In this document: positions 1 through 64,000 of the stretch, in pieces
Layout: every line of letters begins with the position of its first letter
Numbering within the stretch: position 1 is the stretch's first letter
Source of the DNA: Cenarchaeum sp.
GTDB taxonomy: Archaea > Thermoproteota > Nitrososphaeria > Nitrososphaerales > Nitrosopumilaceae
Assembly (NCBI GenBank): GCA_965242695.1
Contig: CBDESU010000002.1
Location: 1,216,001-1,280,000 of the forward strand
Length of the DNA stretch: 64,000 bases
Direction: 5' to 3'
The notes under the pieces: generated by a model
Database searches by the model: none
The model's input: the letters and a program-made list of their open reading frames with translations, nothing else
What the model was told of the DNA's origin: nothing
Program-made: the position numbers and the translations under genes

Positions 1-572
1 ACATACCGCGCCTTGACGAGCACGGCTCGTACGTGCTCTGGAGGTGCCTCTGGCCGGACTGCCACAACTGCTGCGAGAGGCAGGGCCGCCTGCCGCTCAC
101 GTCCGACGACCTGATCACGATCGGCTCGGGCATGAAGTACTCGAAGACTTCCGAGTTCGTCGGGCGCGAGACGGTCGTGGCCACGTGGGACGACGGGCAG
201 TCCGGCGCGGCCGGGCAGCGCACCGTAATGACGGCGGTCACGCTCAAGCGGCGCGAGGGCGACACCGAGGGCGACGACGGCACGCGCGTGCCCTGCCGCT
301 TCCTCGACGGGGAGGGCGCCTGCACGCTGCACCCCGGCAGGCCGGGCGTGTGCCACCTGTACCCGTTCACGACGTGGCTCGTCAACGAGGGGGGCGCCGC
401 CCGCGTGCACGCCTCGTACCAGATCACCGGCGACTGCCCTGGGTTCTACCTGGGACGCGACATCGCCGAGATGCGAGGCGAGCTCGCCGAGTACGCCGCC
501 AAGATATACGACTACAACATGGCGTCGGTCCGTACCGCGCGCGAGGGGTTCGGCGCGGCTAGCGTGTGCTGA
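1..572 (+). CDS. YkgJ-family cysteine cluster protein, 5'-truncated by window edge
   Basis: CxxxxCxxCC (CLWPDCHNCC), CRFL...C...RPGVCHLYPF, CPGF; frame open back to position 3. Confidence 0.8.
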   Translation, partial: IPRLDEHGSYVLWRCLWPDCHNCCERQGRLPLTSDDLITIGSGMKYSKTSEFVGRETVVATWDDGQSGAAGQRTVMTAVTLKRREGDTEGDDGTRVPCRFLDGEGACTLHPGRPGVCHLYPFTTWLVNEGGAARVHASYQITGDCPGFYLGRDIAEMRGELAEYAAKIYDYNMASVRTAREGFGAASVC

Positions 573-594
573 CGGCACGCGCGGGCCCCCTCTA

Positions 595-1239
595 CTACTC
601 TTCCTCCAGGGCCCACTCGGGCGAGAACTTTATCATGTTGTTCTTCTCGGCGTGCTCAAAGTCGTACACGTCGATGTGACGCGTCTTGTCGGCCCACAGC
701 TCCTCAAAGTCGGCGACCTTTTTCTCGACGCGGCTCGCGTCGTCCCACGACGTAAACACGTCGATGGACTCGAAGTTCCTGACCTGCGCGTCGAACGTGT
801 GGTGGGATCCGCCCGTGAACGCGACGGCGTCGCCGGCCCCGTCGGTGAATATGCCGACCTTTTCGGTAAAGGCGCCGTCGACGAGGTCCGAGTTGGGCAC
901 GGCCACCTTGATCCGGACGCGGTGCGCGCCGGCTAGCGCGTCGAGCTCGGCGTCGCGCCCCCTGCCGCCGCCTCCCGAGCGCCGCATCGCCTCCAGCTTT
1001 GAGGCAAAGCTCAGGTCGGACGCGGTAAACCGGTGGCCGCACACTATCCTCAGCGACGCCTTGTTGGATGCAAAGCCCCTCCGCTCGCGCGACAGGGCGC
1101 CGAGGCTGCGCAGCGAGATGTACTCGGAGCACCGGTCGTACCGGACGCAGGCGTCTAGGCACGGCGCGATGAACTCGCCTATGATGTCGTCGCGGTCGGC
1201 CCTGTACTCCTCCTTGAACGATATCTCGCGCAGTGACAC
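595..1239 (-). CDS. Stand-alone PLD-like domain protein (resembles N-terminal domain of PLD-helicases), catalytic motif degenerate
   Basis: SLREISFKEEY..DIIGEFIAPCL..YDR; FTEKVGIFTD..AFTGGSHH; NFESIDVFTSW; GTG start at 1239 chosen. Confidence 0.7.
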   Translation of the reverse strand: MSLREISFKEEYRADRDDIIGEFIAPCLDACVRYDRCSEYISLRSLGALSRERRGFASNKASLRIVCGHRFTASDLSFASKLEAMRRSGGGGRGRDAELDALAGAHRVRIKVAVPNSDLVDGAFTEKVGIFTDGAGDAVAFTGGSHHTFDAQVRNFESIDVFTSWDDASRVEKKVADFEELWADKTRHIDVYDFEHAEKNNMIKFSPEWALEEE

Positions 1240-1327
1240 GCGCCGCGCCGGGCGCCCCGCGTGATAACGCTTTCGGCGCGGCGCTGGACCGGGGACGCCT
1301 TTTATACCGCCGGGGGGCCGGCGGGGC

Positions 1328-2101
1328 ATGGACAGGCTGACGGCGGGCATGGCCGCCTCGATCGGCGTCATACTGGCGCTCGTCGTGTCGGCAAGCGTCG
1401 CCTCGACGGGCGAGCCGGCATCTGCGCAGATCGGGGTACAAAAGCCGGACAGGACCGCGACGGTGACCGGCGCGGCATCCTCGTCCGTGCCGCCGGACCG
1501 CCTCGTCGTCGTCTTTGGCGTCGAGGTCGTCGCCGACACGGCCCGCGAGGCCCTGTCGACGAACTCGGAGATGATGGGCGCCGTGATCGACTCGTTGCGC
1601 AGCGCGGGGGTCGAGGACGGCGAGATCAGCACGTCGAACCTGCGCGTCTACCCCGAGTACTCGTACGGCGAGTCAGACGAGCCGCTGATAAGGGGGTACA
1701 GTGTGTCGAACACCGTGCGGGTGGAGACGGGCATGCTCGGCTCAGCCACCGAGATCATCGACGGAGGCGTGGATGCCGGCGCCAACAGGGTCGAGAGGGT
1801 CTCGTTCGACCTCTCGGCCGAGGCGCGCCGGGCCATAAGCGATGCGCTCATCGAGAGGGCGGTCCTCGACGCGCGCGAAAAGGCCGAGGCGGCGATCGAG
1901 CCGCTCGGCCAGCGGATAGTCGGCGTAAAGTCCGTCTCGCTCGTGGATGTGCCGCGGGATCCGTGGATGTCGGCGGGCCTTGTCAGGGAATCGGCCGGCC
2001 TCGATCTCGCGTCGGCGGCGCCGACGCCGGTGTTCGCATCCGAGGCGACCGTCACGGTGCAGGCGCAGGTCTCGTTCTTGATCGCCGAGGACCGCGGCTA
2101 G
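1328..2101 (+). CDS. SIMPL (DUF541) domain secreted protein
   Basis: Signal/TM helix; TVTGAASSSVPPD, ISTSNLRVYPEY, GYSVSNTVRV, GANRVERVSF. Confidence 0.9.
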   Translation: MDRLTAGMAASIGVILALVVSASVASTGEPASAQIGVQKPDRTATVTGAASSSVPPDRLVVVFGVEVVADTAREALSTNSEMMGAVIDSLRSAGVEDGEISTSNLRVYPEYSYGESDEPLIRGYSVSNTVRVETGMLGSATEIIDGGVDAGANRVERVSFDLSAEARRAISDALIERAVLDAREKAEAAIEPLGQRIVGVKSVSLVDVPRDPWMSAGLVRESAGLDLASAAPTPVFASEATVTVQAQVSFLIAEDRG

Positions 2102-2133
2102 GCGGGGCCGCCGCGGCGGAATTGTAGTGGTAG

Positions 2134-2209
2134 TGCTCCCGCTGGGATTTGAACCCAGGATCACTGCCTTGAGAGGGCAGTATGCTTAGCCGGACTACAC
2201 CACAGGAGC
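2134..2209 (-). tRNA. tRNA-Glu (CTC)
   Basis: Reverse complement GCTCCTGTGGTGTAGTCCGGCTAAGCATACTGCCCTCTCAAGGCAGTGATCCTGGGTTCAAATCCCAGCGGGAGCA folds as a cloverleaf; anticodon CTC; TTAAA box upstream. Confidence 0.95.
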
Positions 2210-2240
2210 CGGCACGGCGCCGGCCCGCCGCAATTTAAGC

Positions 2241-2909
2241 CTAGCCCACCGGCCCGCGTTCCGGGCCCCGCCGGACGCCGGACGCGCCGCCCTGGCCGCG
2301 AGCGGGGGCCGCGGCGCCGCCGGCCGCCTCCCTCTTGTCGACGAACCCGGCGATCCCGATCCTGGCCATCTCGTCGGAGTCGGCGACCACGGCGTCGTGC
2401 AGGCGGCGCTTGCGGGCGCGCAGCCTTGCGCGCAGGGGCGAGCCGGGCGAGGCGGCGAGGATCCTCGCCGCCAGCAGGCCGGCGTTGGCCGCCTTGTTGA
2501 CGCCGACCGAGGCGACCGGAGTTCCCGTGGGCATCTCCGTAATCGACAGCAGCGCGTCCAGGCCGCCGAACGACGAGGCGCCGGGATCTCCGCCGCCGCC
2601 GCGCCTGTCGTTGTACACCATGATGGGCACGCCGACTACCGGCAGGACGGTGAACGAGGCGATCATGCCGGGCAGGTGGGCCGCCCCGCCGGCTCCGGCT
2701 ATGATTGCCCTCAGCCCGGACCTCTCTGCATGCGCTGCGTACCCGGCGAGGCGGCCGGGCGTCCTGTGGGCCGACACGATTTGGTCCTCGTGCGGCACGC
2801 CGAGCTCGTCGAGGACCGCGCCGGCGCCGCGCATTATGCGCGCATCCGAGGCCGATCCCATTGCTATGCCGACTAGCGGCCTTGGCGCCCTGGCCCCTGC
2901 CATGCCCAT
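2241..2909 (-). CDS. purE: N5-carboxyaminoimidazole ribonucleotide mutase
   Basis: VGIAMGSASD, SAHRTP, IIAGAGGAAHLPGM, GLDALLSITEMPTGTPVA. Confidence 0.95.
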   Translation of the reverse strand: MGMAGARAPRPLVGIAMGSASDARIMRGAGAVLDELGVPHEDQIVSAHRTPGRLAGYAAHAERSGLRAIIAGAGGAAHLPGMIASFTVLPVVGVPIMVYNDRRGGGGDPGASSFGGLDALLSITEMPTGTPVASVGVNKAANAGLLAARILAASPGSPLRARLRARKRRLHDAVVADSDEMARIGIAGFVDKREAAGGAAAPARGQGGASGVRRGPERGPVG

Positions 2910-3006
2910 GGGCCGCCGGCGGCGTGATATTACCCTAGCGTCCGCCCCGCCGGGCGCGGCCCGCCGCGCGATCAACTTATACCAAAACCGCGGCAGGGCG
3001 CGGCGA

Positions 3007-3900
3007 ATGGACGACGTTCGCGAGGCGCTGCGGCGGTACTCGCTAGACGACTTTCCGTCGGGGCTGGGCGGGTGCCGCAGCCCGTCCGGCGGCGGGGATC
3101 CCCACCCGTGCTGCGAGTACAACGTGTCGGTCTTTGACGACCGGAGCGAGCCGGACACGGTGGCGCAGGCGGAGGGAGGGGACGGGCCGGCCGTGTGCAT
3201 ACACCACTGCTCGCTCAACGAGACGCGCTCGAACGTCCTTGCCCACATCGACGGCCTGGACGTCGTAAACGACGCCGGCTGGGAGCTGCGCACGGCGCTT
3301 GCCCACCTGCGCGAGCGGCGCGCCGGGATACTGGCCGACTACTCCCGCAACTGCCTCGCCGATGCGCTGTTCTGCGTCTCGCGGGCGGCCGGACCCGCGG
3401 CCGCCCCGGACGGCCTGGCCGACTGCTGGGCAAAGTGCGCCGCCCTGTACCTCGCCGATGCGATCCTGCTGGCCGGCGGAAGGCGGCCGCGCCCGGCGCA
3501 CCTGCTGCGCGACGTGCGCTCGTTGGACGGGCCGGGGGCGGCCCGGTTCGGGGTCGTGCTCGAGTGCGCCGGGGCCGAGAGGGCATCGCCCGTCCTGCTC
3601 GGCCGCATGGCCGAGGCGGCCGCCGGGCTCTCCGACTTGGCAGAGGGCAACGGCCGCTCGGCGATAATCCGGGCAAAGGCGGCCTACCTTGCCGGCGAGT
3701 CGATGCACGCCGACTGCTACTTTTACCTGTGCCATGCCTGCCGCGGCATACTCGCGCGGCACGCCGATATCGTGTCTAGGCGGCCCGACCTGCAGCGCAT
3801 ACTGCGCACCGCCCTTGACGCCGAGGCCGGGGGACAGGCTGCCGAGCGGCACGCCTTGGCCGTCCGAGCGGCCGCCGAGCGAATGCTGTCCGAGCGGTAG
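3007..3900 (+). CDS. Conserved thaumarchaeal hypothetical protein
   Basis: ATG ~25 nt after TTATA box; GLGGCR..CCEYNVSVFD, WAKCAALYLADA, ERASPVLL, DCYFYL; coding-like codon usage. Confidence 0.7.
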   Translation: MDDVREALRRYSLDDFPSGLGGCRSPSGGGDPHPCCEYNVSVFDDRSEPDTVAQAEGGDGPAVCIHHCSLNETRSNVLAHIDGLDVVNDAGWELRTALAHLRERRAGILADYSRNCLADALFCVSRAAGPAAAPDGLADCWAKCAALYLADAILLAGGRRPRPAHLLRDVRSLDGPGAARFGVVLECAGAERASPVLLGRMAEAAAGLSDLAEGNGRSAIIRAKAAYLAGESMHADCYFYLCHACRGILARHADIVSRRPDLQRILRTALDAEAGGQAAERHALAVRAAAERMLSER

Positions 3901-3904
3901 AGTA

Positions 3905-3960
3905 TTGTTAACGCGGCCGGCATTCCGTATTAACAACGCCCGTGATCTAAAGCCTTAAAA
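3905..3960 (+). promoter_or_regulatory. Imperfect inverted repeat plus TATA box upstream of the Cys-rich peptide
   Basis: TTGTTAACGCGG (3905-3916) / CCGTATTAACAA (3925-3936), 10/12 match; TTAAAA at 3955-3960. Confidence 0.5.
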
Positions 3961-3982
3961 CATATCCTTGCAACGGCCCGGC

Positions 3983-4117
3983 ATGTCGGATGCAGCATGC
4001 GGCTGTGCCGCCCAGGCCGAGAACAATACCGAGTGCGACTGCACGATGCAGAGCGAATGCTACTGCGATGCGACTTGCGATTGCAAGCTCGACGTGTGCA
4101 CGAGCACCGCACACTAG
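3983..4117 (+). CDS. Metallothionein-like 44-aa Cys-rich peptide (not in ORF track)
   Basis: MSDAACGCAAQAENNTECDCTMQSECYCDATCDCKLDVCTSTAH*; 9 Cys, four CxC; TATA upstream, T-tract downstream. Confidence 0.75.
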   Translation: MSDAACGCAAQAENNTECDCTMQSECYCDATCDCKLDVCTSTAH

Positions 4118-4132
4118 GCCGCTAGGCCACCC

Positions 4133-4142
4133 TTTTTCATTT
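4133..4142 (+). terminator. Oligo-T archaeal terminator candidate
   Basis: TTTTTCATTT 15 nt after the stop codon in otherwise GC-rich DNA. Confidence 0.4.
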
Positions 4143-4360
4143 CGAGGCGGCGCGGCCGCCGCGGCACCGCCGGCTGCGGCCCTGCCGCCTGGCAACGCGG
4201 CCGCCGGAGCGCTCTGAACCGTGCGCGCCCTGACACGGTAGCGGGCGGCACGAACGCCTTGATACTGCTGCCTCCCCCGCCCCGGCCGGCATTCTTCGCT
4301 TGGCGCATTGCGCGGCACGCCGCGGCGAGGGGGCCGCCACGCCGCGGCCAGCGGCGCGCC

Positions 4361-4537
4361 CTAGTCCTCTTCCTCGTCGTCGTCCTCAAAGCCCCACGAC
4401 TTTACGAGCTCCTTTTGGAACTTGTCGGCCTGCTTGTCGTTGAGGCTGGCGCCGCAGTTCTTGTGGGTCGGCACGACGATCATTCCCTCGAGCTTGAACT
4501 CTACTTCGTACAGGTGGACCTTTGGGCAGTCGCACAC
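4361..4537 (-). CDS. 58-aa small thaumarchaeal protein, putative Zn-binding (not in ORF track)
   Basis: MCDCPKVHLYEVEFKLEGMIVVPTHKNCGASLNDKQADKFQKELVKSWGFEDDDEEED*; TATTATA box ~25 nt upstream. Confidence 0.8.
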   Translation of the reverse strand: MCDCPKVHLYEVEFKLEGMIVVPTHKNCGASLNDKQADKFQKELVKSWGFEDDDEEED

Positions 4538-4677
4538 GCGCGCGCACCGCGGCCGGCTACCTATAATACTTGGGCCGCGCGGCAGCCCGAGTGCGGCGGG
4601 AGGTGGCCGCCTCCGTTCCTTCCGCGCGCGGTGCCCTCAAAAAAGCTTTAACTAGCGCGGCCAGTCCCCCGCTGGGC

Positions 4678-6159
4678 ATGGGGATCGCGGCAGCCTGCTG
4701 CACTGCGGCGCTGGCCGCGGCCCTGGCCGCTGCCGCCTCTGCCGCGGCCCTTGCGGCCGCGCCGCAGCAGGCCTGGGCGCAGGACTTTGGCGGGGGGGTC
4801 GACATGGACGGGTCGTGGTACGCCGGCGAGGGCCTCAAGCAGGGCGACTACTTTTCCTACTCGATGTGCCATGTCAACTACAAGGACTGCACCGAGTTCC
4901 GCATGGACCTGTGGGTGGAGGGCGACGTGCAGGTGGGCACCGAGACAAAGTGGCTCGTGCAGGCCGTCGCCCGCGACGGATCCCGGACGGTCAAGGGAAA
5001 CATGGAGCTCGGCAAGATCGCGCCCGAGCCGTCCGGCGGCACGCCCGCCCTGGGCCCCTACCGCGACGCGTTCAAGACCTCGATCGTCTGGCTCTCGTCG
5101 TTTGCGACGGCGCATCCGGACTCGAAGGACGGCCCAAAGGACTTTCGCGCCCCGTCCTGGGGAAAGATCGCCAACATCGGCGGCGAGCAGGTCAAGCCGA
5201 CGTCGATCGAGACCGTCAGCACCAGGGCCGGCGACTTCGAGTCCGTGCTTGTGACGTGGAAGACCGGCGGGCAGGTCAGCCGGATATGGGTCGTCGACGG
5301 CTTTCCGTTCCCCGTAAGGGCGAGCACCTGGACGCACGTCTCCGAGGGCGTGCCGCCGCAGGAGTACAGGTTCGAGCTGATCGAGTACGAGGAGGGCGTC
5401 TCCGAGAGCCCGTTCGCGGGGGTCGTCGACACGGGGGAGGAAAAGTCGGCTGCCGGCTGCATCGAGAACTACGACTTTGCAAAGGTGCGCAAGACGACGC
5501 GCAACTTCGAGTACCTGATCGACCTAAAGTACGGCCCCGAGTACCCGCTCGCAGGTTGCGACATCGAGTGGATCATCAACTTCCACAACAAGTTCGACGA
5601 GACCGAGTTCCTCCACCAGGTGCAGTACGACATCGTGGCCGTCGACGGGGACGGAAAGGTGGTGCGGGGGCTCGCCGAGGACGAGGGCAGGGACCGGCTG
5701 TTCTCGGCGTCCGGGCAGGTGCGCCGGTTCATGCCGGTCGACGCGGGGACGGCCGGCTACACGCTCATCGTCTACGGCACGTCGCCCGACCACATACTTG
5801 CGTCGAACCTGGACTACCTGACGTTCGGCGTCGAGGTGTCCGAGGCGCCAGAGGCCGCGGACGAGCCGGCCGCGGCGCCTGCCGTGCCCGGCTGGATAAA
5901 GACGGCCGCGGGGCACTGGGTCGCGGGGGCCACCACGGACGCCGAGTTTGCCGCCGCGCTCGGGTTCCTCATATCGAGGGGCATCCTAGAGGTGCCGCCG
6001 GCCGAGGGCGGCGGCGATGCCGGCCGGGGCGGCGGGGCGATCCCCGAGTGGATAAAGACGACGACGGGCTACTGGACGGGCGGGTTTACGTCCGACGCCG
6101 AGTTCGTCGGGGCCGTGCAGTTCCTCATGCGCGCCGGCATCATTGTCGTGGTGGAGTGA
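4678..6159 (+). CDS. Secreted thaumarchaeal protein with two C-terminal WIK-x-x-A/TG-x-W repeats
   Basis: Ala-rich signal peptide ending AWAQ; VPGWIKTAAGHW..DAEF and IPEWIKTTTGYW..DAEF. Confidence 0.8.
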   Translation: MGIAAACCTAALAAALAAAASAAALAAAPQQAWAQDFGGGVDMDGSWYAGEGLKQGDYFSYSMCHVNYKDCTEFRMDLWVEGDVQVGTETKWLVQAVARDGSRTVKGNMELGKIAPEPSGGTPALGPYRDAFKTSIVWLSSFATAHPDSKDGPKDFRAPSWGKIANIGGEQVKPTSIETVSTRAGDFESVLVTWKTGGQVSRIWVVDGFPFPVRASTWTHVSEGVPPQEYRFELIEYEEGVSESPFAGVVDTGEEKSAAGCIENYDFAKVRKTTRNFEYLIDLKYGPEYPLAGCDIEWIINFHNKFDETEFLHQVQYDIVAVDGDGKVVRGLAEDEGRDRLFSASGQVRRFMPVDAGTAGYTLIVYGTSPDHILASNLDYLTFGVEVSEAPEAADEPAAAPAVPGWIKTAAGHWVAGATTDAEFAAALGFLISRGILEVPPAEGGGDAGRGGGAIPEWIKTTTGYWTGGFTSDAEFVGAVQFLMRAGIIVVVE

Positions 6160-6657
6160 TCCGCTCCCTTTTGGGGAGGGCGGGCGCGGGCGCAGTGTCC
6201 GTGTTGGCGGATGTGGAGCCACCGCCGCCGATATCTGCCAGCCTGCGGGCGGTCTGGAGCTGGGGCGCATGACGGGGGCTTGCACGCCTGCATCATGGGC
6301 CGGACGGTCAACCGCTCGCACATTGCCCGATATCTGGCCGCTGCCGGTCCACGCATGCGGTGTAGCGGCAACCCGATGCGCGGCCCGAACTGCCCTCGGG
6401 TCCCACACACGGCCCTGCGCACGGCCGACGGTTGCGCCCCGCCGTTCGACATGCGCGCCCCGTCGCGCATGCCGCTTGCGGGCCGGCCGACTAGGCCGCG
6501 GGGCCCGTGTCGGGTGCGCCGCCGTAGCGGAGGGCCTGCCGCCGGACGTGCGCGCAGCGATTGGGGGCGCAGGCGTTGCCGCCCGGCGCCGGTTGCGCCT
6601 AGCCGCCGTTGGCGGCCGCCCGACGAAGTTATAGGCAGGTGCGCGGCCGCCGCCGGC

Positions 6658-10086
<3,429 letters not shown>

Positions 10087-10668
10087 TTCTCGTGCTGGCC
10101 GTGGGGTTTAGACACTTCCAATTTTCCAACCCACACGTCACCGGCGTCCGCTCTTTACATCCGCGGCGGCTTTGGCCTAGTCGTAAAAATGTCACCGTGA
10201 ATGCGTGGCTAACGAAGCGCACCTATGAAAAAATTGGGGCGGGGCGGGGCGGAGTTGAGAGAAGACAGGGATGTCTCACTACCGCCTGCCCTCTCCCGTC
10301 GTGACATCTGACGGCCCTGGCCCGCCTCTTCAGGAGGGCCACAGAGACCAATAGATGTTGCCAAACCCCCTCCCCTGTCTACCTGGCGCCCGCGGGACAG
10401 TGTGCACCGTAGATGGATGCAGAGCAACTCCGCCGCGTACCCTGCACCGATGCCGATCGCTCCATGCTGTGCCCTGCTGCACCGCAAGGCTGATGCTTGC
10501 AGGGGCTATAGAAGGGCGGCATGCCAAGCCATTACCTGCCCACATGACCCGCATCTACACCTACAGTCCGTGCACCCTTGGGGAGGGGGGGAGGAATCAC
10601 CTAAACTCGCGGCACGACCACATGGCTGGGCCGGAAGGTATTAATACCCATGCTTGAGCGGCACGGGC

Positions 10669-13600
10669 ATGGCGGGTCAAATGTTGTTGCTACTGGCCAT
10701 TGTAGCCATGGCTTTGGCCACGTTCCCAGCCGTGTTGACAGGGGCCAACTGGAATGTGGCGCATGCCGAGATCGGCTCTGCAACTGATGCCCCGAAGCCG
10801 GGCACCGTCGTAGTTGCCGATACCGCCGACGATCGCGTTCGCGTATTCCACCCGGGTGGTGCCCATGCCTTTGACTTGGGCTCACGCGGCACCAGTGCAG
10901 GCGAGTTCACGGCGCCAGAGGGCGTGACGATAAGCGCTGGCGGCCTGATCGCCGTCGCAGACACCGGCAACCACCGCATCCAGGTATTCCATCCGAACGG
11001 CACTTTCGCCCACGCCTTCGGATCGTACGGCACCGCCGTTGGACAGTTTGTGAGCCCCGCGGCCGTGCATTCTCGCCGCAGGGAGATCTGATCGCCGTCG
11101 CCGACACGGGAAACCACCGTGTCTACATTTTCCATGTCGACGGCACCCCCGCCTTTGTGTTCGGATCGCAGGGCATCGCCGCCGGCGAGTTTTCGACGCC
11201 GAAGGGCGTGGCAATCACGCGCGACCGCCTGATCGTCGTAGCCGACACCGGCAACGACCGCATCCAAGTGCTGGAACCCGACGGCACGCCCGTATTCGAG
11301 TTTGGATCCCGCGGCAGTACCAATGGGCACTTTGCTGCCCCGCATTCGGTCGACTTGAGCAGGGCTGGTGATCGGATCGTCGTAGCCGACACCGGCAACC
11401 ACCGCATTCAGGTATTCGACTATGTCGGGCGCGGGGAGCGCGATCAGAGTGTTGAATTTTTATTCACCGTGGGATCGTTTGGTGTCGGGAACGGGCAGTT
11501 TGCAAGCCCCGCGGCGGTTGCTTTAGACACGGCAGGCGAGCAGATCATCGTCGCCGACACTGGCAATAAGCGTGTCCAGTTACTAGACGGCTTCGCAGGT
11601 GGGTTTATTGGCGAGTTTGGTGGACTGGGCGCCGCAAGCGGGCAGATTGCCTACATGAAGTTTCCCTCGTTTGCAACGCCTGCGCCCCCGCCGTCGCATG
11701 CGTTCCATGTTGAGCATGGCGGCGCCGTGGGCGGCGCCGTGGGCGGCGCCGTGGGCGGCGAGGGGCCGCACGCCACCCTGCCTGCTAGCGTAGGCCTACT
11801 TGACAAGTTCGCCGTGGCCGACCCTGGCAACAAACAAGTCCACATATTCAACGCCAGTGGTTCCATTGTGTCTAGTATCGTGTTGGGGCACCTCCGCCCC
11901 ACATCGGTTGCATACTCGCCGTCAGGTGACAAGCTCGCCGTGGCCACGGGTGGGAGTAACTATGTCTGGTTACACGACGCGCACAGTGGCGCCTATATCG
12001 GAGGGTTCGGAGGGGCGAGCGGTGAGGACGGCAAATTTCAGCACCTCGCGTCGGTAGCTTGGTCGCCCTCCGGCGACTGGATTGTAGTGGCCGATCGCGG
12101 CAACCACCGCGTCCAACTGTTTTACCCCAACGGAGACTTCGCCGGCAAGTTCGGATCGTATGGAAGTGGCGACGGACAGTTTAAATTCCCGCGCTATGCA
12201 TCGTACTCCCCCTCCGGCGACAGGATAATCGTGGCACACGATGGCGAACAAGGATCCCAGATCTTTTACCCCAACGGAGAATTCGCCGGCACCCTTGGAT
12301 CGTGGGGTTACGATGACGACAGCGAGTACAATAAGCCGCGTTCAGTGGAGTATTCTCCGGACGGCACCGAGATAGCCATGGCAGACTTCAATCACAGCGT
12401 CAAGGTCGTCAGCGCCTATGGTGCATTTATCGACAAGTTTGGAGCAGAGGACGGCGGTGCGTTGAGCCTCAATGACCCTACCCAAGCGGCATATGACCCA
12501 TCCGGCAAGTGGATCGCTGTGACCGACTCGGGCAATAAGCGCATTGCTATTTTTCATGCTGACGGTACCACTGCAGGCGAGTTTGGGGTGTCGGGTATGC
12601 GGCCTGGGCAGTTCAACGAGCCGCTGTCCATTGCGTTCGCGCCGCCACTGCCGCCGGATGCGCCGCCGTCCGGCATGATCGCCGTCGCAGACACCGGCAA
12701 CGACCGCGTGCAGGTGCTTCTGCCCGACGGCACGTTCGCAGGCAAGTTCGGATCCCACGGTAACGGCGACGGGCAGTTCGACGCCCCCCGATCCGCCGCA
12801 TACTCCCCCGACGGCGCCCGGCTCGCAGTCGCCGACGCCGGCAACGACCGTGTGCAGGTACTGTACGCAAACGGCACGCTGGACCGCAAGTTCGGATCCC
12901 ACGGCAGCGGCTACGGGCAGTTCGACGGCCCCAGCTCCGCGGCCTACTCCCCGCTGGGCGACCGCATCGCAGTCGCAGACACCGGCAACGACCGCGTGCA
13001 GGTGCTTCTGCCGGACGGCACCTTCTCCGCCCAGTTCGGATCCCACGGCGACGCCACAGGACAGTTTGACAACCCGCGGTCCGTCGCATACTCTCCGTCC
13101 GGCTACCGCATCGCCGTCGCCGACAGCGGCAACGACCGCGTGCAGGCATTCGATGCCGACGACGGCACGCCTGTCTTGGTGTTTGGATCCCACGGCTCCG
13201 CCCCCGGGCAGTTTGATGATCCCGTATCCGTCGCATATTCACCGTCCGGCGACCGGATCGCCGTCGCCGACGCCGGCAACGACCGCGTGCAGGTGTTCCA
13301 CGCCACAAACGGCACGCCCGCCCTCCAGTTCGGTTCGCGCGGCACCGGAGACGGGGAGTTTGTGTCCCCGACGGCGGCGGCCTTTTCGTCCGGCGACCGG
13401 ATCGCAGTGTCCGATCAAAGCGGCCGCATCCAGGTGTTCCACGCCGCAAACGGCACCTTTGCATTCAAGGTAGGCTCGGAGGGGCTTGGCAACGGGCAGT
13501 TCGACAGCCCCGGATCCGTCGCATTCTCGCCCCCTCCCCCGCCGCCCTTGCCTTCAGCCGCGGTGCGGCCCGGCACGTTTGTTGTAGCCGACGCCGCCAA

Positions 13601-16600
13601 TGACCGCATCCTGGTCTTCCGCGCCGACGGCTCACTCTCCGGCATGTTCGGAACGCACGGCGACGGCGCAGGCGAGTTCATGGCCCCCAGGTCAGTCGCC
13701 TACTCCCCCGACGGCTCCCTGATCGCCGTCGCCGACGCCGGCGGCGGCGACCGCGTGCAGCTGTTCTACGCCAACGGCACCTTTGTGTCAAAGTTCGGCA
13801 CGAACGGCACCGCCGACGGCGAGTTCCGCGGTATCATACACGTCGCATGGTCGCCCGACGGCGCCTTGATCGCCGCCGCCGACGCCGGCAACCACCGCGT
13901 GCAGGTGTTCTACGCCGCCAACGGCTCGCTCGCCCTAAAGTTCGGCACGAACGGCACCGCCGACGGCGAGTTCGACGTCGTCCGCTCGGTCGCCTACTCG
14001 CCGTCCGGCGACCGGATCGCCGTGGCCGACCAGTTCAACCACCGCATCCAGGTGTTCAACGCCGACGGCGACTTTCTCTTCAAGTTCGGCGGGCTGGGGG
14101 GCGGCATAGAGCAGCTCCACCGCCCGCAGTCCGTCGCCTACTCGCCGTCCGGCGACCGGATGGCCGTGGCCGAGCGCTACAACCACCGCGTGCAGGTGTT
14201 CAACGCCGACGGCACGTTCGTCTCCAAGTTCGGCGAGCGGGGCAGCGGCACGGGCGAGTTCATCCGCCCCCACTCCGTCGCATGGTCGCCCGACGGCTCC
14301 CGCCTCGCCGTGTCCGAGCAGTTCAACAAGCGCGTCCAGATATTCGATGCGGACACCGGCGACTTTGTCCTGATGGTCGACTCGATACAGGGCATCGACA
14401 GCGGCCGGTTTGGAAACGCGGCCTCTGTCGCGTTTGCCACGCTGCCGCCGTCGGGGGATCCGGAGCCCCGCCTCCTCCTGCCCGGCATGCTTGCCGTTGC
14501 CGACCCGCCGGCCAACCACGTCGGGGTCTTTTACGCCAACGCCACCCATGCCTTCGACCTTGGGGCTGGAGGCGGCGAAGCCGGCGGGAACCTTTCCCGC
14601 CCGCAGGCTGCCGCCTATTCCCCGGCAGGCGGCCTGATCGCCGCGTCCGACACCGACAGCCACCGCATCAAGCTGTTCAACGCCACGACCGGCGGCCTTG
14701 CCTACGCGATCGGCTCGCCAGGCAACGGCAGCGGACAGCTCGCATACCCGGGCCACATCGTCTGGTCGCCCGACGGCTCCCGCATCGCAGTGTTCGACTC
14801 GGGCAACAACCGTACCCAGGTGCTTGATGCGACAAGCGGCGCCTATGTGCTCGAGCTCGGGACGGCCGGCCACGCCGCCTACTCGCCCGACGGCTCGCTG
14901 ATCGCCGTGTCCGACCGCCGCGGCGACCTCGTCCGGGTGTTCAACGCCACGAGCGGCGACACTGTGCTCGAGTTCGGCTTGCCCGGCAGCGGCAGCGGCC
15001 AGCTCGACAGCCCCCGCGGCGTCGCATACTCACCGGCCGGAAGCAGCCGCATCGCCGTCGCCGACGCAGGCAACGACCGCATCCAGGTCTTTGACGCAGC
15101 CAGCGGCGCCTTCCTGTTCGCGTTCGGCTCGCCCGGCAGCGGCAGCGGCCAGCTCGACAACCCCCGCGGCGTCGCATACTCGCCCGACGGCGCCCGCATC
15201 GCAGTCGCCGACCGCGACAACGGCCGGGTGCAGGTGTTCCGCTCCGACGGCACCTTTGTGGGCGCGATTGACCCCGAGGGCGCCGCCGGATTCGCCGTCC
15301 CAAAGTCCGTCTCGTTTGCGCCGCCGCCGGCCGCCCCGATGCCGGAGCCGCTGCCGTTGCCGCCGCAGCCTGCGCTGCAGGGCATGCTCGCCGTCGCCGA
15401 CTCCGCCAGCGACCGCATCCGGGTGTTCGCCGCCAACGGAACCGAGGCCTTTTCGCTTGGCGAACGGGGCAGCGGAGCGGGGCTGTTCAAGCATCCCTGG
15501 GCAGTGTCCTACTCGCCCAATGGCAGCCAGATCGCCGTCGCCGACGCGCACAACAACCGCATTCAGGTCCTTGATGCCGCAGACGACGACGACGGCGCCG
15601 CCCCGACCTTTGCCTTCAAGTTCGGATCGCGCGGCGATGCGGCCGGGCAGTTCAAGAGCCCGCGCAGCGCCGCCTACTCGCCCGACGGCGACCGGATTGC
15701 AGTCGCCGACGCCCGCAACCACCGCGTGCAGGTGTTCAGCGTCGACGCCGCCTCTGCCGCCTATGCGCTCGAGTTCGGGGCGTACGGCGACGCGGCCGGG
15801 CAGTTCAACCAGCCCTGGGCGGTGGCCTACTCGCCCGACGGCGCCCGGCTCGCCGTCGCCGACACAGACAACCACCGCATCCAGGTGTTCGGCATCAACG
15901 CCGACGACGGCACCCCTGCCTTCGCATTCGAGTTCGGGGCGTACGGCGACGCGGCCGGGCAGTTCAACCAGCCCTGGGCGGTGGCCTACTCGCCCGACGG
16001 CGCCAGGATTGCGGTCGCCGACAAGAACAACAACCGCATCCAGGTGTTCAGCATCGACCTTGACGACGACGGCGGCGGCGCCGCCACGCCCGCCCTCGAG
16101 TTCGGGGCGTACGGCGACGCGGCCGGGCAGTTCAAGAGCCCCCAGTCCATCGCATACTCGACGGACGGCGAGTGGATCGCCGTCGCAGACCCCCGAAACT
16201 ACCGCATCCAGGTCTTTTATGCCAACGGCACCTTTGCCGGCGCGATCGGCGCGCCGGGCGACGGGCAGTTCAAGCCCCGGGGCGTGGCCTTTGCCCCGCC
16301 CCCGCCCCCGCTGCCGCCGGGCGCGATCGCCGTGGCCGAGCGCGGCGCGCACCAGGTCCAGGTGTTCCATCCCAACGGCACCTTCAACTTCGCGTTCGGA
16401 CAAGAGGGCGACGCCGACGGATCGTTCAACCAGCCCGTCTCGGCCGCCTTTGCCCCCGACGGCACTGCGATCGCCGTCGCCGACATGCACAACCACCGCG
16501 TGCAGGTCTTTGCCCCCGACGGCGACTTTGCCTTCAAGGTGGGCGGGCTGTCCCCCGGAAACGGCGACCAACAGTTCCACTACCCGGCCAGCGTCGCGTA

Positions 16601-18107
16601 CTCGCCTGACGGCGCCCGGATCGCAGTCGCCGACTCCAACAACGACCGCGTGCAGGTGCTCGACGCGGCGGACGGCGCTCTTGTCGACACGTTCACCAGC
16701 TCGTTCGACACCCCCCGCTCCGCCGAGTACTCGCCCGACGGCACTAGGATCGCCGTCGCCGATGCGTTCAACCACCGCGTGCAGGTGCTCGACGCGGCGA
16801 CCGGCGCCAACATCGCCACGTACGGCAGCCGCGAGAATTTCGGTAGCGGCACCGGACAGTTCCAAAGCCCCAAGCACGCGGCCTGGTCGCCCGAAGGCGG
16901 CGCCCTGCTCGCCGTAGTCGACCGCGACAACGACCGCATCAGGGTGATCAACGCGGCGACCGGCGCCCTCGTAGCCACGTTTGGATCAGTGGGCTCTGCC
17001 CCGGGCCAGTTCGACAACCCGACCGGCGCCGCCTACTCGCCCGGCGGCGCCCTGCTCGCCGTCGCCGACCTGCTCAACAACCGCGTGCAGGTGCTCGACG
17101 CGGCGACCGGCGCCGCCTCTGGCGTGCTCGGACCGGACGGCCTGCTCCCGGGCCAGTTCGACAGGCCCGCATCCGTGGCCTTTGTCACGCCGCCCCCGAC
17201 CGTCCATATCGCAGTCGCCGACACCGACAACCACCGCATCCAGGTCTTCGATGCCTCGACCGGCGATCACCTGTTTACGTTCGGGCAGGAGGGCCGCACC
17301 GGCAACGGATCGTTCTACCACCCGTACGGCATGTCCTACTCGCCCGACGGCGCCCGGATCGCCGTCGCCGACTGGAGCAACAATCGCATCCAGGTCTTTG
17401 ATGCCTCGACCGGCAACTACCTGCTCAAGTTTGGCAGGTTTGGCAGCATCGACAACGGGACGTTCTACGGCCCGGCCTCCGTGGCCTGGTCGCCAGACGA
17501 CGGCGCCCGGATCGCCGTCGCCGACACGTTCAACAACCGCATCCAGGTCTTTGATGCCTCGACCGGCGGCCACCTGTTCACGTTCGGGCGGGAAAGAAGC
17601 GCCGCCAACGGATCATTCTCCAGTCCGTACGGCATCGCCTACTCGCCCGACGGCGCCCGGCTCGCCGTCGCCGACACCCACAACCACCGCATCCAGGTAT
17701 TCGATGCCGCCACCGGCGACTACCTGTTCAAGTTCGGCCAGCGGGGCTACCCCGCCAACGGATCGTTCTCGTACCCGTCCTCCGTGTCCTACTCGCCCGA
17801 CGGCGACAGAATCGCCGTCGGCGACACGTTCAACCACCGCATCCAGGTCTTCGATGCCGCCACCGGCGACTACCTGTTCAAGTCTGGGCAGAAGGGCCGC
17901 ACCGCCGACGGATCGTTCCGCTTTACGTACACCGCGGCCTACTCGCCCGACGGCGCGAGCATCGCCGTGACGGACACCCGCAACCACCGCATCCAGATAC
18001 TCGATGCCGAAACCGGCGACTTTGCGTCCAAGTTCGGACGGGAGGGCCGCACCGCCGACGGGTCGTTCTACAACCCCTACGCCGTGGCCTACTCTCCGCT
18101 GCCATAG
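10669..18107 (+). pseudogene. Giant NHL-repeat multi-propeller surface protein (~2480 aa if intact), split by a 1-nt frameshift at ~11067 (pseudogene or sequence error)
   Basis: ORF 10654-11091 carries the signal peptide and first NHL repeats; shifting -1 at GTG/GCA restores AVAFSPQGDLIAVADTGNH and continues into 11157-18107; poly-Pro linkers between propellers. Confidence 0.75.
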
Positions 18108-18366
18108 CCTGCGCCTGTCGCGTGCGTGCGCCGGGACGGTGTCCGATGCCGGCGCCGCAAGGGAGGAGGCTTGGGCTTGCAGATCTGCGCCCGGCTATTG
18201 TGCCGATTGGCCGCCCGGGTCCTGGCCGCCGCTGGCGACCGCCGGGATGGGTTCTGGGCCAGCGGGTATGCGCCCTGCCGAGCAGGCTGCCGCCCCGCCC
18301 ATCCACGATCCCCTCCCCCCTGCATGGGTTATATTCGCGCCCGCCCGCCCTCCCGCCGGTGACGGG

Positions 18367-18789
18367 ACGACGGGCCTCTTCAGATACCCAAAGCGGAAGC
18401 TGCGCAAGATGGTAAAGAACGGCGACTATCGGGAGGCGCTAGAGTTCGGCGAGACGATAGAGGCAGAGTTCTCGGCCGACCCCGACTACCTCTTCATCAT
18501 GGGCAGCATCTACTACATACTCGAGAACGGCGACAACGCCCTGCACTACTTTGAGCGCGCCCTGGCGATCAACGGCTCGGACGTCGAGACGCTCGCGCTC
18601 AAGGCGTCCCTGCACTACTCGCGCGGCGAGGCGCCCGAGGCGCGGGCGTGCTGCGAGCGCGCGCTGGACGTGGACCCCGACCACATGGCCTCGCGCGACA
18701 TGCTACGCGACCTGGACGAGGTCGACGAGGCGCTCGCGGAGCAGAGGGCGGAAGGGGACGGCGAAGGATCCGCCGGCCCGGCCGCCTAG
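18367..18789 (+). CDS. TPR-repeat protein (start uncertain; first in-frame ATG is 18409)
   Basis: GLFRYPKRKLRK, DPDYLFIMGSIYY, ALHYFERALAIN, CCERALDVDP. Confidence 0.8.
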   Translation, partial: TTGLFRYPKRKLRKMVKNGDYREALEFGETIEAEFSADPDYLFIMGSIYYILENGDNALHYFERALAINGSDVETLALKASLHYSRGEAPEARACCERALDVDPDHMASRDMLRDLDEVDEALAEQRAEGDGEGSAGPAA

Positions 18790-19280
18790 CCCCGACAGGG
18801 CTCGCCGCCCATCTCGTACACCCGCTCGAACAGCCACTCGCACAGCTCGGCGACCGGCCCCGTGATCTCGCACCACACGTGCAGCGAGTGCGGCAGTATG
18901 TCTATGCGCCCGCCCCCGCCCTCTAGGTGCACCTTGACGCCCTCCTTGTCCTCGTACATGTAGGCGTCCTCGGTGCGGCAGCCTGCGAGCAGCCCTTCCG
19001 CCTTGGCCTTTACCTCGCCCCTGTCGACGGGGAACCTCTTGCGCTGCATGTCCATTATGATGCTCAGGTCGCGCCTGCCGTACATGCCAAACTCCTGTAT
19101 CCGCCCCTCCTTTGGAAAGTTGACGACGAGCTTCACGCCGTGCCTGGCGCCGACCTCTGCGCCGACCTCGGTTATCCGCCGGTACCCCGCGCCGGGGTCG
19201 CGCCGCACGAGCAGCATGATCCTGGCCATGTCCGAGCGCAGGGCCGCCTGCAGGTCGGACAGCATGGCCGCAAATCCCAC
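18786..19280 (-). CDS. Conserved thaumarchaeal hypothetical protein
   Basis: VNFP..FGMYGRRDLSII, DAYMYEDKEG, RIDILPHSLHVWC; strong coding bias. Confidence 0.7.
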   Translation of the reverse strand: MGFAAMLSDLQAALRSDMARIMLLVRRDPGAGYRRITEVGAEVGARHGVKLVVNFPKEGRIQEFGMYGRRDLSIIMDMQRKRFPVDRGEVKAKAEGLLAGCRTEDAYMYEDKEGVKVHLEGGGGRIDILPHSLHVWCEITGPVAELCEWLFERVYEMGGEPCRG

Positions 19281-19318
19281 GCGAGGGCTTTTAGAGGGGC
19301 GCCAAATATGGCTTTCCC

Positions 19319-19963
19319 ATGGCGATGCCGATGGAGACGGGCGTGCCCGACGAGTCCGAGAGGACCGACGACGTGGGCAGCTACAAGGCGACGTGCGCCG
19401 AGTTCGTCAAGGACATATCGGCCGACTACCTCGCATGGGTCGACTACTACAAGCTGCCCGCCGCCGAGGATGCCCGCCGCCGGGCGGAGATCGACGCGAC
19501 CATCCGCCGGACGAGCGAGTGGATCGCGCGCGTGCCGACGACGATCAAGGCCGTCGATGTCGTCATGAACGACGGCATACAAAAGATGGCCGAGGCCACG
19601 GCCGGCTGGCCGTTCGAGATCGGCGTGTACGTCAACGGCATGTCGGGGTACACGGCGGCCCGGCCCGGCATGGTCGACGTCGCCGTGAGGGCCGCCGGGC
19701 GCGAGGGCCGCGCCGTCCGCCTCGGCTTCCACTTCAAGGACGACCGGTTCCGGCTGGAGTCGACGGGGCCCGCGCGCCTGGTCGAGGAGGGCCTGCCGCT
19801 CGCCGAGTTCAGCCCGATGGATGCGCGGCTGCGCCTGGACGCCTCGGGCTGCTCGGCAGGCGACGTCGTATCGTTCACCGTGACCGTCGAGGAGGTCGGC
19901 GGCGGCGAGGGCGGCGCGGTGACGGACCGGCGGGGCGCCTCTACGATCGTCCATCTAGGGTGA
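19319..19963 (+). CDS. Hypothetical protein
   Basis: 214-aa ORF with strong third-position GC bias; divergent from previous gene. Confidence 0.65.
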   Translation: MAMPMETGVPDESERTDDVGSYKATCAEFVKDISADYLAWVDYYKLPAAEDARRRAEIDATIRRTSEWIARVPTTIKAVDVVMNDGIQKMAEATAGWPFEIGVYVNGMSGYTAARPGMVDVAVRAAGREGRAVRLGFHFKDDRFRLESTGPARLVEEGLPLAEFSPMDARLRLDASGCSAGDVVSFTVTVEEVGGGEGGAVTDRRGASTIVHLG

Positions 19964-20348
19964 CCTCGAGGGCGACCCTCTTCTCGGACGCCCTGGCCTG
20001 GCCGGGGTACTTTAGGGCCGAGACGGTGGCGGCCAGGCGCTCGTCGTCGACGACGCGCGCCGTGCCCGCGTGCGAGGCGCCGCCGAACGCGACGCCGACC
20101 CTCGGGCTGCGCGCCGCATTCCTGAACCAGTCGCTGTCGGGCCGGTGCCTTGAAAAGTAGATGCGGCCGGCGTGGGCCACGGCGAGCAGCTCGACCGAGT
20201 GCTCGGCGCCCGTCGACCTGCCCGTCGTCGTCAGCACGGCCCTGAACGGGCCGTCGGGGGCGGCCCGGCCGCCCGCGCCGCCGCCTCCCCCCGCCCGCGG
20301 CCCGCCCGCGCCGCCGTCCCACGCCGCGCCCTGCCCCTCCTGCGCCAT
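19941..20348 (-). CDS. Deazaflavin (F420)-dependent nitroreductase-like split-barrel protein
   Basis: LTTTGRSTG..H.VEL, DSDWFRN..RSPRV. Confidence 0.7.
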   Translation of the reverse strand: MAQEGQGAAWDGGAGGPRAGGGGGAGGRAAPDGPFRAVLTTTGRSTGAEHSVELLAVAHAGRIYFSRHRPDSDWFRNAARSPRVGVAFGGASHAGTARVVDDERLAATVSALKYPGQARASEKRVALEVTLDGRS

Positions 20349-20437
20349 GCCGCCCCCGCGCGGGGTCAATTATTTCAACCCTCTTGCCAAGTTTTGTAGA
20401 GCTGGGGCATCATGGGGCGCCGGCGGGCGGAGGGGCC

Positions 20438-20890
20438 ATGTCTACAAAGCTAGAGGGCATGAGCCGCAAGATGACGACGGCCGACGACTTTACCGGCAAG
20501 AAGGCCGTGGATCGCGAGGGGATCAACTTTGGGCGGGTCAAGCACATACACATCAACCCCGACACGCTGGCCGTCTCGGGCGTGACCATCCACCAGGGGT
20601 TCCGCAAGGACTACTTCCTGCCCGAGACGTTCATCGAAAAGTTCACCGACGAGACGCTGCTGCTCAGCACGCAGCCCGTGCGCCGCGCCGTGGGCGTCAT
20701 CGACATCGACGGGCACGCGATCGGACGGGTCAAGAAGCTCAACCGCAACCCGACGACGAACGAGCTAGAGTCGATCACGATCTCGTGCGGCCTGCTCAGG
20801 ACCAAGATCGTCTCGGTCAGCGAGATATCGGGGATCGGCGACAAGATCATCCTCAAGATGAAGAGGGACGAGTTCAAGGCGCTGCCCTAG
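20438..20890 (+). CDS. Tandem PRC-barrel protein
   Basis: GKKAVDREGINFGRVKHIHIN and VIDIDGHAIGRVKKL..IGDKIIL. Confidence 0.85.
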   Translation: MSTKLEGMSRKMTTADDFTGKKAVDREGINFGRVKHIHINPDTLAVSGVTIHQGFRKDYFLPETFIEKFTDETLLLSTQPVRRAVGVIDIDGHAIGRVKKLNRNPTTNELESITISCGLLRTKIVSVSEISGIGDKIILKMKRDEFKALP

Positions 20891-21090
20891 ATGTCCCTCC
20901 GCCCCCTGTTTTTTCCCGCGCCTGCCCGCCGCGCCGCGCCGCGCGGGGACGAGGGGAGGAAGAAGTGGCGCAGGGGCGACGGTCGTCCGCCGCCCCGCCT
21001 GCGGGCGGGCGCCGCCTCCGGGGCGGCTAGGCGGCGGCGCCCGCGGGGGCGGGGGAGGGGGGGGGGGGGCTGGCGCCCGCGGCAGCCCGA

Positions 21091-21195
21091 TCAGCGGCCG
21101 CCCTTGGCCGTGGCGCACGCGCCGCACACTGCGACGCCGTCGACGACCGAGACTACCAAGTTGGACGAGTTGCACGAATGACAAAGACCCTTCAT
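21091..21195 (-). CDS. 34-aa zinc-ribbon peptide (not in ORF track)
   Basis: MKGLCHSCNSSNLVVSVVDGVAVCGACATAKGGR*; CxxC..CxxC; TTTAA box ~25 nt upstream. Confidence 0.7.
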   Translation of the reverse strand: MKGLCHSCNSSNLVVSVVDGVAVCGACATAKGGR

Positions 21196-21353
21196 GGCCC
21201 CGCGCCGCGCCCGCGTCGTTAAATCTCTTGCCGGCTGCCTCCCGCCCGCGGGCGCCCGCCCGGCCGCATGGGCGGGGGGAGCGGCGCCGGCGCCGCCCCG
21301 CCCGCGCCCGCCAGCCCGGCCGCGTGTGCGATAAAGTTGACAAGAACGTCTAC

Positions 21354-21378
21354 AAATACTGACAAGCCCCCAGTATTT
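21354..21378. promoter_or_regulatory. Perfect inverted repeat AAATACTG-N9-CAGTATTT
   Basis: AT-rich palindrome directly before the NHL-HYR gene start. Confidence 0.45.
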
Positions 21379-21381
21379 CCG

Positions 21382-24300
21382 ATGCCCCTACAGGGCGCGT
21401 TGAAGTCCTGCACGGCTCGGACGGGGAGAGGCGGCGCCCGCGGGCGGGGCGCGCCGGCCGCCCTCGCGCTTGCGGCCGCCTCTCTTGCCGCACTCTTCGC
21501 CCTGCAGGGCGCCGCCCCCGACGCGGCCGCCGCCGGCCCGAGCCATCCGCATGTGGCATCGTGGGGCCAGTCGGGCCTCGATCCGGGCCACTTTGGCAAC
21601 CCGCAGTCGGCCGCAGTCGACGGCGAGGGCAACGTGTACGTGACCGACCTCGGCAACGCCCGCGTCCAAAAGTTCAATCCCGACGGCGTGTACCTCCTCT
21701 CGTGGGGCGACACGGGCCAGGGGGCCGGCCAGTTCACGGCGCCGGCCGGCATAGCGGTCGGGATCAACTCGACCGTGTACGTCGTCGACGCTCAGCTGCA
21801 CAGGGTGCAGGCGTTCGGTCCCGACGGCATGTACGTCGGGCAGTGGGGCGGGCGCGGCCAGGGCCCCGGGCAGTTCATACTCCCCTCGGGAATCGCCGCC
21901 GGCCCCGACGGCAGCGTGTACGTGGCCGACACGGGCAACCGGCGCGTGCAGGTGTTCGCTGCCAACGGCACGTACGTCTCGGAGATGGGGCGGCTCGGCG
22001 TGCCAGAGGGCGACGCCCTGGCCTCGCCGAGCGGGATCGCGGTCGGCGCGGAGGGCACCGTATACGTGTCGGATCCTGCGGCCGCGAGCATCAAGAGGTT
22101 CGGCCCCGACGGGCAGCCGCTTGCCGCGTACGACGCGAGCGTCGGCGGGTTGGACCTGCGGGCGCACGGGGTGGACCTCGCGCCGGGCGGCGGCCTGTAC
22201 GCGGCGGACCCGATCAACAACCGCGTCGTACTGCTCGACGCGTCGGGCGCGGCCGTATCGTCGTGGGGTAGCGAGGGCATACTGCCGGGCCAGTTCAAGC
22301 TGCCCGAGGACGTGGCCGTCTCGGCCAGTGCAGGCGTGCTGTACGTGGTCGACTCGAACGGCCACCGCGTGCAGGCGTTCTCGCTGCCGCCGCAGGACGA
22401 AGCGCCCGCCGAACAGCCGCAGCAGCGGCCGCGCGAGGCGCCCATCTCGGCCTCCCCCGCCGCCCCGGCCGCCCCTGCCGGGGCCGACCTGTCAAAGCCG
22501 TCCATCGTGCCGCCGGCCGACATGACGGTCGAGGCGACCGGCCCCCTCACGCCGGTCAGCGTCGGGCAGGCGGTGGCCACCGACGCGAGCGGCATCGAGT
22601 CGCTCGAGAGCAACGCGCCCGAGCGGTTCACCCTCGGCATAAGCACGGTCATCTGGACGGCAATCGACGGGGCCGGCAACATGGCCGTCGCCACGCAAAA
22701 GGTCACGGTCCGCGACACGATTCCGCCGGCGATCGGGGCGGTTCCTGACATAGTGGCCGAGGCGGCCGGCGCGACGGGGACGCCCGTCGAGCTGGCCGAG
22801 CCGCAGGTCGCCGATGCGGTCGGAGTGATGTCGGTCTCAAGCGACGCCCCCGCCGCGTTCCCGCTCGGCGCGACCGTCGTAACTTGGACGGCGCGCGACG
22901 TGGCCGGCAACGAGGCGACCGCGCTGCAAAATGTGGTCGTAGAAGATACCGTCCGGCCGTCGGTGCGGGCGCCGCCGGACGTCGCATTCGAGGCAGTCTC
23001 GACCGCCTCCAACGAGGTTCCGCTCGGCGAGCCGGCCGCCTCGGACGGCGGATCGGGGATCGCATCGGTCGCCGGCGACGCCCCTGCCGCGTTCCCGCTC
23101 GGCACGACGACCGTCACCTGGACCGCGACGGACGCGGCCGGCAACGAGGCGACCGCGACGCAGGAGGTCGCCGTACTCGACACGACGCCCCCGTCGATCG
23201 AGCCGCCGCCGGATGTCGTATTCGAGGCGACCTCGCCGGCGCTCAACGAGGTGGACCTTGGCGCACCCGTCGTCGACGACGTGCAAGAGGTCGCGGTAAC
23301 TAGCGACGCCCCCGCCGCGTTCCCGCTCGGGTCGCATGCGGTCGCGTGGAACGCGACCGACGCGTCAGGCAACAGCGCGACCGCGGTGCAGCACGTCGAT
23401 GTGGTCGACACGACGCCGCCGTCGGTGCGGGTGCCGCCTGCCATGACCGTCGAGGCCGAGTCGCCCGACGGGGCAGCGGCCGCGCTAGGCCGGATTGTGG
23501 TGGGCGAGGCCGCCGGCGACGGGGCCGCACCCGACGCAACGCCCGTGGCCTCTGTCGCAAACGACGCGCCGCCGATGCTTGCCCTCGGCAGGACCGTCGT
23601 AACGTGGACGGTGTCCGACGAGGCGGGCAACACGGCAACCGCGGCGCAGGAGGTCAATGTGGTCGACACGACGCCGCCGTCGATCACTGCGCCTGCCGAC
23701 GCGACGGCCGAGGCGTCCTCGCCGGACGGCACGCCCGTCGAGATCGGCGAGCCAGAGTCCTCGGATGCAGTCGGCGTTGCGTCCATATCAAGCGACGCGC
23801 CGGCGCTGTTCCCGCTCGGCACGACGACCGTCACCTGGACCGCAACGGACGCGGCAGGCAACGAGGCGACCGCAACGCAGGAGGTCGCCGTACTCGACAC
23901 GACGCCGCCGGCGATCACTGCGCCTGCCGACGCGACGGCCGAGGCCGCATCCGAGGACGGCACGCCGGCCGTCGACCTTGGCGAGCCAGAGGCCTCGGAT
24001 GCAGTCGGCGTTGCGTCCATATCAAGCGACGCGCCGGCGCTGTTCCCGCTCGGCACGACGACCGTCACCTGGACCGCAACGGACGCGGCAGGCAACGAGG
24101 CGACTGCAACGCAGCAGGTTGCGGTCCTGGACACGACCCCCCCGACGCTCGTGGCCCCGCCGGCCGTTCGGGCAGAGGCGGCGGGGCCGAGCACCCCACT
24201 GGCCGGCATCGGCGAGGCCACGGCATCCGACGCCGTCGGCGTCGTGCTGCTCGGCAGCGACTCCCCCGCGGCCTATCCGGTGGGCGAGACGATCGTCACG

Positions 24301-27300
24301 TGGACCGCGGCCGACGCGGCCGGCAACGCCGCGCAGGCGCGACAGACCGTCACAATAGAGGATACGACGCCGCCGTCGATAGCGGCGCCCGCCGACGTCC
24401 AATTCGAGGCCGCCGCGGCCGACGCCAACGCAGTCGACATCGGCGAGCCAGAGGCATCTGATGTGGTCGGCATCGCATCGGTCGCAAGCGACGCCCCTGC
24501 CGCGTTTGCCGTCGGCAACACTGTCGTCACGTGGACGGCATCCGACGCGGCCGGCAATGCGGCGTCCGACTCGCATGTCGTCTCGGTCGTCGACACGACG
24601 CCTCCGTCCGTGTACGCACCAGAGTCGGTCTTGGCCGAGGCGGCCGGCCCGGCGGGGACCGAGGTCGACCACGGCTCGGCCACTGCATCCGACGCAGTCG
24701 GCGTCGTGTCCATTGCAAGCGACGCGCCGCCCCTGTTCGGACTCGGCACGACCGTAGTGACTTGGACGGCCGCCGACGCGGCCGGCAACAGGCAGACCGC
24801 GACGCAGGAGGTCACGGTCGCCGACACAACGCCGCCGACTCTGGCGGCCCCTGCCAACGTGTCTGTGGAGGCGTCCTCGCCGGACGGCACGCCCGTCGAC
24901 ATGGGATCCCCCGAGGCATCCGACGCCGTCGGCGTCGCCTCCGTCGCAAGCGACGCGCCGGCCCTGTTCCCGCTCGGAACGACGGCCGTTACCTGGACGG
25001 CGACGGACGCGGCCGGCAACGAGGCGACCGCTCGGCAGCAGGTAGACGTCCGCGACACGACGCCGCCTGCCATCTCCGTCCCTGCCCCGATCGTGCTGGA
25101 GGCGACCGATCCTGCCGGCTACCCCGTCGACCCGGGCAGCCTGTTCGAGCTTCCCGCCGCGACCGACCTGGCAGGCCCCGCCTCGCTTGAGAGCGACGCG
25201 CCCCCCGTGCTGCCGCTCGGCCGGACGGCGCTGACCTGGACCGCCACCGATGCCTCCGGCAATACTGCCACGGCCGAGCAGGAGATCACCGTCCGCGACA
25301 CGATTCCGCCGCTACTCGAGGCGCCGCCCGACGCCACGGCCGAGGCCTCCTCGCCGGACGGCACGCCCATCGAGATCGTCGCGCCCAACGCCACCGATAC
25401 AGTCGGCGTCGCGTCCGTCTCGAGCGACGCGCCGGCCCTGTTCCCGCTCGGAACGACGGCCGTTACCTGGACGGCGACGGACGCGGCCGGCAACGAGGCA
25501 ACGGCCGAGCAGCGCATTACAGTCCAGGACACGACGCCGCCTGCGATCGAGCATCCCGTACAGCTGTCGCTCGAGGCCGGCTCCGCGGCCGGCTACGACG
25601 CGGCCGCGCCCGGCCAGGGACTGGCCCCGCCGGCCGCCTCGGATGCGGCCGGCCCGGTTGCCGTCACCGGCGACGCCCCCGCCACGCTCCCGATCGGGCG
25701 CACTGTCATAACCTGGACTGCGATCGACGATGCGGGAAACTCGGCCACGGCCGAGCAGGTCGCCGACGTGGCCGACACGGCGCCCCCGTCGCTCGCCCCG
25801 CCGCCCGACGCCACGGCCGAGGCCTCCTCGCCGGACGGCACGCCCGTCGAGATCGGCGCGCCAGAGGTCTCGGACGCCGTCGGCGTCGCCTCCGTCGCAA
25901 GCGACGCCCCGGCCCTGTTCCCGCTCGGCACGACGATCGTAAACTGGACGGCAGTCGACGATGTCAACAATACCGCAACCGCATCGCAGCGCATCACCGT
26001 CCAGGACACGACGCCGCCTGCCATCTCCGTCCCCGACCCGATCGTGCTGGAGGCGACCGATCCGGCAGGCTACCCCGTCGGCCCCGGCAGCCTGTTCGAT
26101 CTTCCAACTGCGACAGACCTGGCCGGATCGACCACACTCGAGAGCGACGCGCCCCCCGTCCTGCCGCTCGGCCCGACGACGCTGACATGGACCGCAACGG
26201 ATGCGGCAGGCAACGCGGCCACGGCCGAGCAGGAGATCACCGTCCGCGACACAATCCCGCCCGCACTCGCCCCGCCGCCCGACGCCACGGCCGAGGCCTC
26301 CTCGCCGGACGGCACGCCCGTCGAGATCGGCGCGCCCAACGCCACCGATGCCGTCGGCGTCGCGTCCATTGCAAGCGACGCGCCGGCCCTGTTCCCGCTC
26401 GGCTCCACGACCGTAACTTGGACGGCGACGGACGCGGCAGGCAACGAGGCCACGGCCGAGCAGCGCATTACAGTCCAAGATACGACGCCGCCGGCGATCG
26501 AACGCCCCATACCGCTGTCGCTCGAGGCCGGCTCCGCGGCCGGCTACGACGCGGCCGCGCCCGGCCAGGGACTGGCCCCGCCGGCCGCCTCGGATGCGGC
26601 CGGCCCGGTTGCCGTCACCGGCGACGCCCCCGCCACGCTCCCGATCGGGCGCACTGTCATAACCTGGACTACGACCGACGATGCGGGAAACTCGGCCACA
26701 GCCGAGCAGGTCGCCGACGTGGCCGACACGGCGCCCCCGTCGCTCGCCCCGCCGCCCGACGCCACGGCCGAGGCCTCCTCGCCGGACGGCACGCCCGTCG
26801 ACATCGGCTCCCCCGTGGCATCCGATGCCGTCGGCATTGCGTCCGTTGCAAGCGATGCGCCCTCCCTGTTCCCGCTCGGCACGACGATCGTAAACTGGAC
26901 GGCAGTCGACGATGCCAACAATACCGCAACCGCATCGCAGCGCATCACCGTCCAGGACACGACGCCGCCTGCCATCTCCGTCCCCGACCCGATCGTGCTG
27001 GAGGCGACCGATCCTACCGGCTACCCCGTCGGCCCGGGCAGCCTGTTCGAGCTTCCCGCCGCGACCGACCTGGCCGGATCGACTACACTCGAGAGCGACG
27101 CTCCTCCCGTCCTGCCGCTCGGCCCGACGACGCTGACATGGACCGCAACGGATGCGGCAGGCAACGCGGCCACGGCCGAGCAGGAGATCACCGTCCGGGA
27201 CACGATTCCGCCGCTACTCGAGGCGCCGCCCGACGCCACGGCCGAGGCCTCCTCGCCGGACGGCACGCCCGTCGAGATCGGCGCGCCCAACGCCACCGAT

Positions 27301-27729
27301 GCCGTCGGCGTCGCATCCGTCGCAAGCGATGCGCCCTCCTTGTTCCCGCTCGGCTCCACGACAGTGACCTGGACCGCAACGGACGCGGCAGGCAACGCGG
27401 CCACAGTCTCCCACTCGGTCTCGATCCTCGCATGCGGCAGGCCGGCCTCCGGCTTCAACGTCGTATCTGGCACGGCAGACGACGACATACTGGCCGGCAC
27501 GCCGGGGCCCGACCTGATATTTGCGCTAGCCGGCGACGACGTCATCCTCGCCGGCGACGGCGACGACTGCATCCTCGCCGGCGACGGCGACGACGTCATA
27601 CGCGGCCAGTCGGGCGACGACGTCATACGCGGCCAGTCGGGCGATGACGTGATCGACGGCGGCGACGGCCGCGACGCCTGCGAGGCGGGCGGCGGCTCGG
27701 GCGGCCTGGCGACCAACTGCGAGCAGTAG
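21382..27729 (+). CDS. Giant surface adhesin-like protein: NHL propeller + ~20 HYR/Ig-like repeats + RTX-type Ca-binding repeats
   Basis: Signal peptide; NHL repeats; DTTPP..FPLGTTTVTWTATDAAGN repeats; GDGDD/GQSGDD/GGDGRD nonapeptides. Confidence 0.85.
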   Translation: MPLQGALKSCTARTGRGGARGRGAPAALALAAASLAALFALQGAAPDAAAAGPSHPHVASWGQSGLDPGHFGNPQSAAVDGEGNVYVTDLGNARVQKFNPDGVYLLSWGDTGQGAGQFTAPAGIAVGINSTVYVVDAQLHRVQAFGPDGMYVGQWGGRGQGPGQFILPSGIAAGPDGSVYVADTGNRRVQVFAANGTYVSEMGRLGVPEGDALASPSGIAVGAEGTVYVSDPAAASIKRFGPDGQPLAAYDASVGGLDLRAHGVDLAPGGGLYAADPINNRVVLLDASGAAVSSWGSEGILPGQFKLPEDVAVSASAGVLYVVDSNGHRVQAFSLPPQDEAPAEQPQQRPREAPISASPAAPAAPAGADLSKPSIVPPADMTVEATGPLTPVSVGQAVATDASGIESLESNAPERFTLGISTVIWTAIDGAGNMAVATQKVTVRDTIPPAIGAVPDIVAEAAGATGTPVELAEPQVADAVGVMSVSSDAPAAFPLGATVVTWTARDVAGNEATALQNVVVEDTVRPSVRAPPDVAFEAVSTASNEVPLGEPAASDGGSGIASVAGDAPAAFPLGTTTVTWTATDAAGNEATATQEVAVLDTTPPSIEPPPDVVFEATSPALNEVDLGAPVVDDVQEVAVTSDAPAAFPLGSHAVAWNATDASGNSATAVQHVDVVDTTPPSVRVPPAMTVEAESPDGAAAALGRIVVGEAAGDGAAPDATPVASVANDAPPMLALGRTVVTWTVSDEAGNTATAAQEVNVVDTTPPSITAPADATAEASSPDGTPVEIGEPESSDAVGVASISSDAPALFPLGTTTVTWTATDAAGNEATATQEVAVLDTTPPAITAPADATAEAASEDGTPAVDLGEPEASDAVGVASISSDAPALFPLGTTTVTWTATDAAGNEATATQQVAVLDTTPPTLVAPPAVRAEAAGPSTPLAGIGEATASDAVGVVLLGSDSPAAYPVGETIVTWTAADAAGNAAQARQTVTIEDTTPPSIAAPADVQFEAAAADANAVDIGEPEASDVVGIASVASDAPAAFAVGNTVVTWTASDAAGNAASDSHVVSVVDTTPPSVYAPESVLAEAAGPAGTEVDHGSATASDAVGVVSIASDAPPLFGLGTTVVTWTAADAAGNRQTATQEVTVADTTPPTLAAPANVSVEASSPDGTPVDMGSPEASDAVGVASVASDAPALFPLGTTAVTWTATDAAGNEATARQQVDVRDTTPPAISVPAPIVLEATDPAGYPVDPGSLFELPAATDLAGPASLESDAPPVLPLGRTALTWTATDASGNTATAEQEITVRDTIPPLLEAPPDATAEASSPDGTPIEIVAPNATDTVGVASVSSDAPALFPLGTTAVTWTATDAAGNEATAEQRITVQDTTPPAIEHPVQLSLEAGSAAGYDAAAPGQGLAPPAASDAAGPVAVTGDAPATLPIGRTVITWTAIDDAGNSATAEQVADVADTAPPSLAPPPDATAEASSPDGTPVEIGAPEVSDAVGVASVASDAPALFPLGTTIVNWTAVDDVNNTATASQRITVQDTTPPAISVPDPIVLEATDPAGYPVGPGSLFDLPTATDLAGSTTLESDAPPVLPLGPTTLTWTATDAAGNAATAEQEITVRDTIPPALAPPPDATAEASSPDGTPVEIGAPNATDAVGVASIASDAPALFPLGSTTVTWTATDAAGNEATAEQRITVQDTTPPAIERPIPLSLEAGSAAGYDAAAPGQGLAPPAASDAAGPVAVTGDAPATLPIGRTVITWTTTDDAGNSATAEQVADVADTAPPSLAPPPDATAEASSPDGTPVDIGSPVASDAVGIASVASDAPSLFPLGTTIVNWTAVDDANNTATASQRITVQDTTPPAISVPDPIVLEATDPTGYPVGPGSLFELPAATDLAGSTTLESDAPPVLPLGPTTLTWTATDAAGNAATAEQEITVRDTIPPLLEAPPDATAEASSPDGTPVEIGAPNATDAVGVASVASDAPSLFPLGSTTVTWTATDAAGNAATVSHSVSILACGRPASGFNVVSGTADDDILAGTPGPDLIFALAGDDVILAGDGDDCILAGDGDDVIRGQSGDDVIRGQSGDDVIDGGDGRDACEAGGGSGGLATNCEQ
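25054..27405 (+). repeat. Tandem 951-bp repeat (~2.5 copies) within the HYR stalk
   Basis: GACACGACGCCGCCTGCCATCTCCGTCCC at 25054, 26005, 26956. Confidence 0.85.
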
Positions 27730-27875
27730 CGCCTGCGGAGGATGCGGCCGGGGAGGGAGCGGCGGCCCCGTGCGCAATCTGGCCTGCCCCTCCCGGCCCG
27801 TGCGTCGCCATTGCAGTGCCGCCGCCCTTGGTCGGGGCGCCTCAACTGGCAAGACTGTGGTTCTGGCCTGTCACG

Positions 27876-29078
27876 CTACGGGAGTTCGCTACCGAATCTG
27901 GAGCGCAGCCAGTCCGCAAAGACGTGATCTATGATCATGTACCTGTGCTCCCCGTGCTTTCTTACCACGTCCTTGGAGATCAGCCTGCGAAGCGTCATTG
28001 GTATGGAGGTGGGGGCCGCATTGATGTGCCTAGCTATCGACGTCACCCCGTTGTTCGAGTTTGCCATCGCTATGAGCGCCTCTCGCTCCCGATCCGAGTG
28101 GGTGCGCAGCTGCGACTCAAAGTCGGGCCCCAGCCTGCCGATCATGTTCGCATACGCCACCTTCACGTCGGATGCCGATATGGACCGCCTGCCGCCCTCC
28201 CTGCAGCGCGCAAGCGTTTCCAGGGCCAGCCTTTGGACATAGTCGGGAAAGCCCTGGCTTTGCTCCCAGATGGCTTCTAGCGCCTCCTGCCCCGCACCTA
28301 TTCTCGCCACGCCGAACCGCTCGGCCAGGAACTTGAGGACTTCGTCCGCAGGCAGGGGCGGGACGGGGATCTCGTAGAGCTGGCGGTAGAAGGGGGCGCC
28401 CTGGTTGTACGCCATGTCGCGCAGTGCGAACGGGGCCGACCCGGCCAGTATGTACGTGACTGACTTTTGCGCCTGGATAACCCTTCGCACAGTGCTGAGG
28501 AACCGCGATCCGAGCCTCAGCATGTCCTGAAACTCGTCTATCATGACGACGAACAGGGTGCCCATGTCTGATCCGAGCGCCTCGGGATACCCGAGCGCCT
28601 GCTCAACGAGCTCCTCCTCGTCGCACTCTTCCCTGGACAGCATGATGCTGAATTTAACATACTCGACAACGGATGCGTTGCCTTGATCTGGCCAGTCGCC
28701 CGTACTCCGCCCCTCCTTGACTCCCGCCTTGATCTTTTTCAGCAGTGCCCCGTCGCCTGACTTTGACAGGTATCCGTCTAAAACCGCCCGCATGTACGCC
28801 CTGGCGAACACCCGCCTGGTCGGCATGGCCGAGGCGTTGACGGCTACGGGAACGATTCTTTTGTCTCGGCCTAGTCGCTCCTTTACGCTTAGCAGTATCG
28901 AGGACTTGCCCATGCGCCTCAGGCCAAGGAGCAACATGTGGTTGATCGCCCCGTCGCGCGCTCCGCCTACCAGCATGCCGATCTCGTTGAGGATCTTTTC
29001 GCGCCCGACAAAGTGATCGCCGCTGACCGGCACGCCGCTGACAAACGGCACCGGCTTTGGGCCCGTCTTGCTGGCCAT
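27876..29078 (-). CDS. Archaeal AAA+ ATPase (ATPase_2/STAND-like) with C-terminal winged HTH
   Basis: FVGREKIL, Walker A GLRRMGKSS, Walker B VMIDEFQ, GFPDYVQ, C-terminal wHTH..DHVFADWL. Confidence 0.85.
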   Translation of the reverse strand: MASKTGPKPVPFVSGVPVSGDHFVGREKILNEIGMLVGGARDGAINHMLLLGLRRMGKSSILLSVKERLGRDKRIVPVAVNASAMPTRRVFARAYMRAVLDGYLSKSGDGALLKKIKAGVKEGRSTGDWPDQGNASVVEYVKFSIMLSREECDEEELVEQALGYPEALGSDMGTLFVVMIDEFQDMLRLGSRFLSTVRRVIQAQKSVTYILAGSAPFALRDMAYNQGAPFYRQLYEIPVPPLPADEVLKFLAERFGVARIGAGQEALEAIWEQSQGFPDYVQRLALETLARCREGGRRSISASDVKVAYANMIGRLGPDFESQLRTHSDREREALIAMANSNNGVTSIARHINAAPTSIPMTLRRLISKDVVRKHGEHRYMIIDHVFADWLRSRFGSELP

Positions 29079-29112
29079 CCTCGCTCCTGCCGTTGGCGCG
29101 CATTTGAATTTA

Positions 29113-29146
29113 TATACATTTTTGTATAGCTATACATTTTTGTATA
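29113..29146. promoter_or_regulatory. Two tandem 16-bp palindromes TATACA-TTTT-TGTATA over the ATPase promoter
   Basis: Identical copies at 29113-29128 and 29131-29146; minus-strand TATA (TATATAAA) overlaps the first. Confidence 0.7.
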
Positions 29147-29660
29147 ATCCAATGCACGCCTGCGCGGAAGATGCAAGCAAAGTGGCCATGCCGTGACGCC
29201 GCTGCTCAAACCGCCTTGCCGGTTTTTGGCCGACTGCCGACGGCTTGGGGAGGGGCGCGAGCGGATGCGGCCGGATGCGTTGCGAGCTCCGTTACGAGCG
29301 GGCGGTTCTGTGCCGCTGCATGCGGCCGACGCCGCACCGGCCGCCTTGGCGGACGGGGGCGCAGCCGTCGGCGCGGGCTGTCGTCTGCCGCCGGGGCCCG
29401 CGAGCGGCCCATACTTCCCGGCGCCTGATCGCCGGCATCGCCGGCTCCTCGCAAGCGGTTGGAGCCTGCCCGATCACAGCAGCGCGGACGCGTGGGGGCG
29501 CGGTGCGGACGGGCCGGCGCATCGCGCGGGGCCGCTGGAGCCCGCTTCGGCCTGCGGCGTTGCGGGACGGGCGCCAGGCGGGAGCGTCAAAGGGAGCGCC
29601 CGCAGTGCACATCGCGGCCCAGAGGCGGCGCGCGAGTCGGGGTAGCCGCCTCCCCGCCGT

Positions 29661-30716
29661 CTACTCCTCGGATATCACGCTGCGTATGTTCTCGTCGATG
29701 GCGACCTCTATGATGTCGGCCGAGTACTCTGCCGTCCTGCGTATGCCCTCCAGCACGAACCGCGCCACGGTAGAGTTGGGGTCGCCCTCTGCAATCCCCG
29801 ACATGATGGCCTTTTCCGACTCGACGACGCCGCGCACGAGGGGCGCGGTCCCCTCTGCGCGCGCGCAGTCCCTTCCCAGGACGGACTCGACGGCCCCGTC
29901 GAACGCGCGCAGCGACTCGGCCGAGACGCCGCCGATCCGCCCCATCAGCCCCGACTCGATCCCGCCGCCGGACAGGAACTTTACCCTCTTTGCGATCATG
30001 GCCGCATGGTCGGCGATGCGCTCGATGCGCTCGATGACGGCCCTGTACCCGATGCACTCCGACGGGCTTGCCAGCCCCATCTCGGCCAGGACGCCGGCGT
30101 CGTTGGCCGCAAGCATGAGGTTGCGCCTCGTGTACAGGCTGAACCTGTCGACCTCGTCGTCCATCCCGACGACCTCCTCTGCATGCGGCGCGTCGGCGGC
30201 GGCCAGGGCCTCGACGGCCTCGGAGTGCATGCTAGAGGCCATGCGGTGCATCCGCCTCACCGCCGCCTCGAACGACAGCTCGGGCAGGCGCGTGAGCACC
30301 TGCATTGTGACGGCGCCTGCCGTGCTCTCCACTATCTCCGTGCCGATGAGGGACGTGCGGGCGATCCCGCGCGCGGCGCGCTCGTGGCCATCGCCGAGCC
30401 TGCCGCCCCTTGCCCTCACGACGATCGAGTCGTAGCCGGCCAGGTACGCGGCGATCAGGCGCCGGCTGAGCGTCTCGCCCGTGTCGGCGCGGCCGGCCAT
30501 GACGACGGCCCTCCTGCCGGGCGGCGCCCCGCCGCCGGGGCCTCCGCCGCCGCGCGCCGCCGCGCTGGCGTGCAGCGTCAGCGACGCGTTGGCGTTCCTC
30601 GAGACGGCGATGCCGTCGCCGGCCCTCAGCCCGAGGCCCTCTACCCACGCCCTCGGAAGCGACACGACGTACGTCGAGCCTCCGCTGAGCTGGAGCTTGC
30701 GGACCTGCGTGTCCAT
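29661..30716 (-). CDS. phoU: Phosphate uptake regulator (AbrB + PhoU domains)
   Basis: RKLQLSGGSTYVVSLPRAW; DDEVDRF; ERIADHA. Confidence 0.9.
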   Translation of the reverse strand: MDTQVRKLQLSGGSTYVVSLPRAWVEGLGLRAGDGIAVSRNANASLTLHASAAARGGGGPGGGAPPGRRAVVMAGRADTGETLSRRLIAAYLAGYDSIVVRARGGRLGDGHERAARGIARTSLIGTEIVESTAGAVTMQVLTRLPELSFEAAVRRMHRMASSMHSEAVEALAAADAPHAEEVVGMDDEVDRFSLYTRRNLMLAANDAGVLAEMGLASPSECIGYRAVIERIERIADHAAMIAKRVKFLSGGGIESGLMGRIGGVSAESLRAFDGAVESVLGRDCARAEGTAPLVRGVVESEKAIMSGIAEGDPNSTVARFVLEGIRRTAEYSADIIEVAIDENIRSVISEE

Positions 30717-30834
30717 TCCTAGGGCGGGGCCGATCGGGCGCGATTAAACCCTTGCCCCGGCCGCTATATAGGCCAAATACCCGCCCGTAAAGTATGGTGC
30801 AACTGCACATAACGCCTCGCCGCCGCGCGCCCGC

Positions 30835-31803
30835 GTGCTGCGGCACAAGGCGGCCGGCTCGCCGGGCCGCCCGATAGCGGACAAGCTGTTTCGGTGGGGC
30901 GCGACGATCGCCGGCGCGTACGTCCTGGCCGTCATACTCATCATAGTCCTACAGCTCGGGCTCGAGTCGGCCCCGATATGGGAGAAGGAGGGGATCGGGT
31001 TCCTCTGGGGGACGGACTGGAACCCCGTCGAGGGCCGCGACTCGTTCGGGGCCCTGCCCTACGTAGTCGGCACGCTCGTGACGGCGGCCATCGCCATGTC
31101 GATCGGCGTGCCGCTGAGCATCGGGATCGCAATGTTCGTCATGATCGCGCCGAGGCGCATCGGCGCCCCGCTCGGCTACCTCGTAGAGCTCATAGAGGCC
31201 GTGCCGAGCGTCGTATTCGGGCTGTGGGGACTGTTCGTGTTCAGGGTCTACCTGCGCGACTGGGTCGAGGTGCCGCTGCACGACGCGTTCGGCGACTCGA
31301 TATTCCTGTTCTCGGGCGCCCCGTTCGGGCTCGACGTGCTCTCGGCGAGCATCATACTGGCAATCATGATCATCCCGACCATATCGGCCGTCTCGCGCGA
31401 GGTCATGACGGCGGTCCCGCAGCAGCAGCGCGAGGCCGCGTACATGCTCGGCTCGACGACGTGGGAGATGTTCCGCCTGGCCGTCTTCCCGTACTCGAAG
31501 GCGGGGCTGATCGGCGCGTCCATCCTGGGCCTGGGCAGGGCCGTCGGCGAGACCATGGCCGTCACGATGCTCATCGGCAACGCGACGGGCCTGCGCGCCA
31601 TACCCGAGTCGCTGTTCGACTCGAGCCAGTCCATGGCGAGCATCATTGCCAACGAGTTCATCGAGGCCGACCTGGTGCTGCACGTCCCGGCCCTGATTGC
31701 GGTCGGGCTGGTCCTGCTGCTCATCGCAATGGCCATCAACGTGGTCGCGCACTTTCTGGTAGTGCGCATGCTCAAGATACGCGAGGGGGCGATCAACAAT
31801 TGA
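30835..31803 (+). CDS. pstC: Phosphate ABC transporter permease PstC
   Basis: FGALPYVVGT, PSVVFGLWG, LGRAVGETMAV. Confidence 0.95.
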   Translation: MLRHKAAGSPGRPIADKLFRWGATIAGAYVLAVILIIVLQLGLESAPIWEKEGIGFLWGTDWNPVEGRDSFGALPYVVGTLVTAAIAMSIGVPLSIGIAMFVMIAPRRIGAPLGYLVELIEAVPSVVFGLWGLFVFRVYLRDWVEVPLHDAFGDSIFLFSGAPFGLDVLSASIILAIMIIPTISAVSREVMTAVPQQQREAAYMLGSTTWEMFRLAVFPYSKAGLIGASILGLGRAVGETMAVTMLIGNATGLRAIPESLFDSSQSMASIIANEFIEADLVLHVPALIAVGLVLLLIAMAINVVAHFLVVRMLKIREGAINN

Positions 31804-32765
31804 CGGCAGCGCAGGCGCCGCAGGGCGCGGCAGGCGGCCTCCCGGCATCGCGCGACGAGAGGCGCGCCCGGTACAGGGCCATGTTCAAGGCCAACGTCGG
31901 CCGGCGCCTCCTAGTCGACAGGGTCATGCTCGGCGTCGTCATGGCGTGCGCCCTCGTGGCCATTGCGCCGCTCATGTGGATACTCGCGACGCTGTTCGTC
32001 GGCGGCGCCGAGGCGCTCACGTGGGAGTTCCTCACGGGCGAGCCCGGGGCGGTCGGCTCGGGCGTGCCCCTGGCGATAGGGCCGGCCGTGCAGGGGACGG
32101 TCATCATAATCGGCCTGTCGGCGCTGCTCGGCCTGCCAGTCGGCATCCTCGGCGGCATCTACCTGGCCGAGTTCGGGCGCGGGTGGTTTGCAAAGCAGAT
32201 ACGGTTCTTCATGGACGTCTTCATGGAGTTCCCGTCGATCGTCCTCGGCATATTCGCGTTCCTGGCCGTCGTCCTCCTGCTCGGCCACTTCTCCCTGTGG
32301 GCCGGCGCGTTCGCCCTCTCGCTGATAATGTTCCCCATCGTGGCGCGCTCGACCGAGGAGGCCATGAAGATGGTGCCGTGGTCGCTGCGCGAGGCCGGCG
32401 CGGCCCTGGGCCTGCGCAACTGGGTCGTCATACTCCGCGTCGTCCTGCCGGCCGCCAAGAAGGGCATCATCACGGGCGTGCTGCTCTCCGTCTCGCGCGT
32501 CGGCGGCGAGACGGCCCCCCTCATAATGACCATACTGGGGAGCAGCCAGTTCTTTGCGGGCCTGGACAACCCGATGGACGCCCTGCCGCTGCGCATATGG
32601 CGGCTCTCGCTGCAGCCGTACGACGAGGCGCGCCTTGCGGGGTGGGGCGCGGCCCTCGTGCTTGTCCTGCTCATACTGGCCATACATGTCGGCGTCCGCT
32701 ACTGGTTTCTCCAAAAGGGGCGGGGCAAGGGTTTAATGGCCCGCCTCGGCCACGGGAGGATGTAG
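31800..32765 (+). CDS. pstA: Phosphate ABC transporter permease PstA
   Basis: GIYLAEF, PSIVLGIF, REAGAALG, RVGGETAPL; TTG overlaps pstC stop. Confidence 0.93.
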   Translation: MTAAQAPQGAAGGLPASRDERRARYRAMFKANVGRRLLVDRVMLGVVMACALVAIAPLMWILATLFVGGAEALTWEFLTGEPGAVGSGVPLAIGPAVQGTVIIIGLSALLGLPVGILGGIYLAEFGRGWFAKQIRFFMDVFMEFPSIVLGIFAFLAVVLLLGHFSLWAGAFALSLIMFPIVARSTEEAMKMVPWSLREAGAALGLRNWVVILRVVLPAAKKGIITGVLLSVSRVGGETAPLIMTILGSSQFFAGLDNPMDALPLRIWRLSLQPYDEARLAGWGAALVLVLLILAIHVGVRYWFLQKGRGKGLMARLGHGRM

Positions 32766-32768
32766 GCA

Positions 32769-33626
32769 ATGCCCGCCGCAGCCCTGGCCGAGCCGATCGT
32801 CGCGCCGCAGCCCGGCCGCGCCGCCGAGTCCGAGGCGCGCGAGGCCGGCGCCGGCGGTGAGCCCGCCAGGCGGCTCAAGATGGTCACCGAGCACGTCAGC
32901 GTGCACTACGGCAAGGTAGAGGCCGTCAAGGACGTCTCGATGGGCTTTCCCGAGAGGTCGGTGACGGCCCTCATAGGGCCGTCGGGGTGCGGCAAGACGA
33001 CCTTTCTTAGATGCCTCAACCGCATGCACGACATGACGAGCAGCGCGCGCGTGTCCGGCAGGGTAAGGATAGACGAGGCCGACCTGTACGACCGCAGCGT
33101 CGACCCGATATACCACCGGCGCAAGGTCGGCATGGTCTTCCAAAAGCCCAACCCGTTCCCGACCATGTCCATATACGACAACGTGGTCGCCGGCGTCCGG
33201 CTCAACGGGGTGCGCGACCGCCGCATACTCGACGAGATCGTAGAGGACACGCTCCGCATGGCGTACCTGTGGGACGAGGTCAGGGGCGACCTGCGCAAGC
33301 CGGCCGTCGAGCTGTCCGGCGGGCAGCAGCAGCGCCTGTGCATAGCGCGCGCCCTTGCCATACAGCCCGAGGTGCTCCTCATGGACGAGCCCGCCTCGGC
33401 GCTCGACCCGATAGCGACGCAGAAGATCGAGGAGACGATCACCGAGCTCAAGAGGGACTACTGCATCATCATCGTAACGCACAACATGCAGCAGGCCCTG
33501 CGCTGCTCGGACTATACGGGCTTCATGTACCTCGGCGAGCTGATCGAGTTCGGGGAGACGGGCCAGATATTCACGCAGCCGCGCAACGAGCTGACGTCGC
33601 GGTACGTCCAGGGCCAGTTCGGCTAG
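32769..33626 (+). CDS. pstB: Phosphate ABC transporter ATPase PstB
   Basis: [42 protein letters not shown]. Confidence 0.97.
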
Positions 33627-33686
33627 GCCGGGCGGGGCGAGGTGCCGAGGCCGGGATCGCGGGCGGGAAGAGGGGGGACGGGAGCG

Positions 33687-34310
33687 GTGGATCGGCTCAT
33701 AAGCCCGCCGCTGCGCGCCGTGGCCGACCTCATGTCCGAGATGGGCCGCAAGGCCGTCGACTGCACCGCCCTTGCGATCGACTCGTACCTGGAGGGCGGC
33801 GACTCGGTCCTCCGGGTAAAGGCCATGTCCGACGACATACGGCGCCGGTACCACGAGGTCGAGGACCTCACGTTCGGCACCCTCATGCGGTACCAGCCGG
33901 CGGCCGAGGAGTTCCGGTTCATACGGTCGTCGACCGAGATCGCGTACGCATTCTCGCGCCTCGGCAGGTACGCCTTCGACATAGCCCTCGTGCGCGCAAA
34001 GTTCGGCGACCTGTCGGGGTGCGACAAGAGGTGGCTGCTAGAGGTGGCAAACGAGGTCAAGGGGATGACGGCCGATGCAGTCCTGTCGTTCGCCGAGCTC
34101 GACACGGGCAGGGCCGCGAAGATACGGGCGCGCGAGGACTTTGTCGACAGGGTGTACCGCGGCCGCATACCCGAGCTCGTCCGGTCTGCGAGCACGCCGT
34201 GCGCCCTGTCCGAGGCGCTCGTCCTGCTGTACCTGGAGCGGATGGCCGACCACGCCGTGTTCATGAGCGGCTCGGTCGACTACATCGTCAACGGTAGGCA
34301 CGGGGAGTAG
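33687..34310 (+). CDS. phoU: PhoU-family protein
   Basis: RYQPAA..RFIRS, RLGRYAFDI, EDFVD, LERMADHA. Confidence 0.88.
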   Translation: MDRLISPPLRAVADLMSEMGRKAVDCTALAIDSYLEGGDSVLRVKAMSDDIRRRYHEVEDLTFGTLMRYQPAAEEFRFIRSSTEIAYAFSRLGRYAFDIALVRAKFGDLSGCDKRWLLEVANEVKGMTADAVLSFAELDTGRAAKIRAREDFVDRVYRGRIPELVRSASTPCALSEALVLLYLERMADHAVFMSGSVDYIVNGRHGE

Positions 34311-34406
34311 GGCGGTATAGGCAGTGACCGGCGCCTTGGCCGCCGCCCTGCGCGGCACCGGGCGATTTTTCTCACGCCTACGCGAAGGGTATATAGCTTA
34401 ACCTGC

Positions 34407-34607
34407 ATGCGCCACTTCCCGATGATGAGGGAGGTCAAGCCGCTCAGCGACCGCCAGTGGGCCATGGTCATAGAGCAACTGAGGGAGGGTCCTACTCCCG
34501 AGATGAGGAGTGGGATTGAGATGGCCATGGAGCGGGCCAAACACATAAAGGAGATCAGCTATGAAGAGGTCGAAAGGCGCCGAAGGCGAGCAGCGAAAGA
34601 GTCCTGA
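34407..34607 (+). CDS. Putative antitoxin resembling the C-terminal part of DUF1778/TacA
   Basis: 66 aa, LSDRQWAMVIEQLREGPTPEM; TATATA box upstream; overlaps the GNAT gene. Confidence 0.6.
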   Translation: MRHFPMMREVKPLSDRQWAMVIEQLREGPTPEMRSGIEMAMERAKHIKEISYEEVERRRRRAAKES

Positions 34608-35084
34608 GATTACCTTGGTGCACGCCGGCACTGATCCCGACCCAAACTTCGATTGCCGAAACCCCGAGTTCAACGACTACTACAGAGTCACTTCCTACAG
34701 TGACATGGAAGAGGGCCTGAACCTAACGTGGCAGTATATTGACGACAAGGGGGGCACGTTTGCCTACATCTCGGTCGCGGCGGCGCACCTGCGGCCCGGC
34801 CGCGACCCTGCCCTGCAGGGGACGGGCTACGGCAACATCCCTGCACTGCTCGTCGGCTACCCTACCACCGACAAGGATCACGAGCGGCAGGGGGTGGCCA
34901 CTGACCTTTTACTCTGGTCGATCGAAGAGGCAATGCGCCTGTCGGAGGGGATTGGCTGCCGCATCGTCATGCTCAACCCCGTCAGCATCCCGATGCCATG
35001 AGATTCTGCCACAGCCTCGGCTTTATTGCGGCCCTATGCGGCTTCAGACACCGCAGGTGGACGCAGGTCGACTTCGATTGCTAA
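34561..35084 (+). pseudogene. GNAT acetyltransferase toxin (TacT/AtaT-like), frameshifted near 34986
   Basis: FDCRN.EFNDY, PALLVG..TD..RQGVA..LL, GCRIVML; the A..F...LGF motif (DAMRFCHSLGF) continues in the -1 frame to TAA 35084. Confidence 0.7.
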
Positions 35085-35236
35085 AAGCGGCGCGCAACCG
35101 CCGTGCGCCCCTGCTATGCGCCCGACCGGGCGCCTGGGAAGAGGGCGACCTGTACACAACAGGGCCCGCCGCTATGGGACGGGGCGCGGCCCCGGCTGGC
35201 CCCGCGCGCCGCGCCCCTCCGGGCTGCCGTTTTTCG

Positions 35237-38200
35237 TCAGTCTGCCCGTTCGCCGCCGCCGCCGTCGCCCGAGCTTCCAAGCCTGCGCGCCAGCCTCAGT
35301 GCGACAAGCCTGGCGAGCTCGTCCCTGATGGCGGCCTTTTCCGCACCGCCAAATCCCAGCGTGCCTAGCACCGCGTCGTCGAGCGCATCCCGATCAAGCG
35401 TCTCGCAGTATGATTCCCACGCCTTGCCGAGATCTGACGCCGCCTTCTTCGGCATGTCCTTGAGGCGGGGGATCGGGACGGGGTTGAAGTTTTTCACCTC
35501 CACGCTCAGGGCGCCGCCACCCATCGGATTTCCGCACCTCTCCAAGTGCAGGCCAAACCACGATGATGCAAAGTACGCCATATACGCCCGCGCGTAGGAC
35601 GCGGCCTCTGGGGTGTACGACACGAACGTGTTCGTCGCACGGTATGTTCCCGCGTTCTCGTACACCTTGATCCTGTCGCCTATTATGCGGCTCAGGAAGA
35701 TCGGCGGGGGCGGACGCCTGTCCAGGCCGAGCGAGTACCAGAACCTGCGTGATGACATGGTCGGCAAGTCCGGCAGCAGGGCAGTTGTCCGCCGGCCCTC
35801 CTTTTTGGTCGGCGCTTCCGTGGCCTCACCCCTCTCTATGTATCGAAGTACCGCGGCCCCTCTGCGCCTGCCTGCCAGGGCTCCCTTCCCGTCGTCTACG
35901 CTGAGCAGGTAGGACTCGGCGTTTCCATCCGCCAGCACGGGGCTGTCGCCGCCGGTCACGTGCGGGGCCGCGTATTCCAGGCCTATTCCATTCTTCGCCA
36001 TGTCGTCCTTGTTTAGCACAAAAAACTCGGCGTTTCCAGTCACGACCCCGCGCCGCACAGCGCCGCCCTCGTCCATTCTCTGCATCGGGGCGGTCGGCTC
36101 GGCGACGGCTTTGTGGAACAGCGAGTTCCAGTTGCCGGGCCTGATCGCGCCCTGCCCCTTGCGCAGCACGGCACTGGGGCGCATCAGGTCAAAGTCGTGC
36201 GCGGAACGGGCGCTTGCCAGCTCCACGACGCTTTCCCCGGACGGGCGCACCCGCCTGAGCAGAACCACGGCCGTGTTCACGTCGGCGTCCTCGAACACCT
36301 TGAACTCGGGGACGACAATAGACGTGATCTCGGCGTTGTCCAGGATCGCCCTCTGGAGCGCCAGCCCGTAGTCCGAGTGCAGCCAGCCGTCGCTCGATAT
36401 GAAGCCGAGGCGGCCGCCCTCGGCCAGGTTCGCCAGGGAGTGGTAGTAAAAGTAGCACCCGAGGTCGCTCGTCCTGGGCACCTCGAAGCCGTCCCCGAGG
36501 TCGAGCGGCGGCGCCTGCGCATGCCGAGGCGGCCTGGCCCCCTTCGTCGCGCCGGCCACGTCCTCGTGCCTAACGAACGGCGGGTTGCCGACGATCACGG
36601 AAAACCCCGGCTTGTCGCGGCCGAACACTCCGGGAAACGCCTCCTCCCAGTCGAGCCCGCCGTTTGAGACGCTGTCGCCGGCCACTATGTTGCGCGAGAG
36701 ATCGGGGAGGCTCTCGCCGCGCGAAGCAGTCAGCAGGAACAGGGATAGGCGCGTTATCTCGACCGACTGCACGTTTATGTCCACGCCGTATATGTTGTCG
36801 CGCACTATGGATCTTATCCTGGCGTCGTCTATGGCGGGATTGAGCGTTCCGTGGTCAATGTCGCCGTTCGTCTCCCTGTACCCCCTCATCGTCCGGTGTA
36901 TGTCGAGAAGGGTGGCGACGGCCTCTGTCAGGAATGCGCCCGACCCGCATGCGGGATCGAGTATCTTGATCCGGGCCAAACGATCGTCCAGGGCACTCAG
37001 GTCGTCGGCGTACTCGGCGACAAGGGACGCAGGATCCTCGGCCGCCCCGGACCTTGAGAGGTGCGGTATGATCGTCCTGCGGCAGACGTACCTGGTTATG
37101 TACTCTGGGGTATAGTAGACGCCCTCGCGCTTCCTCCTGTAAGTCTTCTTCCCTGACAGCTCTTCGAGGTCGCCGAGCGAGTGCTCGAATATGTGCCCGA
37201 GTATGCTCACGCGCACTTGGCTGGCATAGTCGTACGATGAGAGGGCCAGCAGGTTCTTGATGACGGGGTTGACGTCGGCGTGTCGGCGTACCGCCCCCTC
37301 GATTTTTTCCTTGAACTCCCACGACCGGCGTCCCGCCTTCTGCTCTATGTCTCCGAAGAATCCACTCTCTCGCCTGTCCCGAAAGTGCAGGCGCGCATCG
37401 ATCTCCGTGCCGAACAGTCCGCCGTTGAACGCCGCGACGTTTGGATCGTCCGATCCTTCGTTGAACCAGCCGAACAGCTCGCCGCAGATGAACAGCCAGA
37501 CGCGCTTGGAGCTGCGCCTGGGATCGGAGTACAGCTGCTTGATCACGCCGTCGACAAATAGGTCCTTTTCGCCGACGAGCTCGCCGTCCTCCACGAAGAA
37601 TATGAATATAAGGCGGTTGAGGAACGACTGCGCAGCCGAGACCGCCTCGTCCCTTGTGGCCCCGCACTCCTCGAACTCCCTGACCAGCATGAGGCGGGTT
37701 TGGCCATAGAGCGCGTAGAACTCGCCCGTCAGTTCCCTCTCCTCGTCAGCGGTTTCGCCCCGGGCGCGCTCCGCAACGCCCCCGTCTATTGACTCTCTCG
37801 AGAAGACCGCGATAAACTCTGCCAGCCTTCCGGGATCCTGCCTGACCTCCTCAAAGTCAAACTCGTGGTGCTTTTGCGTCCCGGTCTCCCTTGAGAGCAG
37901 GACAAAGCGCCGGTAGTTGGTGCATATCCCGTAGCTGGCCCCCGTGCTCCCCATGTAGTCCCACAGCTGCTTTACCGGAGTGTAGTGCTCCATCTTGGCA
38001 CGGTGCTGCGGGGCAAACAGGTCCTTTGTTGCCGTCCCCTTTACCTCGAAACACACGCCTGCCCCTCCGCCTCCGCCTCCGCCGTTGCCGCGGTACTGGA
38101 ATTCGACCCTGTCCTCAAACACCAAATCGTCGATCGGATAGCCGAGCATGTCGGAGAGCACGATTTTTGCAAACTTCGGGTAGTTTCTCTGCTCTCCTGC

Positions 38201-38323
38201 AAGCTCGCCTGCCCCAAGTAATGCCAGCCATTGCCCTGCCGCGTCGCGCTGCCGCCGATTCGGCCTTGCGCTGGCGCACATGCCCTTGACGGTCAGGGGA
38301 GAAAAGAGGCGGTTGTCCCTCAT
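35237..38323 (-). CDS. Type IIG (Eco57I-like) fused restriction endonuclease / N6-adenine methyltransferase
   Basis: N-terminal FEVKG..QLWDYM..GICTN; GVYYTP, ILDPACGSGAFL, IVGNPPF; C-terminal TRD; GGAGG SD. Confidence 0.88.
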   Translation of the reverse strand: MRDNRLFSPLTVKGMCASARPNRRQRDAAGQWLALLGAGELAGEQRNYPKFAKIVLSDMLGYPIDDLVFEDRVEFQYRGNGGGGGGGAGVCFEVKGTATKDLFAPQHRAKMEHYTPVKQLWDYMGSTGASYGICTNYRRFVLLSRETGTQKHHEFDFEEVRQDPGRLAEFIAVFSRESIDGGVAERARGETADEERELTGEFYALYGQTRLMLVREFEECGATRDEAVSAAQSFLNRLIFIFFVEDGELVGEKDLFVDGVIKQLYSDPRRSSKRVWLFICGELFGWFNEGSDDPNVAAFNGGLFGTEIDARLHFRDRRESGFFGDIEQKAGRRSWEFKEKIEGAVRRHADVNPVIKNLLALSSYDYASQVRVSILGHIFEHSLGDLEELSGKKTYRRKREGVYYTPEYITRYVCRRTIIPHLSRSGAAEDPASLVAEYADDLSALDDRLARIKILDPACGSGAFLTEAVATLLDIHRTMRGYRETNGDIDHGTLNPAIDDARIRSIVRDNIYGVDINVQSVEITRLSLFLLTASRGESLPDLSRNIVAGDSVSNGGLDWEEAFPGVFGRDKPGFSVIVGNPPFVRHEDVAGATKGARPPRHAQAPPLDLGDGFEVPRTSDLGCYFYYHSLANLAEGGRLGFISSDGWLHSDYGLALQRAILDNAEITSIVVPEFKVFEDADVNTAVVLLRRVRPSGESVVELASARSAHDFDLMRPSAVLRKGQGAIRPGNWNSLFHKAVAEPTAPMQRMDEGGAVRRGVVTGNAEFFVLNKDDMAKNGIGLEYAAPHVTGGDSPVLADGNAESYLLSVDDGKGALAGRRRGAAVLRYIERGEATEAPTKKEGRRTTALLPDLPTMSSRRFWYSLGLDRRPPPPIFLSRIIGDRIKVYENAGTYRATNTFVSYTPEAASYARAYMAYFASSWFGLHLERCGNPMGGGALSVEVKNFNPVPIPRLKDMPKKAASDLGKAWESYCETLDRDALDDAVLGTLGFGGAEKAAIRDELARLVALRLARRLGSSGDGGGGERAD

Positions 38324-38975
38324 CGGACCTCCCTCCTAGCGTCACGGGCAGGGTGCGCGAATGCCGGCCTTATGTCCTGAATCGACTGTCCCTGTCGCAC
38401 TCGCCGCGGGCCCGTTTCGTCCATATGTGCGCAGCTTTGAATCGATATTTAAACCACCTTGCGATCGGACTGCCAAGTGCGGATGCGCCTCTCTCGCCCC
38501 GCCGCAGCGTTCACAGGAGGCGCCCTTCGCGCGCGATGGCGGCGCGGCGGGTGCGGTCACCTCCCCCTGCCGAGCTCACAGGAGGGGTGCGGGCGCCCGT
38601 CATGGGCATGGGGCAGGCGGAGTCCGGCCGCTTCCGCGGGCGCCCGCCGCCCTGCACAGCTGCCCGGGCCGCGCGCCGGCCGGCCGATGCGCCGCGCCAT
38701 GACGCGCCCGTCTTCGCGCCCTGTTTGCTCCGGAGCCTCGGTTGATCTGCGCCGCCAGGCCGGCGCCGGCGTATGGGGAGCGGGCGGGCGAAGAGGTGCC
38801 TTGCGGCCAGCCTTGCCGCCGCCTCCCGACGCCGCCGGAGCCATGGCGGCTTGGCGCAGATGGAGTCGATCGCGCCGGATCGAATGCGCGAGCGACGTGG
38901 CGCGCCGCAGCGGCTCCGTCCCAATGCCCGTGTCTTGGACGCCTGCCTGCATGGGCGTATGCATGCCCCGCACTT

Positions 38976-39169
38976 GCCGCTTCCCGATGATGGGGGGCGC
39001 CAAGCCGCTCAGCGACCTCGGGCGGGCCGCGGCCGTGGGGCATCTGAGGGAGGGCCCGACCCCCGAATGGGGCGCGGCATCGAGGTGGCCGGGGAGCGGG
39101 CCGAGCAGACGGGGGAGATCCGCCCTGGAGTGCCGAACGGCGCCGCAGGCGGCGGCGGCAGAGTCCGAG
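38976..39169 (+). pseudogene. Decayed copy of the 34407-34607 antitoxin gene
   Basis: RFPMMGGAKPLSD..LREGPTPE vs HFPMMREVKPLSD..LREGPTPE; indels; aligns over ~195 nt. Confidence 0.85.
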
Positions 39170-39227
39170 GCCTCCGCCCTAGCGCCGCCTGTAAGTTATA
39201 AGTGCCGCCGCCTGCCCCGCCGCCGCA

Positions 39228-41258
39228 TTGCTAGTCCTCAACCCGTTCATGGCCATGGTCTTTGCGGCGTTCCTGGCGTCGGCGGTGATCATCACGCTGT
39301 ACACGTGCAACTTTTACTACCTTGCGTTCCTCTCGTCGCGCCGCCGCGAGGCGCACGAGACGGCCGACGGCGGGGGGGCGTGCCCGACCGTGACGGTGCA
39401 GCTGCCCATCTACAACGAGCGGTACGTCGCCGCCCGCCTCATCGACTCGGTCTGCGCCATGGACTATCCCAAGGAGCGCATGCGGATCATGGTCCTCGAC
39501 GACTCGAACGACGGCACCGTCGAGATGGTCGGGGGAATGGTAGAGGACTACCGCCGCAGGGGGTACGACATAGAGCACGTGCGGCGCGGCACGCGAAGCG
39601 GCTACAAGGCCGGCGCCCTCAAGCACGCCATGAAGACGACCGACACCGACTTTGTGGCCATATTCGACGCCGACTTTATGCCGCCCGAGTGGTTCCTGCG
39701 CCGGGCAATACCGCACTTTGCGAGCCCCGGCATCGGCCTGGTGCAGTGCAGGTGGGGCCACGTCAACGAGAACTATTCTGCGATAACGCAGGCGCAGGCG
39801 CTCAGCCTCGACTTCCACTTCCTCATAGAGCAGAGGGCCAAGAGCAACTCGCACCTGTTCATGAACTTCAACGGGACCGCCGGCGTGTGGCGGCGCGAGT
39901 GCATCGAGGACGCCGGCGGGTGGCACACGGCCACGCTCGTCGAGGACCTCGACCTCAGCTACAGGGCCCAGATGCGCGGGTGGAAGTGCCTCTTCGTCTC
40001 GGACATGGTCGTCGACGCCGAGCTGCCCGTGCAGATGAACGCGGCAAAGCGCCAGCAGTTCCGCTGGGCAAAGGGGTCCATACAGTGCGCCCTAAAGCTC
40101 CTCTCGGACATAATCGTCGAGCGCAAGGTCGCCGCCGAGGCGAAGGTGCAGGCGTTCGTCCAGCTCACGCGGCACATCGTCTTCCCGCTCATGCTCGTGC
40201 AGTTCCTCACGCTGCCGGTCCTGCTCGCCTCGGGCGTCAGCCTGTACCTGGTGTCGTTCCTGCCGGCCCTCACGATAGGGGCGTACCTTGCGATGGGGCC
40301 GGGCGCGTACGCCGTCATCATGCGGCAGATGTACCGCAGCTCGTGGCGCGCCAAGATCAGGGTCCTGCCGGCCCTGATGCTGTACGGGTTCGGCATGTCG
40401 GTGAACAACACGGTGGCCGTCTTCGATGCAGTCTTCGGCAAGAAGAACGAGTTTTTGCGCACGCCAAAGTTCGGCATCGTCAGCAAGGGCGACGACTGGC
40501 GCGGCAAGGCGTACAACCTGCCATTCACAAAGACGACGCTCCTAGAGATATTCTTCGCCGTGTACGGCATACTCGGCGTCTTCATCGCCATCCTCTCGAA
40601 CAACGCCCTGTTCGCGCCGATCATAGGCATGCAGGCGGCCGGCTACGTCTACATCTCGTACCTGAGCCTGTCGCACTCGCGGTTCAAAAGGCATAAATCG
40701 CCAAGGCGCCCCGCGCCGAGCCGGGAGGAGCGCATGGCCGACGCGGTGTACAAGGTTGCGGTGGGAGGCATACTGGCGATCATCGCCGCCGGCGTGTACG
40801 TCGCGATCGACGGGTACGCCGCCGGCGTGTACCCGCTCGACCTTGCGCGCGGCCACCTGGCCGAGGTCGTCCGCTCGACCGATCCGGTCGCCGTCACGGC
40901 CCTCGTGGCCGACACAAAGGCGCTGCTCCCCGAGGGCGGCAACCCCGTGTGGATATTTGCGACGTCGGACACGGACTGGGGCATCATGCAGGCGCAGCTC
41001 GACGGCATGTCGGCGACGGCCCTTGCCATATCGCGCTCGCCCGTCGACAGCTCGGCGTACCACACGGGCATGTCCAACATAAAGGCCGCCGCCGACGAGA
41101 TACGCGTGAGCATATCGGCGGCGACCCCGTACATGTACGTCAACCCGATGACGATGCTGGTCAGCTGCCTGTGGGTCGCCGCCATAATCGGGATATTCGC
41201 CGTCCTCAAGCGGCGCCGCGAGCGCCTCGTAGAGTACGACGCCTCGCAGGACGTGTAG
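39228..41258 (+). CDS. Processive GT2 glycosyltransferase (cellulose-synthase-like), multi-TM
   Basis: QLPIYNE, VLDDS, KAGAL, FDAD, VEDLD, QQFRWAKG (D,D,D,QxxRW). Confidence 0.9.
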   Translation: MLVLNPFMAMVFAAFLASAVIITLYTCNFYYLAFLSSRRREAHETADGGGACPTVTVQLPIYNERYVAARLIDSVCAMDYPKERMRIMVLDDSNDGTVEMVGGMVEDYRRRGYDIEHVRRGTRSGYKAGALKHAMKTTDTDFVAIFDADFMPPEWFLRRAIPHFASPGIGLVQCRWGHVNENYSAITQAQALSLDFHFLIEQRAKSNSHLFMNFNGTAGVWRRECIEDAGGWHTATLVEDLDLSYRAQMRGWKCLFVSDMVVDAELPVQMNAAKRQQFRWAKGSIQCALKLLSDIIVERKVAAEAKVQAFVQLTRHIVFPLMLVQFLTLPVLLASGVSLYLVSFLPALTIGAYLAMGPGAYAVIMRQMYRSSWRAKIRVLPALMLYGFGMSVNNTVAVFDAVFGKKNEFLRTPKFGIVSKGDDWRGKAYNLPFTKTTLLEIFFAVYGILGVFIAILSNNALFAPIIGMQAAGYVYISYLSLSHSRFKRHKSPRRPAPSREERMADAVYKVAVGGILAIIAAGVYVAIDGYAAGVYPLDLARGHLAEVVRSTDPVAVTALVADTKALLPEGGNPVWIFATSDTDWGIMQAQLDGMSATALAISRSPVDSSAYHTGMSNIKAAADEIRVSISAATPYMYVNPMTMLVSCLWVAAIIGIFAVLKRRRERLVEYDASQDV

Positions 41259-41265
41259 CGGGGCG

Positions 41266-43611
41266 CTACGGCCGCCGGTCCTCGACGTCCATGCCGAGCT
41301 CGGCGCGCAGCTCGGCGACCGCGCGGGCCCCGTACACGTCCCTCACCTGCCGCTCCCTGACGGCCTCCCCGACCGCATCCCTGCCCAGCCGGGCGACGAG
41401 GAGGGCGAGCGCGTCCGAAAAGCGCACGTCCCAGCGGTCGGCGCACTCTAGTATCCTGGAGACGGCCCACCGCCGCACCTCTGCCGGCCGGATCCCCGCA
41501 CCGCCGCCCTGGGCGCGGCCGAGAATGCCCGCAATGTCCGCGGTCCGTGACGCCATCGCGTCGAGATCGTCGGCCCCGCCGTACTTTGACTCGGCGCGCA
41601 TTCCGATGCCGGACCGGTACTCGGAGAGCCTGAGGATTGCCGTCGCGTCGGCGGACGGGCCGCCCGGTGCGCCGCCCTCCGCCTCGCGGGGCCCGCGCAG
41701 CCGGCCGAGGGCCGCGCCGGCGCTTGCGCGGAACTCGGACGCGGACGCCTCGGAGCGGGACAATGCATCTGCGAGCGAGTCGATGCGGCGCTCGATCGAG
41801 TCCGTCCGGGATGCCAGGTCGTCCCCAAGCCGTGCAATGTCCGCCTCGGCGGCCCCTGAGGGCTCGGCCGCCGGCGCCTGCGCATCGCCGCGCTCGGCAA
41901 TCTTGGCGAGCGCATCCAGCTTTGACTCGATCGACCCGATGCGGACGGCAAGGGCGGGATCCGCGCCCGGGCGCGCACCCGCCGTGGCAGCGCGCGCCTT
42001 GATCTCGGCGGCCGCCTCGCCGGCGGCGGATGCCGCGGCGTCGGCCCTCGAGGCCGCGCGCTCGACCTGCTCGCGCATGGCGGCCACCTCGGTTGCGACC
42101 GCCGTGGCCGCGGCGTCGGCCCTCGAGGCCGCGCGCTCGACCTGCTCGCGCATGGCGGCCACCTCTGTTGCGACCGCCGATGCATCGAGGCCGCCGGCCC
42201 CTGCCGACAGCGGTGCGCCGGCCCCCTTGCGGCCCTCGACCTGCTCGCGCATGGCGGCCACCTCGGTTGCGACCGCCGATGCATCGGGGACGCCGCCGGA
42301 TTCCATTGCCGCCGCCGGGGACCCTGGGCCTTCCCCTGCCGCCTCTTCCCCTGCCCCTGTCCTGCCGGACAGCCGCCCGATGGCCTCTTTGACGCCTGCC
42401 ATGTCCGCACGCATGGACTCGATGGCCTCTTTGACGCCTGCCATGTCCTCGGGCATGGTTCCGCCAGAGCCGCCGGCGACCATCTTCACCTTTTCGTCCA
42501 GCGACCGCAGGTCTGCGCCGATTTCCTCGATCTGCCTCCCTGCCGCCAGGACGGCATCCGCCTTGGCGGACGCCTCCCTCAGGGCCCCGTCGATCCTCTC
42601 GCCGATCTTGGCCATCGTGGTAGAGTTGCCCCGTGCCAGGCCGGCGACCTCTGAGATACCTTTCGACATCTCCTCGATGCCGGCAGGCTCCCCTGCGCGG
42701 CTCCCTGCTGCTCCCGTGCTGCCGGCGGGCCCAGCGATGGAGCCAGCGCGGGCCCTCAGCTCTTCCAGCCCCTCGTAGATCTTTTTCGTGTTGCCCTCGA
42801 TCGCCCTTGCCCTGCGCTCGCTGCTCCTGAGGGACTCGGCGGCCCCTGCAAGGCCATCGACCGCCGCCTTCATCGATGCGAGGGCCTCTTGGTTCTCGGC
42901 AAGCGCGCCCGACACGGCCCTCACCTCTGACGCGAGAAGCCTAGCCGACTCGGCCGCGGAGCCGCCCTTCTTGGGAGCCGGCCCCGGAGACACGGCCCTG
43001 CCGGCGCCGCCCTTGGGGGCGGTTCTTGCCCTGCCGGCCTGCTTGGCCGGCATTTCTGCGCCCTTCTTGACTCTAGGCGCCCTTGCCCTGCCGGCCGGCT
43101 TGGCAGCCGCCTTGCCCGATGCCGCCTTCACCTCGGCCTTTCTCTGCCTGCCGGCCCTTGACCTGCCGGCATCCTTTGCCGCCTTGTCTTCGGGCGCCCT
43201 TGCCCTGCCGGCCGGCTTGGCAGCCGCCTTGCCCGATGCCGCCTTCACCTCGGCCTTTCTCTGCCTGCCGGCCCTTGACCTGCCGGCATCTTTTGCCGCC
43301 TTGTCTTCGGGCGCCCTTGCCCTGCCGGCCGGCTTGGCAGCCGCCTTGCCCGATGCCGCCTTCACCTCGGCCTTTCTCTGCCTGCCGGCCCTTGACCTGC
43401 CGGCATCTTTTGCCGCCTTGTCTTCGGGCGCCCTTGCCCTGCCGGCCGGCTTGGCAGCCGCCTTGCCCGATGCCGCCTTCACCTCGGCCTTTCTCTGCAT
43501 GTTGGCAACTGGCTTGGGCACCTCCTCGACCTTCTCTCCTCGCGTCCTCGGCTTGGCGACCCTTGCGCCTCTCAGCACCTTTCCCGCACCGCTTGCCCTT
43601 GCCACTGCCAT
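41266..43611 (-). CDS. Long coiled-coil thaumarchaeal protein with repeat-expanded K/A-rich N-terminus
   Basis: Heptad-rich core; C-terminal ILRLSEY..MRAESKYG, EVRRWAVSRILECADRWDVRFSD. Confidence 0.75.
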   Translation of the reverse strand: MAVARASGAGKVLRGARVAKPRTRGEKVEEVPKPVANMQRKAEVKAASGKAAAKPAGRARAPEDKAAKDAGRSRAGRQRKAEVKAASGKAAAKPAGRARAPEDKAAKDAGRSRAGRQRKAEVKAASGKAAAKPAGRARAPEDKAAKDAGRSRAGRQRKAEVKAASGKAAAKPAGRARAPRVKKGAEMPAKQAGRARTAPKGGAGRAVSPGPAPKKGGSAAESARLLASEVRAVSGALAENQEALASMKAAVDGLAGAAESLRSSERRARAIEGNTKKIYEGLEELRARAGSIAGPAGSTGAAGSRAGEPAGIEEMSKGISEVAGLARGNSTTMAKIGERIDGALREASAKADAVLAAGRQIEEIGADLRSLDEKVKMVAGGSGGTMPEDMAGVKEAIESMRADMAGVKEAIGRLSGRTGAGEEAAGEGPGSPAAAMESGGVPDASAVATEVAAMREQVEGRKGAGAPLSAGAGGLDASAVATEVAAMREQVERAASRADAAATAVATEVAAMREQVERAASRADAAASAAGEAAAEIKARAATAGARPGADPALAVRIGSIESKLDALAKIAERGDAQAPAAEPSGAAEADIARLGDDLASRTDSIERRIDSLADALSRSEASASEFRASAGAALGRLRGPREAEGGAPGGPSADATAILRLSEYRSGIGMRAESKYGGADDLDAMASRTADIAGILGRAQGGGAGIRPAEVRRWAVSRILECADRWDVRFSDALALLVARLGRDAVGEAVRERQVRDVYGARAVAELRAELGMDVEDRRP
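43081..43498 (-). repeat. 117-bp (39-aa) tandem repeat, ~3.5 near-identical copies
   Basis: QRKAEVKAASGKAAAKPAGRARAPEDKAAKDAGRSRAGR repeated; period 117. Confidence 0.9.
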
Positions 43612-44035
43612 GGGGCGGCCTTGATGCTTGGATTAAAAAAAGTTCGCTGGCCGCCGGGGCGCTGCGTGGCAGCGGATGCGCTGGACTTGCAACCTGTGCA
43701 GGGGGCCGGGACGGCTCGAGGCAACGAGTCGTACCGCGCGGCTAGGGCCATCATGCCGCCTGCCCTGCCGCCTGTCCCCGACGAGCAGGCCCCTGCGGCG
43801 GCCGCCCTGTAGCCGGGCGCTTGCGCATCGAGCGAGGCGCGCCTGCCGCCGCCGGCCGGTGCCGGCAGAGGCTGCTCCCAGGACGGCGCCGCCGCGGCTC
43901 TCGGCTCGCAGGCGGCCGGGCGCTGCCCCGCGCGCCGGAACGCGCGGCCGGGCCGCCCCCTCTCCGCCCTGCGGCGGCGCGGGAGCTCCCCTCGCGCCGG
44001 CAAAAAACACAGGCGGGCCGATCGGCCCCGCCCTG

Positions 44036-44137
44036 CTAGCCCTGCGGGCCGTCGTGGAGAATCTCGTGGAGCGTTTTGACGGCCAGGCCGTCAAGGCTGT
44101 CCGCAAAGCCCTTCGTACAGTACCTGCAACTGATCAT
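44036..44137 (-). CDS. 33-aa C2H2 zinc-finger-like peptide (not in ORF track)
   Basis: MISCRYCTKGFADSLDGLAVKTLHEILHDGPQG*; AT-rich TATA region at 44161-44186. Confidence 0.7.
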   Translation of the reverse strand: MISCRYCTKGFADSLDGLAVKTLHEILHDGPQG

Positions 44138-44399
44138 GTTTTCCGGTGCGATTACGGTAGGATATAAGCATATCTTTAGTATATAAGGCGCGGCCGCCCT
44201 GAGGTGCGGCCGCAGGGGTTGCGCCGCCGTCAGATACCCCAGGCGTGTCTCGTCACCATCTCCGGCACCTGCTCTTCATCCGGCCGCGCCCCGCGGCGCC
44301 CCCTCAGCCCGTTAAGAGGTTGCCGCCCCCCGCGCCCTGCGCCGCCGCCCGTACAGGGCGATCGCTAACGCTTTATCGTAGCCCCGCCTGCCCGGCGGC

Positions 44400-45803
44400 G
44401 TGAGGGAGCTGGCCCTGCAGGCGGAGGCGGGCATACAGGACTCGCTAAGCTCTAGCGTCATGCGGATTCTGGAGCAGCTCACGCCCGAGTTTCCACACAC
44501 GTCGTTCATGATCGACTTTGCCGTCATCATGATCATCGGCGCCGTCGTCACGCTCGCGTTCTTCAAGATACGGCAGCCGCTGATCATAGGGTACCTGTTC
44601 GCCGGCATGCTGCTCGGCCCCCTCTCCCCGCTGTGGTCGTGGCTGTTCCCCGTGTTCGGCCTGTCGGTCGAGTCGAACATAGAGGAGCTCAACGTCCTGT
44701 ACGACATACCGACGATGCACCTGTTCGCCGAGATGGGCGTCGTGCTGCTCCTGTTCGTGATCGGCATAGAGTTCCCCGTCGCCAAGATACGGTCCATCGG
44801 CAAGGTCGCCGTCGGGACGGGGACGATCGGCCTGTTCCTGACGATGGGCGTCGTGTTCTTCACGGCGAGCGCGCTCGGCGTGAACTTCATGGACTCGCTG
44901 TTCATAGCGGCGGCCCTGTCGATCAGCAGCACCGCCGTGATCGTAAAGATACTGACCGACTCTGGCAGGATCAAGAAGGAGTCGTCGATCATGGTCCTCG
45001 GCATACTGATCATCGAGGATATCATAGCGGTGATCCTCATATCGTCGCTCCAGTCCATAGCCCTGCTCGGGTCGGTCTCGATCGAGAGCGTCATCGTCGT
45101 CCTCATCGTCGCCGGGGCCCTCATCATAGGGACGCTCACGGTCGGCATACGCGTCATACCGCCGCTCATAGACAGGGTCGCCGCCGTCGAGAACAAGGAG
45201 ATCCTCCTGCTCGGCGTCCTCGGCGTGTGCTTCGGGTACGCGCTGCTCGCAAACATCGTCGGGCTGTCCGTCGCAATCGGCGCGTTCTTGGCAGGGGTGC
45301 TCGTCGCCGAGTCAAAGTCGGCCGAGGTCTCAAAGCTCCTGTCGAGCCCAATCAAGGACATGTTCGTCGCCGTATTCTTCGTGTCCGTCGGGGCCCTCAT
45401 GGACATACGCCAGATAGAGAGCTTTGTCTTCCTTGCGCTCGCCCTGATCGCCGTCGCCACGGCGGCAAAGCTCGGCAGCAGCCTGCTCGGCAGCCTCGCC
45501 GTGCGGCGGCGCGGCGCCGTGCCGACCCGGGCCGCATTCACCCTCGGGGCGCCGCGCGGCGAGTTTTCGATCGTCATCGTAAAGGTCGGCGTCGACCTCG
45601 GCGCCGTCAGCGCGTTCGTGTTCCCGATGATCGGGCTGATCTCTCTCATTACGACGTTCATCTCGCCGTTCCTCATACGGGCAGGCGACAGGCTCGCGCT
45701 GCGCCGGCCGGGGCCGCCGGCCGCCGAGGGCGGGGAGGAGGGGGGCCGTGCGCGGCCGGGCGCGGCGGCCGGGGCGGGCCCTCCCGGGCCGGCCGGCGCG
45801 TGA
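44400..45803 (+). CDS. CPA2 cation:proton antiporter (KefB-like)
   Basis: QPLIIGYLFAG, GVVLLLFVIGIEF, SISSTAV, ILIIEDI, GAFLAG, PRGEFS. Confidence 0.92.
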   Translation: MRELALQAEAGIQDSLSSSVMRILEQLTPEFPHTSFMIDFAVIMIIGAVVTLAFFKIRQPLIIGYLFAGMLLGPLSPLWSWLFPVFGLSVESNIEELNVLYDIPTMHLFAEMGVVLLLFVIGIEFPVAKIRSIGKVAVGTGTIGLFLTMGVVFFTASALGVNFMDSLFIAAALSISSTAVIVKILTDSGRIKKESSIMVLGILIIEDIIAVILISSLQSIALLGSVSIESVIVVLIVAGALIIGTLTVGIRVIPPLIDRVAAVENKEILLLGVLGVCFGYALLANIVGLSVAIGAFLAGVLVAESKSAEVSKLLSSPIKDMFVAVFFVSVGALMDIRQIESFVFLALALIAVATAAKLGSSLLGSLAVRRRGAVPTRAAFTLGAPRGEFSIVIVKVGVDLGAVSAFVFPMIGLISLITTFISPFLIRAGDRLALRRPGPPAAEGGEEGGRARPGAAAGAGPPGPAGA

Positions 45804-45813
45804 GGGCTGCGCC

Positions 45814-46344
45814 ATGGCCGGCGGCGGGGATGGCGGGGACGGCGGCGAGCTGGCCGACCTGCGGGCGCGCGTCCACCGCGGGATCGGGACGATCGAGTGC
45901 CCAGGGCCCGGGCCGGCAGGCTCGGCCCCGCGCACTGTGCCGAGCATCGAGGTGGCCCCCGAGCTGTTCGCGCGGATCATGAGGTCGGTCGCCGGCCGGC
46001 CGTTCACGATCGACACAGACCTGGACATACTCCAGGACGGGCTGGGCCACGTGTTCGTGTACGTGTCGCTCGGGTTCGGGCAGACGGGCATACGGGAGCG
46101 CTTCCTTGTCGACGCGTCCGAGTCGTACGAGTTCTTCGACCTGCTCGCCGAGACGTCCATGCTGGCCGTCTCGCCCGAGGGCGGGGCCGAGGCGGCAGGC
46201 GGGCCGGCCGGCGCGGGCGACGTGATCCTTGTGCAGCTGCCGCGGCCCGAGCGGGCCGCCGAGTCGCTCGGCATCATACGGCGCGGGCTGGCCGCCGGTG
46301 GCAGCGGCGGCGGGGGGCGGGGCCCGGCGCGGACTGATGGCTGA
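45814..46344 (+). CDS. Conserved thaumarchaeal hypothetical protein
   Basis: IDTDLDILQDGLGHVFV, FFDLLAETSML, VQLPRPE. Confidence 0.7.
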   Translation: MAGGGDGGDGGELADLRARVHRGIGTIECPGPGPAGSAPRTVPSIEVAPELFARIMRSVAGRPFTIDTDLDILQDGLGHVFVYVSLGFGQTGIRERFLVDASESYEFFDLLAETSMLAVSPEGGAEAAGGPAGAGDVILVQLPRPERAAESLGIIRRGLAAGGSGGGGRGPARTDG

Positions 46345-46347
46345 TGG

Positions 46348-46424
46348 TGGTGCAGTCGCCGGGATTCGAACCCGGGTCACCAACTTGGCAAGCTGGAATA
46401 ATAACCAAACTATACTACGACTGC
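46348..46424 (-). tRNA. tRNA-Gly (GCC), CCA encoded
   Basis: Reverse complement GCAGTCGTAGTATAGTTTGGTTATTATTCCAGCTTGCCAAGTTGGTGACCCGGGTTCGAATCCCGGCGACTGCACCA. Confidence 0.95.
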
Positions 46425-46507
46425 CTGCGCGCCGTTGCCGGCCCCGCCTAATAAAGGGTGGCGGGGCGGCCGCCGGATTTTTTAGTGGCCTCGCCGCGCG
46501 GCGGGGC

Positions 46508-46771
46508 ATGGATGCGGCCCTGCGAGACGCGATCGAGCGCAAGATGGGCGAGGTCGCCACCGCCGGCGGCCGGATGGGCGAGCTGGCGCGCCGCCTAGGC
46601 AGGGACGGGTGCGATGCCGGCGCGTTCGCGCGCGGCGCCGCGGCAGGCCGCCTGTACAACTCGTTCCACTACCAGTGCAGGAGGCTGCTCAAGAGGGATC
46701 CCACGGACGAAGAGTTTGACGAGTTCGTCGACATGGTGCGCGGCAGGGTGGACGGGCTGTCCCCCGAGTAG
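46508..46771 (+). CDS. Conserved small thaumarchaeal protein
   Basis: GRLYNSFHYQCRRLLKRDPTDEEFDEF; TTTTTA box upstream. Confidence 0.75.
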   Translation: MDAALRDAIERKMGEVATAGGRMGELARRLGRDGCDAGAFARGAAAGRLYNSFHYQCRRLLKRDPTDEEFDEFVDMVRGRVDGLSPE

Positions 46772-46806
46772 GTGCGCGGCAGGGTGGACGGGCTGTCCCC
46801 CGAGTA
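46735..46806 (+). repeat. Exact 36-bp tandem duplication spanning the stop codon
   Basis: GGTGCGCGGCAGGGTGGACGGGCTGTCCCCCGAGTA x2. Confidence 0.9.
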
Positions 46807-46829
46807 GGCGCGCGGCGCCTCGGCCGCCC

Positions 46830-47492
46830 CTACGCGGCCTGCGCCGGCTTTTCGGCCCCGTCCGCGTCCTTGGCCGGGGCATCGCCGCCCCCTTCGGCCG
46901 CCTCCTTTTCGGCGGCTGCCGCCTCGAGCGCGGCTGCCCTTGCGGCGGCCTTTGCCGCTCCGGCCGACGAGACCCTCGCGTACGCGGCCGCGCTGGGGTC
47001 TGCAAGGTCGATCACGCGCACGGTCGGAGTGCCGGGCAGCTTTACGCATGCATGCCGGACGGCCTTCTTGGTCTGCTCTAGGTGCTCCTTTCGGACGTAC
47101 GCCTCGTAGACGACCTGCCCCTGGCCCACGCGGGCGCCGAGGCTGACGGCCTTGCCAAAGGCGCGCCTCATGCCCTCCTGGAGGCGGTCGGCGCCGGCGG
47201 CCGCAATCATCTTGTTCTCCCTGAGCAGCACGTGCGGGTAGATGCGGAGCCTGGCAAAGTAGCCTGCCTCGCCGGTCGTCTTTTCGATCGTCTTGTTGGC
47301 CGCAAGGCGCGTCGACTCGATGGCCATGTGGCGTATCTGGACCTTTTCGTTGATGAGCAGCTGCACGCAGTAGTCGTACTGGCCGGGGCGCCCCGACTGG
47401 AACTTTGCAATCTTTACCTGGGGCTTGCCCTTGATGTACTTGCGGCGCGCGTACGGCTGGCCCCTTCCCCTGCGGTAGTTTGCCCCGTGCAA
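46830..47492 (-). CDS. rpl10e: 50S ribosomal protein L10e/uL16
   Basis: HGANYR..PYARRKYIKG, QIRHMAIES, YPHVLLRENKM, ADRLQEGMRRAFGK; TTG start. Confidence 0.95.
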   Translation of the reverse strand: MHGANYRRGRGQPYARRKYIKGKPQVKIAKFQSGRPGQYDYCVQLLINEKVQIRHMAIESTRLAANKTIEKTTGEAGYFARLRIYPHVLLRENKMIAAAGADRLQEGMRRAFGKAVSLGARVGQGQVVYEAYVRKEHLEQTKKAVRHACVKLPGTPTVRVIDLADPSAAAYARVSSAGAAKAAARAAALEAAAAEKEAAEGGGDAPAKDADGAEKPAQAA

Positions 47493-47943
47493 TGCGGCGC
47501 GGCACCCCAGCCGGCATATTTTAACGGTGGCCGGGGCCGACGACCTGCGCCGCCCTAGCGCACTGGCGGGGCGCCGTCGGGCAGGCGCGCCGCGGGGGAT
47601 GGGGGCGGCACCGAGGGCACCACGGACTGCCGCCAACCCGGCACGCTCGGGCGGGGCGAGGGCGAGCCGAAGGAGGGCGGCGGCCCCGGGCGCGCGCCGG
47701 CCCTGTCTTGCGCCGCGCCGGCGCCGCGCCCGATGGCGGTGGACGGCCGGCGCTTGGCGGCAGGGGGAGAGGCCGCACTCGACTTGCCTGTCTCGGCGCC
47801 GCGCCGGTGGACGGGGACGCCATGGCGCACCGTATGGGTGGACATGCGGCATGCGCTTGACCGCGTGCAGGGTGATCCCGGCCGCAAGCTCGGATCAGGG
47901 GACGCGGCCGGCCACTGGGCAGCCGCGGGGCCCGCGCGGTGGG

Positions 47944-48423
47944 TCATATGGAAAAGTCCACGGGCATCCAAAAACCGGCGCGCCTGAGATCTTTGACGAT
48001 CTCGCTGGCCTCGCTCCTGTCTATGATCCCCCTATCTCTGAGGAGTACGATCAGGCCGAGCAGCCCAGTGAAAGGTATGCCCCGCCTCTTGGCCGTCGAT
48101 CGGGCTCGCCGATCGTCAAGTATGCAGTACGACTTGCCCTGCGGGCGCACCCTTTCGTACAGCGCGAGCGTGTCGGATTCGCCGGGGCCGAGGGCAGGGG
48201 AGTCTTTCTTCAACGCCTCTATATCTGCAGCAGGACTGGCCGCGAAAACGCGGATCTTGCCCTGGCGCACCATGCCTTCTACCTCTTCCCTGACCTCCTT
48301 TCCGCGCAGCTCGCCCAGGACGTGCCCCGCGATGGCCAGAGTGTGCCCCAGTTTGAGGATGCTGTCGATCAGATCGGGGCGGCCAAGCTCGGATATGATG
48401 CCGATCAGCGCCGACGTGTCCAT
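47944..48423 (-). CDS. PIN-domain (DUF3368-like) putative toxin
   Basis: DTSALI, GPGESDTLAL, ILDDRRAR..A..GI.FTGLLG, LRRAGFW. Confidence 0.85.
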   Translation of the reverse strand: MDTSALIGIISELGRPDLIDSILKLGHTLAIAGHVLGELRGKEVREEVEGMVRQGKIRVFAASPAADIEALKKDSPALGPGESDTLALYERVRPQGKSYCILDDRRARSTAKRRGIPFTGLLGLIVLLRDRGIIDRSEASEIVKDLRRAGFWMPVDFSI

Positions 48424-48438
48424 TATCTTCAGGCGCGG

Positions 48439-49026
48439 TCACCGTGCCACCTGTACGCGCATCCTGCCGGCCATCTCCCAGACATCCTCGACGGGGCGAT
48501 CTAGGATCTCGGCAGCGCGCCCGAGCGAAATATTTCCCTTCACTAGCATCGACACGGCGTGCCGCTCCTTGCTGGACATTATCCGGTCGTACGTCGGCGA
48601 CCTTGTTGCCATGTCGGGGTATGTAGAGTACACGTACGCCAAGAGCTCGTCGGCCGTCATGCTGTTGAACACATCCTTGTACTCATCGATCCTGGCAAGC
48701 GTGCGGCGGTCTTCGCCGCCGGCGATCCTGCCGGCGACCTCGCCGCCTAGCTGCGTGATGGAGACATCCTCGCCGTCGGTGCGCAGAATCCCCGCATCCT
48801 CTAGGCGCGCGGCTTCCTCCTCGACAATGTCGCTGTGCGGGCCATGGCTGCCGGCAACGTACCCGCACGGGCCGCACTCCCAGCCCTTATTCTCGGTCAG
48901 CATGAACACTATCTTTTGCAGCTTTGTCCTGCCCCTGATCGGCTCGCATCCGTTGGAGGCGGCGAGCAGGACGACGAGCCTGCGCAGCGGATCGCTCGTC
49001 AAGCGCATCCCTTCGGCCGCATCCAT
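48439..49026 (-). CDS. Putative antitoxin: SocA/DUF4065/YwgA-like wHTH fused to UPF0175
   Basis: GRTKLQKIVF..HGPHS, ELLAYVYSTYP; C-terminal KGNISLGRAAEILD. Confidence 0.75.
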   Translation of the reverse strand: MDAAEGMRLTSDPLRRLVVLLAASNGCEPIRGRTKLQKIVFMLTENKGWECGPCGYVAGSHGPHSDIVEEEAARLEDAGILRTDGEDVSITQLGGEVAGRIAGGEDRRTLARIDEYKDVFNSMTADELLAYVYSTYPDMATRSPTYDRIMSSKERHAVSMLVKGNISLGRAAEILDRPVEDVWEMAGRMRVQVAR

Positions 49027-49269
49027 GCCCGCACGGGGCCCGCACTCCTAATAAAACTATGGCCGTGTGCATGCATGCATGCTCGGTCCTCGGCCGCACT
49101 CGCCGGTGCAGGCGCCGTGCCGCCGACGGGTCGTATGCCGGGCGCGCACCGCACGGGGGCCCTCCGGGGGTCGGCCTAGACTCCCTTCCACCCTCCTGCG
49201 CCGCGCCGAAGGCGCACGATGCCGCGCCTCCCTGCACGCCTTAATAGGACGGGCGCCGCCCGGCGCGCC

Positions 49270-49923
49270 GTGCTACGGGAAAAGAGCGCCGGCGAGGGCG
49301 AAGGCGCGCCCGGCGGGCAGGGCGAGGACCCTGCGGTGCGCGGCAGGCTGGTCAGGGACCTGGTGCACGTAGAGGACGAATCGGTGCGCGCCGAGCTCGA
49401 GTCGAAGGGGTACGGCGAGGTGAGACGCGGCAAGTTCTGCCTCATGCCGTACGAGTCGCTCTACCTGATGCACACGGGGCGGCTCGCGCTCGACGGCCGC
49501 AAGAGGGCGGCCACGTTCGACTCGCTCGTCTCGGCGCTGCGCAGGTACGACGAGGACGTCCTTACGCGCTTTCTGGTGTACCGCGACCTGCGATCGCGCG
49601 GCTACGCGGCAAAGGGGGGGTTCGGGTTCGGCGCCGACTTTCGCGTGTACGAGAGGGGGAGGTTCGGCGACAAGGGCGCCTCTTACGTCGTGTTCGCGCT
49701 CGCCGAGGGCGCGCCGGAAAAGGCCGGCGCCCTGCACAAAAAGGCAAGCGAGATCGAGCAGATGGGCAAGGAGCCGATAGTGGCCGTGATAGAGCGCCGG
49801 GGCGAGGTGATCTACTACAAGCTGTCGACGGTCGCGTTCGGCAGGGGCGGGGGACGCGGCGGCGGCGAGGGCGGAAGCGGCGGCGCGCCGCCGCCTGCTC
49901 CGCAGCCGCCGGGGGGCGCTTGA
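49270..49923 (+). CDS. endA: tRNA-splicing endonuclease
   Basis: YESLYL, FLVYRDLRSRGY..KGGFGFGADFRVY, AVIERRGEVIYY. Confidence 0.9.
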   Translation: MLREKSAGEGEGAPGGQGEDPAVRGRLVRDLVHVEDESVRAELESKGYGEVRRGKFCLMPYESLYLMHTGRLALDGRKRAATFDSLVSALRRYDEDVLTRFLVYRDLRSRGYAAKGGFGFGADFRVYERGRFGDKGASYVVFALAEGAPEKAGALHKKASEIEQMGKEPIVAVIERRGEVIYYKLSTVAFGRGGGRGGGEGGSGGAPPPAPQPPGGA

Positions 49924-50188
49924 CGGCGCGCCTCTGCCGCCGCACGTCCTCCTCCGGCCGACGCGTCGGCTGGAACATGCCCGCCGCCGCTCCATCTGCC
50001 GCCGCCCGCCGCCGCCGGGACGACGACCATGCCTCTGTTTGGGAGCGCGCCGGGCACAAGATCCGCCCGCACCCCTGCCCACCGGGCCGCCCGTGTCGTG
50101 GGGCTGGGAGGGGTATAGGCCTCGGCCCGTCCCGATCCCGGCCCGCGCCGCCGCACGGCTTTTTTACGGGCGGCCCGCGTCTCCCGGC

Positions 50189-50530
50189 GTGGGATTCCTG
50201 TCCTCGCTGCGCTCGCAGTGGGCCTCCGCCAAGAGGGAGAGGGCCGCCAAGATCAACGCCGGCCACCTAAAGGGCCTCCTCCGGACGTTCAAGGAGGAGC
50301 GCGACCGGATCGAGGCGGAGACGGGCTCAAGGCCGCCCATCGACGACACGACCCGCATGTTCATGCAAAAGGTGCTCGACGCCTGGGCCGCCGAGGGCCG
50401 CCGCATAGACGAGGACAGGTTCTGGGACGAGGTGGACTACAACCGCCAGTTCGACCACCCCGTCGAGTACTACGAGGCCAGCCGCGGCCGCGGCGGCCCT
50501 CGGCCGCCCGGAGGCGGAGGGGGCCGCTAG
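50189..50530 (+). CDS. Conserved thaumarchaeal hypothetical protein
   Basis: IDDTTRMFMQKVL..W, FWDEVDYNRQFDHPVEYYE; TTTTTA box upstream. Confidence 0.75.
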   Translation: MGFLSSLRSQWASAKRERAAKINAGHLKGLLRTFKEERDRIEAETGSRPPIDDTTRMFMQKVLDAWAAEGRRIDEDRFWDEVDYNRQFDHPVEYYEASRGRGGPRPPGGGGGR

Positions 50531-50604
50531 CCGGCCCCGGTACAGCCGGGACGCCTCCGCGCTTTGGTTTTATACGGGCCGCCCGGGCCGTGCGCGTGGC
50601 GCGC

Positions 50605-50796
50605 ATGACGTTCGAGCGCGGCGGGACCGTCCGCAGCGTGGAACTGCGGCCGTCGGATGCGGGGTGGTCGGCGACCGTCCGCGAGGGCGATCGCGTGATG
50701 GCCAACATGACGTACATGGCCGAGGCCGAGGAAGAGGTGGCCGCCACGGTCAAGAGGTCGATGGAGGCGTCCGGCTTTAGGCTGGTCGGCGCGTGA
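50605..50796 (+). CDS. Small hypothetical protein
   Basis: 63 aa MTFERGGTVRSVEL..MEASGFRLV; TTTATA box ~30 nt upstream. Confidence 0.6.
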   Translation: MTFERGGTVRSVELRPSDAGWSATVREGDRVMANMTYMAEAEEEVAATVKRSMEASGFRLVGA

Positions 50797-50889
50797 CGGC
50801 AGGCGCCCGCGCCCGCGCATCCGGCGCCGTGCGCCGCCGGCCCGCAGGCAAGGTTTAAAGTCGAACCGTATAGGGGCGGCCGATCGAGG

Positions 50890-52617
50890 ATGGGCCACCC
50901 CAAGATAGTGCTGACGGCCGACCGCACGCTCATGTCGCCGTACCGCAACCTCTCGCTCGCGACGTTCTTTGGGTGCGCGCCGGCGATCGACCCCCACCGC
51001 GACCCAAAGAGCATCTGGCACAAGCTGCTCGGCAAGCAGGTCACCCCAAAGATACTCTTCGACTTCATCTGCAACTACATACCCCACACCAACGGGGTGG
51101 CAGACTACGCGCCGTACGGCCTGCGCAAGGTCGAGGCCGGCCTCCTGCGGGACGGCTTTGATCGCCGGGACGTGGTCGTGGCCCACCCCGACCACATCGA
51201 GAGGTTCATCGGGCCGGAGACCGAGGTGGTCGGCACGTACGAGATGGACCCCCTCGGGATGGGGCCCGTCACGATGACGTTCACGTACGGCCGCAAGCAG
51301 ATGTCGTACGACGAGTTCTACTGCCGCGAGCTGCACGAGAGGATCAACGCGGCAAAGGAGAAGAACGGCAGCGCCGCAAAGGTCATCGCCGGCGCGTCGG
51401 GCACGTGGCAGTACAACTACGCGCCCGAAAAGATATCCGAGTACGGGCTGTACGCCATACTCGAGGGCGAGCTCGGCGGCATAGCCCCCGAGATCGACGG
51501 CCACGCCGGCCGGTTCTTCAACTACCTGATCAACGGCGACTTTGAGAACATGGACCCGTTCCGCAAGCGCAGCGACTTCAAGGTCAACATAAAGGAGTTC
51601 GAGAGGGGCGGCGAGAAGCTGCACGGCCGCTTCGTCAACTTTTGGGACCGCCCCGACCTGGAGGAGATACCCGAGATCGTCGAGCCGAGCATGCACGGCA
51701 TGATCGAGGTCATGCGCGGCTGCGGCAGGGGGTGCAAGTTCTGCGACGTCACGCTCAGGGCCCTGCGGTACTATCCGCCCGAGAAGGTAAAGCGCGAGAT
51801 CGAGGTCAACCTCAAGAGGGGCGGCGCAAAGTCGGCGTGGGTGCACAGCGACGACATCTTCGTGTACGGGATGGACCCGCGCACGAGCAAGGGGATGGAG
51901 CCGAACCGCGAGGCGCTCGAGGAGCTATTCACGGCGATAATGTCGACGGGGGTCGGGCACACGAACCCGACGCACGGCACGCTCGCCGGCGCGATAGCCG
52001 ACGAGCGGCTCATACCGAACATATCTGGGATAATCAAGGCCGGCCCAGACAACCTGACGGGCATACAGTGCGGGTTCGAGACGGGCAGCCTGCGCCTGAT
52101 CGAAAAGTACGCCGACCGCAAGCTCGCCCCGTACGCGCCCGAGGAGTGGCACTGGGTCGTCAAGGAGGGCGTCAAGACGCTCAACGAGAACTACTGGGTG
52201 CCGGCCTTTACGCTGATCATGGGGCTGGACAACGACGAGACGCCCGAGGACTCCTGGGAGACCATACAGATAATCAGCGACCTGGAGAGGGAGCAGCCAG
52301 AGTCCATGTTCACGACGACGCCGCTCACGTTCGTCCCGATAGGCCTGCTCGAAAAGTCCGAGTTCTTCAACATCGGCAACGAGATGGACCCCGCGCAGCT
52401 CGGCGTCATGTACAAGACGTGGCAGCACAACTTCAAGTACGGGATACAAAAGTTCATGACAAAGACGGGCAGCGGCAACAGCGTGCGCAGGACGTTCTTC
52501 AACCTCATCGCCCGCTCGCTCGGCGGCGTCCCGCTCGGCGCGATGGAGCGGTACGCGAGGCGCAAGGGCACCGAGCACGAGCGCGTCATCGAGAAGATAA
52601 AGGCGAGGTACTGGTAG
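50890..52617 (+). CDS. Archaeal B12-binding-type radical SAM protein
   Basis: IVLTADRTLMS, APYGLRKVEA, EVMRGCGRGCKFC (CxxxCxxC), GFETGS. Confidence 0.9.
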   Translation: MGHPKIVLTADRTLMSPYRNLSLATFFGCAPAIDPHRDPKSIWHKLLGKQVTPKILFDFICNYIPHTNGVADYAPYGLRKVEAGLLRDGFDRRDVVVAHPDHIERFIGPETEVVGTYEMDPLGMGPVTMTFTYGRKQMSYDEFYCRELHERINAAKEKNGSAAKVIAGASGTWQYNYAPEKISEYGLYAILEGELGGIAPEIDGHAGRFFNYLINGDFENMDPFRKRSDFKVNIKEFERGGEKLHGRFVNFWDRPDLEEIPEIVEPSMHGMIEVMRGCGRGCKFCDVTLRALRYYPPEKVKREIEVNLKRGGAKSAWVHSDDIFVYGMDPRTSKGMEPNREALEELFTAIMSTGVGHTNPTHGTLAGAIADERLIPNISGIIKAGPDNLTGIQCGFETGSLRLIEKYADRKLAPYAPEEWHWVVKEGVKTLNENYWVPAFTLIMGLDNDETPEDSWETIQIISDLEREQPESMFTTTPLTFVPIGLLEKSEFFNIGNEMDPAQLGVMYKTWQHNFKYGIQKFMTKTGSGNSVRRTFFNLIARSLGGVPLGAMERYARRKGTEHERVIEKIKARYW

Positions 52618-52623
52618 GAGGGG

Positions 52624-53093
52624 GCGGCGGCCGGCGCCGCGTCACGCTGCCCCATGCTTCTGTCTCCTTTGCCTCCTTTGCCTTGCGCTCCAAAGCGGCG
52701 GCCGGCGCCGCGTCACGCTGCCCCATGCTTCTGTCTCCTTTGCCTCCTTTGCCTTGCGCTCCAAAGCGGCGGCCGGCGCCGCGTCACGCTGCCCCATGCT
52801 TCTGTCTCCTTTGCCTCCTTTGCCTTGCGCTCCAAAGCGGCGGCCGGCGCCGCGTCACGCTGCCCCATGCTTCTGTCTCCTTTGCCTCCTTTGCCTTGCG
52901 CTCCAAAGCGGCGGCCGGCGCCGCGTCACGCTGCCCCATGCTTCTGTCTCCTTTGCCTCCTTTGCCTCCTTTGCCTTGCGCTCCAAAGCGGCGGCCGGCG
53001 CCGCGTCACGCTACCCCATGCTTCTGTCTCCTTTGCCTCCTTTGCCTCCTTTGGCGCTCCAAAGCGGCGGCCGGCGCCGCGTCACGCTACCCC
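52624..53093. repeat. Intergenic 71-bp minisatellite (6 full units + partial)
   Basis: Unit starts 52624, 52695, 52766, 52837, 52908, 52988, 53064; internal 9-mer CCTCCTTTG varies in copy number. Confidence 0.92.
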
Positions 53094-53159
53094 CTGTAGG
53101 GGGCCGCCGCGGCGCCTGTCCCAAACCTATAAAGCCGCCCCGCATGCGCGCGCGCACGC

Positions 53160-53348
53160 ATGGCAACCCACGGATCGCTCACAAAGGCCGGCAAGGTCCG
53201 CAGCCAGACTCCCAAGGTGGAGGGCCGCAAGAGGCCCGGCACCAACTCAAAGCTGCGCAACAAGAGCAACTACAGGAAGAGGTTCGTCCTCAACCCGGGC
53301 CGCTATCCGGGCCAGAACAAGCCCGGGCAGCGCAGAAGGCGCAGGTAG
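53160..53348 (+). CDS. rps30e: 30S ribosomal protein S30e
   Basis: MATHGSLTKAGKVRSQTPKV. Confidence 0.97.
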   Translation: MATHGSLTKAGKVRSQTPKVEGRKRPGTNSKLRNKSNYRKRFVLNPGRYPGQNKPGQRRRRR

Positions 53349-53372
53349 GCCCACTCCGGCCTCACACGGCCG

Positions 53373-54218
53373 CTAGGCGGCCCTGTCCCCGTACGACTCG
53401 GCCGCCCCGCACTTTGACCGGTACGAACTGCCAAAGTCGGCGTTCCCGGCCAGGCGCCTCCCCCCAAAGACCGTCCCGTCGGTGCAGACCAGGTCCTCGC
53501 CCATGCAGCAGCTGCCGCACATGCCGACGGCGCACTTCATGACGCGCTCGACGCTCGCCTCGACGGGCAGGCCGTGCGAGTTGGCAATATGCACGGCCTT
53601 TGCCATCATGATCTCGGGGCCGCACGTGTACGCCATGCCAAACGAGCCGGCCCCGCGCCCGGCGACCACCTCCTCCATGACGTCGGTCGCAAACCCCCTC
53701 CTTCCGGCGGTGCCGTCCTCGGTGGCCACTACGACCTCGTGGTCTGCGCCGCGCAGCAGGCCCTCGGCAAGGCGGTCAAAGAACACCTCGCCGGCGGTGC
53801 GCGCCCCAATCACGACGGTCGCCCCGCCCGGCGGCCTTGCCCGCGCGAGCAGGCGCACTAGGGGGACCATCCCCGTCCCCCCGCCGACCAGCAGGGCCCT
53901 GCCGGGGCACGGCGAGAACGAGTTGCCAAACGGCCCGCGCACCCCCACCGTCCCGCCGGCCGGCGTCTCGTAGAGGCCCGTCGACGACGGGCCGTGCCTG
54001 CGGACCGTAAACGCGGCCCTGCCTGCTGCGTCGCCCGGCGCGATCATTACGCTCATGGGGAGCTCGCCCTTGCCGGGAACCCACACCATGGCGAACTGGC
54101 CCGGCCGCGCCGCATGCATCGCGCCGTCGGACAGGACGAGGGTGCGCACGGTCGGCGTCTCGTCGATCACCTCCTCTACGGTGCGGATGGCGGGGACTAG
54201 CCCCGCGGGGCCCGGCAT
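53373..54218 (-). CDS. pyrK: Dihydroorotate dehydrogenase electron transfer subunit
   Basis: PGQFAMVW, RGPFGN, GGGTG, CGPEIMM, ERVMKCAVGMCGSC..CTDG. Confidence 0.92.
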   Translation of the reverse strand: MPGPAGLVPAIRTVEEVIDETPTVRTLVLSDGAMHAARPGQFAMVWVPGKGELPMSVMIAPGDAAGRAAFTVRRHGPSSTGLYETPAGGTVGVRGPFGNSFSPCPGRALLVGGGTGMVPLVRLLARARPPGGATVVIGARTAGEVFFDRLAEGLLRGADHEVVVATEDGTAGRRGFATDVMEEVVAGRGAGSFGMAYTCGPEIMMAKAVHIANSHGLPVEASVERVMKCAVGMCGSCCMGEDLVCTDGTVFGGRRLAGNADFGSSYRSKCGAAESYGDRAA

Positions 54219-54249
54219 GGCGCACGGGCTGCCCGCTGCGCCTTCCCCG

Positions 54250-55248
54250 TCACCTGCGCTGCGCATGCCCTACCATCTCCGATATCCTTCCAAACCCGTC
54301 GTCCTCCATGTACGATGCCAGCCCCGCGTTGATGCGCGAGAATACACCCGTCCCGCCGGGGCCAGCCGCGGCGCTGCCGACCTGCACGGCGCGGGCGCCG
54401 GCGAGTATGAACTCGGCCGCATCCTCCCACGAGCCCACGCCCCCGCAGCCGACCACGGGGATGCTGACGGCGCCGGCAAGCTCGTAGACGCACCTTACGG
54501 CGACGGGGCGTATGGGCGCCCCCGACAGGCCCCCGATGCGGTTGCTCAGGACGGGCCTCTTCGCATGCACGTCGATCCTCATGGCCCTCACTGTGTTTAT
54601 CGCGGTTATGGCCGAGGCGCCGGCATCGGCGGCCGCCTCGGCCGTCCGTATGAAGTGGGTCGTGCCCAGCCCGACCTTTGCCATAACGGGCGCGTCCGTG
54701 GCGCCTGCCGCCGCGGCGACTATCTTCCTTACGAGGCCCAGGTCGTCGCCGACCTCCAGCCCGACCCTTGCGACGTGGGGGCACGAGAGGTTTAGCTCGT
54801 ACGCGGCGATGCCGCCTCCGCCGCGCCCGCACCTGTCCTCGAACGCGCCGATCATCCGCACAAAGTCCGACTCTGCCGAGCCGACGAGGCTCGCGACGAC
54901 GGGAGCGCCGATCGGCTCCCCCGTCCTGCTGCCCGCGCTATCGCCGGCCTTCGACTCGCCGCCCCCGCACGCGGCGATCATGTCTGCCATGCCGGCGGCG
55001 CCGGGGTTGGACAGGCCTACCGCGTTGAGCCAGCCCCCGTCGATGCCGGCCCCGACGACGGTGGGATTGGCGTAGCCGTCCCACGGCTCGGTACTGACGG
55101 ACTTTGTCACGACGGCGCCGGCGCCCTCGGCGGCCAGCCGCCTGAACACGTCGGTCGAGATTCCGAGTATGCCGGATGCGAGCATCGCGGGGGCGGCCAT
55201 CCTGAACGACCCGCACACGTCGACTGCCAAGCTCGGCGCCACGGCCAT
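54250..55248 (-). CDS. pyrD: Dihydroorotate dehydrogenase, family 1B catalytic subunit
   Basis: LASGILG, NAVGLSNPG, ELNLSCPH, GGLSG, VQVGSA. Confidence 0.95.
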   Translation of the reverse strand: MAVAPSLAVDVCGSFRMAAPAMLASGILGISTDVFRRLAAEGAGAVVTKSVSTEPWDGYANPTVVGAGIDGGWLNAVGLSNPGAAGMADMIAACGGGESKAGDSAGSRTGEPIGAPVVASLVGSAESDFVRMIGAFEDRCGRGGGGIAAYELNLSCPHVARVGLEVGDDLGLVRKIVAAAAGATDAPVMAKVGLGTTHFIRTAEAAADAGASAITAINTVRAMRIDVHAKRPVLSNRIGGLSGAPIRPVAVRCVYELAGAVSIPVVGCGGVGSWEDAAEFILAGARAVQVGSAAAGPGGTGVFSRINAGLASYMEDDGFGRISEMVGHAQRR

Positions 55249-55371
55249 GGCGGCGCATCCTGGTTAATAATGGTTGGCGGCCGGCGCCGGGTCGGTTCGC
55301 ACTGCCGTCCTCCCGTGCGGTAGCCGCACCCCTGCCCTGCTCGGGGCACTGCTTGCCGCAGGTATTCGCTC

Positions 55372-55856
55372 AGCCGGCAGGATTTGTCCCGAGCGGCGCC
55401 CTTAATACCGCCCCGCCAACCTTCTCGGCGATGGCGGCCAGGCAGGAGGTTCTAGGCAGGAAAAAGGCGGGGAATAAGGCGCACCGCGCCGATCCGACCG
55501 TGGCCGAGTCGGCCGTGGTTGGCATAGCCGCCGCCGACGCGGCCGCAATGCCCGCGGGATGGAAGCCTAGCCGGTTCTTCGGGGCGTGGAAAAAGGAGGT
55601 AGCCGAGACGGCGGGGATGGACCTTGTCTGGAGCAACATGGGGCACTACGCTGGGTTTACGCCCGACTCGCTGGTGGAGGCCGTTGAATCGATCCTGCGC
55701 ACAACCGTAATGCGTGCCTACAAGTCGGACGACATTCACGAGGTAATTCTCGCATCGGACAACGACGGCGGCGCCATGCGGGCGTATGCTACCGCATTTG
55801 TGGACGCGTTTTGGAGGGACTTTTGGACCGAGTACCGCAAGAAGTACCCCGAGCCG
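55372..55856 (+). repeat. Diverged direct repeat copy 1 (promoter + gene X)
   Basis: AGCCGGCAGGATTTG..TTAATACCGCCC..ATGGCGGCCAGGCAGG homologous to 57998-58482. Confidence 0.85.
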
Positions 55857-55892
55857 AGAATCTCTTTGCGCCGCATCGGAGCCGTACCATAA
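55431..55892 (+). CDS. Hypothetical protein, gene X paralog A
   Basis: ATG after TTAATA box; close paralog at 58057 with many synonymous differences. Confidence 0.75.
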   Translation: MAARQEVLGRKKAGNKAHRADPTVAESAVVGIAAADAAAMPAGWKPSRFFGAWKKEVAETAGMDLVWSNMGHYAGFTPDSLVEAVESILRTTVMRAYKSDDIHEVILASDNDGGAMRAYATAFVDAFWRDFWTEYRKKYPEPRISLRRIGAVP

Positions 55893-56005
55893 CCGAACAA
55901 CTTCGTGCGATCATGAGGCACAAGATGCGGATCGTTTGAGGGTCTGTACTGACATTGATCCGTCGCATGTACAAACCCGCATGCCTTGCATATTCCCTGC
56001 GCGGC

Positions 56006-57184
56006 CTAGGGCTGAGTAGCGTAGCCGACGCTGGCTGCCGCAAGCTGGGATATCACTTCCCTTTCCGCCTCTCGAAAGCCATCTTGCCCCTTTTTCCAAA
56101 AGCCCTCCCATGCGCTGTTCAGTATGGCGGAGATGCTTGTGGCACCTGCACCTTTTTCCTCTACTGTGGCATCGACGTAGCCGCGGAGGCCCGTCTGCCG
56201 CAGCGCACCCATGATGGCAGCGGTGATTTCATTGAGGATGTGGGCCGGAAAAGCATACTCGTACGCGGGCGTAGGCGCGCTGTACACGGGCGGCATTGCG
56301 TCCCACAACTCCCTGATCCTGGCCGCATCGCGCGCATTCCCTAGCATAACTAACCCCGCATCAAGCATGCGCATCCTGGCGTCGTCGGACGGGTGCGTCT
56401 GATTACCGGGCATGTCAAGCCTGTAAATTTCTGGCGAGGATTTGGACACTAGGTGCAAGTTGGCCCATGCATACGCAGGCCCAGCCGCGAACAAAGCAAA
56501 GAGGTCGCAAAAGGCCTCTTCCAACCACTCTCCCTTCCACTTAAGCATCATCCACTCTATGTCGGTTCGCACCGGCGGGGGCGTGGTATGCCGGCGCTTG
56601 GTGATCTCCAGCCCCCTGTAGTAGTCGTCGATGGCCCTCGTAGCCCTGTTTATTCCTGCCATGATTGGAGGTAAGCTTGCGGCCATGGCGTGGTCGTATA
56701 AATGGTGGCCTAGCTCATGATAAAAATCCGGCATGTGTAGCAGGAACCCTGTTTCGGACAGAGGAACAAATATGGTATTCATTTGCATATAGGTAAAGTA
56801 GTGCTCATTCGACGTGCATGATACCGCGGGGCACGGAAACTCCAGACCTATCTCGCGATGCATCAAGAAAAGAACATGGTTTAAAAGCCCAGATTCTTCG
56901 CTTTGGCAGTGCAGTGGCGGCATGCCGTACCCCTCGACCGCGCCTATGTTTCTGTCGCAAATTTTGATGATCTTGAGAGCCAGAGTGGCGCCGCCCTCGC
57001 CAACGCTATCAAGCGTGGTGGACGTAGCGGCGAGCAGTTGTCTCTGCTGGGCTAGGCGGCTCCTGCACTCGGATGCCAGATTCTCAAGGTTGGGATGCAC
57101 TTGAGTGTCCGGTATCATGCATGCCAGCGATTGTGCACGGTTTGCTTGCTCAGAGATCAGCCGCTTTAGGTATGGTACGATCAT
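56006..57184 (-). CDS. HExxH zinc metallopeptidase-like protein (Lit/M48-like motif set)
   Basis: FYHELGHHL, WLEEAFCDLFA..GPAY, THPSDDARM; ATG overlaps upstream stop (ATGA); lower GC. Confidence 0.75.
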   Translation of the reverse strand: MIVPYLKRLISEQANRAQSLACMIPDTQVHPNLENLASECRSRLAQQRQLLAATSTTLDSVGEGGATLALKIIKICDRNIGAVEGYGMPPLHCQSEESGLLNHVLFLMHREIGLEFPCPAVSCTSNEHYFTYMQMNTIFVPLSETGFLLHMPDFYHELGHHLYDHAMAASLPPIMAGINRATRAIDDYYRGLEITKRRHTTPPPVRTDIEWMMLKWKGEWLEEAFCDLFALFAAGPAYAWANLHLVSKSSPEIYRLDMPGNQTHPSDDARMRMLDAGLVMLGNARDAARIRELWDAMPPVYSAPTPAYEYAFPAHILNEITAAIMGALRQTGLRGYVDATVEEKGAGATSISAILNSAWEGFWKKGQDGFREAEREVISQLAAASVGYATQP

Positions 57185-57585
57185 TTCCTGCGAATCTCCC
57201 TGTACAGGCAGCCACACACGTAGTCGAGGGCGTCGGATACGTCGTTGAGCGCCGCCATGTCTTCATCTGAGAGGAACACGCCGTCGCCCTTTTCTAGCCT
57301 TGCAGTGACCGACAGCAAGTCTTCCCTGACGCGCGGCCAGTTGTCGTGGTGGCGGGCATGCAGGAATTTTGACATCTTCTCGCCGTTGATCCCCAAATTG
57401 TAGTGGTTTATGCCCTTGAAGTACAGGCAGAGCGGGGCAAGGATGTCTAGGATGCTCTTGGTCTCGTCTGGCTGCGGCTCCCTTCGTCCTTCGCGTGTCC
57501 TGAGCGACTCGAGCACTAGGACATACGGCGTGAGCAGCTCCGAGGCGCGGTAGAGCCTAGTGGAGATCACGCTCAATCCGCTCAC
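57181..57585 (-). CDS. 134-aa helical partner protein, translationally coupled to the peptidase
   Basis: GGAGGGTGA SD before GTG; ATGA overlap with next gene. Confidence 0.7.
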   Translation of the reverse strand: MSGLSVISTRLYRASELLTPYVLVLESLRTREGRREPQPDETKSILDILAPLCLYFKGINHYNLGINGEKMSKFLHARHHDNWPRVREDLLSVTARLEKGDGVFLSDEDMAALNDVSDALDYVCGCLYREIRRK

Positions 57586-57997
57586 TCGGACTCACCCTCC
57601 ATCCATGATGTACCGCACACGTCCTGCTTCGCCACCGCATCTGCCCGCACGCCGCATCTTATAATGTTTAACCTGCGACCGGCGGGCGTTTGGACCTACG
57701 GGACGACTAGGCGGGCGTGGTAGGCTCCGCACGGCTGGGCGACGGCGACGGCGACGGCGACGGCGGGCGTAGTGCCTCACTGCCGCCGCCCCTGTGCGCC
57801 AGGCATGGTTAGAGGCGCGCCTGCCCGTGCCAGCTTTTTCATGGGCACGCCCGCATGTAATCACGTGCCAGCATGTGCCCCTCCTCTTACTCCGGCCGCC
57901 CGTAAGAAGTGGAATGCTACCGCCTCATCTTGGCTCGACGCAGTGACGTCTCCCTCTGCCCCCGCGCGCCCTACAGTGCAGCAACCGGGATGCATTT

Positions 57998-58482
57998 AGC
58001 CGGCAGGATTTGCCCCGAGCGCCGCCTTTAATACCGCCCTGCCGACCTTCTCGGCGATGGCGGCCAGGCAGGCGGTTCTCAGCAGGAAAGAGGGGGAGAA
58101 GAAGAGGCGGCGCGCGTATCCCACCGTGGTCGAGTCGGCCGTGGTTGGCATAGCCGCCGCCGACGCGGCCGCAATGCCCGCGGAATGGAAGCCAAGCCGG
58201 TTCTTCGGGGCGTGGAAAAAAGAGGTCGGCAAGACGGCTGGCATGAACCTTGTCTGGAGCAACATGGGGCACTACGCGGGCTTTACGCCCGACTCGCTGG
58301 TGGAGGCCGTCGACTTGATCCTGCGCATAACAGCAATCCGTACCTACAAGTCAGACGACATACACGAGGTGATTCTTGCATCGGACAACGACGGCAGCGC
58401 CATGCGAGCGTACGCGACCGCGTTCGTGGACGCATTCTGGAGGGATTTCTGGACGGAATACCGCGAGAAATACCCGGAGCCC
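57998..58482 (+). repeat. Diverged direct repeat copy 2 (promoter + gene X)
   Basis: Homologous to 55372-55856. Confidence 0.85.
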
Positions 58483-58533
58483 GGGATGGCGGCGGGGGCT
58501 GTAGCCGGCCTCGCTATGCGCCTGGCCCGGTGA
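58057..58533 (+). CDS. Hypothetical protein, gene X paralog B
   Basis: WKPSRFFGAWKKEV, WSNMGHYAGFTPDSLVEAV, YKSDDIHEVILASDND, FWRDFWTEY shared with paralog A. Confidence 0.75.
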   Translation: MAARQAVLSRKEGEKKRRRAYPTVVESAVVGIAAADAAAMPAEWKPSRFFGAWKKEVGKTAGMNLVWSNMGHYAGFTPDSLVEAVDLILRITAIRTYKSDDIHEVILASDNDGSAMRAYATAFVDAFWRDFWTEYREKYPEPGMAAGAVAGLAMRLAR

Positions 58534-59366
58534 CCTTGTACCTCCTCCTCAATTCCTTGGTCACAACACGATCGATACCGGCGTCCTGCATCACAACAAA
58601 TTCCGTCCCTGGCGGGATCGACGTACCGTCGGGCACCCTTATCTCCGACTCGGCGGCATGCACTGCCTCCTTCGGATCGTCGATTCTTTCATCGCTTTCC
58701 CGCATGCGCCGGGGCAAGGTGGTATACCATACGCAGCGTATGCTGGTGTGGATAATGTTGCCTATGGGCACTTGAATCTTGATTTTGCGCCCCCCGAACC
58801 ACAATTCGGGATTGACTGTGAGTGCCTTGAAGCCGCACCGCGTCCCGTCCTCCTCGATCCTGCTCTCGAACGTCCCACTCGTGTAGCTCTCGAGCTCAGG
58901 CGGGTCGATCCACCGGTATGCGTGATCCGAGCCGAGGGCCGTCCCGCAGAGCCAGGCACTGAACGCGCACATCGTCTCCTCCGAGTCTATGATCCTGCGG
59001 TATCCCGCTCGATCCTCCACGAGCGCATCTAGAAACAGCCGGTCGGACTCGGCCCTGTCTTTTTCGCATCTGGGCAGCCTCGTATCTCCCGAACACTTCG
59101 CTGCTCCCAAAGTATTTTTCGTCGACTACGCCCTCGTATTTCTGAACGGTCTGCCCTACATCTTCTGCTGCCGACAGTACTCCCTGCATGGAAAGCGAGT
59201 CAAACGTGGCAATCTTTTTGCGCACGCCGCAGATGTCGATCGAGTGGCCCGGCGCTATCCTAGTCGCGCTGGCGGCGCCGCCGAAGCCTCTGCGCCCCGG
59301 CCCCTCGCGCTGCGCTGCGCCCCACCCGCCTTCGGGAGCCGACCATACGGCTGCCGTGTTCGCCAT
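58514..59366 (-). pseudogene. ADP-ribosyltransferase-fold-like protein, apparently frameshifted at an A5 tract (59060-59064)
   Basis: ATG 59366 ~25 nt after TTAAATA; removing one A joins ..QMRK to DRAESDRLF..; AYRW / FKALT / ESEIRV motifs. Confidence 0.5.
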
Positions 59367-59548
59367 AGCCGCGTCAATCTGAGCAGTTCTATTTAACCGT
59401 TGTATAAGGTACTAGGACATTACGCAAGATGCCCGCTGTGCAGCCGTGCAGTGGCCTGCCCCCGCGCCGAGCGCCCGCCGCGAAGCATGCGGACGGGTGC
59501 CGAGGCGCCGACCGGATCCGCCCCTCGCCGGGCCGCCGCCCGCGGCCG

Positions 59549-60766
59549 CTACTCGTCTGGCACCTTGTACCACTTGCGCGGCTGGAAGAACCGCTTGACG
59601 AGCAGGGCCGTGCCGGCAAGGTACACGAATATGCCGATCGGCTCGATCCAGTTGCGGCCCGACTCGCCGGCCGTTATGCCGAGCGCGGGCTCTACGACGA
59701 ACAGGAACAGCGCGCCGACCATGAGCGGGGCCATGGCGACAAAGAACAGCATGAGCGTGACAGAGTCCCTGAACGCCCTTGCCAGGTCCCTGTACGAGCC
59801 GTGCGGCCTCTTCCACCTGCCGGGGCCGACCCACACCTGCATGCCGCTCGCGTACCAGTGGACCATCCCCTGCAGGAACATGGCGCCAATGATGTTGCCG
59901 AGCGTGACGGGCACCAGGTTCTTGAACCACGCCTCGCCCCAGGTGTACTCGCCGCCCGCCCACAGGCCGGCCGAGAGCGCAAAGTGGTTTACGATGCTGT
60001 GCTCGAACCCGATCGCAAAGAATATCGAGGCCGGTATCCCGATGAGCAGCACCTTGCCGACTATATCCTTGGTGCGGTACGCGCCCCACACGCCCATTGC
60101 GATCAGCCAGTTGGCCAGTATGGCCCTGTAGAAGAGCTCGTCCCACGTGTGGCCGCTTACCTTTTTCTCGCCGATGCCGGCCATGACTTCCATGAGCGGC
60201 GCGCCGAACGAGCCGGCCTGCGAGGCCCCCACGATGATGAGCCACCCTACGACGAACCCGCCTACCCAGTGGCCCGAGTGGGTGATCGACCACTCCCAGA
60301 GCACCTCCCTCCACCGCGCCTGCCGCGTCATCAGCGACACGCTCGCAGTCAGGTAGTCGCCCGTCACGAGGTTCGAGCCGTACAGTATGACGAGGACCAG
60401 CGCCGACACGCCGAACATCATAAAGCCGAGGAACTTGCCTAGGCCCCCCGACAGGTCGTCCGTGACGGCGAACATGACGGCCCACGCCAGGAACGCGCCG
60501 AACGCCAGGTATGCGGTCGCCTGCCAGCCGAGCAGTATGCCCTGCGCGGGGTTTACCTTTGACTTTGAGACGCCCATCGCGCTGAGGGTGCGGATGGTGT
60601 CGGGCAGGTTGAACAGGCCCGTGTTGATGCGCGGCGGGCCCTCGCCGTCGGGGCCCTCGCCGGGGGAGGCCGACCGGCTCTCGCCGGGCCCCGCCTTTAC
60701 GTCGTCCTTTTCGGTCGTCACGCCGGTCCGGCCCTCGGCCGGCCCGGTCGCGTCCCCGTCCGCCAC
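59549..60766 (-). CDS. Formate/nitrite transporter (FNT family) with C-terminal TM extension
   Basis: GSNLVTGD, RAILANWLIAMGVW, FFAIGFEHSIVN, NLVPVTLGNIIG; GTG 60766 after TTTTATTA. Confidence 0.88.
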   Translation of the reverse strand: MADGDATGPAEGRTGVTTEKDDVKAGPGESRSASPGEGPDGEGPPRINTGLFNLPDTIRTLSAMGVSKSKVNPAQGILLGWQATAYLAFGAFLAWAVMFAVTDDLSGGLGKFLGFMMFGVSALVLVILYGSNLVTGDYLTASVSLMTRQARWREVLWEWSITHSGHWVGGFVVGWLIIVGASQAGSFGAPLMEVMAGIGEKKVSGHTWDELFYRAILANWLIAMGVWGAYRTKDIVGKVLLIGIPASIFFAIGFEHSIVNHFALSAGLWAGGEYTWGEAWFKNLVPVTLGNIIGAMFLQGMVHWYASGMQVWVGPGRWKRPHGSYRDLARAFRDSVTLMLFFVAMAPLMVGALFLFVVEPALGITAGESGRNWIEPIGIFVYLAGTALLVKRFFQPRKWYKVPDE

Positions 60767-60921
60767 GCCGCGCGCCCCTGCATGCACGTAATAAAACCGA
60801 TTGCGGCCATGCCGGGGCCGCGCCACACTGCCCCCGGGGGAGGGGGCAGTGCCATCCACTGTAGCCGCGTTGCCGCCTGCCACGGATTCAAACTTAATAT
60901 CCGCGGCCGCGGCCGCGCCGC

Positions 60922-63900
60922 GTGTCGGAGACAACCACCGCGGCGCGCCGGGGCGGCGGCCGTGCCCGGCGCCCCGCGGCGGTCGGCGCCGCGGCGGTAG
61001 CGATAGCGGCCGCCGCCATAGTGGCGTCGGGCATCCCCGACTCGCCGTTCCACGCCGCGGCCCAGTCGCCCGACACCACGCCGCCGTCCCTCCAGGGCGC
61101 CACGCAGGCGCTCAACCTGAACGCCGTGCCGCCGACGCTGACTATATCGTTCGACGAGGACGTCCTTGCCGCCCCCTTGGGCGCCGTACCGGGCGCGAAC
61201 ATGTCGCTCGTCGAGATCGTCGGCGTGTCCGGCCGCCCTGTAGTCGGGCTGGCCGGTGCCTCCGCCGCCCACGCAGCCGGGTCCCAGTCGACGCTGGTCG
61301 CAAACCTCACGGCGTCGCAGCATGCGGCCGCCTCGGCGGCGCACCGCGTCGCCGCTCCGCTCACCCTCACGGTGCGCTACGGCGCGGTCTACGACGCGTC
61401 GGGCAACGCGTTTGGCGGCCGGTCCGAGGCCGGCCTAGACGTGGTGCCCGACACGACGGCCCCCTCGGCCGCCGGCTCGGCCTTTGTACTGAACCTCACG
61501 GACGGGACGCTCCGCATGCACTTTGACGAGCCGATCGACGCGGCCGCTGCCGACCTGCGCGGCGTGACAGTCCTCGTGCAGACGGCGCCCGGCGAGATCG
61601 CCGCGACGGGCATGGGCGGCGCGTCGGCCATGCAGGGCGAGTCCGGCGAGCTCGTCATATCGCTATCCGCCGAACAGCGCCTACGCCTTGTCGGCCTGCG
61701 CCAGACCGGCGCCGGCTCGGCCGCCGACGCGGTGACCGTGACCGTGACGCACACCGCGATACCAGACTTTGCCGGGAACCACTGGTTGGGCACGCTGTTC
61801 GGATCTGCCCGGCCCGCCGTCATAGACGATGCGTCGGGGCCGTCCCTGCTGCCGCCTCCGATCCGCCCTCTGCTGAACCTGCGCGCCGGCTCGCTTGCGC
61901 TGTACTTTGACGAGGCGGTCAACCGAACGTCGGCGCGCCCCGGGCTGATCAACGTCACGCATGCGGGGCATCCGGAATCCGGACTCGGCGCCACGACGGT
62001 GGGCCTGGGAGGCGCGCATGTAGCCTCGCACGCCGACTCTGACGTGCTGGTGATCGCCCTGACGGAGGGGCAGGCGGGGTCGCTCAGGGCCCTGGCCGCG
62101 GCGGCCGCCGGCGAGGGCGGCATGCGCGCGGGGGCCCAGAACTGGACGGTCTCGCTGGCAAACGGCTCCGTGCGCGACATGGCTGGAAACCCGTCGGCCC
62201 CCGCCGCCGCAGCCCCCGCTGCGGCGGCCCACGCGGCCCCTGCGCGGCACGCGTGCATGGCCGCCGGCGGGGGGGACGGCCCGTGCCGGTACGGCATACT
62301 CGGGTCGTACGGCGAGGCGGCCGCGTGGAGCGGACAGGCGATTGCGGTCTCGGACGACGGCAGCCGCTCGTACGCCGCGTACGGCCCGCCGCCCGGCTCG
62401 CGCGCGGCGCGCATCGATGCCGTCGGACTCGCGCAGACCGGGGCCGGCGTCCGCCCCGTGCTCGCATCCGCCGAGTTCGAGCCGCCGGCATCCGGCGTCT
62501 CGTCGTCGGTGCATGCAATCGCGCTAGACGGGGCCGCGGGCGCGCCGCTAGCGGCGGTGCGGGAGGCGCCGTACGGCGGCGGAGGCGGCGGGGCGGGGCG
62601 CGCCTCGTCCTACCTGGCCCCCCTGCACCCTGCAACACTTGCAGAGGTGCAGCGCATTCCGCTCTCGTACGTCTCGCACAACGGGACCGCCGCGCCCGGC
62701 GATGCGCCCGCCTCTGTCGCAGCCGATGCGCCGCGCCGCCTCGTGCTTGCCGCCGTCTCGGATGCGCCCGCTAGTGCGGCCTCGCCGTACCGCACCCGCG
62801 GGGCCGTCCTGTCTGCCGACGTGGACGAGCTGCGGGCCCATGCGATGTACGCAGCGGCCGCCCCGGACAACTCGTCGGGGTACTACCATCCGTACCACGC
62901 CTGGCAGCCTGCGGCCGCGGCCGTAAACGAGACCTCGTTTGCCGCGGCCGGGAATGCGCCGGCTGTCGCGTACGTGGCCGGAGCGGCACTCGACGCCGCG
63001 GCCGCCGCATCGGGACTGGCATATCCGAACTCGTACGGAATCCACACGGTCGTATTCGGAAGCTCGTCGGCGTTCTCGCCAAACTACACGTCCGTCCACT
63101 CGCTGTCCCTGGCCGCACCACACGCGTCCCCGCACCCCGATGCGGCCTCGCTCGCAGTGGTATCGCTGGCCCTTGACGGCAACCCCGGCGGCGCCCTGTA
63201 CGCCCTGTACGCCAACGGCACCCTGGCGGCGCACGCGCTCGCGCCGGGCGCGCCGGGCGGCCCGGCGGCCGGATACGCGGTGCCCGCGCCGGGCATCGCA
63301 GTGGCGCACGGACTTGCCGTCCCGCGCCCGGGGATATCGATCGACGCAGGACGCGGCCTGCTGTACGCCGCGCCGACCGATCTCTCGTCCGTATTGGTGT
63401 ACGACCTGCGCGCCGCAGGCGGGCCCGCCCTGGCCGCCGAGGTGCCTGTTCCATATCCAGTCTCGGCCCTGGCGGCATCTGCCTCTGACGGGACCGTGCA
63501 CGTCCTGGGCGGCATGCCGGGCGGGCCGGACGCGCCGCCGGGCGCGGCCGCGTACATCGTGGGCCCCGGAGCGGCCCCGCTATCGCTGGACGGCCCGCCG
63601 TCGGCCGACCTGCGCGCCGGCATTCTGACGCTCCCGCTCGACAGGAGGGCCGATGCCGCATCGATCGACCCCTCGGGCATGGTCCTGTGGGGGTCCGGCG
63701 GCGGGTCGTCCGAGCCGGTGCGGCTCGCCGGCGCGTCCGTCCTGTCGTCGGGGTACACGACCGCGCCGGCAATCCTCCTGACCGAGGGGCAGAGGCGCGC
63801 CGCCGCGGCCGCGCACGCCTGGGACGGGCCGCTGCTCGCCAACCTGTCCGAGGGCGCGGTGCAGGGAGTGGTCGGCGCGCCGCTCGCCGCCGCCTCGTCG

Positions 63901-64000
63901 GTTGCGGTGCGCGTATCAGCGGCCCCTGCCAACGCGTCCCTTGTCCTGGCAGCCGCCGTCTCGCCGTACGAGGTGCGCGTAGAGTACGACGTGCCGGTCA
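60922..64000 (+). CDS. Large secreted surface protein with Ig-like repeats and a propeller-like region, runs off window (not in ORF track)
   Basis: GTG 60922 after TTAATA; signal peptide; DTTPPSL..LTISFDE, DTTAP..LRMHFDEP, LALYFDEAV; same frame reads SPYEVRVEYDVPV at window end. Confidence 0.75.
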   Translation, partial: MSETTTAARRGGGRARRPAAVGAAAVAIAAAAIVASGIPDSPFHAAAQSPDTTPPSLQGATQALNLNAVPPTLTISFDEDVLAAPLGAVPGANMSLVEIVGVSGRPVVGLAGASAAHAAGSQSTLVANLTASQHAAASAAHRVAAPLTLTVRYGAVYDASGNAFGGRSEAGLDVVPDTTAPSAAGSAFVLNLTDGTLRMHFDEPIDAAAADLRGVTVLVQTAPGEIAATGMGGASAMQGESGELVISLSAEQRLRLVGLRQTGAGSAADAVTVTVTHTAIPDFAGNHWLGTLFGSARPAVIDDASGPSLLPPPIRPLLNLRAGSLALYFDEAVNRTSARPGLINVTHAGHPESGLGATTVGLGGAHVASHADSDVLVIALTEGQAGSLRALAAAAAGEGGMRAGAQNWTVSLANGSVRDMAGNPSAPAAAAPAAAAHAAPARHACMAAGGGDGPCRYGILGSYGEAAAWSGQAIAVSDDGSRSYAAYGPPPGSRAARIDAVGLAQTGAGVRPVLASAEFEPPASGVSSSVHAIALDGAAGAPLAAVREAPYGGGGGGAGRASSYLAPLHPATLAEVQRIPLSYVSHNGTAAPGDAPASVAADAPRRLVLAAVSDAPASAASPYRTRGAVLSADVDELRAHAMYAAAAPDNSSGYYHPYHAWQPAAAAVNETSFAAAGNAPAVAYVAGAALDAAAAASGLAYPNSYGIHTVVFGSSSAFSPNYTSVHSLSLAAPHASPHPDAASLAVVSLALDGNPGGALYALYANGTLAAHALAPGAPGGPAAGYAVPAPGIAVAHGLAVPRPGISIDAGRGLLYAAPTDLSSVLVYDLRAAGGPALAAEVPVPYPVSALAASASDGTVHVLGGMPGGPDAPPGAAAYIVGPGAAPLSLDGPPSADLRAGILTLPLDRRADAASIDPSGMVLWGSGGGSSEPVRLAGASVLSSGYTTAPAILLTEGQRRAAAAAHAWDGPLLANLSEGAVQGVVGAPLAAASSVAVRVSAAPANASLVLAAAVSPYEVRVEYDVPV

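Follow-up and report, generated by a model that had tools for sequence, protein, structure and literature searches.

The interval between pyrD and a formate/nitrite transporter gene (FNT) in the 3.9 Mb genome of a sponge-associated ammonia-oxidising archaeon appears, with modest confidence on our part, to hold two unrelated two-gene conflict modules that lie interleaved. One module pairs a small helical protein, X, with an ADP-ribosyltransferase (ART)-fold protein, E. The other is a pair of genes for a helical protein and an HExxH protein that elsewhere accompanies Argonaute and here stands orphaned from it.

Layout of the pyrD-FNT interval

We analysed a window of 64,000 nucleotides, in whose coordinates the genes are as follows.

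54250-55248, minus strand: pyrD, left flank (Pfam PF01180, 4e-49)
55431-55892, plus strand: X-A, small all-helical protein of 153 aa (ORF from 55353)
56006-57184, minus strand: HExxH protein, 392 aa from Met-12 (ORF to 57217)
57181-57585, minus strand: helical partner (134 aa), leading gene of the helical-HExxH operon
58057-58533, plus strand: X-B, 158 aa, overlapping the 3′ end of E (opposite strand) with its final 20 nt
58514-59366, minus strand: E, ART-fold gene, a pseudogene copy in two ORFs of different frames
59549-60934, minus strand: FNT, formate/nitrite transporter, right flank (Pfam PF01226, 2e-55)

The ORF coordinates confirm the gene order given in the initial annotation (pyrD, X-A, HExxH, helical, X-B, ART-like, FNT), and the low GC and lack of a recombinase described there are also borne out. 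We observe a GC content of 0.52-0.66 over 55600-59400 against 0.68-0.74 in the flanking DNA, and pyrD is the point where synteny with relatives stops. Scanning the ORFs between 44.4 and 64 kb revealed no recombinase family, nor was any attachment-type repeat seen apart from X itself; the sole tRNA in 40-64 kb lies at 46348. Searches for an integrase, capsid or replication gene found none, and viral contigs gave no match.

The interval had been proposed to be a conflict locus in the form of an array of exchangeable effectors. The conflict part of this proposal agrees with several hallmarks: GC is lower than in the flanks, the genes occur in multiple copies, their families are patchy or restricted to a lineage, and one gene is decaying. 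The array part is not supported. When we compared the pyrD-FNT interval across sponge metagenomes (4 runs from 4 studies), the cargo was identical as far as the contigs extend and no contig skipped a cassette. An integron-like array would combine a site-specific recombinase with cargo that differs between strains, and neither was seen.

Gene X is a repeated gene with promoter motifs of its own

The repeat that first drew attention to the locus is real, being a 300-nt direct repeat that is 88% identical at a spacing of 2626. The X-A and X-B proteins share 120 of 142 residues (85% identity), including a conserved core, WKPSRFF..WK. As had been noted, the DNA homology begins some 60-70 nt before the ATG, with 60 of 70 positions of the upstream block identical, and halts at the KYPEP codons, beyond which the two tails differ. 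Both copies converge on the 3′ end of a putative effector gene, X-B with its 20-nt overlap of E and X-A at 113 nt from the HExxH gene. The X-A/X-B comparison gives a dN/dS of 0.19 at a dS of 0.41, suggesting that both copies are kept under selection. The structure model of X is a helical bundle (pLDDT 81.8) with no recognisable fold or DNA-binding domain, no macrodomain match and no likeness to known immunity folds, and the sequence matches no Pfam or other family; the role we propose for X is therefore argued from its context.

We find 9 X paralogs in this genome and 122 X clusters outside it, none of them named. A search of 200 genomes of the order did not recover X, and an alignment of X with its remote relatives gave one marginal match and otherwise none in 400 genomes of the phylum.

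Comparison of the upstream regions of the 9 X paralogs, together with motif counts, defined the following promoter elements.

55345-55408, plus strand: X-A promoter block
55345-55357, plus strand: X-A distal palindrome, GGCACTGCTTGCC
about 55376-55388, plus strand: X-A proximal copy of the palindrome, one mismatch
55402-55407, plus strand: X-A TATA-like box, TTAATA
58002-58034, plus strand: X-B promoter block
58002-58014, plus strand: X-B palindrome, GGCAGGATTTGCC
58027-58034, plus strand: X-B TATA-like box, TTTAATAC

A TATA box is present in all nine X promoters. About 24 nt separate the end of the X-A box from the ATG, suggesting that the mRNA is probably leaderless. Exact GGCA-N5-TGCC palindromes occur at 9 sites upstream of 7 of the 9 X genes, at -84 to -87 and at -55/-56, from a total of 214 in the whole 3.9 Mb, although these counts overstate independence since the palindromes were partly inherited with the X paralogs. 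Only two pairs spaced by 31 nt exist in the genome, both at X promoters.

Gene E has an ADP-ribosyltransferase fold

An ART-like gene had been recognised at this position, and it is indeed present, although it is longer than was thought and frameshifted over two ORFs.

59061-59330, minus strand: E N-part (ORF 58896-59366), in a different frame from the C-part
58517-59080, minus strand: E C-part (ORF 58514-59110)

The frame break lies at a short homopolymer near 59052-59058. Contigs from three other sponge metagenome studies (runs X4, X5 and X6) share the break, run X7 lacks it at that position, and the 90% cluster of the window copy includes full-length members. In addition, a Cys replaces a family-invariant Arg in the window copy (TRCGFKAL vs RRGFKAL). 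The genome encodes 4 E paralogs, and 34 E clusters exist outside it, none of them named.

E consists of a helical N-terminal domain and a C-terminal domain of ART fold (model pLDDT 86.7). Residues 136-275 align with the RNA 2′-phosphotransferase Tpt1/KptA (7yw4) at Z 9.1 and an rmsd of 3.3 over 113 of 120 residues, which is the only structural match above Z 8, and Foldseek E-values are weak at 0.1 at best. Lower matches include DarT structures (Z 5.6-6.4, rmsd 3.7-4.5 over 115-126 residues), TreTu (Z 5.5) and Scabin (Z 4.8), and several Tpt1 alignments span both lobes of E (model residues 60-258, 126-141 residues aligned). In a second structural comparison nearly all of the top 50 rows were ART-superfamily entries. 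Residues invariant in 35 E sequences include R143 (in YRWID), S160, R168, R169, A-L-T at 173-175, E231-x-E233 and R235. From these, the Arg, the A/S-x-T strand and ExE form a candidate catalytic motif set, matched by eye to that of ART enzymes (Arg or His on strand 1, a Ser/Thr strand, and Glu-x-Glu or an equivalent). At the sequence level the ART, DarT and Tpt1 Pfam models matched none of the 35 members at E-values up to 1, NCBIfam, PADLOC and PHROGs gave no match, and a PDB profile search was empty. The ART assignment holds at the level of fold and does not extend to any sequence family.

X and E form a fixed pair

All four E paralogs converge on an X, with 3′ ends that overlap by 11-20 nt or are separated by 13-43 nt, suggesting that X-E is a fixed two-gene module and not an anchor for swappable cargo. 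X and E converge, each with its own TATA-like box, and do not form a co-transcribed operon; their GC3 is below that of host genes. Arrays of X terminate in E, as X-X-E at C1:312 kb and as X-(Z-Z)-X-X-E at C2:1053-1057 kb. In other assemblies, contigs with X clusters and contigs with E clusters agree in length in at least 9 instances (1919, 4527, 17102, 126030, 29614, 2669, 40025, 15325 and 13701), a coincidence that does not prove adjacency for the longer contigs. The two roles suggested for X, an anchor of a cassette array or a shared immunity or regulatory partner, therefore fare differently: X adjoins 4 of 4 E genes and only 1 of 5 full helical-HExxH modules, which argues against the anchor and makes a partner of E the best reading.

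The helical-HExxH pair has a separate history

Met-12 is the most likely start of the HExxH protein, its ATG overlapping the stop of the helical gene as ATGA (57181-57184). The HELGH motif of this protein falls near 56705-56719, an ExxFCDLFA block does not vary across the family, and H156, E157, H160, E223 and D227 are invariant in 40 sequences. Both genes are intact in the window and retain the invariant residues. None of 40 members matches Pfam, the Atlas neighbours are unnamed, and Lit/U49 and M48 are just leads at 0.78-0.79; judged by its motifs, the protein is a putative zinc hydrolase outside known families.

We observe 5 full HExxH copies, at least 10 helical copies and many truncated HExxH stubs in this genome. 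The window copy is the only full module that adjoins an X, its upstream neighbour being X-B on the opposite strand. In 80 loci from other prokaryotes, the helical gene is directly upstream of HExxH in 72, a gene of about 800 aa resembling Argonaute is upstream in 77, and both are present in 71. The long gene matches Piwi; in one case (locus L026) it matches PDB 7r8f (PliAgo) at 5e-112. A PD-(D/E)XK gene was upstream of the Argonaute in all 12 loci tested. No Piwi or pAgo match was obtained in this genome, while control genomes do match. The helical-HExxH pair is thus a module separate from X-E, one whose past lies at the tail end of Argonaute operons.

A model for the two modules

In our model, E would modify its target in an NAD-dependent manner, the target probably being nucleic acid as for Tpt1/KptA and DarT. 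Free E would be toxic. X would be transcribed from its own TATA-box promoter, probably as a leaderless mRNA, with palindromes at most X promoters, and would serve as an antidote or regulator of E. It could do so through binding to E, through convergent transcription that overlaps at the shared 3′ ends, or through both. The surplus of X genes (9 X for 4 E) would be orphan antidotes retained by selection, and, with the window copy of E dead, X-A and X-B would both be orphans. The helical and HExxH genes would form a translationally coupled operon, elsewhere the tail of a nuclease-Argonaute-helical-HExxH operon. For this genome we infer a course of events in which the pair lost its Argonaute and multiplied, one copy coming to lie in the spacer between tandem X copies.

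X-A abuts the HExxH gene, and the X-A tail type with its HExxH junction is seen again in other samples (P0004, P0005), so that X and HExxH may be functionally linked. An extension of this idea makes X proteins operator-controlled gatekeepers that restrain both E and the HExxH hydrolase faced by X-A; in this symbiont lineage X would then have taken over from Argonaute the control of the HExxH effector, yielding a modular, lineage-specific defence architecture, and we rate it as the least probable of the readings given here.

Alternative explanations

Several observations could be taken to mean that X serves as an anchor for recombination or regulation, behind which varied defence effectors are swapped, each X serving the effector that it faces, the HExxH protease included. 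X-A does face HExxH and X-B faces E, the X tails vary according to the adjacent gene, each of the two tail types is seen again in other samples, metagenome homologs (e.g. P0003 to P0005) look by eye like mosaics between paralog types, suggesting recombination among X copies, and the interval sits at a synteny break beside pyrD. However, the uneven adjacency to E and HExxH, the constant cargo in four studies and the lack of a recombinase or of any repeat but X make this quite unlikely. In its other locations X lies beside a further X copy, zinc-ribbon genes or housekeeping genes, the dS points to an old X-A/X-B split, X and E recur on contigs of identical length, and the HExxH pair has its separate Argonaute-operon past.

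A reading of X-E outside conflict is also unlikely, if the least so of the alternatives. Here E would be a nucleic-acid end-modifying or repair enzyme akin to Tpt1/KptA that serves ordinary RNA or DNA metabolism, and X would act as its cofactor or as a transcription regulator, as the best structural match and its two-lobe alignments, the many invariant Arg residues (compatible with phosphate binding) and the operator-like palindrome would allow. A housekeeping role agrees poorly with multiple copies in unequal numbers, low GC3, a pseudogenised E, the near absence of X from the order and phylum genomes searched, and 35 E members unmatched by the Pfam Tpt1 family. Low GC, the synteny break, the frameshifted E and the numerous HExxH stubs would suit debris of a mobile element or virus that integrated beside pyrD and is decaying, with X, E and the HExxH pair as passengers lacking present cell function. 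Purifying selection on X-A and X-B, intact helical and HExxH genes, the lack of integrase, capsid, replication genes and viral matches, and an arrangement that is the same in four studies make this very unlikely.

Significance and comparison with known systems

If X-E works as proposed, it would represent an archaeal ADP-ribosyltransferase toxin family invisible to sequence models, together with a small partner of a new type and a layout unusual in being convergent with separate promoters. The host is an ammonia-oxidising symbiont of sponges, from a group in which conflict systems have received little study. The helical-HExxH pair, a by-product that may matter as much, is a constant tail of nuclease-Argonaute operons in Bacteria and Archaea that can survive and multiply without Argonaute. 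It points to an effector arm of Argonaute systems, of which we found no description in the literature searched.

For DNA-guided RNA-targeting pAgo groups, the operon passages of Lisitskaya et al. (2022, PMC9360449) describe a Cas4-related nuclease gene preceding pAgo in operons of constant composition, and name an HTH regulator or sigma factor as extra operon genes and no HExxH protein. The helical-HExxH homolog loci resemble such Cas4-like nuclease and Argonaute operons in their Argonaute (77/80) and PD-(D/E)XK genes (12/12 tested). This genome differs in having no Argonaute and the pair alone in 5 full copies.

PADLOC recognised nothing, and the view that no named system has this layout holds for X-E. 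X-E shares conserved adjacency with type II toxin-antitoxin pairs and lacks their co-transcribed operon; to our knowledge, classical type II pairs are not convergent with separate promoters. E resembles Tpt1/KptA as a two-lobe protein with an ART-fold NAD lobe. However, E has no PF01885 match, its N-lobe is helical, and the conserved Arg-His-Arg-Arg tetrad of Tpt1 is not evident among its invariant residues. E is also multi-copy and strain-variable, unlike a housekeeping enzyme such as Tpt1/KptA.

Defence genes are often multi-copy and patchy, and X-E resembles DarTG in this and in coupling an ART-fold enzyme with a dedicated neighbour in a two-gene module. DarT is among the best fold matches of E but has no sequence similarity to it, with PADLOC and Pfam silent, and lacks the extra N-terminal helical domain. 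The DarG partner is a macrodomain antitoxin whereas X is a small helical protein without a macrodomain, and DarTG is an operon whereas X and E converge from separate promoters. The ART toxin domains of polymorphic toxin systems with immunity proteins (Rhs TreTu-TriTu, TreX-TriX and Tre1-Tri1) share their fold with E (Z 4.2-5.5). Unlike them, E is stand-alone: its N-terminus is not of an Rhs, PAAR or secretion-associated kind, no secretion genes lie next to it, and X shows no similarity to known immunity folds. Surplus orphan partner genes in tandem arrays beside a toxin gene are nevertheless a feature of immunity arrays, and X-E resembles polymorphic toxin systems in its surplus X copies arrayed in tandem beside E.

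Gene organization of the pyrD–FNT interval

The gene order from pyrD to FNT, a formate/nitrite transporter gene, is as initially annotated, and both flanks were confirmed by Pfam. Between them lie two copies of a small repeated gene, X, together with three other genes.

55431–55892 (+): X-A
56006–57184 (−): HExxH gene
57181–57585 (−): helical partner gene
58057–58533 (+): X-B
58514–59366, facing X-B: E, the "ART-like" gene, frameshifted, ~280 codons

The start of the HExxH gene was moved to the likeliest Met, where the ATG and the helical gene's stop codon overlap. X-A and X-B form a genuine direct repeat with a spacing of 2626 nt and share 120 of 142 protein residues; their DNA homology starts ~70 nt 5′ of the ATG and, as first described, stops at the KYPEP codons. 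The GC dip was also borne out (0.52–0.66 within the interval versus 0.68–0.74 outside), as was the absence of a recombinase among ORFs scanned in 44–64 kb of the window, and no tRNA was found near the interval.

The genome spans 3.89 Mb in two contigs (C1 and C2, the window being C2:1216001–1280000) at 67–68% GC and encodes archaeal AmoA; genomes of relatives in the same family are mostly 1.4–1.8 Mb. The stretch under study is present in sponge metagenome runs from five studies, and no RNA runs are listed among the runs carrying it. The arrangement of the interval recurs outside this assembly: the X-A 3′ end, the HExxH gene and the helical gene are joined on contigs of three studies, and X-B and E on contigs of two.

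The pyrD-pyrK-radical SAM genes are syntenic in two relatives, and the opposite side of pyrD differs. Synteny with one genome of the same genus and one of the same family (loci L120 and L121) ends 5′ of pyrD, at window 55249–55430, and the relative's genes 5′ of pyrD map here to contig 1 at ~2.12–2.13 Mb. Elsewhere in the window, a 71-nt unit is repeated 6.4 times in tandem (94% matching) at 52624–53093 between the radical SAM and S30e ribosomal protein genes, and a PIN-like gene (DUF3368, 1e-6) sits beside an unassigned 195-aa gene on the same strand (47944–49026), possibly another toxin-antitoxin pair. C1:2200991–2208386 and C2:3160–10555 have identical ORF lists at a constant offset, a helical gene and its HExxH stub among them; either the end of contig 1 overlaps the start of contig 2 or a long repeat is common to both.

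X–E pairs and their distribution

The genome holds nine X and four E paralogs, and all four E genes are convergent on an X gene, with 3′ ends that overlap by 11–20 nt or leave a gap of 13–43 nt. At C1:312 kb the order is X-X-E, with a tandem X before the pair, and at C2:1053–1057 kb it is X, two zinc-ribbon genes, X, X, E. A lone X at C1:692 kb has as its neighbor a gene that carries a phosphoribosyltransferase-like motif. The zinc-ribbon CxxC repeat family is hugely expanded, occurring at C2:1053874–1055421 (fetched as L022:4874–6421) and in >30 other places on C1 (808–813 kb, 845–846 kb and 872–881 kb, for example). Two copies lie between X paralogs and others near helical-gene copies; Pfam matches are weak and zinc-finger only.

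Outside the genome we found 122 X and 34 E cluster representatives, none of them named and nearly all from ENA or Logan assemblies. X and E clusters occur on contigs of equal size in at least nine cases, one of which, at 1919 nt, has room for little else. X was found neither in the genome_contigs search nor in 200 genomes of the order or in viral contigs; 400 genomes of the phylum gave one marginal match only, with a stop codon, and JGI metagenome contigs gave a single 19-residue match. HMMER over 1.84 billion representatives returned 18 X matches at E ≤0.001, nine of which are the X family itself. The other nine are marginal (seven were aligned), and most belong to a remote, likewise unannotated sister family. 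Its members (P0281–P0289, 105–153 aa) are colinear with X, carry the motif FLEAWKK ... DAMEEYA ... AAE.WKR and have no Pfam family. One marginal match, to a cadherin-repeat protein of 1294 aa, is likely to be spurious.

Fold and family of E

Pfam, NCBIfam, PADLOC (a check suggested by the initial annotation) and PHROGs gave no family for E and nothing usable for X, the HExxH gene or the helical gene, and a sequence profile of E had no match in the PDB. An AlphaFold model of E built from 35 sequences (pLDDT 86.7) pairs a helical N-domain with an alpha/beta C-domain. Residues 136–275 were compared with known structures in a search independent of Foldseek.

Structural matches of E residues 136–275
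Yeast Tpt1 (7yw4): Z 9.1, rmsd 3.3, 113 of 120 aligned
DarT (four entries): Z 5.6–6.4
TreTu: Z 5.5
CopC: Z 5.0
Scabin: Z 4.7

A second pass over Foldseek's list for E (50 rows) showed the ART superfamily in nearly all. Since the Foldseek E-values are weak (best 0.1) and Z exceeds 8 for one match only, we limit the claim to membership of the ART fold. The "ART-like" label thus holds at the level of fold, and the extent originally given to the gene was wrong. Among the residues invariant in E are the YRWID Arg, those of a strand with Arg-Arg-Gly-Phe, and E-x-E-V-R-V-P-D-G-T; set against cholera-type and other ART motifs, they may form an intact active site.

In the window, E is a dead gene: its two parts are read in different frames, the shift falling in a short homopolymer at ~59052–59058, and a Cys replaces an otherwise invariant Arg. 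The same break, with no gap, is found in contigs of three further studies (sponge metagenome runs X4, X5 and X6); in run X7, from a more diverged strain (69 differences), the extra base is absent from that position. Full-length E of the same 90% cluster was found in other samples.

The X protein and its promoters

X is modeled as a five-helix bundle (pLDDT 81.8), for which PDB Foldseek, VIA wide (best Z 6.0) and BFVD gave no informative match. An Atlas lead linking X to an ADP-ribosylglycohydrolase was dropped: its score of 0.87 falls short of the useful range, and VIA returned no ARH row. With hhalign, X showed no relation to the helical partner (probability 0.2) or to the HExxH protein (probability 1.4). 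Between X-A and X-B, dS is 0.41 and dN/dS 0.19, which implies an old duplication with both copies under selection.

A TTTAATAC-type box precedes all nine X genes and ends ~24–27 nt 5′ of the ATG, a spacing that suggests leaderless X mRNAs. Additionally, exact GGCA-N5-TGCC palindromes occur at nine sites upstream of seven of the nine X genes, in two fixed positions 31 nt apart, a count inflated by shared ancestry. The genome contains 214 such sites, and the only two 31-nt-spaced pairs are in X promoters. Because the palindromes are kept across X subfamilies only ~45% identical in protein, their conservation points to a putative operator. At C1:624589–625200, a further exact palindrome, with a TTTAATAC box 48 nt downstream of it, precedes a gene that appears, by eye from its translation, to encode an Lrp/AsnC-like regulator. 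This regulator is a candidate binder of the putative X operators; the site may also be due to chance.

Origin of the locus

X-A and X-B are mutual closest paralogs (85% versus ≤58% for other X), and X is repeated in tandem at two further loci. Most simply read, the window locus is a tandem X-X-E array with a helical-HExxH operon inserted in the spacer between the X copies. The initial annotation had instead proposed an X-anchored array of exchangeable defence effectors. That proposal is unsupported: every E faces an X, and only the window copy of the HExxH gene abuts one. The best-supported model is a toxin-antidote-like X–E module, convergent and with surplus copies of the partner, in which E is a new ART-fold family and X a new small partner, beside an effector pair orphaned of its Argonaute. 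X would be an antidote-like partner of E, itself a predicted toxin; what X does, whether E is toxic and on which substrate it acts, and any tie of X-A to the HExxH gene are inferred.

The helical-HExxH pair and Argonaute operons

Every one of the five full HExxH genes in the genome follows a helical gene. Helical copies number at least ten, and behind many of them stands an HExxH N-terminal stub of 55–80 codons. Tandem runs of such helical genes and stubs lie at C1:1103026–1105892, with more sites at C1:874393–875343, C1:808890–809287 and C2:1507488–1507892. No Piwi/Argonaute match was found in this genome, and control genomes do match; the pair is decaying and multiplying in an Argonaute-less genome.

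The HExxH family is wide and patchy in distribution, with 133 homologs. We fetched 80 loci (L026–L105), from Nitrososphaerales, Bathyarchaeia, Archaeoglobus, Chloroflexota, Acidobacteriota, Planctomycetota, Bacteroidota, Cyanobacteria and others: a helical gene is directly upstream of HExxH in 72, a gene of ~800 aa lies further upstream in 77, and 71 have both. One of eight ~800-aa genes tested scored above the curated cut-off for Piwi and three more below it, and one example matches a solved Argonaute over its full length (5e-112). In all 12 loci tested, the Argonaute gene follows a PD-(D/E)XK, Cas4-like gene. Many bacterial and archaeal phyla share a conserved four-gene operon of PD-(D/E)XK nuclease, Argonaute, helical protein (~120 aa) and HExxH protein (~385 aa), as at L026:1299–6158. 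All of 40 sequences keep the HExxH motif, E223 and D227; Pfam assigns no family to the HExxH or helical genes, and the HExxH protein could be placed in no peptidase family or fold.

A literature search for Argonaute with HExxH or metalloprotease returned nothing relevant, and passages of PMC10620215, PMC6299218, PMC9360449 and PMC12094033 name neither protein as an Argonaute partner. The nuclease-Argonaute-helical-HExxH loci are like the nuclease-pAgo operons of DNA-guided RNA-targeting Argonautes (PMC9360449); passages of that paper give an HTH regulator or a sigma factor, and no HExxH protein, as the extra genes.
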